Source: Octopus vulgaris (taxonomy: Eukaryota). From it: 64,000 nt of DNA. Shown here piece by piece: positions 1 through 64,000 of this stretch. Where the stretch lies: positions 21,514,001 to 21,578,000 of the forward strand of contig OX597838.1 in NCBI GenBank assembly GCA_951406725.2, written 5' to 3'. Both the position numbers and the translations under genes were made by a program. Numbering within the stretch: the stretch's first letter is position 1; every line of letters begins with the position of its first letter. The notes beneath the pieces are model-generated. The model was not told where the DNA came from, did no database searches, and was given only the letters and a program-made list of their open reading frames with translations.

Positions 1-301
1 TATCTTAGCAGCACACTGGTATTCTGATTAAGGGTAATATTGGCCTGTTCGCCTAGCCAGCTGGGTGGCATCATTCGAAGTCTGAAATTCGCTCCGTAAT
101 TGCTCATAGACGATACAAAGAAAACAAGGACAGGTCATTCGAAGTTTTCTTTCCTCAGTCAAGTACCAGATTATCTTCGCAATTTTGGGTGATTATACTT
201 GAGATTGCTCCAATCTGGCCAGCCCCAAGGAAAAAATTAGCTAAGAAAGCAGCGAATGTATACAAAAACAAGGACGGAAAAAAAAAACTGACAATATTAC
301 A

Positions 302-700
302 CGGCTGTGTGGTAAGTAGCTTGCTTACCAACCACATGATTCTGGGTTCAGTCCCACTGCGTGGCACTTTGGGTAAGTGTCTTCTACTATAGCCTCGGGC
401 CGACCAAAGCCTTGTGAGTGGATTTGGTAGATGGAAACTGAAAGAAGCCCATCATATATATATGTATATATATATGTGTGTGTATATGTTTGTGTGTCTT
501 TGTTTGTCCCCCAACATCGCTTGACAACCGATGCTGACGTGTTTACGTCCCCGTAACTTAGCGGTTCGGCAAAAGAGATCAATAGAATAAGTACTAGGCT
601 TACAAAGAATAAGTCCCGGGGTCGATTTGCTCGACTAAAGGCGGTGCTCCAGCATGGCCACAGTCAAATGATTGAAACAAGTAAAAGAGTAAAAGAGTAA
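302..700 (+). mobile_element. tRNA-derived SINE family A
   Basis: A-box-like GGCTGTGTGGTAAG, B-box-like GGTTCAGTCCC, central microsatellite, (AAAAGAGT)n tail; many copies in the window. Confidence 0.85.
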
Positions 701-703
701 ATG

Positions 704-762
<59 letters not shown>

Positions 763-768
763 TGTATG

Positions 769-810
<42 letters not shown>

Positions 811-1144
811 CATGCATATATGTATATATAGATAGCAAAGTAGGGAGACAAGACCAGGTAGATATCAATTCAGTCTCAATAGCATTAATTCCATAGCTTA
901 AATACTTTATGTAGCAGGTCCCAACAAAATGTAATAGCGTACTTAGTAAAAGTATAAACGGATTTGTCCTTCAAATGCATTGTATTGACAATTATTTAAT
1001 CATTTATTTATTTAATTAACTAATTAAAATAGATATACTCTTAGTAATTAAGCAGAAACATGTGTCGGAAAATTATTTATTTAGATGGATAAATGAATGA
1101 AGGATTATTATATCTGTTTCCGTTGCCTACCTTATTATATATAT

Positions 1145-1226
<82 letters not shown>

Positions 1227-1240
1227 TTTCAAACCTGTCT

Positions 1241-1295
<55 letters not shown>

Positions 1296-1351
1296 GAGGC
1301 AGTAGGGTAGCTGGATGTGTGTATATATATATACACACATATATATACATA

Positions 1352-1390
<39 letters not shown>

Positions 1391-1564
1391 AAATATTAGG
1401 GAATAATAGTGGTTTTATCACTAATTTAATATAATATATATATATATATATATATGCATACAGACTTATATACATGTATGTATGTATAGGTATAGATAGA
1501 TAGATAGATAGCTAGATAGATAAAGAGAGAGAAAGGAATACAAAGAAAAGATTGTACACCTGTG

Positions 1565-1608
<44 letters not shown>

Positions 1609-1974
1609 CATGCATGTATGAGAAAGCATGAAATAATTATACATACCAATGTTGTTATTTTGTTATGAAATCTTTACATTCTCGTTCTATATCACAGATG
1701 GACAGGTGTTGCTCACAAACAAACCTCTACACACCTGATGCGCAGAGAGCGACAGCGAGAGGGAGAGGGAGAGAGAGTGAGAGAGAGAGAGTGGGGGGGG
1801 GAGAAAGTGGGAGAGAAAGCGAAAGATAGGAGGAGAGAGGGAGAAAGAGAGAGAGACATTCAGACAGCGAGGTCACACCTGGATGTTTTATGGATTACCT
1901 TGATGATGCCCATCTTTTACGCATGCGCATGTATTGAATGTAGAAAAAACGAATCAAAATACTCACAAACATGT

Positions 1975-2021
<47 letters not shown>

Positions 2022-2202
2022 CACAAACACGCACACACACGGAGGGGGTGAAGGACGGGGTTTTAAAAAACATAAGCGTGTTAAAATTGACACAGATCTG
2101 AAAAGGTAAGATTGATAGCAAAATCCTTTCTCTCCTTCTCTCACTGAATCTCCCCCTGTTAATGCTATCTCTCTCTCTTTCTCCATCTCTCTCTCTCTCT
2201 CC

Positions 2203-2250
<48 letters not shown>

Positions 2251-2321
2251 ACCTTATATATTTATATACATATATATATATATACATATATATATGTATA
2301 TACATATATATACACACCTGC

Positions 2322-2360
<39 letters not shown>

Positions 2361-2375
2361 CATCATATATAACTA

Positions 2376-2427
<52 letters not shown>

Positions 2428-2648
2428 CATCATATATATCTATATCTATATATATATATGATATTTATGTATATAAATATATATGTATATATATATATGT
2501 ATGTATATATATATGTATATGTATATATATATATACACACATATATATATATATATACATATATATATACGTATATATATATATATTTACGTATGTATAT
2601 ACATATACATACATACATACATACATATATATGTATATATATATATAC

Positions 2649-3400
2649 ACAGTTTGCATTGAAATAATTGTCGTCTAAATTACACAAAAATGAAAATAAC
2701 ACTGGCATCTCATTTTAACATATATTTGCTAAAATTACATAAAAATATCTTGAAATACTAAAGACTAAATTTATTCAATAAATTCGCCATTGGCTTCAAC
2801 CACGACCTCCAGACACCTTCGGCATCTTCTGCTACTCATCTGGACGTTTTCCTTGTTTAGGTTGGTGAATGCTGCCATAATCCTTGCCTTCATCTCATCT
2901 TTGGTGTTCCAAAGAGATTTGTTGTTCTCTCGCTCAACTGCGTCCCACACATAATAGTCAGGGGGGCTGCAATATGGGGAGATAAGTGGCCAGATGTTAG
3001 GGGTGATGTGAGAGCAGAAGTTATCTGACTTGGTTCTTCTGCTCGTGTGTCATAGTGCCGTGTGGGGAGGTGAATGGATGCATAACGCTGCCATCAATTG
3101 TGATCACTCCAAACACCATGATTTTGAGGGAATGTTTGATCTTTATCACTCTCGGCACTTCTCAGATTGACACTCAGACACTCTGAAATGTTCGTAGTTG
3201 AACTTCCTGAGCGAATGCCAAGCAATACAACATTTCGTTTCCAAATTTCTGGCAGAGTGGATTGCGTCATGCTGCTGTTTTTCTCATAGACGGTGCCCAA
3301 CCGACTCTACTAAACAGTATAGTCAAGAAAATAAAAACAAACAATGCGCATGCGCGATATTAAAATATAAAATGGCGACAATTTACCCATCGCGCCTTGT
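2649..3400 (-). mobile_element. Internally deleted Tc1/mariner-superfamily transposon (maT/DD37D-like)
   Basis: Minus-strand remnants IKHSLKIMVFGVITIDG and ITPNIWPLISPYCSPPDYYVWDAVERENNK...LEVVVEANGEFIE*. Terminal TACAAGGCGCGATGGGTAAATTGTCGCC next to TA. Confidence 0.75.
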
Positions 3401-3571
3401 ATATATATATATATATACATATATATGTATATGTATGTATATGTATATATATATATGTGTGTGTGTGTGCGTGTGTGTGCATATATATATATACACACAC
3501 ATATATATATTTAAATATATATATGTATATATGTGTATATATATATATATACATATGTATACATATATTTA

Positions 3572-3602
<31 letters not shown>

Positions 3603-4489
3603 GTACATGTATATATATGTATATATATATATATACGTACATATATGTATACATGTATAAATATACATATGTGTATATATTTCATATACATATATACATA
3701 CATACACACGTGCGCGCACACACACACACACACACTCATATATACATACACATATATGCACATACATACATGTGTATATACATATACGAATGCATATTTA
3801 CATGTGTGTACACACACACACACGCACATACATACATATATATCCATAATTGTTCTTGCCATGCAATCGCAACAATTACCACTACCACCACCACACCACT
3901 ACCACCACCACAGCCACCACCATCATCATCAACAACACCCGCCGCCACTACCATCAACACCACCACCGTCGTCATTCACTCGCCAACGTCGCCGCCACCA
4001 CCACCACCACCACCACCACCACCATAACCACGACGACGACCACCACCACTATCACCACCACCATCATGATGATTGTGTTTGCGGTTATAGTATTGAGGAA
4101 TGGGTTGTTGTTGGTGTCGGTGGCGGCAGTGGTGCTGGTGGTGGTGGTGTAGTTGTTTGCGTTGGAGTTGGTTGTAGAGTCGATGTTGATGGTGGTGGAA
4201 GTGGTTGTGGTGGAGGTGGCGGTGATGGTGGTGGCGGTGGTGGCAGCGGTGATGGTGGTCGTGATACTGGTATTGTTGTTGTTGCTGGTGCTTGTAGTGG
4301 TGGTGGTGATGGTGGTTGTGGTGGAGGTGATGTCGATGGTGATATTGGTGTTGTTGTTGTTGGTGGTGGTGGTGATGGTGGTGATGGCTCTAATTTCTCG
4401 GGATTTCTTCCTACGATATTATTAGTAAAGTTAGATTTATTGCTAGATTAATAGGATTAGGATTAACTCTTTATTGTACAGTATAATAG

Positions 4490-4672
4490 GTGTGGAGAGG
4501 GAGAGGGAGAGGGAGAGGGTGAAGATGGCGGCGGAAGTGGGGGTGGCAGTGAGAGAGAGAGAAAGGGTAGAGCTATGGTTATGGCAGGGGAATATGTGAT
4601 AGAATGATAGAGAGAGAGGAGGGGGGAGAGGTGTGTGACACAGGTAGAAGTCAAAGAGAAATAGTGAGTAAA

Positions 4673-4707
<35 letters not shown>

Positions 4708-5171
4708 TTGAAGAGAGGAAGGAGAGTGTGGGTGAAAGGAGGAGTAAAACAATTTTTTGTTAGACAAGGGTGGAGGAAAGAGATGGAGAGTAAGATTGAA
4801 AAAGAGGGGGAAAGAGAAGAGGAGAAAGTCGTTAGTATGATAAAGATGGAGGAGAGGAAGACAGGAGAAAGGAGAGTAGAAGAGAGTGAGAGGTAGAGAA
4901 AATATAAGAAACGTCTAGAGAGCGAAAAAGGTGTCATAGAAATAGATAGGATCAGAAAGAGTGGAACATAACTGAGGGAGAGAGAGAGAGAGAGAGAGGA
5001 GAGAGAAGAAGAGGAAGGAGAGAGCGAGAGGTGTGAGACAGAGAGAGTCAGACAGACAGACAGAGCTGTGTGATTGAGATAAAGGAGGGAAAGGTGTGAA
5101 GAGGGGAGGAGGAGAGTGAGAAGTGTGATAGAGAGATAGACTATAAATAGATAGATAGATAGATAGATAGG

Positions 5172-5204
<33 letters not shown>

Positions 5205-5458
5205 GATAGATTGATAGGTAGATAGATAGACACATAAATTCGATAGATAGACAGATAGACAGATAATTGATAGTTATAAACAGGTAGATGGACAGATATA
5301 CAGACAGACTGATAGATAGATGGCCACATTAATTGATAGATAGATAGATAGTTAGATGTAGAGATAGATAAAAATATAACCATTGACAGATAGATATACA
5401 TACAGGTAGATGGGTAGGTGGATAGATATAGATGGATAGATAGATGGGTATATATATA

Positions 5459-5526
<68 letters not shown>

Positions 5527-6110
5527 CATATATGCATATGTGTGTGTATGTGTATGTATGTGAGGGAGAGAGAGAGAGAGAGGTTTATACATAGATAGAC
5601 AGATAAACAGATAGACAAGCTGATTAGTAGGTAAGTATGTAGGTAGGTAGGTAGATAGATAGAGAGGGAGACAGAGGACGGGAGAGGAAAAGTGATAGGT
5701 ACATAGGGAGGAGAAATAAAGAGTAAAAGGACGAGGAGGATAAAGAGAAAAAAAGAGAGTTGGAGGAGTGGTAAGATAGAAGGAAGAATGGAGAGGAGAG
5801 AGGGAGAGAGGGGATAGACTTCAAGAAGTGGGGGGAAGGCAGAGGTGGGATAAAAAGGGAAAGAGTGAGAGAAGTAAATAGCAGAGGGAGGAGAGTGGAA
5901 AGAAGGAAAGTGAGATCCAGCAAGAGCAAGAGAGAGAGGGAGAGCGGGGAGAGAGAGGGAGAGGGGGGAGAGAGTGAAGACGGAGGGAGAGAGAGGGAGA
6001 GAGGGGATAGAGAGTGAAGGGGGGAGAGAGGGAGAGGGGGGAGAGAGTGAAGAGGGAGGGAGAGAGAGAGAGAGAGATTAGGTGAAGATGATAAAAAGGA
6101 GACAAAACTC
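4490..6110. repeat. Purine-rich low-complexity tract with (GA)n, (TAGA)n, (TG)n
   Basis: Strong purine strand bias and simple repeats. Confidence 0.9.
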
Positions 6111-6554
6111 GGAGGAGAGACTACGAGCAAAGGCGGGGTGTATGTCTCTCTGTATATTATGTGAGTGTACTTGGGTATGTGTGACTGTGTCTGTACGTTC
6201 TTGAACGTTGTATGTGTGTGTGTGTGTGTGTGTGTGTCTGAGAGAGAGAGAGAGAATGTCTATGTGTATCGTACTTCCTCCTCAACACATGCATATTTGC
6301 ATTAACAGTTTGACTCAGAATCGCATTACTTGAACTTTCACAAAAATGAGAAGAAAAAAACACAAACAAACAAACAAACAAAAACAAAAACAAAAAAGAA
6401 GCCCGTTTCTGTTTGGAAGCCGTTTCCTGAGTAACAAGGCGTTCACAGCTTCTAGTTAAGGTTGATTGTCATTAAATCATAATCAGGGTTCGTTCTCATT
6501 GGCTAGTTTAGATCATGTGTGGATGCTGGTTAAAGATAAAGCCCCTTCTCGAGT

Positions 6555-6786
6555 CATATGGATTCATAAGGGCCGGTTTCCCCAGTTTCTGTGGCGTATA
6601 CATTCCCCACCTGGATGGGTCACTGGTCAATCGCAAGATTACTCACTTTTGCCGGCTGAGTGGACTGGAGCAAAGTGAAGTGAAGTCTTTTGCTCAAGAA
6701 TACAACACATTGCCCGGCCCAGGAACCGAAACAAGAATCTTACGATCATGAGGCCATCACCATAAACAGTAAGCCATGCGTTTCTA
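6555..6786 (-). mobile_element. Older tRNA-derived SINE family D (related copies ~13110-13340, ~40276-40570, ~42065-42260)
   Basis: tRNA-like head followed by CTTGAGCAA..ACTTCA.TTCAC.TTGCTCCAGT.CACTCAGC and ...GAAACCGG tail. Confidence 0.65.
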
Positions 6787-6858
6787 CCAATTGTAACTGA
6801 TGGTAACCAATACTGACTGCTGAATGCTGCCTAATAAGGCGGCGATCTGGCAGAAACG

Positions 6859-7014
6859 CTGTTGAAGAGCGTAGGCTCGAAACGTAAAAGACTTTCTCGT
6901 CTTCCCGAGCGTTAAATTAATACACCTGATTGTTGTTTACACAGCTGTCTTCGTCTTTTGTTTTTTTTTGTAAATTTCAGCTATAAATGTATATATGTAT
7001 AAATATATATACAC

Positions 7015-7059
<45 letters not shown>

Positions 7060-7260
7060 GCACATATATGCATATATATGTGTAAGCTTTCTTTTTTTAT
7101 TCTCCTCTCTTTTATTTTCTCGTGATCCTTTTTTGATAAAGAGCGTAGGCTCGAATCGTAAAAGACTTCCTCACTCTCCCGAGCGCTAAACTAATACACC
7201 TGTTTGTTGTTTACACAGCTGTCTTCGCCCCCACTTTTTTTTTTGTAAATTCCAACTATG
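6859..7260 (+). mobile_element. Two tandem copies of a short hammerhead-like-motif-bearing element separated by microsatellite
   Basis: CTGTTGAAGAGCGTAGGCTCGAAACGTAAAAG (6859-6890) and TTGATAAAGAGCGTAGGCTCGAATCGTAAAAG (~7133-7164). Each is followed by the same ~95-bp downstream sequence (...CCCGAGCG.TAAA.TAATACACCTG...). Confidence 0.65.
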
Positions 7261-7645
7261 TAACTCAAATAAGAAGGCAAAGAAAACTTCAGATCATCTT
7301 TAATGACTAGTTACAGTTTTGATAGCAAGCTGTTTTTACGCCATTGCACGCAAAAGTTTCGTGTGAAAAGTTGCGTAAAATTTGCGATTTTATGCATTAA
7401 AGTGGCACTTCATCAGATTTGCATCAAAGGGTGCGCTCTTACATGGTGCGCCTCTCAAGAGTTTATACTTATATATATACATGTATATATATGTATAGAA
7501 ATTAAATATAAAATATAAATTACAAAGTGGGACAAGAACGCAAAAACACACAAAGAGACGACACAAAAAACAGACGGGTCACTCGAAGCCTCTAATCTTC
7601 AGTCGGGAACCGGATCATCTTAGTAATTTCGATATATATACATAT

Positions 7646-8075
7646 ATTCTGAGTTCAAATTCCGCCGAGGTCGACTTTACCTTTCATCCTTTCGGGGTCG
7701 ATAAATAAAGTACCAGTTTCTCACTGGGGGGGGGGGTCGATGTAATCGACTTAATCCCTTTGTCTGTCCTTATTTAGCCCCTTGTGGGCAATAAAGAAAT
7801 ATATATACATGTATATATACATATACATATGTGTGTGTATGCATGAATGTGTATATATATTTCTTTACTGCCCACAAGGGGTTAAACATAGAGGGGACAA
7901 ACAAGGACAGACAAAGAGATTACATCAACCCCAGTGCGTAACTGGTACTTAATTTATCGACCCCGAAAGGATGAAAGGCAAAGTCGACCTCGGCGGAATT
8001 TGAACCCAGAACGTAACGACAGACGAAATACCGCTAAGCATTTCGCCCAGCGCGCTAACGGTTCTGTCAGCTCAA
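7646..8075. mobile_element. SINE family B, two copies tail-to-tail (7646-7800 +, 7862-8075 -)
   Basis: B-box-like GAGTTCAAATTCC and core GTCGACTTT.CCTTTCATCCTTTCGGGGTCGATAAAT.AAGTACCAG in both orientations. Confidence 0.85.
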
Positions 8076-8199
8076 CATACGTATCTACATACACATACAT
8101 ATATGCATATACTCAAAGACGCGCGCATACACACACATACTCACACATACACACACATATATGTATAAAGAGATAGCTATGCAGATGAGTTGTTTGATG

Positions 8200-8268
<69 letters not shown>

Positions 8269-8422
8269 TAGATAGATATAGATATATAGATAGGTAGATA
8301 CATAGATAGAGGTATGGATAGATGGACGGATAGATGGATGGATAACCACAGAGACAGATAGACAAACAGGCAGACAGACAGATACACAGATACTTAGAGA
8401 TAAATAGATAGATGCAGAGATG

Positions 8423-8468
<46 letters not shown>

Positions 8469-8536
8469 AAGAGAGATAGATAGATAGAAAGATACATACA
8501 TACATACATACACACATACATACATACATACATACA

Positions 8537-8567
<31 letters not shown>

Positions 8568-8653
8568 GTTCGTGTGTCTGTGTGTGTGTTTGTATTTAGA
8601 TACGTAGATAAATAGATGATAGACAGACAGACAGACAGATAGATAGGTAGATA

Positions 8654-9252
8654 TTTTTCTTTATTGCCCACAAGGGGCTAAACATAGAGGGGACAAACAA
8701 GGACAGAGAAGGGAATTAAATCGATTATATCGACCCCAGTGATTAACTGGTACTTATTTAATCGACCTCGAAAGGATGAAAGGCAAAGTCGATCTCGGCG
8801 GAATTCGAACAAAGAACGTAACGGCAGATGAAATACCTATTTCTTTACTACCCACAAGGGGCTAAACACAGAGGGGCAAACAAGGACAGACAAATGGATT
8901 AAGTCGATTACATCGACTCCAGTGCGTAACTGGTACTTATATTATTGACCTCGAAATGATGAAAAACAAAGTCGACCTCGGCGGAATTTGAACTCAGAAC
9001 GTAACGGCAGATGAAATACCTATTTCTTTACTACCCACAAGGGGCTAAACACAGAGGGGACAAGCAAGGACAGACAAAGGGATTAAGTCGATTACATCGA
9101 CTCCAGTGCGTAACTGGTACTTAATTTATCGTCCCCGAAAGGATGAAAAGCAAAGTCGACCTCGGCGGAATTTGAACTCAGAACGTAGCGGCAGATGAAA
9201 TACCGCTTGGCATTTCGCCCGGCGTGCTAACGGTTCTGCCAGCACGCCGCCT
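8654..9252 (-). mobile_element. SINE family B, tandem trimer
   Basis: Three ~185-bp head-to-tail units; only one has the full GGCGGCG.GCTGGCAGAA head. Confidence 0.9.
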
Positions 9253-9320
9253 AGATGGATGGATGGATGGATGATCACAAAGATAGATAGACAGATAGAC
9301 AGATACTTAGATAGAGATAA

Positions 9321-9360
<40 letters not shown>

Positions 9361-9651
9361 GTAGGTAGGTAGGTAGGTAGGTAGGCAAAGTGAATGACAA
9401 AGAGACGGACAGGTTGATACATCTGCACATGTGACATCAGTGATGTGTAGTCGTGGCCTAATGACTTAGACCGAACAAGTACCGCTGACCTGCGACACAA
9501 ACAGATTTGACACTGACTGAATTGGTACGAAATGTCAGTTAAGTGGCTTTTCACATTGATGGGTCTATAAACAACATTAACACGCACTATATACATAATA
9601 CATACATAAATACATACACATATGGATGCATGTATGTATGTATGTCATGTA

Positions 9652-9700
<49 letters not shown>

Positions 9701-9811
9701 ACACATGCATGTATGCATGTAGGTATGAATATGTATATATATATATGTGTGTGGGCATATATATATATGTATATATGTGTATGTATATTTATGTATGTAT
9801 GTATCCATGTA

Positions 9812-9927
<116 letters not shown>

Positions 9928-10594
9928 TACATAAATATATGAATAAATATATATTTATGTATATGTATATATCTTACATATACTTACATAGATACACACA
10001 CATACACACTCACACAAACACACACACAAACACACACACATACACACACACACACATATATATATATACACATACAAGCATACATATCTACACATGCACA
10101 AACACACACACATCAATATATACACACGCAGATAGATAATAAATGCTAGGGTTTACGTTTGATAAACATGGCTGTGTATTTTATTCGTCCTTTATATGTT
10201 GAAATATGAGTCAATTCATACAAGCTTGCACGCATGCGTAAACATGTACTCATGCACTCGCGCTCGCGCACTCTGATATTGTCATGTCCCCACCTTTCTT
10301 TTTTTTATATATATTATACTTGTTTCTGTCATTTTACTGCGGCCATGCTAGAGCACCGCCTTGAAGGATTGAGCCACATTTGCAGCGCCTTTATGGTTGT
10401 TGGAGAATATTTTGTTATGCATCAGGAAGGAATAGGTGTATGCAGTAATTCTGGATGTTAGTAGATGGTTCGTACATGGTTACACGGTTGCATGGTCGAA
10501 AGGGTTGGAATATTCATCACTTTTGGGGACAAAGTTACTCCAATTATCATCCAGGGTGGGGCATTTTTGGGATCATGTTTAATACTATTGTACA

Positions 10595-11080
10595 GGCGCA
10601 GGAGTGGCTGTGTGGTAAGTAGCTTGCTTACCAACCACATGGTTCCGGGTTCAGTCCCACCGCGTAGCATCTTGGGCAAGTGTCTTCTGCTATAGCCTCG
10701 GGCGGACCAAAGCCTTGTGAGTGGATTTGGTAGACGGAAACTGAAAGAAGCCCGTCGTATATATGTATGTGTGTGTATATGTTTGTGTGTCTTTGTTTGT
10801 CCCCCAACATCGCTTGACAACTGATGCTGGTCGTATATAGCCTGTCGTATATATGTATGTATGTATGTGTGAGTATATGTTTGTGTTTGTGTTTGTCCCC
10901 CCTAGCATTGCTTGACAACCGATGCTGGTGTGTTTACGTCCCCGTAACTTCGGCAAAAGATACCGATAGAATAAGTACTGGGGCTTACAAAGAATAAGTC
11001 CCGGGGTCGATTTGCTCGACTAAAGGCGGTGCTCCAGCATGGCCGCAGTCAAATGACTGAAACAAGTAAAAGAGAGTAAA
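10595..11080 (+). mobile_element. SINE family A (internal duplication)
   Basis: Full head GGCGCAGGAGTGGCTGTGTGG to tail GTAAAAGAGAGTAAA; central segment duplicated. Confidence 0.9.
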
Positions 11081-11426
11081 AGAAAAAAAGAGAGGTGGAT
11101 CAATCTCTTAGGGAATTTAGGGACAGAATTCAACCAGAAGGAAATCTCCACAATTAGTAACTTCTTACAACATACGGTAAGCGAGCATGGAATAGTATGA
11201 TTGATGAAATTAACGAGAAGTATGTCCAATAACATAGATTCTTGCTATGTCCAGTAACATAGGTTCATACAATAACAGATTCATACTATCTCATATTAAT
11301 GTACATGGTTAGATGATTGCAAGGCGGGGTCGATAGGGTTGGGATTTTCATCACTTTTGGGAAGTAAGTTAGTGCATTTATCATCCACATCAAGGCGGGG
11401 ACTTTTCGGGGATCACGTTTAATACT

Positions 11427-11868
11427 AGAAAATTACTGTTTTTAAATCTCACAACGTGAGATATTCAGCAACAGTACTTTGTAGTAAAGATTGTTTGCCA
11501 ACATAACATGGCAGTCCTGGTTCAGGACGAATGTTGCTGTAATTTAGCCCCAGAAGACATCGTCTCCAGCTGGTTATACGACACGATTTGTGTCCTTACA
11601 TTTTCGAACAAGGGAAATTAGCACCTCCACTCAGCTCAAAACAATATCTGTGTATCGCGATTTCTGTATCGCGAAAGAACCCAGAAATCGCGATTCACAG
11701 ATATTACTTTGAGCTGAGTTGGGGTGCTAGATTCACCTTGTTCGAAAATGTAAGGATACAGATCGTGTCGTATCGCCAGCTGGAGATGATGTCTCCTGGG
11801 GCTTAATTACAGTAACATTAGTCCTAAACCAGGACTTCGTGTTATGTTGGCAAACAATCTTTGCTACA
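11427..11868. mobile_element. Foldback (palindromic) insertion with 12-bp flanking direct repeat
   Basis: 11479-11665 is an imperfect reverse complement of ~11681-11869. ACGTTTAATACT is duplicated at 11415-11426 and 11869-11880. Confidence 0.8.
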
Positions 11869-12089
11869 ACGTTTAATACTGTTGTACAGGTAGACCAATC
11901 TCTTAGGGGATTTACGAGAACATTCAACCAGAAGTCAAGGAGAAGGAAATCTCCAAAATTAATACCTTCTTTTAATATACCGAAAGCTAGCACGGAAAAG
12001 TATGGATGAGGAAACTAACAAGAGATATGTCCAATAACATAGATTCATAGTATAGAGGTAATTATTAATTCGTAATCACCATTAGACTC

Positions 12090-12497
12090 TTTTACTCTTT
12101 TACTTGTTTCAGTCATTTGACTGCGGCCATGCTGGAGCACCGCCTTTTAGTCGAGCAAATCGACCCCGGGACTTATTCTTTGTAAGCCCAGTACTTATTC
12201 TATCGGTCTCTTTTGCCGAACCGCTAAGTGACGGGGACGTAAACACACCAGCATCGGTTGTCAAGCAATGCTAGGGGGACAAACACAGACACACAAACAC
12301 ACACACATATATATATATATATATACATATATACGACAGGCTTCTTTCAATTCCGTCTACCAAATCCACTCATAAGGCATTGGTCGGCCCGAGGCTATAG
12401 TAGAAGATGCTTGTCCAAGATGCCACGCAGTGGGACTGAACCCGGAACCATGTGGTTGGTTAGCAAGCTACTTACCACACAGCCACTCCTGCGCCTA
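12090..12497 (-). mobile_element. SINE family A, full length, with probable TSD
   Basis: Reverse-complement copy; TTAGACTC at 12082-12089 and 12502-12509. Confidence 0.9.
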
Positions 12498-12501
12498 TGC
12501 G

Positions 12502-12785
12502 TTAGACTCATCTAACTCTTTCCGAATCTTCTGCACTGTCCTCAGATTGACACCCAAACACTGAAATGTTAGTACTGGAGCTTCCGGCGCGAATGCCAAG
12601 CAATAGAGCATTTCGTTTCCAAATTTCTGGCAGAGTGAATTGTGTCATGGTGCTGTTTTTCTCACAGACGGTGCCCAGCTGACCCTACTATACTGTGTAG
12701 TCGACAAAATCCAAAACAAACGATGCGCATGCATGCACGATATCAAAAATATAAAATGGTGACAATTAACCCATCACACCCTGTG
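12502..12785 (-). mobile_element. 5' portion of the same Tc1/mariner family as 2649-3400
   Basis: Colinear similarity with 3150-3400 (GCGAATGCCAAGCAATA..CATTTCGTTTCCAAATTTCTGGCAGAGTG); TIR CAGGGTGTGATGGGTTAATTGTCACC. Confidence 0.7.
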
Positions 12786-12859
<74 letters not shown>

Positions 12860-12861
<2 letters not shown>

Positions 12862-13025
12862 AAGGGAAATTTTACGAAAATAAACAAGAGACGAAGGCAG
12901 GTGGTGTACAAACAAACAAATGTATTAATATAGCGCTCAGGAATAGAAAAAGTCTCTTACGTTTCGAGCCTACGCTCTTCCACAGAAAAAAACAAGGAGA
13001 GAAAAAAAATGCGTGTAGTAGCTAA

Positions 13026-13030
<5 letters not shown>
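12860..13030 (-). mobile_element. Short (TA)n-embedded element with degenerate hammerhead-like motif
   Basis: Minus strand reads TTTTCTGTGGAAGAGCGTAGGCTCGAAACGTAAGAG. Homologous to the 6859 and 60420-60610 copies; (TA)n on both sides. Confidence 0.6.
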
Positions 13031-13081
<51 letters not shown>

Positions 13082-13780
13082 GTATGTATATATATTATAT
13101 GCACTGTGTGGCAGTGCGCGGCTTAGTGGTTAAGGTGATGAACTCATGTTCGTAAGATTTTGGTTTCGAATCCGGACCGTCCTTTGTGTTGTTGAACAAA
13201 TCACTTCATTTCACATTGCTCCAGTGCACTCAGCCAGGACAGATGAGTAATCCAGCGGCCGGCGGACCGCAATATACACGCGACTGAATCCGGGGGAACT
13301 GGCCTCATTGCCGTTTGATCCGGGAAAGACCTTCGAATTTTTTTCTTTTCATATACCCTGTAGTCTCACAATTATATATAATATAGCGAATCGGAAAACT
13401 CCCATCGACCGAGATTCAAATATTCAGGCTGGGAGTGTTCAGTAGTGGTATCAATAGTGATAAAAAACCCCCACCAAAAAGCTCCCAGCGAACACAGGAA
13501 AGCAATTCTAACATTATCAAGTAATCCAAATTCCAAGGAAATATATAAACAATGCAGTTATAAGTGGGTTTCTAGATGCATAAGGAATGATAAGAGAACA
13601 AAAAAGGATTTAATCAACTTCATTAGCTAACAGCTGTTTCTGCTACAACTTGTGTATCACCTTAATGCTGGTACAGATACATACATAATACATACATACA
13701 TACATACATACATACATACATACATACGTACGTACATACATACATACGTACGTACATACATACATACATACATACATACA

Positions 13781-13812
<32 letters not shown>

Positions 13813-13996
13813 CACATACATACACATCATCAGAAATATAGAAAAAGTCCAAAGAAGGGGAGACGGAGAAAGAAAATAGCCAACGATACATACGCGGTCA
13901 CATGTTGAATATATATATATATATATATAACTAAAAATAAGGGTGTCTGAGAGACAACATATATATATATATATATTTGTATTTATGTGCTCTGAT

Positions 13997-14057
13997 ATAT
14001 TCAACTGATGACAACAAAGCTCATTTAAAGCAAAGCTAGAAATCCAGGATCTTGAAT
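13997..14057 (+). ncRNA. Type I hammerhead ribozyme-like motif
   Basis: ATTCAA-CTGATGA-(27 nt, weak stem II)-GAAA-TCCAGGA-TC-TTGAAT: perfect 6-bp stem I, canonical core, AUC cleavage triplet. Confidence 0.65.
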
Positions 14058-14286
14058 TATTCAGTAATATCTTTTTGCTAGTCTATTTTGTCCCTCTGTC
14101 TTATCTCATTGTGCGATATGAACATTTAAGGTGGTTTCTAGAGTCAGGGATTTGACTGCTATTTCGGCATGGTGGTGTCTCTCAGACACCCTTATTTTTA
14201 GTTGTAAAAAATTATAACCTTTGTACGGTATTTTTTTCCCATGCTGGCCACTTGATAACATCGATATTTAAATATCGATGTTATCC

Positions 14287-14339
<53 letters not shown>

Positions 14340-14677
14340 GCATGGTGGTGAAAAGATAGACGGAGAGGTGAAAGATCTTTTCTTGGGCCCTTCTAAAAAG
14401 CCGATTCCAAAATAAAATGAGACCGAGAAAGCAAGAATATAGACAGTCTCAGTTCTTGATTGCCATTATCGTTAGTGACTTCGAACGGAAGAAACACGAA
14501 ATCGACTAACACTGGATTCGAACACAGAGCGTAGAGAGCAAGGACAAATGGCGTGAAGCATTCTATTCCGACTCGGCCAGTACCCCTCCCTTTAATGACT
14601 TTGCTAATCTAACGACGCCACCGTCCTTTCATTGTATTGAGAGGTATTTATTAATATCATCTTACACACACACACAT

Positions 14678-14715
<38 letters not shown>

Positions 14716-14787
14716 CGAGACGAGCACGCACATAGACGACAATTTCAACACGTGTTTCCTTCCAAGATGTTCACCAGTTTCATAGTC

Positions 14788-14835
<48 letters not shown>

Positions 14836-14847
14836 TACATATATATA

Positions 14848-14896
<49 letters not shown>

Positions 14897-14931
14897 GTAT
14901 ATATGTATATATATATGCATATATACATATA

Positions 14932-14981
<50 letters not shown>

Positions 14982-15097
14982 TATGTATGTATAAATATAT
15001 AGCTTATCTATCTATCTATCTGTCTATATATATACACATACAAACATGCATGCATACATACATACATCCATCCATCCATCTATACATACATACGTAC

Positions 15098-15184
<87 letters not shown>

Positions 15185-15350
15185 TATGTTTTATAGAGTT
15201 AATTATTTATTTCTCTGCATAGTGCAAGCATAAGCACAGCTGCGTGTTGTGTGTGCGCTTGTGCGTGTGTGTGTTTGTGTATGTGCGTGTGTCTTTGTAT
15301 ATATGCGTACACACACACACACATATATATACAGAAACACACACACACAT

Positions 15351-15429
<79 letters not shown>

Positions 15430-15790
15430 CTACAATTAAGCACCCAATTTAGAAACACTTTGTCTTCCATTGACCTCTTCAACCTCACTCCATGTGTCAC
15501 TTTGTGTCATTGTCTCTTGTATGTGTCATTGTTCCTGCTGTCAATGTGCTTCTTGCTGACGACGGTGGTGATTGTGGCGGAGGCTGTGGTGGGTTGTTGT
15601 TGCAATTGTTGTTGTAAAACCCCAAGTCGGTTCCAATACGACCATCGTATGATTCAAGATGTCTTTAATGTTGAACATCATGTCTGTCCTATTCTTGGTT
15701 CAGTCATCTAAGTAGGACTCTATTGCATTATTGAAACTTGTAGCTGGGACACGAGATAACTAATGGAGGCATGCTTCTGTAATTAGCGCA

Positions 15791-15883
<93 letters not shown>

Positions 15884-16143
15884 GTTTGTCTGTTTACCTG
15901 TCTGTCTGTCTTCTCGTTTACACTTTATATTGACATTTATGTGATAACGATCCCTATTGATCGATTTTTTCTTTTTCATTTAATTTTTATTCGCCCCTCC
16001 TTTTTTTTTTTGCTTTCCTCTTTCTATCCTTTTACGATCCCTTTTGATCGAAACCAACCCCCCTTTTTTATCACCCAAAAGAAAAGCTCTATCTTGTAAT
16101 TTGTCCCGTCTGTGTGCAGCACTGTGTGGCTAATAAAGAAACA

Positions 16144-16245
<102 letters not shown>

Positions 16246-16254
16246 CCTACCTAC

Positions 16255-16340
<86 letters not shown>

Positions 16341-16344
16341 CCAA

Positions 16345-16481
16345 GGCTGTGCAGTAAGAGGTTTGGTTCCCAGCCATACGGTTCCGGATTCAGTCCTATT
16401 CCACGGCATCTTGAGCAAGTGTTTTCTACTATAAGTTCTGACTGAGCAAAGCCTTGTGAGTGGATTTGGTAGAGGAAAGCC

Positions 16482-16533
<52 letters not shown>

Positions 16534-16710
16534 TGTTTTGTGTGTTTGTGTCTGTGTTTGCCATCCTCTCCCCAACACCGCTTGGTAATTTGATTGTGGG
16601 TGTGTGGCAAGTAGCTTGCTTACTAACCACATGGTTCCGGGTTCAGTCCCATTGCATGGCACCTTGGGCAAGTGTCTTCTACTATAGCCTCGGGCCGACT
16701 AAAGCCTGTG
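16345..16710 (+). mobile_element. SINE family A, two degenerate partial copies
   Basis: Two heads (~16345 and ~16600) with family A sequence. Confidence 0.7.
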
Positions 16711-16817
16711 TGTCAATAGCCAGCTGGAGGAGGTGTCCTCCTGGGGCTACAAGCTACAGTAGCATCCACCCTTAGGGGTTAGCCACATTTAAGTGGGTAA
16801 TGTACTTCACGAGATAT

Positions 16818-16865
<48 letters not shown>

Positions 16866-17850
16866 ATGTGTGTGTATGTGTGTGTATACGCAAAAATAAA
16901 ATACAGACAATGCGTACATATATATATACATGCACGTATGTCGTATATATTGTACGCAATTGTGTTTGTCCGCCAATTGCTTAAAGAACATCGTCCATGC
17001 TTTCACCCTATGTCGTTTTTCGCTTCCGCGTTGCACTTGTACTATTGTTTTACGTTCTCATGTTTCTCCTTATTTTGTGCAAACAGAAAAAAAGGTTCGT
17101 AGTTTATTTAATTTAACAACTAGACATACATTTATATTTCTTTCCTCTTACCTAGTCTCTACTCCACAGGTTCCCAACCGGTGTGCTGCGAGATCAACCG
17201 AGGTGTACCGCGAAATATACATACGTATGTGGTATCCTGATTGATCATTTAGAGTCAAAAATACATTTTGATACTATTTTAGCAATAAATAATATTGTCA
17301 TCTTATATTTTGTATTGTTGTCTATTTTATGTTAATTATATGAACATTGGTGAAATAAAATTGTTTATTATCGATTCTAGGGACATAGTTTTCTTACACA
17401 TATGTTATTACCCAGGGACAAAGTTTTGTTATGTTGATGTTGAATAAAAAAAATACAGCCGCCATATTAGATTTTCTATTAGGGGTGCCTTGGATTTCTG
17501 AAAAACATGGTAAGGGTGCCTCAAGTTAGAAGAGGAGAGGATATTATGCTCTAGTCTTAACCATACACGGTTTCCCTATCATTGTTTTTACTCAGCCGCA
17601 GTTGTTACGTCTCCACAATATATCTTGCCTTGTTTTCGCGCCTCTTTTCTGTTATCAGCGTAACTAAGGGATTATGATGCCACTATGTTAGCAGTTTTCT
17701 CTCAAGGTATCGAAACTCCTAGCATTCTTAGTGAGGTAGCTGCTGAAGATTAAATTTGTGTTTACTTTTTTTTTTGTTTGATATACGTTTTCGTTGATTC
17801 TGTTTGTCAAGGTCTTTATCGCTTGTGCTCATTCCGCATTTATCACTATA

Positions 17851-17978
17851 CAGTAATTCTTCGCCATATCACGGTTCACCTATCGCGGTTTATCATTTAA
17901 GGTTACGTCGATTCCTCCGTGGTGTTGTTTTGTATTTAAAATAAAATAAATATATACAAATTATAATATATATATATT

Positions 17979-18018
<40 letters not shown>

Positions 18019-18099
18019 GTACTATTTCTATTTCGCGGATTTTCACATATCGCGTGGGGTATTTGGAACGTAACACCCGCGATAGTCAAGGAATTACTG
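17851..18099. mobile_element. pogo/Tigger-like MITE
   Basis: TA-CAGTAATTCTTCGCCATATC ... GATAGTCAAGGAATTACTG-TA. Confidence 0.75.
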
Positions 18100-18321
18100 T
18101 ATATAAGATTTACAAAAGCCGCCAAATAATGCCGAGGAGACCAGCAAGAATTGCAAGACTAATAAGACTTTTACGTGCGACCTGGAAGAAGAAACAGGAA
18201 CCCAGGATCCGGACATTTGCCGAGGGCTGTTTTGTCCCATATGAAGAAAACTCTGTAGTGATCTCCATTAGATGTCGAAGGAAAACTGTTTTAGTTCATT
18301 ATTGCCAAAAGATTAACAGCA

Positions 18322-18500
18322 GGCGTAGGAGTGGCTGTGTGGTAAGTAGCTTGCTTACGAACCACATGGTTCCGGGTTCAGTCCCACTGCGTGGCATCTC
18401 GGGCAAGCTTGGGCAAGTGTCTTCTACTATAGCCTCGGGCCGACCAATGCCTTGTGAGTGGATTTGGTAGACGGAAGCTGAAAGAAGCCCATCGTATATA
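18322..18500 (+). mobile_element. SINE family A, 5' half
   Basis: Head through GAAAGAAGCCC then microsatellite. Confidence 0.85.
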
Positions 18501-18607
18501 TGTATATATATTTATATATGTATGTGTGTGTGTGTGCATAATGACTCAAATATATTTTTTAACCTTTTAAAACAAGCCTTCTGTAGTTTTTTCACTTTTT
18601 ACTATTT

Positions 18608-18690
<83 letters not shown>

Positions 18691-18691
18691 T

Positions 18692-18737
<46 letters not shown>

Positions 18738-18844
18738 TTTTTTCTCTCTTTCTCTCTCTCTGTATATATATATATATATATGTATTTATGTATGTATATA
18801 TATATAAGCTGAATATTCTGTGCAAATGATTGAAGAAATCAGGC

Positions 18845-19548
18845 ACGTCTCTTCTGAGGACCAGATATCAAACTGCGAAGTAGTCCATCAGGAGTTTCCA
18901 CGCCCTTTTTTCAGCACATCCAAAGTATAGAAGGAATATGATTTCATACTTATAACTCCCTTTATATATTTCACTTCCTTTCTCATTGGTCAGTTTTTGC
19001 TGAAGGAGAAAGTTTGATATTGCTGCCCTCGTTTGACTTTGCTTGTGATGTAGGCTCATCTGCGATCTTGGATAGTAGACGGTCGAGATGCTTCATGAAA
19101 ACACATACCACTTCTGCATGAAGATCCCTGAGGCTTTTAGTCAAGATAATAGATACTGTGGGCCATTGAATCTCAAGCTCTTGTCGTGCCTGGTCCTTAC
19201 TTGAAACAGGATTTTTGTGGGACATTTTGAAAATTGGTGTGGGGTCCTGTTCGGAGGCCGGTATTGATCTCGACGCCGAAAATTGTTATATTGATTTCGA
19301 CGCCGAAATTTGTTATATTGATTTCGACGCCGAAATTTGTTATATTGATTTCGACGCCGAAATATTAACGGGTATCTCTCTCGACTTCGCTCCAGTGAGT
19401 AGAGTAGAGTAGCAATTCTTTCAACCCAAGTGTGTCATTAATGAAATCTTCTTCTTGTAGCGCCGCTGAACTGACTGAAGTTCCGCTATTAATTTGATAC
19501 TGTGGGGGAGACCATAGTTCAGAGGAGTAGTCAAGATGGCTGAGGACT
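18845..19548 (-). mobile_element. CR1/L2-like LINE 3' fragment (degenerate RT C-terminus)
   Basis: LSHLDYSSELWSP followed by frameshifted ELQSVQRRYKKKI.LM..LG.KN and LYSLERSR, typical of CR1-type ORF2 ends. Confidence 0.65.
19261..19365. repeat. 27-bp tandem repeat x~4
   Basis: TATTGATTTCGACGCCGAAATTTGTTA repeated head-to-tail inside the LINE fragment. Confidence 0.9.
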
Positions 19549-19750
19549 CCCGCACGCACGCACACACACACACATGTGTATATATGTGTGTGTACATATA
19601 TATATATATGTATATATGTGTATATTATATATATACACATAAATGTATGCATACTCTCAATTTTTTGTATATATGTCTGCGTATACATGCATGGACATAT
19701 GTAAATATGTATTTATCTATGTATGTATTATACATGTATACATATATGTG

Positions 19751-19810
<60 letters not shown>

Positions 19811-19916
19811 GATAGATAAATAGATACATACAGATATGTATTTATATATATATGTGTATGTATGTATGCATATACATAGATATACACACATGTCTCGCCA
19901 AGATAAATATTTAAAC

Positions 19917-19980
19917 CACCTGATGAATGACCGTGATTTGAAAATTTAAAGAAATTAACAGCCATGAAACGATCGTAGTG
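19917..19980 (+). ncRNA. Type I hammerhead ribozyme-like motif
   Basis: CAC-CTGATGA-ATGACCGTGATTT...AAATTAACAGCCAT-GAAA-CGATCG-TA-GTG: canonical core, long imperfect stem II, palindromic stem III, GUA triplet. Confidence 0.75.
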
Positions 19981-20106
19981 ATATATTAATTATATTTTTT
20001 TAATAATTTTGTTATATATTTAAATAATATAAATTAAATAATCTTATGTATTGGCTTAAGTTTTTCATTGTATGATTTGCCTAATAGTGGTTTTGTCTCT
20101 AATTTA

Positions 20107-20171
<65 letters not shown>

Positions 20172-20744
20172 CTATGTATATATATATATATATATGTATG
20201 TATATAAATATAAATATGTACACACACACACACACATACACATTTAAATACACTATGCCGTACACGAAGCACACGCCACACATTTCCAAATTTAAAGTCA
20301 AGATTGCCTCAGGAAAAGAAAAGAAAACAAAAAAAAACAATGCAAAAAAATGTTAAAAAAAAAGAAAAGAAACGCGGAAATAGGAAACGCGTCTGTGCTT
20401 TTGTCGGTTTTCAAATGCTATTTGATCGTTCCTATTGGTCACTTTTCCTGTCACGTGCTTCCTACTTGAAATTGTCACGTGCCTCCCTCTTAAGACGTAT
20501 CTCATTTGTATCTATTCTGTCCTTTTAATTAATTAACTATTCTGTTTATTGAAGCCTTTTGTTCGCCGCATTTGTTATTTGTGTTACTGTTGGCATATTT
20601 TGGCTGATGTTATTGTTATAGATGTTTATAACGCGGTGAGCCGTGATTCAAAATTTGAACGTCGCTTTTGTTCTTGATAAAACGCACTTGATAGAAACAA
20701 TGTTCCTTATTTACATAAATACACACATACTTATATACATACTT

Positions 20745-20920
20745 CGTCTGTCGTTACGTTCTGAGTTCAAATTCCGCCGAGGTCAACTTTGCTTTTCATC
20801 CTTTCGGGGTCGATAAATAAAGTACCAGTTTCGCACTGGGGTCGATGTAATCGACTTAATTCCTTTGTCTGTCCTTGTTTGCCCCCTCTATGTTTAACTC
20901 CTTGTGGGCAGTAAAGAAAT
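20745..20920 (+). mobile_element. SINE family B
   Basis: Core and tail TTGTGGGCAGTAAAGAAATA. Confidence 0.85.
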
Positions 20921-21039
20921 ATATATATAAATACACACACATATACATACATGCATACATGCATACGTATACATACATACACACAATTATACACATACAT
21001 ACAGGCATATATACATACATACATATATATCACCGTGAT

Positions 21040-21320
21040 CACCGTGACCGACCAGGCTATCAGATGTTGCTACACATCGCTGGTCACAATGCGCTTCGCA
21101 TTGTTTTAGCCTTCAAATGACGCCACCCCGCTGGCTAAGCGAGCAGGCCAACAGAAGAAAGAGTGAGAGAAAGTTGTGACGAAAGAGTACAGCAGGGATT
21201 GCCACCACCCCCTGCCGGAGACTCGTGGAGCTTTAGGTGTTTTCGCTCAATAAACACTCACAACGCCCGGTCTGGGAATCGAAACCGCGATCCTACGACC
21301 GCGAGTCCGCTGCCCCAACC
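21040..21320 (-). mobile_element. SINE family C variant with a different 3' part
   Basis: Shares head/body with 22090-22477 up to ACTTTCTCTCACT, then diverges. Confidence 0.7.
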
Positions 21321-21346
21321 AATTTTTTTATGTATACATATATATA

Positions 21347-21760
21347 GGCGCAGGAGTGGCTGTGTGGTAAGTAGCTTGCTAACCAACTACATGGTTCCGG
21401 GTTCAGTCCCACCGCGTAGCATCTTGGGCAAGTGTCTTCTGCTATAGCCCCGGGCCAACCAATGCCTTGTGAGTGGATTTGGTAGACGGAAACTGAAAGA
21501 AGCCTGTCGTATATATGTATATATATATGTGTGTATGTGTGTGTATGTGTTTGTGTGTCTGTGTTTGTCCCCCTAGCATTGCTTGACAACCGATGCCGGT
21601 GTGTTTACGTCCCCGTAACTTAGCGGTTCGGCATAAGAGACCGATAGAATAAGTACTTTGCTTACAAAAGAATAAGTCCCGGGGTCGATTTGCTCGACTA
21701 AAAGCGGTGCTCCAGCATGGCCGCAGTCAAATGACTGAAACAAGTAAAAGAGTAAAGAGT
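21347..21760 (+). mobile_element. SINE family A, full length
   Basis: Head to GTAAAAGAGTAAAGAGT tail. Confidence 0.9.
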
Positions 21761-22089
21761 ATATATATATATATATATACATAAAATTTTTTTTTGTACT
21801 TCATACGAAATGTAAGATGATAACGGAGAGGAAAGTGTCATCCTTCTGTAAATTTAATGGAAAAGAGGCGAGTGTAGCAAGCCTGGTAAGAATGGCTGGA
21901 TAGTTTCGCTCTCAATTTTCATTTGCAGTTTCATTGATGAGAGCTGGCACTTGTATTCGTTACTTTTTGCCTGTCTTGTATATTGCATGTGATACACAGG
22001 ACATATTTCCTTGGCATTTATATATCGTATGATACACATTGTCAGTGCTTTTAGCTTATGAAAGAAAAGCTTTATATTATACATAACAT

Positions 22090-22477
22090 GGAATGGAAGC
22101 ACTCCGCCGGTTACAACGACGAGGGTTCCGGTTGATCCGAATCAACAGAACAGCCTGCTCGTGAAATTAACGTGTAAGTGGCTGAGCACTCCACAGACAC
22201 GTGTACCCTTAACGTAGTTCTCGGGGATATTCAGCGTGACACAGAGAGTGACAAGGCCGGCTCTTTGAAATACAGGTACAACAGAAACAGGAAGTAACAG
22301 TGAGAGAAAGTTGTGGTGAAAGAGTACAGCAGGGATCACCACCATCCCCTGCCGGAACCTCGTGGAGCTTTAGGTGTTTTCGCTCAATAAACACTCACAA
22401 CGCCCGGTCTGGGAATCGAAACCGCGATCCTATGACCTCGAGTCCGCTGCCCTAACCACTGGGCCATTGCGCCTCCA
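22090..22477 (-). mobile_element. tRNA-derived SINE family C, full length
   Basis: Minus-strand head GGAGGCGCAATGGCCCAGTGGTTAGGGCAGCGGACTCGAGGTC...GGTTTCGATTCCC (A/B boxes). Homologous to 56898-57290 and 29700-29968. Confidence 0.85.
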
Positions 22478-22769
22478 CATACATAACATATGAAACAAAG
22501 GCTAACCAAAAGTCTGAAAACAAGCATGGTCGTCGAGGACAAACTTATTAAAATGCTTTGGACAAACAAAAAGTTAAGAAGGGCATTTGAGGGACTTGCA
22601 AGGTACCCTAAACGAGTGGCCCTTTTTTAAACATATATATATTAAATACGGTGATCACTTATAAGCTTTGAGTTTATAAAATAGTATTATTATTACTCTT
22701 TTACTCTTTTTCTTGTTTCAGTCATTTGATTGCGGCCATGCTGGAGCACCGCCTTTTTAGTCAAGCAAA

Positions 22770-23030
22770 TCATCATCATCATCATCATCATCATCAGCAT
22801 CATCATCATCATCAACATCATCATCATCATTATCATCATTTTCATATACACTCAACGGATTAGACTGTTGGAAAAGAAAGGGATCCTAACATTGGGCTCT
22901 AACAAGTTGCCTTATTTGCCAAGAACCCTTCTAAATATCCTAGCTGTCCCTTGTAACACTGTTTTCTGGAACTGCACTAAACTGGGTTTTATGCCTATTT
23001 CCTCTATCCATCTGTTCGCATCTCTATCCA
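22770..23030 (-). mobile_element. Short 3' fragment of a second RLE-type LINE with (TGA)n tail
   Basis: Minus strand translates NRWIEEIGIKPSLVQFQKTVLQGTARIFRRVLGK* (stop at 22912-22914), followed by a UTR and (ATG/TGA)n. Confidence 0.7.
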
Positions 23031-23189
23031 TCTGTTCGACTTTGCCTTTCATCCTTTTGGGGTCGATAAATTAAGTACCAGTTGCTTACTGGGATCGATG
23101 TAATCAACAAGCCCCATTCCTCAAAATTTCAGGCCTTGTGCCTATAGCAGAAAGGATTATTATTAATATTATTATTATTATTATTATTA

Positions 23190-23736
23190 TTGAGTGAGAG
23201 AGCAGTTCATGCCATCAAAGTGACACTGGGGTAAAATATACGAAGCCCAATATACCCATCATGACTACCCGTCTGATAAGGGTACACCAGGCACATGCAT
23301 CACAACCATATGTGCGCGACATGGTGATCTCATATCAAGATAAACAGCACATGACCTTGCAGGTGGGGCTCAGTTAGAATTTTCTTCAGGTTGAGTAGCC
23401 CATCCCGCTCAAAAGGTCCCCGAATAAGGGTTGTTTAAGGATGTTGAAAGAATCACCCATGTTTCCAGGGGTGAACCATTCAAACCCCAAAGAATCCCTC
23501 TCAACACATGGCTATGATGCTCCCCCACTACTTCTGCTCGTGATCAGAGATGCACATATCGTCAGCCACTAAGGGACATGCTCAACTGGTTAAGGTCAAA
23601 CAACTGACAAGCAAATCTGTGGTATTGAGCAGAATATTTGCTGTAGCCCATCTTTTATACCAAGACAAAACAATGTACATGATAACACTTCCAATCAGTT
23701 AAGATCAGAAGCCATGAGAGCCACTGCCTGGTACTG

Positions 23737-23738
<2 letters not shown>
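23190..23738. repeat. Unclassified ~550-bp non-coding element embedded in (ATT)n
   Basis: Complex, GC-balanced block with sharp borders and (ATT)n on both sides, adjacent to RLE-LINE fragments. Confidence 0.45.
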
Positions 23739-23795
<57 letters not shown>

Positions 23796-23806
23796 TTATC
23801 ATCCTT

Positions 23807-23838
<32 letters not shown>

Positions 23839-23865
23839 TATCATTACTTTTACTATTACTATTAC

Positions 23866-23918
<53 letters not shown>

Positions 23919-23985
23919 TTATCATCCTTATCATCATCATCATCATCATCATCATCATTATCATTACTTTTACTATTACTATTAC

Positions 23986-24017
<32 letters not shown>

Positions 24018-24084
24018 TTATCATCCTTATCATCATCATCATCATCATCATCATCATTATCATTACTATTACTATTACTATTAC

Positions 24085-24156
<72 letters not shown>

Positions 24157-24165
24157 TATTATTTT
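23738..24165. repeat. Compound (ATT)/(ATC)/(ACT) microsatellite with ~100-125-bp higher-order triplication
   Basis: TATATTTATCATCCTTATCATC...ATTATCATTACT occurs three times. Confidence 0.85.
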
Positions 24166-24677
24166 ATTGGTGTTGTATTAAAACTCACAGCTTATATTGC
24201 TGGGTATGATGGAAAGTGTCAGCTGTCCACAGTCAGCAGATTAAGGTGACACTTGTTTACTAGTTATGCTCCAAGAACTCTGCGAAGAATTCTTGCAATT
24301 TCAAGCCATGCTGATTTTTGTAGGTGTTCTACCTTCACACTTGCACCGATCTTTTTCGGCCATGTTGGTAGTTGAGTGCTGATACTTCCAAGTGCAACAA
24401 TTACTATTGGTATCACGTCTACTCTCTTCATTGACCATAACCTTCGTATTTCCCACTTTAAATCGGCATAGTTGTTTATTTTTCCTTCTTCTTCCACATT
24501 GATCCTGTTGTCACCGGGGCATGCTATGTCGATTATCATACATGTTCTTTGTTTTTTATTCACCGCAAGAATGTCCAGTTTCCTATCTCTGGTCAGGTGA
24601 TGGCACTGGATCATTGCATCCCACAGGATATTGTAATTCTCATTTTCGGTGACACCTTCTGGAGTTTTCTCATACCA
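24165..24677 (-). mobile_element. 3' fragment of an RLE-endonuclease non-LTR retrotransposon (R4/Dong-like) with (TAA)n tail
   Basis: Translates WYEKTPEGVTENENYNILWDAMIQCHHLTRDRKLDILAVNKKQRTCMIIDIACPGD...KINNYADL...VIPIVIVALG...LQKSAWLEIARILRRVL*, a PD-D-type RLE domain. A short 3' UTR runs into (TAA)n. Confidence 0.85.
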
Positions 24678-24759
24678 CGATAACCAGTTGAGTACTGGGG
24701 TCGATATAATCGTTTATCCTCTCCTCGCAATTTCAGACCTTGTGCCTATAGCAAGAAAG

Positions 24760-24842
<83 letters not shown>

Positions 24843-24910
24843 AAATTAAAAGAAGAGTGCCATTGTCATCTAGTGAACGATATTTCGACATCTTGTGTGT
24901 CTTCAACAGG

Positions 24911-24977
<67 letters not shown>

Positions 24978-25173
24978 TTTTCTTTTTCTTTTTTTAAGGC
25001 GGCGAACCGGCACGCCGGGCCAAATGCTCATCGGCGTTTCGTCCGTCTTTACGTTCTGAGTTCAAATTCCTCCAAGGGGACGACTTTGACTTTCACTGGG
25101 GTCGATGTAATCGACTAGTCCCCCCACCCCTCCATTCCACCAAATTTCAGGCTTTGTGCTTTTAATAGACAGA

Positions 25174-25218
<45 letters not shown>

Positions 25219-25465
25219 GTTGCTGTTGTTGTTGTTGTTACCATCACAGTTTTAAGAAGTAGACAAACATAATAAATCAGAAAAAACTTTCGCGTTTCGT
25301 TTGTTCACACAAATAAAGGATGTGAACACAATTACTTCAAACTTGTTTTGTTTCTAGTTCACTTTTGTTTGTTTGTGTGTGTGCATGTGTGTGTGCGTGC
25401 ATAAATGAATGAATATGTATACATACGTATATGTGTGTATTAATATGCATATATATGTATGTATG

Positions 25466-25497
<32 letters not shown>

Positions 25498-25737
25498 CTA
25501 ATGCATAACATACATATACATACATATATATAGTAATATATATATATACATTCATATATATACATATACATATATATATATATATATATATACAAACATA
25601 TATATACATATATATATACACGCATATATATATATATATACATTTATATATATATACATATATATACATACATACATATATATATACATATAAATATATA
25701 TATATAAATGTATATATATGCATACATATATATATAC

Positions 25738-25769
<32 letters not shown>

Positions 25770-25823
25770 CTATATATAGACTCAGATGTACATATATATA
25801 TATACATATATATATATATACAT

Positions 25824-25858
<35 letters not shown>

Positions 25859-25887
25859 CGTACATATGTATATACACACACATATAT

Positions 25888-25975
<88 letters not shown>

Positions 25976-26628
25976 GCACATATATATATGTGTGTGTGTG
26001 GCTGTGTGTGTGTATGCCTCTGTGTGTGTGTGTGTGTTTTGAATGTATATGCACCTCGTGTGATGTACATTTATTCAGACTAACTAAAACGCCACGGATG
26101 TCTCGTATTAAATTCATTAATGAGAAGGTCAAAAGGAGAAAAGGGGGAAATGTCGTGTTTGTGTGTGCGTGTGTATGCATGTTTCTGTGTATCTATGTAT
26201 GTGTGTATTCATCAGTGTTTTTGTGTGTGTGTGTGTGTCTGTGTGTGTATGTGTGTGCATTGGTTATTCTTTTGATGTCTCCTATTCTGTATATCTTTAC
26301 GTTTCCTCTTCGCCATAGAGATGCTTTGCTCATCTCTCCACCCCCCTCAACACACTCTACCACACTTTATGAATAAGGGCACCGTTACCCAAAAGACTCA
26401 CGTTATGGGGTCACTCACTCACTTTGGGACATGATATCATGAGTTGACTTGTAAAATTTTCAAAGAAAAAAAAAATATGGGGGAAAACAGAAAAAGAGTG
26501 AGAGGAGGAGGGTGGAGAGAAAGAGATAAAGAGAACTATATTATGAAAAAGAAAACAATATCTCCAAAAATTTGCATGTGTGTGCGCATGTATATATGTA
26601 AGTATGTATGTATGTATGTATTTATGTA

Positions 26629-26847
26629 AGAGGGGGTACTGAAAAGTTCCTGGTTTCGGGTGACAAAAAAATACAAGAAGAATCAGTCAATTATGATTTT
26701 ATTCAACATATTCCATTCTCAGATTCACACACTTATTGGAGCGGTCCGTCAGATTTTGAAAGCTCTGTTAAAGAACTCGGAATATTGGGCTTCCAACTAT
26801 GCCTCTCGTGATAGCTTTAAAGCCAAGAGCTTTTCGGCACCACCTCG
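26629..26847. mobile_element. Degenerate mariner-type MITE
   Basis: Imperfect TIRs GAGGGGGTACTGAAAAGTTC / GAGCTTTTCGGCACCACCTCG. Confidence 0.6.
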
Positions 26848-27789
26848 TTTAGGAACAGAAATTCATAGAGGATTATGAGAAACGGTATCGATGTCTGTAA
26901 CTGACGAAGCGCAACAACGCAGAAACACGTGTCCTACGCATTTCTGCGTCGTCATACCTCTGCTGGATGCGTTTCCACACAGGTTGTCTATGAGGACGGT
27001 TTCTTTTTCGAGATAGGTACTGCAGCGAGGGTCTTTCCACGTTCACTAATATATGAACGTGTTAAATATAACTATACACACATATATATTTTTTTATTGT
27101 TGCTGCTTAATAAGTAATACATACATACATACATACATACATACATACATACATACATACATACATACATACATACATACATACATACATACATACATAC
27201 ATACATACATACATACATACATACATACATACATACATAAGACATACGTATACATACATACATACATACATACATACATACATACATACATACATGCATG
27301 CATACATACATACATACATACATAAATACATACATACATGCACACATAATCCTACAAATATCACGTTATCTGGAACTGTAAAAATGTGTAAAACCTTCTT
27401 AAGATTTGAAAGATGATGAACAAAACAAGATATTCTCCTTCACAACCTTGCTACCAAGTAGGTGGTCGGTGAAAATTCACTCTAAATTAGAAAGAGAGGG
27501 AGAACATATACATATATACACACACACGTGTGTGTGTGTGTGTGATATCGTGATAATGTGATTTATGGTTCTGTGGTTATCAGAAACGCCGGAGACCGTT
27601 TAAATATTTTGTTAGAAAATTGCATACGGACAGCTTAAAAATAAATAGACACCTTCAGTTTGGGAAGAATTACTTCTAAAAACAAAGTAATTATCGTTTT
27701 AATGCGTTTAAATACTTAATTTAGTTATTTTCTGGAACTGGATCTCGAAGCACATATAAAGTTATAAAAAAATAGCATGTGAATAACGA

Positions 27790-28000
27790 TTTCAAATTTT
27801 GGCACAAGGCAAGCAATATCGGGGAGGGGATAAACCGATTACATCGACCCCAGTGCTCGGCAGGTACCAATTTTATCGACCGCGAAAGGATGAAAGGCAA
27901 AGCCGACTTCGGTAAAATTTGAACTCAGAACGTAATGAGGGGCGAAACGTCGCTAAGCATTTTCCTGACGTGCTAACGATTCTACCAACTCGCCGACTTA
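27790..28000 (-). mobile_element. SINE family B (variant tail)
   Basis: Core present; tail CCTTGTGCCAAAATTTGAAA. Confidence 0.75.
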
Positions 28001-28262
28001 TAGCATATAAATATTGGATTGAAAGAACCTCTTTTGGGTTCAGAAAGGTCGAAGGTTGCTCGTGAAACTGGAACCAGCATCTCCTGTACACATGACAGGC
28101 GTTCTACCATTGTACCAAAGCAATCCATCACAATTCTCCGTTCATTTCAGGAACTTCGTTCTTACCAGCGAGCATTGTATGTTGTTGACGCCATAAGAAT
28201 TTATAAACTTAGAATGATTCATTTATGGAATTGGATCTCGAAGTTTGTATAAAGCTATAAGT

Positions 28263-28832
28263 CAGTGGTTCTCAACCGGGGTCTATGTGACTCCTGAGGG
28301 TACATTGTAAGGATTTTGGAGGTCCAGATAAGCAGAATAGTAAATTGGGGATCCACAGTCATATTTTAAGGGTCGATGAAAAAAAAAATGTTGCTTTAGA
28401 TGCGGTTCGACAAAAAAGACCGACAGAATAAGTACTAGATATAAGGAAAAAGGCCCGGGATAGATTTGTGCGACCAAAATCCTTCAAGGTGGTGCTCCAG
28501 TATGGCCACAGTCAAATGACTGAAATAAGCAAGAGGATAAAAGAAATTGCAAGAAGCAACTAGTTTTCTTTAACATTTTAAATAATCCAACATGTTTCCA
28601 GCCAATGAAACATGTTCTTTCAGAGAGCCCCATGGCAAACCGACAGAAGTGAACGTGTGAAAAACAAAATAACGATTTTGAAATAACTAACTGCAAAACT
28701 TGTTTTCAACCATCGAATGGTTATGGGGTTCCACATGAATAAAACAGCAATCCAATTAATTAATACGATAGTAATCAATAGTAATGAAAGGGGTCGATAG
28801 ATGAAAAAAAAGAAAAGGGTTGAGAAGCGTTG
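28263..28832. mobile_element. hAT-type MITE with nested SINE 3' fragment
   Basis: TIRs CAGTGGTTCTCAACC / GGTTGAGAAGCGTTG and exact 8-bp TSD CTATAAGT (28255-28262, 28833-28840). SINE tail nested at ~28403-28545. Confidence 0.85.
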
Positions 28833-28852
28833 CTATAAGTAATAGCTTCAAC

Positions 28853-29010
28853 CGTGGCTATGTGGTAAGAAGTTTGCTTCCCAACCACATGGTTCCAGGT
28901 TCAGTCTCACTGCCTGGCACCTTAGGCAAGTGTCTTCCACTATAGGTTCGGGCCGATAAAAGCCTTGTGAGTGGATTTGGTAGACGGAATCTGAAAGAAG
29001 GCCGTAGTAT
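28853..29010 (+). mobile_element. SINE family A, 5' half
   Basis: GTGGCTATGTGGTAAGAAG...GAAAGAAGGCCG. Confidence 0.8.
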
Positions 29011-29048
29011 ATAGACATATACATATACATATACACATACATATACAT

Positions 29049-29099
<51 letters not shown>

Positions 29100-29101
<2 letters not shown>

Positions 29102-29308
29102 AATATGTGACCGCGTGTGTATCGTTGGCGATTTTTTTCCTCTGTCTTCCCTTGGATCTTTCATTTTCCTATGTTTCTGACGAATAGCTCCGCTCGAAAC
29201 GTTAAATCCTCCATTTTTCTTTCCTTTCCTGAGAGTCCAATAACACTGTACTTGTTCCATGTCCTCGCGTTGTTGTGTTTTCTCTTTGTGTTTTCATGTT
29301 TGGATTAA

Positions 29309-29310
<2 letters not shown>
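29100..29310 (+). mobile_element. Short microsatellite-embedded element with hammerhead-like motif (subfamily 2)
   Basis: GTTT-CTGACGA-A-TAGC(TCC)GCTC-GAAA-CG-TT-AAAT at ~29173-29207; ends TTTGGATTAA before the microsatellite. Confidence 0.65.
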
Positions 29311-29402
<92 letters not shown>

Positions 29403-29560
29403 GTAAGTGCTGTGGTTTTACTGGGATCTCCCTTTTAAGTAGAAAGAATAGCCAATGATTATTCCAAAATAGCAAATGATTATTCCAAATTAATTAATTT
29501 CACCCTTTATTATTATTATTGATAATTATATTATTATATATATATATATATATATACACA

Positions 29561-29683
29561 CGAGGGGTGTATGAAAAGTTTTCAGTCTTTAAGGCCTTTG
29601 AACCTTGAAGTGTTGTACCTTCATCAGAAGTCTTGTACAATGTTTTGCTTTTTTGAGGCTCAAGACTTTTCATACACCCCTCG
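29561..29683. mobile_element. 123-bp mariner-type MITE
   Basis: Perfect TIRs CGAGGGGTGTATGAAAAGT / ACTTTTCATACACCCCTCG, followed by TA. Confidence 0.85.
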
Positions 29684-29699
29684 TATATCTTTATATATA

Positions 29700-29968
29700 T
29701 GTATAGAGCGAAAACACCTAAAAGCTCCACGATGCTCCGGGAGGGGTTGGTGGCGAACCCTGCTGTATTCTTTCACCACAACATTCTCTCACTCTTTCTG
29801 TTGTACCTGTGTTTCAAAGGGTTAGCCTTGTCACGCTCTGTGTCTCCCCTGTGAAAGTACGTTAAGGATACACGTGTCTCAGCCACTTTACACGTTCATT
29901 TCACGAGCAGGCTTTTCCGTTGATCGGATCAGCTGGAACCCACGTCGTCGTAACCGACGGGGTGCCAT
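29700..29968 (+). mobile_element. SINE family C, headless
   Basis: GAGCGAAAACACCTAAAGCTCCACG...CGTCGTAACCGACGG. Confidence 0.8.
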
Positions 29969-29975
29969 GACGATG

Positions 29976-30014
<39 letters not shown>

Positions 30015-30229
30015 GCACATACATACATACATACATACATACATGCATGCATACATACATACATACATAGATACATACATACATGCATGCATGCATGCAT
30101 TCATGCATGCATGCATTCATGCATACATACATACATACATGCATACATGCATACATACATACATACATACATACATGCATACATGCATACATACATACAT
30201 ACATACATACATACATACATACATACATG

Positions 30230-30286
<57 letters not shown>

Positions 30287-30287
<1 letters not shown>

Positions 30288-30523
30288 GCTGAAAGGTCGT
30301 CGTTTTAACACCGTTGACGAAATCCAGGGTGAGCTGCAGAAGGTCCTCCAGTTTGCTTATGGAAAACGACTTGCAGGCCCACATTCGAAAAGTGGTATGG
30401 ACGCTGGGGCCGGTCTATTGCTGTACAAGGAGACTATTTCGAAGGAGGTGATGCTAAAACTTAAGTAACAGTTATTTCGTATTAAACACAACGAGGCCGG
30501 GAACATTTTGATACCACCACGTA
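30287..30523 (+). mobile_element. mariner transposase C-terminal fragment plus right TIR
   Basis: [13 protein letters not shown]...(frameshift)...KWYGRWGRSIAVQGDYFEG; ends CGGGAACATTTTGATACCACCACG-TA. Confidence 0.8.
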
Positions 30524-30524
30524 T

Positions 30525-30573
<49 letters not shown>

Positions 30574-30581
<8 letters not shown>

Positions 30582-31487
30582 AAAAAAGGTTTGAAAATGC
30601 AATTTAAACGATGTTTATTTACTTAACCGGTTTCACTCTTTGGTAAAAGATTGTCAAAAGTTACATTTAAGGAAACATTGAATAATATGGGTTCAAAAAA
30701 GTTTTTTACATAATTGTCACATTGAATATTATGCATTCAAAAAAGTTTTTTACATAATTGTCACATTGGATATTATGGGTTCAAAAAAAGTTTTTTACAT
30801 AATTGTCACATTGAATATTATGCATTCAAAAAAGTTTTTTACATAATTGTCACATTGGATATTATGAATTCAAAAATGTTTTTTTATACATAATTGTCAC
30901 ATTATTTGGGAAAATTTGGCAGAAAAGGATAAAACAAATATATTATTGGGAATTGGTTGCGTTAATTATTGGTTGTCGCAAATTGTCACATTACATGTAT
31001 ATATATACAATCTTTGGTATATATATACAGCGTTTTGACAGCAAAAATTAAAATGGATTTTTTGTACATCTCAGAATATTTTAAGTATGTTTTTACTGAC
31101 CTGTCAGTATTAGCAGAAAGGCTGAACTGAGAGAACAGAAGAAGTAGCCAATGTGGTGTATACTTCCCCTTTATGCATGAATGATTTTGGGGTTATCAGG
31201 AGGTTAGTATGCGGGTGTGAATAGATGTGTCCGTGCCTGCTGGTCAGACAGCGTCTGTTTGTCACACACATATATATACACACAAACACACACACACACA
31301 ACAACACACACACACACACACATAGTATACAAACACACACCACATACAAACAACACACACACACACAGAACACACACACCCACACCCACACACAACGCAC
31401 CCACATATATCACATATACACACAGCACACAAATATAACATGTATCTGTATATAACATACACAGATATATAACACACATACACACAC

Positions 31488-31522
<35 letters not shown>

Positions 31523-32053
31523 CACGCACACATACATACATAATATAAATATCACACAAATACACCTAGCATATATATACACACATACAATACACACATA
31601 CAGCATGTAAGTAATATACATACACAATATATGCATGCAATATACATACGGAATACATACATATAATATATATATATATAGACAATGCATATACATATAT
31701 ACACATATACATATAAATAGTGTTTACATACACATACATAGATGTACCACATATACACACAACACACATACATACAATGCATACACATACACGTACGCAT
31801 ACATATAATATATATATACACACACACACACATAACATACATACACACACAATGCATACATATATATACACGCAATGCATATACATGTATTCATGCACAT
31901 ATAGCACACCTACAATATACATATATACAGTGCACACATACACACAAATATATACACTTAATTGTACACGTACATATACAATACACATACATACAATATA
32001 CATATACACAATGCGCATGCAAATAATGTACATGTTTCTACACACATAAACAT
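30574..32053 (-). repeat. Left arm of ~1.48-kb inverted repeat
   Basis: Starts TATATAAGAAAAAAGGTTTGAAAATGC and ends CTACACACATAAACAT. It is the reverse complement of 34585-36063; mirrored ORFs in the track (e.g. 31110..31406- vs 35238..35528+) confirm this. Confidence 0.97.
30621..30661 (-). ncRNA. Mirror copy of the pLTR hammerhead-like motif
   Basis: Reverse complement of 35976-36016 within the left arm. Confidence 0.6.
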
Positions 32054-32128
32054 AAAAACTCTGTATCTCTCCTTTTAGAGGATACCACATACTACGAAAG
32101 AGTAGTCGACTACCAGAAATCCAAAACA

Positions 32129-33877
32129 ATGACCAATCTGAAGGCACTCATTTACCAACACCGGAATGACTTGACAGCAAAGGAATGCGACTACATTACT
32201 AAATTTAATTGCAAAACCAGCACACTCTATGGGCTTCCAAAAATACACAAGAGTCAAATTATCACAGAAGCTTGCAAAAAGTCCACTTCAACCTGCATCA
32301 CTATACCACATCCCACTGATCTCAAACTGAGACCAATAGTGGCAGGCCCAAGTTGTGAAATACACAGACTTAGCAACTTTATAGATATCATCTTAAAGCC
32401 AATACTGAAACACATTCCAAGTATTGTAAGAGATGACCTGGACCTATTAAACCATCTCCCCAAACATGCCGATAAAGACACCTTAATCGTTTCTTTTGAT
32501 GTTATTAATCTTTACACCACAATCCCACATGAATTTGGACTGGAAGCCATTAAATTCTGGCTGGATAAATATCCCAATGAGATCCCGGAAAGAATTAAAA
32601 AAGAATTCATAATTGAGGGCCTCAAATTTATTCTGCAAAACAACTTCATGTATTTCCACAACAACACTTACAGACAGGTCTCAGGGACTGCAATGGGTAC
32701 GAAAGTTGCACCTACCTATGCAAACCTGGTGATGGCCTACCTGGAATCACATTTCTATGAAAAATCCAAATATAAGTACGGCCAGTCTTTCCACAAATAC
32801 CTGTTGGAGAACTGGAAACGCTACTTAGATGATTGCCTCATCCTATGGTCCCACACACTCGACCAACTTATAGACTTCAAAAACCTTATCAACAGTGTAA
32901 ATAACAACATTCAATTCACAATGGAATATAGTCAGGACCAACTCCCTTTTCTTGACATCCTAATCATTAAAAAAGGCGTCAACATTGAAACTGACATCCA
33001 TTACAAACCCACTGACTCTAAACAATACCTTCTATTCACCTCCAATCACCCAAAACACACAAAGACAAATATCCCCTTCAACCTAGCGAGAAGAATCTGC
33101 ACTATTGTCTCAAATGACACAACACGAAATAGAAGACTCCGGGAACTAAGGGCAATTCTTCTCGAAAGACATTACCCGGCATCACTAGTAGACAACGGAA
33201 TAGAACGGGCCAAATCAATCAACATTCAAGACCTTCGAAAACCCAAACACATCCACAGTACAGTCAATAGCCTCCCTTATCTCTCAACACACAACCCAAG
33301 GAATGCAGAAGCTTACACTATTATATACAACAACATTCCACAACTAAATCAAGACCCACGCCTGAAAAAAATACTGGCAGCTCATAAAATAATAAAAAGT
33401 AAGAGACAACCTAAATCCCTAAAAAACCTCCTCACCAACGCAAAATTACACAACACAAACCCACCGCCCACCATCAAAAAATGTGGTCGCCCCAACTGTA
33501 AGACCTGCATCCACCTCATTGAGGGATCGTCGTACAAGTTCCACTCGGGACACACATTCATCATAAAAAATAACTTCACGTGCGCATCAAAAAATTTACT
33601 CTACGTCATAAGGTGTGAAGGATGCCACGAAGACTACATAGGGCAAACGAGCCTTACCCTCAGAGACAGAATGACAGTTCACCGACAACAACTGAGGGAC
33701 CCCTCCACAAGACAGATACCACTAAGTGGACACTTAGACCTTTGTGCACACAATAAGTCCCCCAAATTCTTAGTCTTCCCACTATACCAATGCTCGGACA
33801 ACACCACAGACCAAACACGAATAAATAAGGAAAGTAATCTTATTCAAAAATACAGACCACAACTAAACATACTCTAA
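32129..33877 (+). CDS. Penelope-like retroelement polyprotein: reverse transcriptase + C-terminal GIY-YIG endonuclease (Neptune-like), 5'-truncated
   Basis: Uninterrupted 582-aa ORF with PLE RT motifs LYGLPKIHK, LRPIVAG, SFDVINLYT, GTAMGTKVAPTYANL, WKRYLDD, LPFLD, YKPTD..YL...SNHP. A CGRPNCKTC linker precedes the GIY-YIG region NLLYVIRCEGC...YIGQT...RMTVH. The frame stays open upstream to the repeat junction at 32054 (KNSVSLLLEDTTYYERV...), so the listed ATG is probably internal. Confidence 0.95.
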   Translation: MTNLKALIYQHRNDLTAKECDYITKFNCKTSTLYGLPKIHKSQIITEACKKSTSTCITIPHPTDLKLRPIVAGPSCEIHRLSNFIDIILKPILKHIPSIVRDDLDLLNHLPKHADKDTLIVSFDVINLYTTIPHEFGLEAIKFWLDKYPNEIPERIKKEFIIEGLKFILQNNFMYFHNNTYRQVSGTAMGTKVAPTYANLVMAYLESHFYEKSKYKYGQSFHKYLLENWKRYLDDCLILWSHTLDQLIDFKNLINSVNNNIQFTMEYSQDQLPFLDILIIKKGVNIETDIHYKPTDSKQYLLFTSNHPKHTKTNIPFNLARRICTIVSNDTTRNRRLRELRAILLERHYPASLVDNGIERAKSINIQDLRKPKHIHSTVNSLPYLSTHNPRNAEAYTIIYNNIPQLNQDPRLKKILAAHKIIKSKRQPKSLKNLLTNAKLHNTNPPPTIKKCGRPNCKTCIHLIEGSSYKFHSGHTFIIKNNFTCASKNLLYVIRCEGCHEDYIGQTSLTLRDRMTVHRQQLRDPSTRQIPLSGHLDLCAHNKSPKFLVFPLYQCSDNTTDQTRINKESNLIQKYRPQLNIL

Positions 33878-34062
33878 CATACCCCCTGGAAGCACATCCA
33901 GAGCAAGCACACAGGGACGCGCGCACGCTCACAGCATATCGTGCGGGCGGGCACATGCGCGCATCGGCACGCATAGGACACACTAGCGGGCATTGACCGC
34001 ACACATACGTGGCATGCACACGCATGCATTATATATATGTAGGTGATGTATGTGTGTGAGTG

Positions 34063-34098
<36 letters not shown>

Positions 34099-34269
34099 AC
34101 TGTGTGCGTGTGTGTGTATATGTGTGTGTGCGCGCGTTGTATGTGTGTGTGTGTGTGCACGTGTGTATATATGTGTGTGTGTGTGTGCACTGTGTGCGGG
34201 TGTGTGTGTATGTGTGTGTGTGTGTGTGTGAGCATTGTGTACGTGTGTATGTATTTACATATGTATCTG

Positions 34270-34314
<45 letters not shown>

Positions 34315-35117
34315 TGTGTGTGTATATGCATGGTATGTGTGTATATGTTAGTACTTTGTTTGTGTGTATGTGCGGCATGTAGAGATATATTTGAGTGTGT
34401 ACGCTATAGGTTTGTAATTTGTGTGTGTGGGGGTGGTGAATTTTTTATATATATATATGTGTGTGTATGTGTGTGAAAAAATATATGTATGTGCATGTAT
34501 GTATGTATGTATGTGTGTATATATATATATATATGTGTATATATATGTGTGTGTGTGTATGTGTGTGTGTGTATATTTATTTGCATGTTTATGTGTGTAG
34601 AAACATGTACATTATTTGCATGCGCATTGTGTATATGTATATTGTATGTATGTGTATTGTATATGTACGTGTACAATTAAGTGTATATATTTGTGTGTAT
34701 GTGTTCACTGTATATATGTATATTGTAGGTGTTATATATGTGCATAAATACATGTATATGCATTGCGTGTATATATATGTATGCATTGTGTGTGTATGTA
34801 TGTTATGTGTGTGTGTGTGTATATATATATTATATGTATGCGTACGTGTATGTGTATGCATTGTATGTATGTGTGTTGTGTGTATATGTGGTACATCTAT
34901 GTATGTGTATGTAAACACTATTTATATGTATATGTGTATATATGTATATGCATTGTCTATATATATATATATTATATGTATGTATTGCGTATGTATATTG
35001 CATGCATATATTGTGTATGTATATTACTTACATGCTGTATGTGTGTATTGTATGTGTGTATATATATGCTAGGTGTATTTGTGTGATATTTATATTATGT
35101 ATGTATGTGTGCGTGTG

Positions 35118-35156
<39 letters not shown>

Positions 35157-35734
35157 GTGTGTGTATGTGTGTTATATATCTGTGTATGTTATATATAGAT
35201 ACATGTTATATTTGTGTGCTGTGTGTATATGTGATATATGTGGGTGCGTTGTGTGTGGGTGTGTGTGTTCTGTGTGTGTGTGTGTTGTTTGTATGTGGTG
35301 TGTGTTTGTATACTATGTGTGTGTGTGTGTGTGTTGTTGTGTGTGTGTGTGTTTGTGTGTATATATATGTGTGTGACAAACAGACGCTGTCTGACCAGCA
35401 GGCACGGACACATCTATTCACACCCGCATACTAACCTCCTGATAACCCCAAAATCATTCATGCATAAAGGGGAAGTATACACCACATTGGCTACTTCTTC
35501 TGTTCTCTCAGTTCAGCCTTTCTGCTAATACTGACAGGTCAGTAAAAACATACTTAAAATATTCTGAGATGTACAAAAAATCCATTTTAATTTTTGCTGT
35601 CAAAACGCTGTATATATATACCAAAGATTGTATATATATACATGTAATGTGACAATTTGCGACAACCAATAATTAACGCAACCAATTCCCAATAATATAT
35701 TTGTTTTATCCTTTTCTGCCAAATTTTCCCAAAT

Positions 35735-35962
35735 AATGTGACAATTATGTATAAAAAAACATTTTTGAATTCATAATATCCAATGTGACAATTATGTAAA
35801 AAACTTTTTGAATGCATAATATTCAATGTGACAATTATGTAAAAAACTTTTTTTGAACCCATAATATCCAATGTGACAATTATGTAAAAAACTTTTTTGA
35901 ATGCATAATATTCAATGTGACAATTATGTAAAAAACTTTTTTGAACCCATATTATTCAATGT
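35735..35962 (+). repeat. ~44-bp tandem minisatellite in the PLE 3' UTR (mirrored at ~30675-30902)
   Basis: About five copies of CAATGTGACAATTATGTAAAAAACTTTTT(T)GAA[TG/CC]CATAATAT[T/C], with alternating variants. Confidence 0.9.
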
Positions 35963-35975
35963 TTCCTTAAATGTA

Positions 35976-36016
35976 ACTTTTGACAATCTTTTACCAAAGA
36001 GTGAAACCGGTTAAGT
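35976..36016 (+). ncRNA. Minimal type I hammerhead ribozyme-like motif (U3-A8 core variant) in PLE pLTR
   Basis: ACTT-TTGACAA-TCTTT(TACC)AAAGA-GT-GAAA-CCGG-TT-AAGT: stem I ACTT/AAGT, stem II hairpin (2-nt offset before GAAA), palindromic stem III ACCGGT. Confidence 0.6.
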
Positions 36017-37378
36017 AAATAAACATCGTTTAAATTGCATTTTCAAACCTTTTTTCTTATATAATCCCACTCGTGCGATACCCCACAACTCAACTTTTTT
36101 ATATATATATATGTATATATATATACATATATATATACATATATATATATTAGAGGGAAACTACTATGTGGACACCCTTATGCTAGAAATAGATCCATTT
36201 TGGTCTTACCACTAAACAGTTCTAGCGCGCCAAAACGAGGACATTTGAATAGTAACCACGAGTGTAAATGGTATAGCTGTGTAGAAGTCTGACTTTGTGC
36301 GCACGTCAGAGTATGCAGTTCTGCAAATTATATTCATTTGTACGGTCACACCGAAGATCTACGGACATCTTACGTAAGTAAAGTTACGTAATATGGTGAT
36401 AGTGAAACATGTATGTGAATAATCCTTGTAGCAGGTCATACTTTTGTTTTGGAGATGAGGATCAAATGCTTGTGGTAGGCGAGAATAGATGTAATGATAT
36501 ATCGATCTTGGGAAGATGAGGGTCAAAATTGACCTCGACAAGATTAGAACACATTCAATAAACAGTTAAAAAACAACAACAAAAAGCAGCAAAATATTTA
36601 GTGTAGCTTGTTGACGTTAGAAATTTAGAAACTTCGAGAGAACGTGAAATAAATCCTTTTTGTAACGGTGGAACTCGAAGTAGATAAAGCTAAAAAAATA
36701 ACAATAGCGTGTAAACGATTGGCTTTTAACACGTTATTTACAAGCAGATATTTCTAGCTTTATCCGCTTCTAGTTTCACCGTTCCACAAAAGATAGCAGC
36801 TTGACGATTCGGCAAATGTGAGCATTCAAATACTCTACTTAGACGACGCCCAAATGCATACATTTATATACACATTTCTCTTGCGATGGAGGTGCGTAAA
36901 ATTGTTTTACAGCCATGAGGTGAGACGATTATGACCGGGATGCGAAGAGCAAACCGGTTGTTCAGTTCAGCCACAAGCTTGACCTCGCTTCTCTCTCTCT
37001 CTGTATATCTCTTTCTCTCTCTCTTTGTGTATCTCTTTCTCTCTCTCTCTCTCTCTGTCTATCTCTTTCTCTCTCTTTCTTTCTCTTTCTCTCCACTTTG
37101 CTATCAATTCTATTATTAGTCACAATAATACTTCCGGTGTGCAGGCTGGAAGTAACCTTTATGTTACAGAAAGTCTTCAAAAAAAAAAAAAAAAAAAGAA
37201 AGTAAGAAAGAGAAAGTAAAAAAAAACAATAAAACAGAAAAAAAGTGAGAAGTGGATGTTAATATTCCTGCTTCTAATTAATTTCAACATCATGTGACTT
37301 ACTTCCCCTCGCAACATACACACACACACACACAAACGCACGCACACACATACATAAACACACACAAAGAAGGCATGT

Positions 37379-37424
<46 letters not shown>

Positions 37425-37477
37425 CTTTATATATCTATATACACACATATACTTAGACTTACACATATCTGAACATC

Positions 37478-37542
<65 letters not shown>

Positions 37543-37629
37543 ATAGACTTTGACACACACGCATGCACGAGTGCATAATTGTAGAACCGTATTTTAACAG
37601 ACTGAGACGTATATAGCAATTACGCACAC

Positions 37630-37696
<67 letters not shown>

Positions 37697-37889
37697 GAAA
37701 GCAAACAAACACACACGCACTAAATACCTATTTCTACAAAATATGAAACTAGTGTTTTTGCCATTACAATACAATATTGCAAATCTTAAAAATCTAATGT
37801 TCAAAATTAAGATTCCTCGTTTTGTGTATGAACATGAGTGTGTGTGTGTATGTGTGTGGTGTGGACATGGCTGAATACATACATACATA

Positions 37890-37954
<65 letters not shown>

Positions 37955-38085
37955 CCATATTTTTAGTACATGTTGGCTACTTGATAAAATCTTATGATTT
38001 TATCCTTAATTATATATATATGTATGTATATATGTGTATATATATAATTAATTAATTATATATATATATACACACATATTCATAG

Positions 38086-38120
<35 letters not shown>

Positions 38121-38136
38121 CATACATATATATATG

Positions 38137-38206
<70 letters not shown>

Positions 38207-38449
38207 AATATATATCTATATACATATATATGTTTCTTTATTACCCACAAGGGACTAAACATAAAGGGGACAAACAAGGACAGACAAACGGATTAAGACG
38301 ATTACATCGACCCCAGTGCTTAACTGGTACTTAATTTATCGACCCCGAAAGGATAAAAGGCAAAGTCGACCTCGGCTGGAAGAAGACTATCGTATACATA
38401 CATACATATATATATATATGTACATATATATATATATATGTATATATAT

Positions 38450-38666
38450 TCACCATGTGTACTTCGTAAACACCAGTCGTTTTTTTCTCCATCTCTTGTT
38501 GCCCACTTTGGGATCTTTCTTTCCTCTCTCTTCCTTCTTTATGTTTCCGACGAAGAGCTCCGCTCGAAACGCCATACCTTCCTGCTTCCATATTTCCTGA
38601 GCGCCTATTAATAATAATACTGTAATTGTTCCACTGTTGTTGTTTTTTTGTTTTCCCGTTTGGATT

Positions 38667-38672
<6 letters not shown>
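38450..38672 (+). mobile_element. Short (TA)n-embedded element with hammerhead-like motif (subfamily 2)
   Basis: GTTTCCGACGAAGAGCTCCGCTCGAAACG at ~38543-38571; ends TTTGGATTAA then (TA)n. Confidence 0.6.
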
Positions 38673-38730
<58 letters not shown>

Positions 38731-39486
38731 GTATGTATACGATGGTCTTCTTCCAGTTTCTGTCGATCCGTGGATATAGTAGACATACTCGCAGAAAGTG
38801 CCACACAGTTTCCACGAAGAAGCCCAACTCGAAACCATGTTGTTGCGAAGAAAACTACTTACCACACAGCCACAAAGAATGTTTTTTTTTTAGGAGAAAA
38901 AAAGCCAATAGTTTATGATAATCCTTATCGAAAATCGAATTCAAAATCTCTCCACGGTAGCTGCATTCCATCAAAGAGTGCAACCAAATATGGTCGACTT
39001 CGTGAGTTGCTTTGAAGCTCTTCTTTGTTGTCGAGGTAAAAAAATTTGTCCAGAAACATTTGCATTGCAGAGTCATCGCCATTGTAGCTAACGATGAACA
39101 AAACGAAATATCTCATCTCGACTCGGCAAAATCTCCATGTTAAAACCTCCCCAACCCATCAGACTCACAATATAAGCAAATGTTTATAAACATACATAAT
39201 TGATATTTACTGTTCGTTGCAAAATTAATAAAATAAAAAAAATAAATAAATAAAATAACAACAAACTCGAATGAAAAAAACTCGATGCTATTTTTGTAGC
39301 AGAGTAATGAAAATTTTATTGAAGTCAATCTTGACAAACTTGTTTCACTGTATTACAGATATATATATATATAATATACATATGCATATATTATATACAT
39401 ACACATATATATGTACATACATATATATATTTAAACCTATATATATATACATACATATACATACATATATATACATACATATACAT

Positions 39487-39529
<43 letters not shown>

Positions 39530-39681
39530 CATACACATACATATACATACACACACATACGTATATATACATATATATGCATACACACGTATATACATAC
39601 ATATATATATACATATATATGCATGTATATATATATACATATATATGTGTGTATATATATGCATATATATATACACACACT

Positions 39682-39734
<53 letters not shown>

Positions 39735-40207
39735 ACACTGACATATATACATGTTGCCGTACACATTTGTACGAGAGATTCATTATTATAAAGACTTGGA
39801 TTGACTTCTCTTTTATCCTGAATGAGAACGTTTACGCTAAACCGGGAGTACTCTAAACCAGTACTCTTTTCTGTCTACTGTTTTAATACGGGATCACTTA
39901 AAGGAAGCGTACACACATTTGTACTCAATCGTACAGTGTGTGTGGATATGTGTGTGTGTTTGGAAACGCACTGCACCCATTCTTACATATACGTACTCAT
40001 ACACGCATCCCACACATATATATATAAATATATAAATACATGCATACATACATTCATACACACACACACACACACACACACCTACTTATCGGCATACATT
40101 CATACATGCGTGCATGCATATATACATACATACAAACACGCATGCATACATATATACGTACATACATACAAACATACATACATACATACATACATACATA
40201 CATACAT

Positions 40208-40277
<70 letters not shown>

Positions 40278-40738
40278 GAGGAACATGGCCTTGTGATTAG
40301 AGCAGCGGACTCAGTCGAAGGACCGCGGGTTCGAATCTCAGACCTGGCGATGTGTGTGATTTTTAGCGAAACACTTAAGTTCTACGCGGCTCTGGCAGAA
40401 GTTAATGCTGTATCTTTCGCCACAACTTCCTCTCACTCTTTCCTCCTGCATCTTGCAGCTCACCTGCGACGGAGCGTCGTTCCGTCCAGGTGGAGAACTT
40501 ATACGCCAAGGAAACCGGGAAATCGACCCTTTATGAGTCAGTCGTGGGCTCGAGAAGGAACAAACAAACAAAAATATATATATATATATGCGTGCAAATT
40601 TTACGTGTACATACGCAGATATATACGAATATGTATGTATATTCATACACACACAAGTGTAAACATATACACATACGTTTATGCATCCCATATACGTGCC
40701 TACACACACACACGCATACACACACACGCATACACACA

Positions 40739-40784
<46 letters not shown>

Positions 40785-41508
40785 CGCTCGTGCACGCACC
40801 CATACACACTACCTCAGTGATCCTAAGTCCAAGAATAACTTCCAATGGACTTACCATGAAAGACCGGGACATGATCTTTTAATACTATGACATGAAAGGA
40901 TTAAAACGTTTCGGATTAAAATCATCCACCACATAATCTTAATATATACACATAAATACATAGAAAGATAGAAAATAAAAAATAAAAAATAACCATGTTT
41001 CATTTTCTTTGCTTGTTTTTTTTTTTCCTTTTTGTTTTTGTCTCTGTTTTACATGAATTTGGAGAAAACTGTGATCTACGGATATGTTTGTTCCGGATTC
41101 CAGTCTGCATGGTTTTCATGCTCGTTTTTTTTTGTTGTTGTTCTAATTGTTGTTTTAGTTTCTGGTGTTGTTATTGTTTCTATTATTCATGTTTATTTAT
41201 CCACCACCCCCTGGTCAGGTTGGGTAAAAAAAAAAAAAGAAAAGATATACAACGTAGCCTCGTACCAAAAGCTTCCTACGATCCGTAATCCTCCCGATTT
41301 TTTTTTTCTTTTAACAGACGTAGTGTAACAGCAAGCATGGACAACCTTTATCGAAAAAACGGGCTACATGGGACACGGCTCAACATCTGGCGGGCCGTAC
41401 CCCGATAAAACTCAGGGAAACTTTTCGTTAGGCATGCCATTCAAAATGTCCCCACAGTCGTACATGGCTTGTGAAATATTGTCTATTTGTATATGTACAT
41501 GTGTATGC

Positions 41509-41560
<52 letters not shown>

Positions 41561-41670
41561 CACAGATAGTGTGTCTATAGCCAGCTGGAGGAGATATCTT
41601 CCTGGGGTTACAAACTACAGTAGCATCCACCCTTCTGGGTTAGCCATATTCAAATGGCAAATATGCGTCA

Positions 41671-41731
<61 letters not shown>

Positions 41732-42676
41732 CATATATATATATGGGTGTATAGTACTGTAAGATAACAGCGTAACACCGTTGGTAGGAGAGGTTTGGAA
41801 GGCAAAGGCGGAAAATGAAATACTGTAATTTCAGAAATTCAGAGAAGTTAAAAGAAAGTAAAAACAAATCAAATTAAAGGGAAAATTTTAAAAATTTCTG
41901 TTAATTCTTTCAATGTCTAACTTCTCGTATTTTATTCAGTTCCAGGCTTTCATCTGTTTCTTTACTTTCCAAATCTCTCTTACTTACGGCTTTGCCCCGT
42001 TGTCTTACTATACTAAACTATAACCGTGTTGCCTGAGATGCCTCAGCGCATTGTATATGTGTATGTGTGGCCAAAGTATGAAACTCTCGTTCATAAGGTC
42101 CTGGTTTCGATTGCCGAAACGGGCCAGACATTGTGTCCTTGAGGCAAGGCACTTCATTTCGTGTTTCTCCAGTCTGCTCAGCTACAAATGAGCACCGGCC
42201 GAGTACTGGTGCGGCCCTCTGCTCCTCCAGCTCTTACATCGTCAATCGTGGCCCATTGTGTTGGGCCACGGAGGAGGGGACTGAAACAATGTCTATATCT
42301 GGTTCTGGCTGCCAATGCAGAAGCACCTAAAACAACGACAGCATACTACATGCTACTCAATCATACTCGCTTGCAATTGACGGCTATCTCTCACACACAT
42401 ACGCGTACACACATGCATGTAAGTGTATATACAAACATATATATTTATGTATGTATATATATAATATATATATATATATATATGCATATGTATATACGCA
42501 TATATATATATGTATATATGTATATATATATGCATACATATATATGTATGCATATATATATATATATATGTATGTATGTATATATATATGTATGTGCGTA
42601 TGTATATATATATGTGTGTGTGTGCGTGTATGTATACATATATATGCATGTATATATATATATAGGTATGTAAATA

Positions 42677-42720
<44 letters not shown>

Positions 42721-42753
42721 TTATGTATGTATGTATGTATGTATGTATGTATG

Positions 42754-42799
<46 letters not shown>

Positions 42800-42897
42800 C
42801 GACAGGCTTCTTTCAGTTTCCGTCTAGCAAACTATTCATAAGGCTTTGGTCGGCCTGAGCTTATAGTAGAAGATACTTGTCCAAGGTGCCACGCTAC

Positions 42898-42949
<52 letters not shown>

Positions 42950-43736
42950 CTATGTGTGTGTGTGTGCCTGTGTATGTGTGTGTGTGCCTGTATGTATTTA
43001 TACCTTTTCTATGCGTCGAAAGTGTAAGAGTGTGATTTGAGGATGATTCGGTAGCTATTTCCAAAACAAGTCGATGGACCCAATCACCTCCTCCAGCCCC
43101 CTCCCCCCACATGCCACGAGAACCACCTCGTTGGACTGTGTCGGCTGACACACACAATGGCTATGAAGAGTTGCTTTCTTTTTTTTTCTTTTATTTCATT
43201 GGATAAAATAATTATTAATTTATTTCGGTACCGTCTATATATCGACAAAAAAGTTCTCGCAAAAAAAAAAAAACAAACGTAAAAAAAAAACAGTCTTTTC
43301 TTGTTTTTTCATTCAACTTAATTTTGTTTTCTTTTCTTTGTTTTTCGCTTTGTTTTAGCCATCTGCACCATTTTGATAGTAAATGATAAAATGGAGGGAA
43401 AAAAAATGATAAAGAATGAGTGCTGCCATCTGTTGGTAGTTTTTGTTTTTGTACATATAAAGAGTTGTCTCGCTTGATTTGGGATGAATGTTGGTGAATA
43501 AAATACTGAAGCAGATTATTTCAGCTCTCTTTACGCTTGTTAATGTTTCGATTCAGCTGTTTTATTCTTTTCTTTTCTTTTTGTTGTTGTTATTGTTGTT
43601 GCTGTCGTTTTAACCCCAGGTCAGCCCTGGTCGAGCAGAGCCATCATTAAATGTCAAGGCGTTCCAACCATAACCCCCTATCATGCCTCTTTGGAGCATT
43701 TTTTTTTTACTTCGGACAGGATTATCCAACATGTCC

Positions 43737-43787
<51 letters not shown>

Positions 43788-43908
43788 GTTATTATTATTA
43801 TTATTAGCAGTAGTAGTAGTAGTAGTAGTAGCAGTAGTAGTAGTTTTTCTTCTTCCTTCAATTCTGTTTTCGTTTCTTGCCGAGTGTCTTCTCGACACCG
43901 AGGGCAAA

Positions 43909-43974
<66 letters not shown>

Positions 43975-43993
43975 CATTATTATTATTATTATT

Positions 43994-44026
<33 letters not shown>

Positions 44027-44539
44027 ATGGCAAAATAGCAGGGTTTGGTTTGAGGGAGGTTTAGCTAGCTGCTATTCCTTTTTCGAGTTGGTCGAGCAGC
44101 CTCAAGGATCCTCCTTACTGTGTATACGAGTGCTGCCATCCTCTGGTTTAAAGAGGAAACAATAAACCAATTTTATTTATTTTATTTTTTTTGTTCCATT
44201 TTCGTTTCGAAATATAAAATCATTCGTTAAAAAGTCTTCGTTTTCTTTTTCTTTTCCACTTTTTCTTTTCAACGAGAATTAAATTAAGAAAATGGGACTC
44301 CGACATCTTGGGAGAAGACGCATATGTCTTTTTGAAAATTTGGATGGCGATTTTGCAGAGAGGGGAACGGAGGTCTATTCAACACAGATTACAATAATGA
44401 GTGTTATTTTCTAAGTAAATTAATTTAAACAAAGAAATTAACAACAATTAACAGAAACAAATAAACAAATAATACAAATAAAAAATGTAAATCAGTGTGA
44501 ATAGAGCTTTCCAGAATGTGTATACTTATCCGAATCTAG

Positions 44540-45610
44540 TCAGGAGATCCGTCCAGACATATTGACAGAGTTTGTCACTGAAGGCAATTTCGTGTCCTCT
44601 TTTCCGCAACAAACTTTCTTTACTTTTCCAATAAGAAACCTCACTTCGTTTCTGAAAGAATCGTTGAAAAATCCGTAGATGACTGGGTTAAGGGCATTAC
44701 TTAGAAAATACGAGCGTAATACTAGTTTTTTAATGCTGGATATGGTTGGATGGGTGCTTTTGGAAAATTTCTTGATGGACTCGATTATCCTCACTGACAA
44801 ACCCGGCATAAAGGACAAAATAAACAAAAGCGTTACTAGAAAAACCGTTAAGTTTGTTTTGCCCATTGCCCGGGATTTAGTCAGGCGTCGATTAGATTGA
44901 TTGGGGTCTTCGTGTGCCGTGTTCTCGCCGGGGATTTGACCGTGTGATCTTCGCCACACTTGACGCCATATCAGCGTATAGTTGGTCAGCATGAACACAA
45001 ACGACATGAGAATGATACCGAGAATGATGAAGTAATACAGTGATGGGTAAATGGTTGATTTCATGTTATCGGCCACCGAACAGTCCGAGCCGTTTATGCT
45101 GGGAACTGGCGTGGGTGTCGTGCGAATGCCGTAAATAACCACCGTCGGCCAGGTTAAAATAGCGGCTATGATTGTCATTAGAGCAGATATCTTCCGCGCC
45201 ATTTTGGGCGAAATTTGAACTTTGAGAGGATGACAGACTCGGCGATAGCGGTCGATGGAAATGACTAGAAGAATCAAACTAGAAGCACCATTCGTTAGGA
45301 AAGTGATAAATCGTAACATCTTGCAGAGAAGACCAGACGGAAACATATACGGATAACGGAGGTCGAGAAATTCTGTAGGCATTCCAATACTGCAGCACAA
45401 AAGATCGAATATGCCTAAAGTTATAATAAAACAGTTCGTTGTGGTTTTCCGCATTCGAAAGCAGAATATGTAACAAACGATAATATTTCCAATCGTACCA
45501 ATGAACATGAGAATTCCAATATAAATAACGGCCGGAATACCAACCAAAAATCTGTCGTCGTTTAATTCTTGAAGTGACATGTTAACGGGAACACTCGCCG
45601 CCATTTTCAT
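44540..45610 (-). CDS. Class A (rhodopsin-like) 7TM G protein-coupled receptor, peptide-receptor-like orphan; single coding exon
   Basis: 356-aa ORF with seven hydrophobic segments. Motifs: TM1 GTIGN, TM2 LGIFD, Cys at top of TM3 (LCK), SIDRYRRVCHP, ECL2 Cys (DCS), TM6 FILSFMP, TM7 SNALNPVIYGF, and a C-terminal CC possible palmitoylation site. Confidence 0.95.
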   Translation of the reverse strand: MKMAASVPVNMSLQELNDDRFLVGIPAVIYIGILMFIGTIGNIIVCYIFCFRMRKTTTNCFIITLGIFDLLCCSIGMPTEFLDLRYPYMFPSGLLCKMLRFITFLTNGASSLILLVISIDRYRRVCHPLKVQISPKMARKISALMTIIAAILTWPTVVIYGIRTTPTPVPSINGSDCSVADNMKSTIYPSLYYFIILGIILMSFVFMLTNYTLIWRQVWRRSHGQIPGENTAHEDPNQSNRRLTKSRAMGKTNLTVFLVTLLFILSFMPGLSVRIIESIKKFSKSTHPTISSIKKLVLRSYFLSNALNPVIYGFFNDSFRNEVRFLIGKVKKVCCGKEDTKLPSVTNSVNMSGRIS

Positions 45611-45767
45611 CTCGATTGACTGTTATCTTTTATATTACAATGTGTCCTTTATTTTGATTATTACTTTTTCGTTTCTTTCTCCTCTGCACACGTATTATGC
45701 AAGCGTATTTGTATATATAATATATATATATATATATGATATTTGTGTACGCTCGAGTCTTTTAATT

Positions 45768-45799
<32 letters not shown>

Positions 45800-45801
45800 T
45801 G

Positions 45802-45837
<36 letters not shown>

Positions 45838-46399
45838 TGTATGTATGTATGTATTTATATATATATATATACAGTCAAACTTCGGTTATTCGAACATCGG
45901 TTCTGTATCCGAATTTCGAATTATCCAAGGAATTCAAGGTTCGGAAATTACATTTCTTTTAGTTTCTTTTGGATACGAGAAGATCAATTATCCGATCGAT
46001 TATTTATCACTGCATTCAAGACCTGGCGCCCGTCTCCTTTGGATGATCAAAGTCTAGGCGTATATGCGTGCAAAAATATATGCACCAGCTGCTGCTGCTG
46101 ATGTTGAATGGGAAGAGGTGCAGGTGAAGGAGGAGGAGGAGGAGGAGGAGTATAGGTGTATAAACTAAACTGGGTCAACTTTCAGAGTCCAAAACACACT
46201 TTTCAATGAAGACAAAATTAGACCCCCAACTTTTGCAGCTGAATATGTACCAGCTGTGTACTGAGGGTGAAAAAAATTTCCAAATCAGTAACACTTCAGA
46301 TGACTATAACGTCCCTCCTCCAACAAGTCTTTAGAATTGACAGGTAAGACATTTTGAACATTGTCGTTGATGCAAACACTGTAGGTTATGACGAGACAA

Positions 46400-46459
<60 letters not shown>

Positions 46460-46778
46460 GGTGACGGCGCTGTTTTGCTGTGTTGTTGCTCCACTTGTGG
46501 TTATTGTTGCAATAGTTGTTGTTGCTGTTTCGGTGGTTGTTGACCACGTTCCTCCCGTTGTTGTTGTTGTTGTTGCTGCTGTTGCCCACTTCCGGGTGGT
46601 CAAGCTGCCGTTGGTGCTGGTAATTCCATCAGTGGTGTGGCGCTGCAATTCGTATCGTCGTTGCTGTAATTCACGATTCGTTTCGTTTCTCTTTTTTAAA
46701 ATTTTTATTTTCGTTCACTTTCAAACTTTCTAAGTTTTTAGAACTGTTCCTGAAATTGTCGTTATTCTTTCAGCTACT

Positions 46779-46876
<98 letters not shown>

Positions 46877-46999
46877 TGTTGTTGTTGGTCTTGCTATCTG
46901 CTTGGTCAATGAATTCAGTTCTGAAAAAATAAGATGAGAAAAATATATACCAAATGCCTGAATAAGTAAATAACTAGGATGTGCACACACACACATAAA

Positions 47000-47034
<35 letters not shown>

Positions 47035-47059
47035 ATATATATGATATATACATATATTC

Positions 47060-47124
<65 letters not shown>

Positions 47125-48263
47125 CATATTTGAATTAGAAATGCTGTAAAGACCATTGACCGCACGTGACCATCTTGTTAGCCGGTAGACTGGATTAGCA
47201 TAATGCATATATACATATATATACTATTTATACTATATATTCTATATTCTACATTAATATTATAAAGAATATAAATAAAACATAAAAAACAGACAGAGTT
47301 GGAATTCCTTTGAATAATATATATCCCTCTATACACAATCATACAAACCCCTTTATATATATACATATATGTGTATGTATGTATGTGTGTGTCACTTGAT
47401 GTCGAGAATTCTTAAGTATGTGAATTGAAAATTGTCCATTGTTCTTTTCTTCCATTTTTCTACTTTCCAGAAAAATCTGAAACACTAAGCAATAAGGCCC
47501 GACAACAAGCTTGTGTGCGAATCGGCGCCAACGAGGCGGACGGGCGTCGAAGAACTTGATGACCTCGGAACGACAATCAAGAAAGAAGGAAGGGAAACGG
47601 AAGATATATAGAATATATAGAATAGAATATATTCTATTATATATAGTTTACCTATAGAATAGAATATCCAAAGCCCTTGGAGCATTCTACAATCTAACAA
47701 AGGTATGGAGAAACAAAGCTTTAGGCTCCAAAACGAAGCGGAGCATACCTTCAGTCTTGCCAGCATTATTGTACGGATTTGAAAGCCTTACCGGTTAATA
47801 AATCAACTGTTTGGTAGATACGGTGGTTAGTGATATAACATCTAGAGTAACTACAAGAATGGCAGCTTCGACAAGAACTATAGAAAGAAGAACTATAAGG
47901 GAAGTGACAACAACAGCAAGAAGAGCAGCAACAGCAGCAACAACAACTCCTGTGTGTTTGATTTTGGCAGTGGTTTTCTGCTTTTGTAGCTTGTATTTTT
48001 TGTTTGTTTTTCAGATGAAGCGGAGGAGGGGGCGCAGAAAAGGCTGAATCCCAACGCTCTTTTACCCTCACTCAGTAGATTAAGTGGTAGTAGTCTTTTC
48101 ATTCTTCGCACGAAATAATGGAAGATACAATTGGCTCTTGATTAGATTTCAAGATTATATATAAGTGTGCATCAATGTATCTACAATACAAAAGTGTTTG
48201 TCGTATATATTTACAATATAGAATTGTGTATTGTACGTGTTTACAATATATACATATATATAA

Positions 48264-48368
<105 letters not shown>

Positions 48369-48666
48369 TATACATATATATATGTACATATATACATATA
48401 TATACATATATATATGTACATATATACATATATATACATATATATATATGTACATATATACATATATATACATATATATATGTACATATATACATATATA
48501 TATATATACATATATGTATATATAAACATATACATATATATATATACATAGATATATATACATATATGTATATATACGTATATATATACATATATATATA
48601 TATACATATATACATATATATACATATATACATATACATACATATATGTATATATATGTATATATA

Positions 48667-48721
<55 letters not shown>

Positions 48722-48894
48722 CATACATACATATATATGTATACATACGTACATACATATATATATATACATACATGCATATATATATATATACAAACAC
48801 AAATATATGCTTTTCATCCTTTCGAGGTCGATAAAATATGTACCAGTCAAACAATGGGGTCGATGTAATCAACTAGCCCCCTCCCCAGAAATTC

Positions 48895-49325
48895 CTGTCG
48901 TAATATCCCTCTTTATCCTGACATAAGACTATCTAGGACTACAATAGCTAATGTGCCATGTCTTATCTAACACGGTGCATTTAGGACAAGGTTGTGTATT
49001 TAAGACTACATTTATCCAGACATTGGGTACCTAAGACAACATGTTTTTATGTTCTATTTTGTCATAAGTGTAATTAGAACATTATCCACAGCATCCTTTC
49101 CTTTATGGAGGCATCGTGTATCTAGGATTACATTAGAAAAATGCATGTTTTCCATCTTGACAGTCTTTTTAGGACAATAATATCTAAAGGATCCTGCTTT
49201 TTTTTACACATATAATCATATCTAGGATTGCAATAATTGATGTGTCCCATCGTTTATACAGACACAAGTCTATCTAGAACTACAAAACCTAATAGGACTT
49301 GATGTTTATATAGCTTCCCTTTATC
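48895..49325. repeat. Degenerate ~45-bp tandem repeat
   Basis: Recurring [A/T]TCTAGGACTACA.TA..TAATGTG motif, about 9-10 units. Confidence 0.6.
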
Positions 49326-49329
49326 TTTA

Positions 49330-49593
49330 GGCGCAGGAGTGGCTGTGTGGTAAGTAGCTTGCTTACTTTTTCATCATTCATCTCATCAATGTTTTTGACC
49401 AGCCCGCAAGCTGCTCTGTGTTTTGCCACAAAGGCAAAATTTTGAAATAATGTAGCTTGCTTACCAACCAGATGGTTCCAGGTTCAGCCCCACTGCGTGA
49501 CACTTTGGGCAAGTGTCTTCTACTATAGCCTCGGGGCCAACCAAAGCCTTGTGAGTGGATCTGGTAGGCAGAAACTGAAAGAAGCCCGTCGTA

Positions 49594-49688
<95 letters not shown>

Positions 49689-49920
49689 TTGTGTGTATAT
49701 GTTTGTGTATGTGTTTGTCCCCGCTAACATCGCTTGACAACCGATGCTGGTGTGTTTACGTCCCCGGTACTTAGTGGTTCGGCAAAAGGAGACCGATAGA
49801 ACAAGTACTAGGCTTACAAGCAATAAGTCCTGGGGGTCGATTTGCTCGACTAAAGGCGGTGCTCCAGCATGGCCGCAGTCAAATGACTGAAACAAATAAA
49901 AGAAGAAAAGAAGAAAAGAA
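49330..49920 (+). mobile_element. SINE family A, interrupted by an 85-bp insertion
   Basis: GTAGCTTGCTTAC duplicated at 49354-49366 and 49452-49464 around the insert. Confidence 0.85.
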
Positions 49921-50364
49921 TCTCTCGTAAACCAAGAGTTCGATAAAGAGAAAAAAAAAACAGTTTAAATAATCATTTGACAGGGAAGGAGGTGATATGA
50001 CCGACCCCTTCCTTCCACACCCACGGTGCCCCGACATGGTGCCGCAGATCGGTGCTCCAATATGGCGGCAGTAAAATGACTAACTTCAAGAAAACAATAC
50101 AGTTATATATGACCCTTTATTTCCCAGTGAATATCCCAACCCGAAGACACCACCTTGAAAATACGCCCCCACATCAACACCCTGTACGAATGAAATACAC
50201 ATGCACACACACGCACGCACACACACACACACACACAGACACACCCACGTGCTCATATATCTATCTATATCTATATCTATCTATCTATCTATATATCTGT
50301 CTATCTATATATATACACATACATATATACATGCACATATATATATCTACATACATATATAGAC

Positions 50365-50398
<34 letters not shown>

Positions 50399-50549
50399 GT
50401 ATATATATATATACATATATATATATACATATTGGCATACATATATACATTTAAACATCTATACGTATATATACATATATATATACTTATATATACATAT
50501 ATACATGTATACATATATACATATATATACATATATACATATATATACA

Positions 50550-50581
<32 letters not shown>

Positions 50582-50807
50582 CATGCATATATATATATAT
50601 ACATATATATATAAGGGGCAATCACATGACAAAAAACCTGTCCCCTTTATTTTTTCCATTTACAAAAGGGACACATGGCTATTTTCCTCACATGTCGCTC
50701 ATATCCAGACTCCCAACAGACGGCGCTATTGTGCAACAAGACGTGTATGCGTTGTGTGTTTACGCGTATCACACGCACGGCTTGTGCGTGTGAGTGTGCT
50801 TGTTTCC

Positions 50808-50872
<65 letters not shown>

Positions 50873-51014
50873 CTAGCCTGTATGATTACTATGGTTGAAT
50901 TGGTGACTTCATGGCAATGCACACCAATACGAGGCCAAAGTGGATAAATAGGTGAATTGTTGGTGTTTTGCTTATGTAAAGGAGTGGAAAGGATATATAT
51001 GTATACATACATAC

Positions 51015-51071
<57 letters not shown>

Positions 51072-51124
51072 GAGAGAGAGAGGTCTTCAGTAGTTTTAAG
51101 CCGTTACACCTAAAAGCTATGATG

Positions 51125-51195
<71 letters not shown>

Positions 51196-51199
<4 letters not shown>

Positions 51200-51415
51200 T
51201 CCAAACAAGAAAACAAAGAAAAAAAGAGAAAAAAATGAGAAAAAAACACACCAACGCAGGACGTGGAACAATTAAAGTATTATTGACGCTCAGGAAAGAA
51301 GGGAAGGAGGGTTTAACGTTTCGAGCGGAGCTCTTCGTCGGAAACAAGGAGAAGGAAAGATCCCAAGGAGGGAAGACAGAGGAGAAAATATTTGAGCTGG
51401 TAGTGCTCAAGAGAT
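51196..51415 (-). mobile_element. Short (TA)n-embedded element with hammerhead-like motif (subfamily 2)
   Basis: Minus strand reads GTTT-CCGACGA-A-GAGC(TCC)GCTC-GAAA-CG-TT-AAAC (51311-51345); ends TTTGGATTAA then (TA)n. Confidence 0.65.
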
Positions 51416-51485
<70 letters not shown>

Positions 51486-51547
51486 TGTTCGTATGTTGTT
51501 GTAATTGACATAATATGACCAATATCTCTGTGTGTGTACACATGGAT

Positions 51548-51670
<123 letters not shown>

Positions 51671-51814
51671 TACCGGAGTAAGCACATAAATGTGAAACAA
51701 GGTGGAAAAAAAGAGTACTCAAAACCAGAGGTAGAGTAATATGCTTTATTTAAAAGCAGCAGAAATATTATATTTATATATTATTTTGTTATATTTCTGG
51801 TACTTTTAAATAAA

Positions 51815-51851
<37 letters not shown>

Positions 51852-52784
51852 TATATTTCTCACTCTTTTACTTGTTTCAGTCATTTGACTGTGGCCATGC
51901 TGGAGCACTGCCTTTAGTCGAGCAAATCGACCCCAGGACTTAATCGTTGTAAGCCTAGTACTTATTCTATCGGTCTCTTTTGCCCGGCGTCCAAACAATT
52001 TTGTCAGCTCGCTACCTTCTGTCAGGAATTACTAACACCGACAACATTTGGAATTGAGGGAAGCTCATAGAATTTCATTTCCAGTAACGAATTTTATTTC
52101 GAGTCAAAAAGCTCCAATTTTATGATACAAGGCATTTTTCATGATATTTTTACATCAGATTCCACAGCATATTTTGAAATATTAGATCTGGAATATGGCA
52201 AACTTGTTCTCTTGTGTGTGTTTTGGTGCAGATGATTCTGTTACAAACCTTGAGGTCCAATTGCCAGTTGGAAGATGACTTCTTCCTCTCCGATCTTGAC
52301 AATTCCGAAAAAGGTAAAGGAACATGTGAGATTCCTTTTTCCTCTCAGGTTAAATTGTTAAAACAGAAGCATAAAATAGCTTCCATTCCTATCTGCCTTC
52401 TTCAAAATGCTTACTTTCACTTTAAACAAATTTTAATTTCACATTTTATACCAAGTCAAAATGGCGAAATTACTACATTTTTTTCTAATGATGTATGGGA
52501 CTTCGTCATTGTTTTATTTAAGAGGTACAACAGTAACCTTGCCCTTTACAGCACCCGCCCCAGCATTCATAACTAAATCACTGCGTTTTGGGAGAAATTG
52601 ATGAGTCGATTAAGTCGACTCCAATGTCTGTGAAGGACGTATTTTTTGGATGTGCGGAGGGATGGAATATGGAATCGACATTGGCAGGAATTGAACGCAT
52701 ATGATAAAAGTACGAGGCTACATACCACAAAAGCCTTTGTCTTCAGCTCTACCGATTCAAACGCTCGACACCCTCTGTAATGAC

Positions 52785-52871
<87 letters not shown>

Positions 52872-52875
52872 AATA

Positions 52876-52906
<31 letters not shown>

Positions 52907-52978
52907 CAACAACAACAACAATAAAAATGGTTTCAAATTTTGGCACAAGTACACATAATAATAATAATAGTAATAATA

Positions 52979-53069
<91 letters not shown>

Positions 53070-53144
53070 CATCCACTTGTACAACACTAAGTACAAAACC
53101 AAATATATGGCACCCTAGGCATAACACCAACATGAATTTCCAAC

Positions 53145-53508
53145 TTGTTGTCTCTTCAGGGGAAATAAACGACTTTTATATGGCCCCCGAGGGTCCGTGT
53201 AAGATTTTTGGGGATTTACATAACAAAATAAATTGTACATTGGGGATCCACAATAGAATTTTTAAAGGGTCTCTGAAAAACTTTTCCTTTAGATGTATGT
53301 ATTGGTATGCATTGCAAGAAACAGCTAGGTTCCTTTATTTAACGTTTTATGTAATTCAACCTACACAAGTCAATGTGTGAAAAACAGGAATTTTGAAAAA
53401 AAGTTTCTATAATACTGGTTTTTAAACATCAAATGGCTATGTGAGGTCCACCAGAATAAAATAGTAATTAAAGGGAGTCCATGGATGAAAAAGGTTGAGA
53501 AGCCCTGT
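53145..53508. mobile_element. hAT-type MITE, same family as 28263
   Basis: Shared internal sequence (GTAAG.ATTTT.GG, TTGGGGATCCACA) and right end AAAAAGGTTGAGAAGCCCTG. Confidence 0.6.
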
Positions 53509-53608
53509 TTTCTATGTAAGGAAATAATTCAGACTAAAAGCTAATTTAACCAGAGTAAGAAATATAGAAGAGAATAAACGGTAGAAATGTTTTATAAAAA
53601 GAATAAAT

Positions 53609-54012
53609 AGGCGTAGGAGTGGCTATGTGGTAAGTAGCTTGCTTACCAACCACATGGTTCCGGGTTCAGTCCCACTGCGTGGAACCTTGGGCTAGCATCT
53701 TCTGCTATAGCCTCGGGCCGACCAAAGCCTTGTGAGTGGATTTGGTAGACGGAAACTGAAAGAAGCCCGTCGTATATATGCATATACATATATGTGTATG
53801 TCTGTGTGTCTGTGCCCCCCCCCCCCAACATCACTTGACAACCGATGCTGGTGTGTTTACGTCCCCGTAACGTAGCGGTTCGGCAAAAGAAACCGATAGA
53901 ATAAGTACTAAGCTTAGAAGCAATAAATCCTGGGGTCGATTTTCTCGACTAAAGGTGGTGCTCCAGCATGGCCAGAGTCAATTGACTGAAACAAGTAAAA
54001 GAGTGAAGAGTA
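53609..54012 (+). mobile_element. SINE family A, full length
   Basis: Head to tail match with the other copies. Confidence 0.9.
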
Positions 54013-54334
54013 AATGGTAAAACCAAAATGGAAATCCAAAGATAAATTAAACAAAAGAAGACAAAAACAGAGCAAAAACACTATTGACAATAACCATCCG
54101 TAAAACGCGACAGGGTGGGAGTAAGCGAGAGTAAAAACTTACAGTGGCTGAAATGCTCTGAACCTTAAACAGGAACAGAAAGTTCCCTTTTAGTTGAACC
54201 GCAACAATTCTTGTCACAAATAATTACAAAGATAAAATAGTGGAAAAAGATGTTAACTTTGAGTTCAGTCTATGATGCAACTGGCAAAATGAGGCGGCTG
54301 ACTACATCATTTCCGGTTAAGCCGTCCTTGCTAA

Positions 54335-54564
54335 ACTCTTTACTCTTTTACTTGTTTCAGTCATTTGACTGCGACCATGCTGGAGCACCGCCTTTAGTCG
54401 AGCAAATCGACCCCGGGACTTATTCTTTGTAAGCCCAGTACTTATTCTATCGGTCTGTTTTGCCGAACCGCTAAGTGACGGGGACGTGAACACACCAGCA
54501 TCGGTTGTCAAGCAATGCTAGGGGGACAAACACAAACACAGACACACAAACATATACACGCACA

Positions 54565-54606
<42 letters not shown>

Positions 54607-54734
54607 TACGACAGGCTTCTTTCAGTTTCCGTCTACCAAATCAACACTTGCCCAAGATGCCACGCAGTGGGACTGAACCCGGAACCATGTGGTTGGTTAG
54701 CAAGCTACTTACCACACAGCCACTCCTTCGCCTA
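54335..54734 (-). mobile_element. SINE family A (small internal deletion)
   Basis: Reverse-complement copy. Confidence 0.9.
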
Positions 54735-54779
54735 TGTGTATCAAATGCAGTAGATGACGACGAGATGGATACGATAATC

Positions 54780-55245
54780 TGAAATATACCTGTCAAGCTG
54801 AGATGGAGTCCAAAAAGAAAACTGTTTACGATGTAATTATGAAGGACTGGAGCCGAAATCTCTTTACTCTGATAGTTATCTTGCATTCGTCTAACCAAGT
54901 CATTGCCCGGAAGGAAGTGGAAAAAACAGTCATAGTATAAGGGAAATTGAAACTGAAATAAACAGGATGTTGCAAAACCCGTACAAATAGTAATTGGAGC
55001 GCTAGATATGATTAAAATCACGAAGAAAGAAACTATACAGGATTCACTGGTTTGTACAACCGAAAAGAGAGCTCTGTTAGTTACAACACGCATTCTACAC
55101 AAGAAGGCACTTTCAATTCACTGGCACGATTGGAACAACGTAATCTCTGCACACATCACAAATCTAACACAAGCCTCACCAAATGATATGGCAAGACTCA
55201 TACTATACATACTCGACCGACTCACAGCCACGGCCCAATAAAACA
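54780..55245 (+). pseudogene. Degenerate RLE-type LINE C-terminal remnant
   Basis: PVQIVIGALDMI...EKRALLVTTRILHK resembles the PIVIxALG...QKSALL.TARIL end of the elements at 24264 and 22912; stops upstream. Confidence 0.45.
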
Positions 55246-55368
55246 AAAGAAAACAAACCTATACCTTTACTTACCCGATATGTCTTTACTTAACCGAACA
55301 GCAACTACTCACAGCTTCCACACATTCGTATAAAACAACCCACACAGCACAGTCATAATCATGCGCAA

Positions 55369-55763
55369 TCTTTATATATAAAAGAGAGGTTGTGTGCCGT
55401 CTGTCTCCTACGATTTAGATTCCTAACTACTCCCACATTTTGCAGTGCAGTTTAACCAAAACCGGGTATCTTATAGTCGTGATTCATATCGAGCCTCTCT
55501 GGGTATTAGCGCGCGTCTACGATGAGTCTACGATTTAAAAAAAAATTTACCATCAATTTTTCCCATTTTTAATGCATTTTTGGCATATATAAGGGAAGTA
55601 ACTCTCTAAAAATTTATTATTAAATCTCAGAACGTAAAAAGCTACAGTAACACCCCCCTTTGTGGTTTGCCATATTGAGATGGCTATTATACTTTAAATC
55701 TCTAAAAATGCTTATATAGTTATTTCCCTTACAAACCCGAGCAACGCCAGGCGATACTGCTAG
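55369..55763 (+). mobile_element. Non-autonomous Helitron-like element
   Basis: A|TCTTTATATATAAAA start, subterminal GC-rich imperfect hairpin CCCGAGCAACGCCAGG, end CTAG|T; no TSD. Confidence 0.7.
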
Positions 55764-55904
55764 TCACTTATAAAAAATAACCCAGCGTATATACGCTGCT
55801 GAAATATATGACATTATATAAAAGCTTAACAAGACTATGTTGAAAAGTAAAGAATGTAAGTCAGGTAACTGCGATGAATATAAACCCACAAGGTTTCCTA
55901 TTAA

Positions 55905-56322
55905 TTTATTGCACACAAGGGGCTCTATTGCACATAGAGGGGAAGAACAAGGACAGGCAAAGGGATTAAGTCGATTACATCGACCCCAGTGTGTAACTGG
56001 TACTTAATTTATCGACCCTGAAAGGATGAAAGGCATTGTCGACCTCGGTGGAATTTGAACTCAGAACGTAACGGCAGACGATATACCTATTTCTTTACTA
56101 CCCACAAGGGGCTACACACAGAGAGGACAAACAAGGACAGACAAACGGATTAAGTCGATTATATCGACCCCAGTGCGTAACTGTGAACTTATTTAATCGA
56201 TCCCGAAAGAATGAAAGGCAAAGTCGACCTCGGCGGAATTTGAACTCAAAACGTAGCGACGGGCGAAATTCCGCTTGGCATTTTGCCCGCCCTGTGTCCA
56301 ACGATTCTGCCTGCTTGCCGCC
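55905..56322 (-). mobile_element. SINE family B, tandem dimer
   Basis: Two units joined at ATACCTATTTCTTTACTACCC, the same junction as in the 8654 trimer. Confidence 0.85.
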
Positions 56323-56353
56323 TTTGATGATGATGATGATGATGATGATGACG

Positions 56354-56405
<52 letters not shown>

Positions 56406-56897
56406 TGATGGTGATGATGATGATGATAATAATAATAATAACTATATTTAGAAGACCCCATCTAAAATCTGACACAGAACAAATATATTTAGCATGAATA
56501 CAGGGCCTTATGCAATTAGAAAACGATTAAAAATATCAGCTGTAGGACTGTAAAAATACACGAACGAAATAAACTGTTTTCTCTGTTCAAAGCAACCAAT
56601 AAATAAAATATAAAAATGATGGTTGAAATAACAGAGTTGTGAAGAGAAAAGAGAAACAAGAAGAGAAATTATAGGAAAAGGAAAACCTAAGCTAAAAAAA
56701 AAAGGTATTACAGAATGGGGCCATGATAAAGTAAAGATATTAAAGACCCCTGCGTAGCTAATACCTGAAGATGAAACGAGGATTTCGATAAGTGGTTCTC
56801 AACAGGGGTTGCACGTGGCCAATGGGGATCCGCATAAAATTTTGTTTTCAAAAGTTATGTGTAATGAAGTGGTTATCCTTCTATAAACGCACGAAGT

Positions 56898-57290
56898 GGA
56901 GGCGCAATGGCCCAGTGGTTAGGGCAGCGGACTTGCGGTCGTGGGATCGCGGTTTCGATTCCCAGGTCGGGCGTCGTGAGTGTTTATTGAGCGAAAACAC
57001 CTATAGCTCCACGAAGCTCCACAAGGCTCCCGCAGGGTGTGGTGGCGAACCCTGCTGTATTCTTTCATCACAACTTCCTCTCACTCTTTCTTCCTGTTTC
57101 TGTTGTACCTGTATTTTCAAAGGGCCAGCCTTGACACACTCTGTCACGCTGAATCTCCCTGAGGACTACATTAAGGGTGCATGTATCTATGGAGTGCTCA
57201 GCCACTTACACGTTAACTTCACGAGCAGGCTCTTCCGTTGATCGGTTCAACTGGAAACCTCACCGTCGTAACCGACGGAGTGCCACGACA
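56898..57290 (+). mobile_element. SINE family C, full length
   Basis: Same head and body as 22090-22477. Confidence 0.85.
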
Positions 57291-57345
57291 CTGACTATTT
57301 CAATGTTTTTAATACAAACCCTGATGATATTTTATTATAAAAATA

Positions 57346-57835
57346 CTAGATGGACCTGTGGAAATTCCACAGAACAAAAGAACATTTTTGAGAAAATATT
57401 TAAGAAGAATTTTTATTTTGCTGTGATTTCACTTCCAGTCACAATAGTACATATCGTATGATTTTAAAATTTCTCCCTGCCAATCACTTTATATTTCTCT
57501 CTTTCTCCCCACCTCTTCAACAAGCTTTTCAACCATGTAATTCCCCTCTTCATGTCTTTCTTTTCACCTTTCCTTCCCCACCCTACCCTATGTCATTAAC
57601 ACTCCTCTCTCCTATTTTTCTCTCACCGTCTTTTCCCTTTGCTCTTCGCCTCTTCCTTCAACTAACCACATGATGCATTTGGCCTTAGTGTTTTATTGCA
57701 CTCCTCTCTTCTTTCTTCTCTATTCACATTTCTCCTCATACCCCCCTTCTCTCTCTCTACCTCTCAAACTAAACGAAATATAACGGGTGACCGAACTAGC
57801 AGATTATTATATAGATAATAGAATTTTCTAAAACA
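57346..57835 (-). mobile_element. Non-autonomous Helitron-like element
   Basis: Minus strand starts A|TCTATATAATAA, has subterminal hairpin CTGTGGAA-T-TTCCACAG and ends CTAG|T. Confidence 0.65.
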
Positions 57836-58036
57836 TCGAGTGGCTATGGCGAACCAGAAGAATCAAATAGGAATCAAAGGGGTCCATAGACAGAAACTTG
57901 GTTGAGAGACATCGATTTAGACGAAGGAATATTGCAGTATTGAATAAGAAGCAATGGAATGACACAGTTGAGGTTAAACTAATTTTGATTGCGGCACAGG
58001 AGTAAATTGTTCCAAACAGAACATACTATATAATCA

Positions 58037-58650
58037 AAGGATGAAAGGCAAGTTCGACCTCGGCGGAATTTGAACTCAGAACGTAGCGACGGGCGAAATA
58101 TCACTAAGCATTTCGTCCAGCGTGCTAACGGTTCTGCCAGTAGCCTTATATAAAGTTATATGTAATGATTTCAAACTTTTGTCACAAGGGCAGCTTGGGG
58201 GAAAGGAATTAAGTTGATTACATCGACACCTGTGCGTAACTGGGGGTACTTATTTAGTCGACCCCGAAAGGGATAAAAGGCAAAGTCGACCTCGGCGGAG
58301 TTTGAACTCAGAACGTAGTGACGGGCGAAATACCAGTAAGCATAACACCCGGCGCGCTAACGATTCTGCCAGCTCGCCGCCTTATATAAAGCTATATATA
58401 TATTTCTTTACTAACCACAAGGGGCTAAACATAGAGGGGACAAACAAAGACAGACAACGGGATTAAGTCGATTATATCGACCCCAGTGCGAAACTGGTAC
58501 TTAATTTATCGACCCCGAAAGGATGAAAGGCAAAGTCGACCTCGGCGGAATTTGAACTCAGAACGTAACGACAGACGAAATACGGCTACGCATTTCGCCC
58601 GGCGTGCTAACGTTTCTGCCAGCTCGCCGCCTTATATAAAGCTATATATA
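58037..58650 (-). mobile_element. SINE family B, three consecutive copies
   Basis: Each copy is followed on the + strand by CCTTATATAAAG[C/T]TATAT. Confidence 0.85.
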
Positions 58651-58970
58651 ACAGCCCAAAATTTGAAGGATTGATTTGGTCCAATGGTGAGACGGCTGTT
58701 ATATCTATGTAGGTTCGAACCCAAGACAACCTTTTGTTGAAACCCAAGAAACCAAATCGAACTTTCGATTTTTCTTTAACTTACTCACAAACCTATAAAA
58801 GGAAGAAATATTCAATAACCCGCAACTCATACTGCATCACTGAAGGGTGTCAAAGCGCTCAATAAATAGCATTTATCTAAATCCAGACTACCACTTTGTA
58901 TATATATACATACATACATACCACACACACACACACACACATTTCACACACACACACACACACACTTTAC

Positions 58971-59014
<44 letters not shown>

Positions 59015-59484
59015 CAACAAGCGATAAGTAGCGATAGAAATGCAGCTTTCTTCAGCATCCTCTCCGAAGATGCTTCATTTTATGATACCAGACTTAATCC
59101 TACGTCCTATACCATGGTTTAACACCACCACCTGGTCTTTGAGTACCATACGTAATTGCGGTGCCCCATTTGTCTCAAGCATTCTGGGCAGGCCTCCGGT
59201 TTGAAGATGTCTCAGATTTTTTTCTCTACAACAGGTTTTTCACGCTGACTACTGAGTCTTTAAAGATTTTACCCTCTGTAAATCGTTACCGGCGCTGCCA
59301 TCTCACCTGACTAGACAATAAAATGCATTGCGAATAAGCCCGCCATAACCTTTCATAGATATGTATGTATGTGTATGTGTGTGTGTGTGTATGTGTATGT
59401 ATGTAGGGTGGGGGGCAAATCGTTGTGACTTCATCAAAAATACAACAGCTTGCAACTTGCACACACACATACACACATTCTGCA

Positions 59485-59518
<34 letters not shown>

Positions 59519-59620
59519 TATGTATATAAAATACTAAGGTCTACCCATAGCACTTATTCAGCATTACCTGTCACCTTTGCGTCTCACTGACACCATTACC
59601 TCTCATAACCTCTTTATATG

Positions 59621-59683
<63 letters not shown>

Positions 59684-59684
<1 letters not shown>

Positions 59685-60120
59685 GGCGTACGAGTGGCTG
59701 TGTGGTAAGTAGCTTGCTTACGAGCCAAATGGTTTCGGGTTCAGTCCCACCGCGTGGAACCTTGGGCATGTGTGTTCTACTATAGCCTGGGGTCGACCAA
59801 AGCCTTGTAAGTGGATTTGTTAGACGGAAACTGAAAGAAGCCCGATGTATGTATACATACATACATACATATATATATATATGTGTATGTATGTGTGTGT
59901 ATATGTTTGTGTGTCTGTGTTTGTCATTCCCAACATCGCTTGACAATCGATGCTGTGTGTGTTTACGTCCCTGTAACCTTGTGGTTCGGCAAAAGAGGAG
60001 CGATTGAATAAGTACTTGGCTTACAGCGAATAAGTCCTGGGGATCGATTTGCTCGACTAAAGGCAGTGCTACAGAATGGCCACAGTCAAATGACTGACAC
60101 AAGTAAAAGAGTAAAAGAGC
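59684..60120 (+). mobile_element. SINE family A, full length, diverged
   Basis: Head to GTAAAAGAGTAAAAGAG tail. Confidence 0.85.
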
Positions 60121-60507
60121 CAAAAGAGAGTATGCATGTGTATGTGTAAGCATGCAAAAATAACTGATGTCCTTTGTTCTAACAAACAGATTATAAACGT
60201 AAAAAAAAAAAGAAAAACGGTGACAATGACCTTGCCTATTTCATACAATATAATGATTATTATCATCTTATCTCGACGTATTGTTTATTTCGTTTTCATT
60301 TCCAACACAATCTCAGTCTTGCCATATAAGGCACACATACATACATTCATGTTTGCATGCACGTATGCATGCACGGAAATACGCATCTATAAAAATGAGG
60401 ACATACATATATATAGTTGGAATTTATAAAAAATTAACAAAAAACGAAGACAGAAGTGTAAACAACAAGCATGTGTATTAGTTTAACGTTCGGGAAGGTG
60501 AGAGAAT

Positions 60508-60543
60508 CTTATACGTTTCGAGCCTATGCTCTTCATCAGAAAG
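60508..60543 (-). ncRNA. Minimal hammerhead ribozyme-like motif (GAGC/GCTC family)
   Basis: Minus strand reads CTTT-CTGATGA-A-GAGC(ATAG)GCTC-GAAA-CG-TA-TAAG. Confidence 0.7.
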
Positions 60544-60621
60544 GAACACGAGAAAATAAACAGAGAGAGAATAAAAAAAACGGTTTAGTGGCTAGCGGTC
60601 CATCATGGCTATGGCTGGACA

Positions 60622-60744
<123 letters not shown>

Positions 60745-60992
60745 TTGTCTTGTACTCTGTTTTTTCGTTGTTAAAAAAAGTCTGTTTCCTTGTTTGATTT
60801 TATGTTTTCGTTTCTCGTTGTGTTCTACGTTTATTTGTGGTGTCCTATACTCTTATATGCATGTATATATACATATAGATGTAGGTATGTACATATATGT
60901 ATGTATGTATGCATATGTTTTATTTATTAAATTCTTATTATATATATATGCTTATATCCCCATTCTTATACATACGTATTTCATTACGCACG

Positions 60993-61023
<31 letters not shown>

Positions 61024-61164
61024 GCACAGACGCACACATGCGAACAAACAAACGAAAAAAATAAGAACGCAGCTCTGATAACGGACAGAGTCAACGACTA
61101 TTGAAATGGTTGCAAGACGCAACGAAAGTTTTAGAGAAAAATAAAACGCCAGGATTTCCTCCTT

Positions 61165-61440
61165 GTAAGCCTTAGTGCATTTGCCGAACCACTAAGTTAA
61201 GGGGATGTAAACACACCAGCATCGGTTGTCAAGCGATGGAAGGGGAACAAACAGAGACACACAAACACACACACACACACATATATATTTGCACACGATA
61301 AGCTTCTTTCAGTTTCCGTCTACCAAATCCACTCAGCTGACTTTGATCGGCCCGAGGCTATAGTAGAAGACACTACCCCAAGGTGTCACGCAGGGGGACT
61401 GAACCCAGAACCATTGGTTGGGAAGCAATCTTCTTACCAC
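61165..61440 (-). mobile_element. SINE family A, diverged
   Basis: Reverse-complement partial copy. Confidence 0.75.
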
Positions 61441-61591
61441 TCCCCCCCACACACACAAGCACACACACACACACACACACACACACATTATTGAATATCT
61501 TTTCAGGCAGTCGTTATGTTGTGTGACTAATGCTTCATATTTATCGGTGACAGATAAATTTGTAGAATATAACGTATGTTCCAGACATACA

Positions 61592-61627
<36 letters not shown>

Positions 61628-62079
61628 TGTATGTATGTATGTATGTATGTATGTTGTATGTATGTATGTATGTATGTACGTACATAGGTGTGTGTGTGTG
61701 TATGCATGGAATATACATACATATGATACATATTTATCTGTCGCCGATAAACATGAAACACTAGCTATAAAACCAAACGACGTCTTGAACAGAAGAAATG
61801 ATTCATTCTCCAGATGCGTAAGCAGAGAGAAGTTAGACGTTTTATCATTTAGGCACATCCCATTGCCGATTCGTTCGAAATACAAGCTTGATATATATTT
61901 TACTCAAGTAATCGATAACCATATATGTATACATGCATGTATGAATCCATTCATCATCTATCCAACTCTCTCTCTCCCACTCTCTTTCTCTATGCAAGTA
62001 TATACATACATATACATACACACACACATACACAGATACACGTGTGTATGTATATATGTGTGTATATTTTATGTATCTG

Positions 62080-62271
62080 TGTTTGTCTTCCAACCATCGC
62101 TTGACAACTGATGCTGGTGTGTTTACGTCCCCATCACTTAGCAGTTCGGCAAGAGAGACTGATAGAATAAGTACTGGGCTTACAAAGAATAGGTCCTAGG
62201 ATCGATTTGCTCGACTAAAGGCGGTGCTCCAGTATGGCTACAGTCAAATGACTGAAACAAATAAAAGAATA
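62080..62271 (+). mobile_element. SINE family A, 3' half
   Basis: CATCGCTTGACAAC...AATGACTGAAACAA. Confidence 0.85.
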
Positions 62272-62509
62272 GCCAGTTTTGATTTCGTTACGATGTTTCG
62301 TATCAGAGATGCCTGATGTAAAAAAAAAAAAAAACGAGATCGGAGATGAAAAATGAGCATTGATATATAAAAACTTTTGATATAAGAAGTAACGTTTAAC
62401 ACCACCTAAACACGCTTGTCCCCTAGGAACCGACGATACTGCTATTTTAACCCCAGGAGGACGCCTCTTCCAGCTGGTTATAGAAGTGCATTCCGCACTT
62501 GATATATAT

Positions 62510-62726
62510 TTATTTCCTTATTACCCATAAGGGGCTAAACATAGAGGGGACAAACAAAGACAGACAAACGGATTAAGTCGATTACATCGACCCCGGTGCG
62601 TAACTGGTACTTAATTTATCGACCCCGAAAGGATAAAAGGCAAAGTCGACCTCGGCGGAATTTGAACCCAGAACGTAACGGCAGACGAAATACGACTATG
62701 CATTTCGCCCGGCGTGCTAACGTTTC
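62510..62726 (-). mobile_element. SINE family B
   Basis: Near-complete reverse copy. Confidence 0.85.
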
Positions 62727-63314
62727 TAGATCTCCCTACTATTTTAGCCCCGAAACCATCAGACCGTATAGTTTCGACTTCTTTATGGTCATCCTCGGAC
62801 ACAGCAGTAGTTCACTCCACGTAGGAATATATACAAAAATAAGTGCAACAAGCAAACGAGATAGTCAAGAAAATTTCTATAAGAGATAAAAGCCGAGTAG
62901 TATAAATACTGCTATCGTCTCTAAATAAGATTTTCTTGCATGTAACGTTTAATATACCGTGTAGTATATTATAGTTATATTACGAAATGCGGTGCTCCTA
63001 CACGTCGTTAATAATTTTTGCCATTGTGTGCACATTTTTGCTAGTGTGCGCACATATTTTTAATTTGTGCGCTAGTTGTAAAACGTGTGCGCGCGCACAA
63101 ATGCACAACATGGAGATTGCATTGATTGCAGCTCCACAGTGTAATTCAAGGCAACCCCCCACCACACACACACAATACATTACTGGTCTACCCTGATACA
63201 TCAAAGGGAAGTAAGTGCCTCTTCGCAGTTCTTAACGCCTACCTTCAGTTATATAGCCAGGCTACAGTCCATTTAGCCACACCAAATTTCCCCCCACTTG
63301 CACTTGAGGGCAAC

Positions 63315-63349
<35 letters not shown>

Positions 63350-63965
63350 CTCTCTTGCTCTCTCACCCCTCACTTTCCTTTTCAAGTGGTACTTAAAGCA
63401 GTTGGGTGAGGGCTTTTGGTCTGAGAGGTAAAATGGCTCTGTCCTAAAAACCTTTCGACCACACAACTTCCTTCGCCGCTGCCACAAAGTAGAGGAAAAC
63501 AAACCGCCTCCCCTTGCAAAAAAAGGAAGGCGTTATTATAATATACACAATAGCAGCAGCAACAACAATAGTGGTGGGGCGCAATGGCCCAGTGGTTAGA
63601 GTAGCGGACTCGCGGTCGTAAGAATGCGGTTTCGATCCTAGTGTTAACTATTTCATCGCCTTCCATTTGACGAAGTAGCAAACGGAACGGCCACCGCCAT
63701 CGTCACCACCGCCGCCACCACCACCACCATCACCATCGCCGCCACCGCCACCACCACCACCACCACCACCACCACAACTACAACACGACTTACTAGTACT
63801 ACTACTACTACTACGACGACCACCACCACCACCAGTACCGCCAGCAACAATAAGAACAGCAGCAACAAAAACAGCAACAACAAAAACAACAAAAACTGCG
63901 AATCACGTACAGAAAAAAAAAACGCACAAACATATACATACCTACACACACACAGAGTGTGTGAG

Positions 63966-63997
<32 letters not shown>

Positions 63998-64000
63998 ATC

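Follow-up and report, generated by a model that had tools for sequence, protein, structure and literature searches.

An element at positions 30574–36100 of the window (the whole 64,000-nt stretch of Octopus vulgaris DNA analysed here) is a 5′-truncated, non-autonomous copy of a young Penelope-like element (PLE) family, probably of Neptune type. It was very probably made by two-sided copying of one source RNA, and in complete copies the RT-endonuclease is likely produced via an ORF1 frameshift fusion. In the anatomy of this copy and of its relatives we see two fixed end points, variable inner junctions and a haplotype common to both arms of an insertion. The inverted-arm, one-sided-tail architecture, which an earlier note on this DNA had flagged as notable, has been published before and is more frequent in this family than any other form; what the complete relatives add is the two-ORF layout and, likely, the frameshift. 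The layout matters in that EN+ PLEs are usually described as single-ORF.

Anatomy of the window copy

The element lies between (TA)n target tracts at 30522–30579 on the left and 36100–36150 on the right (TRF; no strand), so that both ends are in (TA)n, as the earlier note had it. Arm alignment delimits an inverted, tail-less, 5′-truncated copy of the element 3′ end on the minus strand, which forms an inverted pLTR of 1480 nt (30574–32053). On the plus strand is a 5′-truncated sense copy (32052–36100) that corresponds to positions 1821–5830 of a 5830-nt unit. The two share a 2-nt overlap (AT) at the inner junction (32052–32053, no strand); this junction had been placed at 32053/32054, which holds with one refinement, namely that 32053 is the last position of the inverted arm and 32052 already the first of the sense copy. 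A one-sided tail lies on the plus strand between two fixed end points (36064–36100), and is unpaired over 36064–36099 by alignment, or to 36100 with a sixth T counted, giving 36–37 nt. It contributes the 5′ strand to a predicted stem, the 3′ strand of which is located within the start of the next unit.

A stop-free remnant of the RT-endonuclease frame follows the junction (32054–33877, +). The frame at 32027–33877 comprises 616 aa and is open from stop to stop and up to the junction, and it matches RVT_1 (E 6.5e-8) and GIY-YIG (E 2.5e-5). Within it we find the YLDD of the RT (32822–32833, +), a CX4CXXC linker zinc-finger motif with the sequence CGRPNCKTC (33482–33508, +), and a GIY-YIG endonuclease (LYV...YIG; 33581–33874, +) with two Cys between the motifs and His residues downstream. 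The arm alignment, the tail and this open frame confirm the previously proposed inverted-repeat PLE with an unpaired tail, and the linker agrees with its assignment as a Neptune-type element with a CxxxxCxxC motif. The sense copy has lost the slippery site along with ORF1, and also the N-terminus of the RT, where the DKG would be; this N-terminus, which the earlier note had listed as missing, is found in complete copies. Because ORF1, the RT N-terminus and the pLTR–ORF1 junction are absent, the window copy is immobile by itself.

The 3′ UTR (33878–36100, +) is 2.2 kb long. It contains a microsatellite-like stretch of ~1.3 kb rich in (TG/TA) (about 34030–35375), a 44-nt tandem repeat present five times (35735–35962) and a candidate minimal type-I hammerhead-like motif with a U3-A8 core variant and a palindromic CCGG loop (35980–36012, +; pattern scan), whose mirror lies at 30625–30657 on the minus strand (coordinates inferred from the arm alignment). 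The long microsatellite-like 3′ UTR had been remarked on before, and proves to be fixed in the family at 2.2 kb, compared to 0.35–0.86 kb in the four sister families measured. Each insertion adds 1–2.5 kb of microsatellite-like DNA to a genome already rich in it.

Alignment of the left arm (30574–32053) with the right arm (36063–34585) gives six substitutions and three indels, the latter comprising 1 nt at 30828, CACACC at 31375–31380 and 6 nt at 35117–35122. Both differences reported earlier, G/C at 31651/34987 and the 6-bp indel, are present, and there are two more mismatches in the TA flank outside the arms. At each of the six substitutions, one allele has an exact 21-nt context that none of the 39 further copies examined contains; the left arm carries two of these private alleles and the right arm four, with three of the right-arm sites close enough to share contexts. 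Private changes on both arms are not what an assembly mirror would give, and the earlier note had likewise argued against such a mirror. We regard an artefact of the assembly as highly implausible, and equally a DNA transposon bounded by terminal inverted repeats (TIRs), since the layout recurs with different inner junctions at 25 other loci and the element encodes an RT and GIY-YIG rather than a transposase; the point in favour of these readings is that no junction-bridging contig is present among those listed from four public DNA runs, where this is one junction among hundreds of copies. The DNA contigs show loose ends at 32052 and 32053. A TIR DNA transposon was also rejected on the grounds that the inverted arms vary from ~0.16 to 3.4 kb, with no TIRs of fixed length and no transposase.

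Family-wide patterns and the route of insertion

The family offers a large, young set of insertions for testing how PLE inverted repeats and tails form, the relevant pattern being one tail per insertion, on either side, with both arms from one source. There are 361 candidates in the genome, and 40 copies with 99–100% identity were scored. Over the ORF, the window copy is on average 99.7% identical to 38 others of the family, in line with the recent insertion suggested earlier, and both frames are open in 8 of 17 copies scored. Nearly all family ends in view adjoin (TA)n, the exceptions being tandem junctions, and this upholds the proposed (TA)n targeting. Any target-site duplication is unreadable within (TA)n.

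The outer end of the inverted arm is visible in 26/40 copies, and both ends are visible in 25. The tail is on exactly one end in 24/25 (18 sense and 6 inverted, one of them partial), on neither end in 1/25 (L061) and on both ends in 0/25. In each of the 18 copies whose 5′ end is intact, a direct piece of the 3′ end lies in front. Inner junctions differ among family copies, showing the variable inversion points and absence of fixed TIRs that the earlier note had expected. Exact-extension mapping of 21 inner junctions was confounded by copy-specific changes in around half, so only clean cases were used, and these show an overlap of 0–4 nt or 2–9 added bases. As a test of one versus two templates, the window's own arm differences are all private and uninformative, and family haplotypes were used instead. 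The subfamily haplotype is equal in both arms at 20/22 loci, against an expectation of ~0.165 per locus, and in L033 and L034 the arms also share variants absent from every other locus. The arms disagree at one diagnostic site in two loci, L031 and L037. Identical arm haplotypes could also result from later gene conversion.

The variable inversions, the one-ended tail and the common arm haplotype are consistent with a single source RNA having been copied from the two sides of a broken (TA)n tract. The element's enzyme would cut both target strands in (TA)n, and the RNA of one source locus would be copied from both cut ends, with one copy beginning at the tail end and the other at the tail start. 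The two copies would then be joined head to head, presumably via a 0–4 nt overlap or a few added bases. Priming would be two-sided, and probably helped by short (UA)n stretches of the RNA at both start points. In the work on Poseidon_Ac (PAc) from green anole (PMC11167929), a PLE enzyme cuts and extends both strands, starting at two adjacent internal RNA sites that bound the tail. Our family would resemble PAc in these respects, and in a stem-loop at the start zone and a putative hammerhead in the pLTR. The PAc starts are inside the ORF and are not homologous to the cut DNA, whereas in our family the two end points are found 5′ of where ORF1 begins, and coincide with short (UA)n stretches potentially able to pair with (TA)n.

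The earlier note had instead suggested a fold-back or template switch, in which one cDNA copies itself, or the RNA again, at the inner junction. This would also give arms from the same source haplotype, and self-priming has been proposed from palindromic junctions in rotifer PLEs (PMC3846280). We consider it improbable here, as the junction has no palindrome, the arm end (around unit position 4344) and sense start (1821) are 2.5 kb apart, the outer ends fall at two fixed sites that differ from each other, and the tail can be on either arm (18 vs 6). The lack of a junction palindrome, and arms that end at two different fixed points, one with and one without the tail and each fused to target (TA)n, fit priming from both sides of the break. 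The fold-back part of the suggestion is thus unlikely, but the enzyme may have switched templates at the inner joint.

ORF1 and expression of the RT-endonuclease

Complete copies are 5.83 kb in length, and carry a 447-aa helical ORF1 that overlaps the RT frame at −1. Two overlapping ORFs are found in 7/7 families in this genome, differing from the canonical single-ORF description, and all seven have U UUU UUA in ORF1 phase within the ORF1/RT overlap, with ORF1s that are ~30–48% identical. HIV-1 gag-pol uses −1 programmed frameshifting on U UUU UUA. The octopus elements are alike in heptamer, in phase, and in having a structural-type ORF upstream of a −1 enzyme ORF, but differ in that a search of nested folds showed no downstream stem-loop or pseudoknot and in that the ORF1 stop is 30 nt 3′ of the heptamer in the commonest case. 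Judging from these sequence patterns, it is likely that ribosomes shift by −1 on U UUU UUA and so make the RT-endonuclease fused to ORF1.

Foreign loci give a similar picture, with an in-phase heptamer in 16/23, compared to 1 and 2 for the other-phase controls; a qualifying heptamer is absent in 7/23, and a single assembly supplies 7 of the 16 positives. Among the heptamer types are A AAA AAC and G GGU UUY, neither of which can be a splice acceptor, and the G GGU UUY group shows a recurring hairpin 3′ of the heptamer. At the protein level, F[LF] occurs within the last 40 aa of 72/82 long ORF1 homologs and within the preceding 40 aa of 4/82. The called RT homologs begin downstream of the place where an FF would be expected. 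AUG is absent before the first conserved RT motif in 5/7 families. No stable fold was detected 3′ of the heptamer in the five U6A families tested (z −1.7 to +1.4, nested folds only).

Expression without a frameshift is unlikely, but has some points in its favour: U6AG could serve as a splice acceptor, or ribosomes could reinitiate in the RT frame at a codon, AUG or near-cognate, that lies 30 nt downstream and near the ORF1 stop. A G follows U6A in 6/7 families, so that the site is also readable as a splice acceptor; in the remaining family a CAG occurs in the same phase after a further 7 nt. An AUG-G is found at +30 in 2/7 families, that of the window included, and four others have ATA, CTG or CTA there. 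Among foreign RT proteins a Met just ahead of the first motif is frequent, with many starting M[E/A/D/V] at that place. PLEs are also known to retain introns (PMC8557442). Against this, no phase-2 donor scores > −0.3 bits in the seven ORF1s (using a generic matrix), the position is taken in foreign loci by heptamers without AG, and the ORF1 frame continues across the site in the slippery phase. Contigs of four probable RNA runs, whose RNA nature is a guess and in which rare forms are dropped, cross the site without a joint or loose end. These contigs are not evidence of expression, as no RNA run is recorded as containing the element.

A −1 frameshift is thus the preferred reading. A +1 shifty stop at the ORF1/ORF2 junction was ruled out as the frames are related by −1, and the genomic copies in which ORF1 and RT are in frame, L092 and L093, owe this to single-A insertions in nearby runs. 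A weak search for fused ORF1-RT forms found none among proteins of 817–2330 aa.

ORF1 is all-helical in its predicted structure and is not an esterase, with no Pfam family above cut-off and no SGNH/GDSL match; a relationship to the Neptune-like PLEs with an esterase ORF1 was rejected on these grounds. The Atlas gave no match, and no PDB fold matched at E ≤ 0.001 (model mean pLDDT 60.7). The ORF1 family is of no known type and has 1008 representatives at E ≤ 0.001, and a scan of metagenome contigs confirmed 0/246 stretches.

We tentatively suggest, as a possible but rather doubtful extension, that these elements belong to a large EN+ PLE lineage with a gag-pol-like strategy. It would combine a helical ORF1, a structure-free −1 frameshift caused by a ribosome queue at the ORF1 stop 30 nt downstream, and two-ended (TA)n insertion primed by (UA)n beside and inside a conserved stem-loop. 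A frameshift stimulated by a queue behind a stop codon, and not by an RNA fold, would be an unusual recoding signal.

Relationship to known Penelope-like elements

The hallmarks of EN+ PLEs are present, namely an RT with DKG and YxDD together with GIY-YIG at the C terminus, although the DKG is seen only in complete copies and is cut off in the window copy. The pLTRs show the direct and inverted arrangement, the 5′ truncation and the 30–40-nt tail on one end. Naiad/Chlamys elements were rejected since the endonuclease here is C-terminal, not N-terminal with a CxC motif, and Hydra elements (DKT instead of DKG, a CxCX5C linker and no CCHH) since DKG and CX4CXXC are present.

As Craig et al. 2021 (PMC8557442) describe it, the Neptune group is alike in its RT, CX2-5CxxC linker and GIY-YIG with CCHH-type cysteines, and Neptune/PLE insertions are alike in (TA)n targeting, partial tandem pLTRs, an inverted 5′-truncated copy and a 30–40-nt one-sided tail. 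The CX2-5CxxC linker, here CGRPNCKTC, is common to Neptune and Nematis. Compared by eye only, the RT thumb motifs are closer to the Neptune rows (HYKPTDSH..LL..S.HP.H.K..IPF) than to the Nematis rows of the supplement. Differences from that description are that canonical EN+ PLEs are single-ORF while this family has a separate, predicted helical, non-esterase ORF1 at −1, and that the 3′ UTR here, which includes microsatellite-like DNA, reaches 2.2 kb. In that paper the Fig. 1 legend mentions an ORF1 separable by a frameshift with a pseudoknot, and its wording names no clade. We found nothing on PLE frameshifting beyond this legend and a remark on the esterase, and Arkhipova 2006, Arkhipova 2017 (Terminons) or Repbase reports may already describe a Neptune frameshift. 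Pen2a_Av and related EN+ PLEs of Adineta vaga (PMC3846280) are alike in combining direct and inverted pLTRs with an optional 31-nt tail at one end. Pen2a_Av differs in having pLTRs of ~200 nt, a 9-bp target-site duplication and some palindromic junctions, compared to an inverted arm of 1.48 kb, a junction that is not palindromic and a duplication hidden by the target.

An Rfam search for hammerheads gave no match in three loci, with only microsatellite-driven miRNA hits below cut-off. By pattern scan, a minimal U3-A8 hammerhead motif is present in the pLTR of 6/7 families. The candidate motif resembles the minimal PLE hammerheads of Cervera and De la Pena 2014 (PMC4209133) in its UUGAnAA core, stem II, GAAA, palindromic loop 3 and pLTR location, but would differ from them in extra bases between stem II and GAAA. 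This hammerhead-like motif in the end repeat, the separate ORF1 and the frameshift-type junction of the full element all lay beyond the view of the earlier note.

Anatomy of the window copy and its family

The window copy is a 5'-truncated insertion of a Penelope-like element (PLE) at 30574-36100, and its anatomy is that proposed in the earlier note. Read on the opposite strand, the left arm (30574-32053) matches 34585-36063 except at 6 substitutions and 3 small indels. The unpaired tail was recovered at 36064-36099/36100, where it has no partner in the left arm, and the element runs into (TA)n on both sides. At the inner junction the sense copy begins at 32052 and the inverted arm ends at 32053; none of the public contigs listed bridges this joint. 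Each of the 6 arm substitutions pairs the family allele on one side with an allele absent from 39 other copies. Because these private alleles are distributed over both arms, the repeat is not an assembly mirror, as the earlier note had argued. The uninterrupted RT and GIY-YIG frame is open over 32027-33877, matches RVT_1 and GIY-YIG, and holds the expected cysteine linker (CX4CXXC). The element operates as Neptune-group PLEs do and carries the motifs of that group; its placement relative to named references comes from comparing supplement rows by eye.

A short decayed piece (30285-30521) adjoins the (TA)n target on its left and presumably resembles a mariner-type transposon at its C-terminal end and terminal repeat; a 29-aa stretch of it gave no Pfam match. 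A small MITE-like element, read by eye, stands between TA runs at 29558-29685 with inverted ends CACGAGGGGTGTATGAAAAG ... CTTTTCATACACCCCTCGTA, and a tandem repeat occupies 8656-9204 (184-nt unit, 3 copies, 90% matches).

A 441-nt probe returned 361 candidates from the 2.8-Gb genome, and the 40 family copies scored all stand at 99-100%. The comparison used 10 kb around each of the 39 other copies, a sample biased towards longer copies and the closest ones; mean identity of the window ORF to 38 of them was 99.7% (L056, with an internal deletion, was excluded). The unit is 5830 nt long. Every copy with an intact 5' end (18/18) has in front of it a piece of the 3' end in direct orientation, ranging from ~20 nt to a whole unit. 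Inversion points vary, as had been anticipated: inverted arms measure 0.16-3.4 kb, and inner junctions differ among copies. At L065/L066 (G000:C2:55953428-55969256) and L077, complete units form head-to-tail tandem arrays, with a spacing of 5829 nt in the window family; these arrays are candidate sources of multimeric RNA.

The inverted-arm structure is already known. PMC8557442 describes exactly the architecture of the window family, in which partial tandem copies stand next to an inverted copy truncated at its 5' end and a tail of 30-40 bp may lie at either end; PMC3846280 reports the same. Recently active Penelope families in an octopus are reported in PMC13282606.

Origin of the inverted arm

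The outer end of the inverted arm is visible in 26 of the 40 copies, and both ends in 25. Among the latter, the tail stands on exactly one end in 24 (18 sense, 6 inverted), on neither in one and on both in none. The sole inverted-type copy lacking a tail at either end is L061 (G000:C5:63756799-63766798), whose flank beyond the (TA)n reads alike to left and right, resembling an inverted duplication that takes in host DNA.

Arm haplotypes were read from a unique 350-nt segment within the 3' UTR, where the family comprises about 8 haplotypes (L032 and L045 were excluded for coverage). The two arms of one insertion were concordant in 20/22 loci, compared with about 0.165 per locus by chance, a likeness that later gene conversion could also explain; L031 and L037 were discordant at one site each. 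Clean inner junctions show an overlap of 0-4 nt, or 2-9 added bases. In the anole, according to PMC11167929, the PLE enzyme cleaves each of the two target strands and extends them, and it starts at two neighbouring sites on the RNA between which the tail lies. We infer that the simplest reading of the tails, haplotypes and junctions is an origin from two cDNAs and one source. One cDNA would be made from each cut end, both copied from the same source and each beginning at one of two RNA start sites; the two would then be joined in the middle, giving the inverted arrangement.

Access to the RT frame

Complete copies contain an ORF1 and an ORF1/RT overlap that the window copy lacks. ORF1 is 447 aa long and shares 61 nt with the RT frame; the RT frame lies at -1 to ORF1, with T TTT TTA in the ORF1 phase. 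This slippery site has six T in 27 of 31 covering copies and five T in the other 4, and both frames are open in 8 of 17 scored 5'-complete copies (L059 falls outside the score). Residues 1-235 of ORF1 are predicted to be all-helical, with disorder beyond. Searches of Pfam, Atlas and PDB gave no match to ORF1; its family is wide (1008 representatives at E <= 0.001), and the best 150 are all at most 546 aa.

Judging from sequence patterns, it is quite likely that the RT-endonuclease is reached by -1 frameshifting. In six further families of the same genome, whose ORF1s share about 30-48% identity, the RT frame again lies at -1 and a U6 heptamer stands in phase (U UUU UUA, or U6A, in five and U7 in one). 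U6 occurs only 1-4 times per 3.5-kb coding span. With the RT as query, 119 foreign loci were fetched, and the 56 covering the RT N-terminus were examined; an upstream frame of at least 100 aa overlaps at -1 in 23 and at +1 in 8. An in-phase heptamer (U UUU UUA, A AAA AAC, G GGU UUY or A AAU UUU) is present in 16 of these 23, 7 of the 16 being from one assembly, compared with 1 and 2 for the remaining two phases. F[LF] occurs in the last 40 residues of 72/82 ORF1 homologs of at least 340 aa, versus 4/82 in the preceding 40. Against a frameshift, none of the 5 families tested has a stable fold downstream of the heptamer.

The RT frame might instead be reached without frameshifting, via a splice acceptor or a downstream AUG. 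U6AG is also legible as an acceptor, and an AUG lies 30 nt downstream in the window family and one other, likewise in many foreign RT proteins. However, that AUG is absent in 5 of the 7 families, and no phase-2 donor that could serve was found in any of the seven ORF1s. Contigs from 4 probable RNA runs span the site without a joint, which argues weakly against this route.

Frameshifting may be triggered by a ribosome queue behind the ORF1 stop. Across the 7 families, spacing from heptamer to stop is 30, 30, 30, 33, 60, 60 and 69 nt; in the 72 F[LF] homologs it is never below 10 codons and is exactly 10 in 23. We offer the queue as a hypothesis, because spacing at L114, a foreign U6A locus, is only 3 nt and the sequences are related.

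The Fig. 1 legend of PMC8557442 (and the preprint) has an ORF1 with frameshift and pseudoknot, and names no clade. PMC5408684 describes esterases in Neptune-like PLEs, and PMC12602865 a killifish Neptune with two ORFs.

A distant group (L163-L185, from one foreign assembly, and L178) has G GGU UUY heptamers. In the loci from that one assembly, the ORF1 stop follows the heptamer by 0-6 nt, and 7-9 nt downstream begins a hairpin that recurs among them with compensatory changes, a conventional stimulator from which the U6A group differs. PLE RT-endonuclease genes also appear under bacterial MAGs and gill symbionts (loci L186-L228; proteins P0022, P0040, P0048 and P0085), most likely as host-animal contamination.

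RNA features at the element ends

In the window family, each of the two end points falls at a short (UA)n stretch in the RNA. The second stretch, just upstream of the ORF1 start, is enclosed by a stem that is the minimum-energy fold in 7/7 families, with z-scores of -0.6 to -3.7 in analyst-chosen windows. Its pairs show compensatory changes (CUCGUG/CACGAG, CACGUG/CACGUG, CUCGUA/UACGAG). Because the 3' strand of the stem is present only at the junction of pseudo-LTR and ORF1, the template is probably a tandem or circular RNA.

At 35980-36012 stands a minimal hammerhead-like motif with a U3-A8 core and a palindromic loop, which occurs in 6 of the 7 families and was missed by an Rfam search; this variant is already published (PMC4209133). 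In the L070 family, a hammerhead-like motif sits ~150 nt upstream of the ORF1 start with GCAA replacing GAAA, and is possibly inactive or a variant core.
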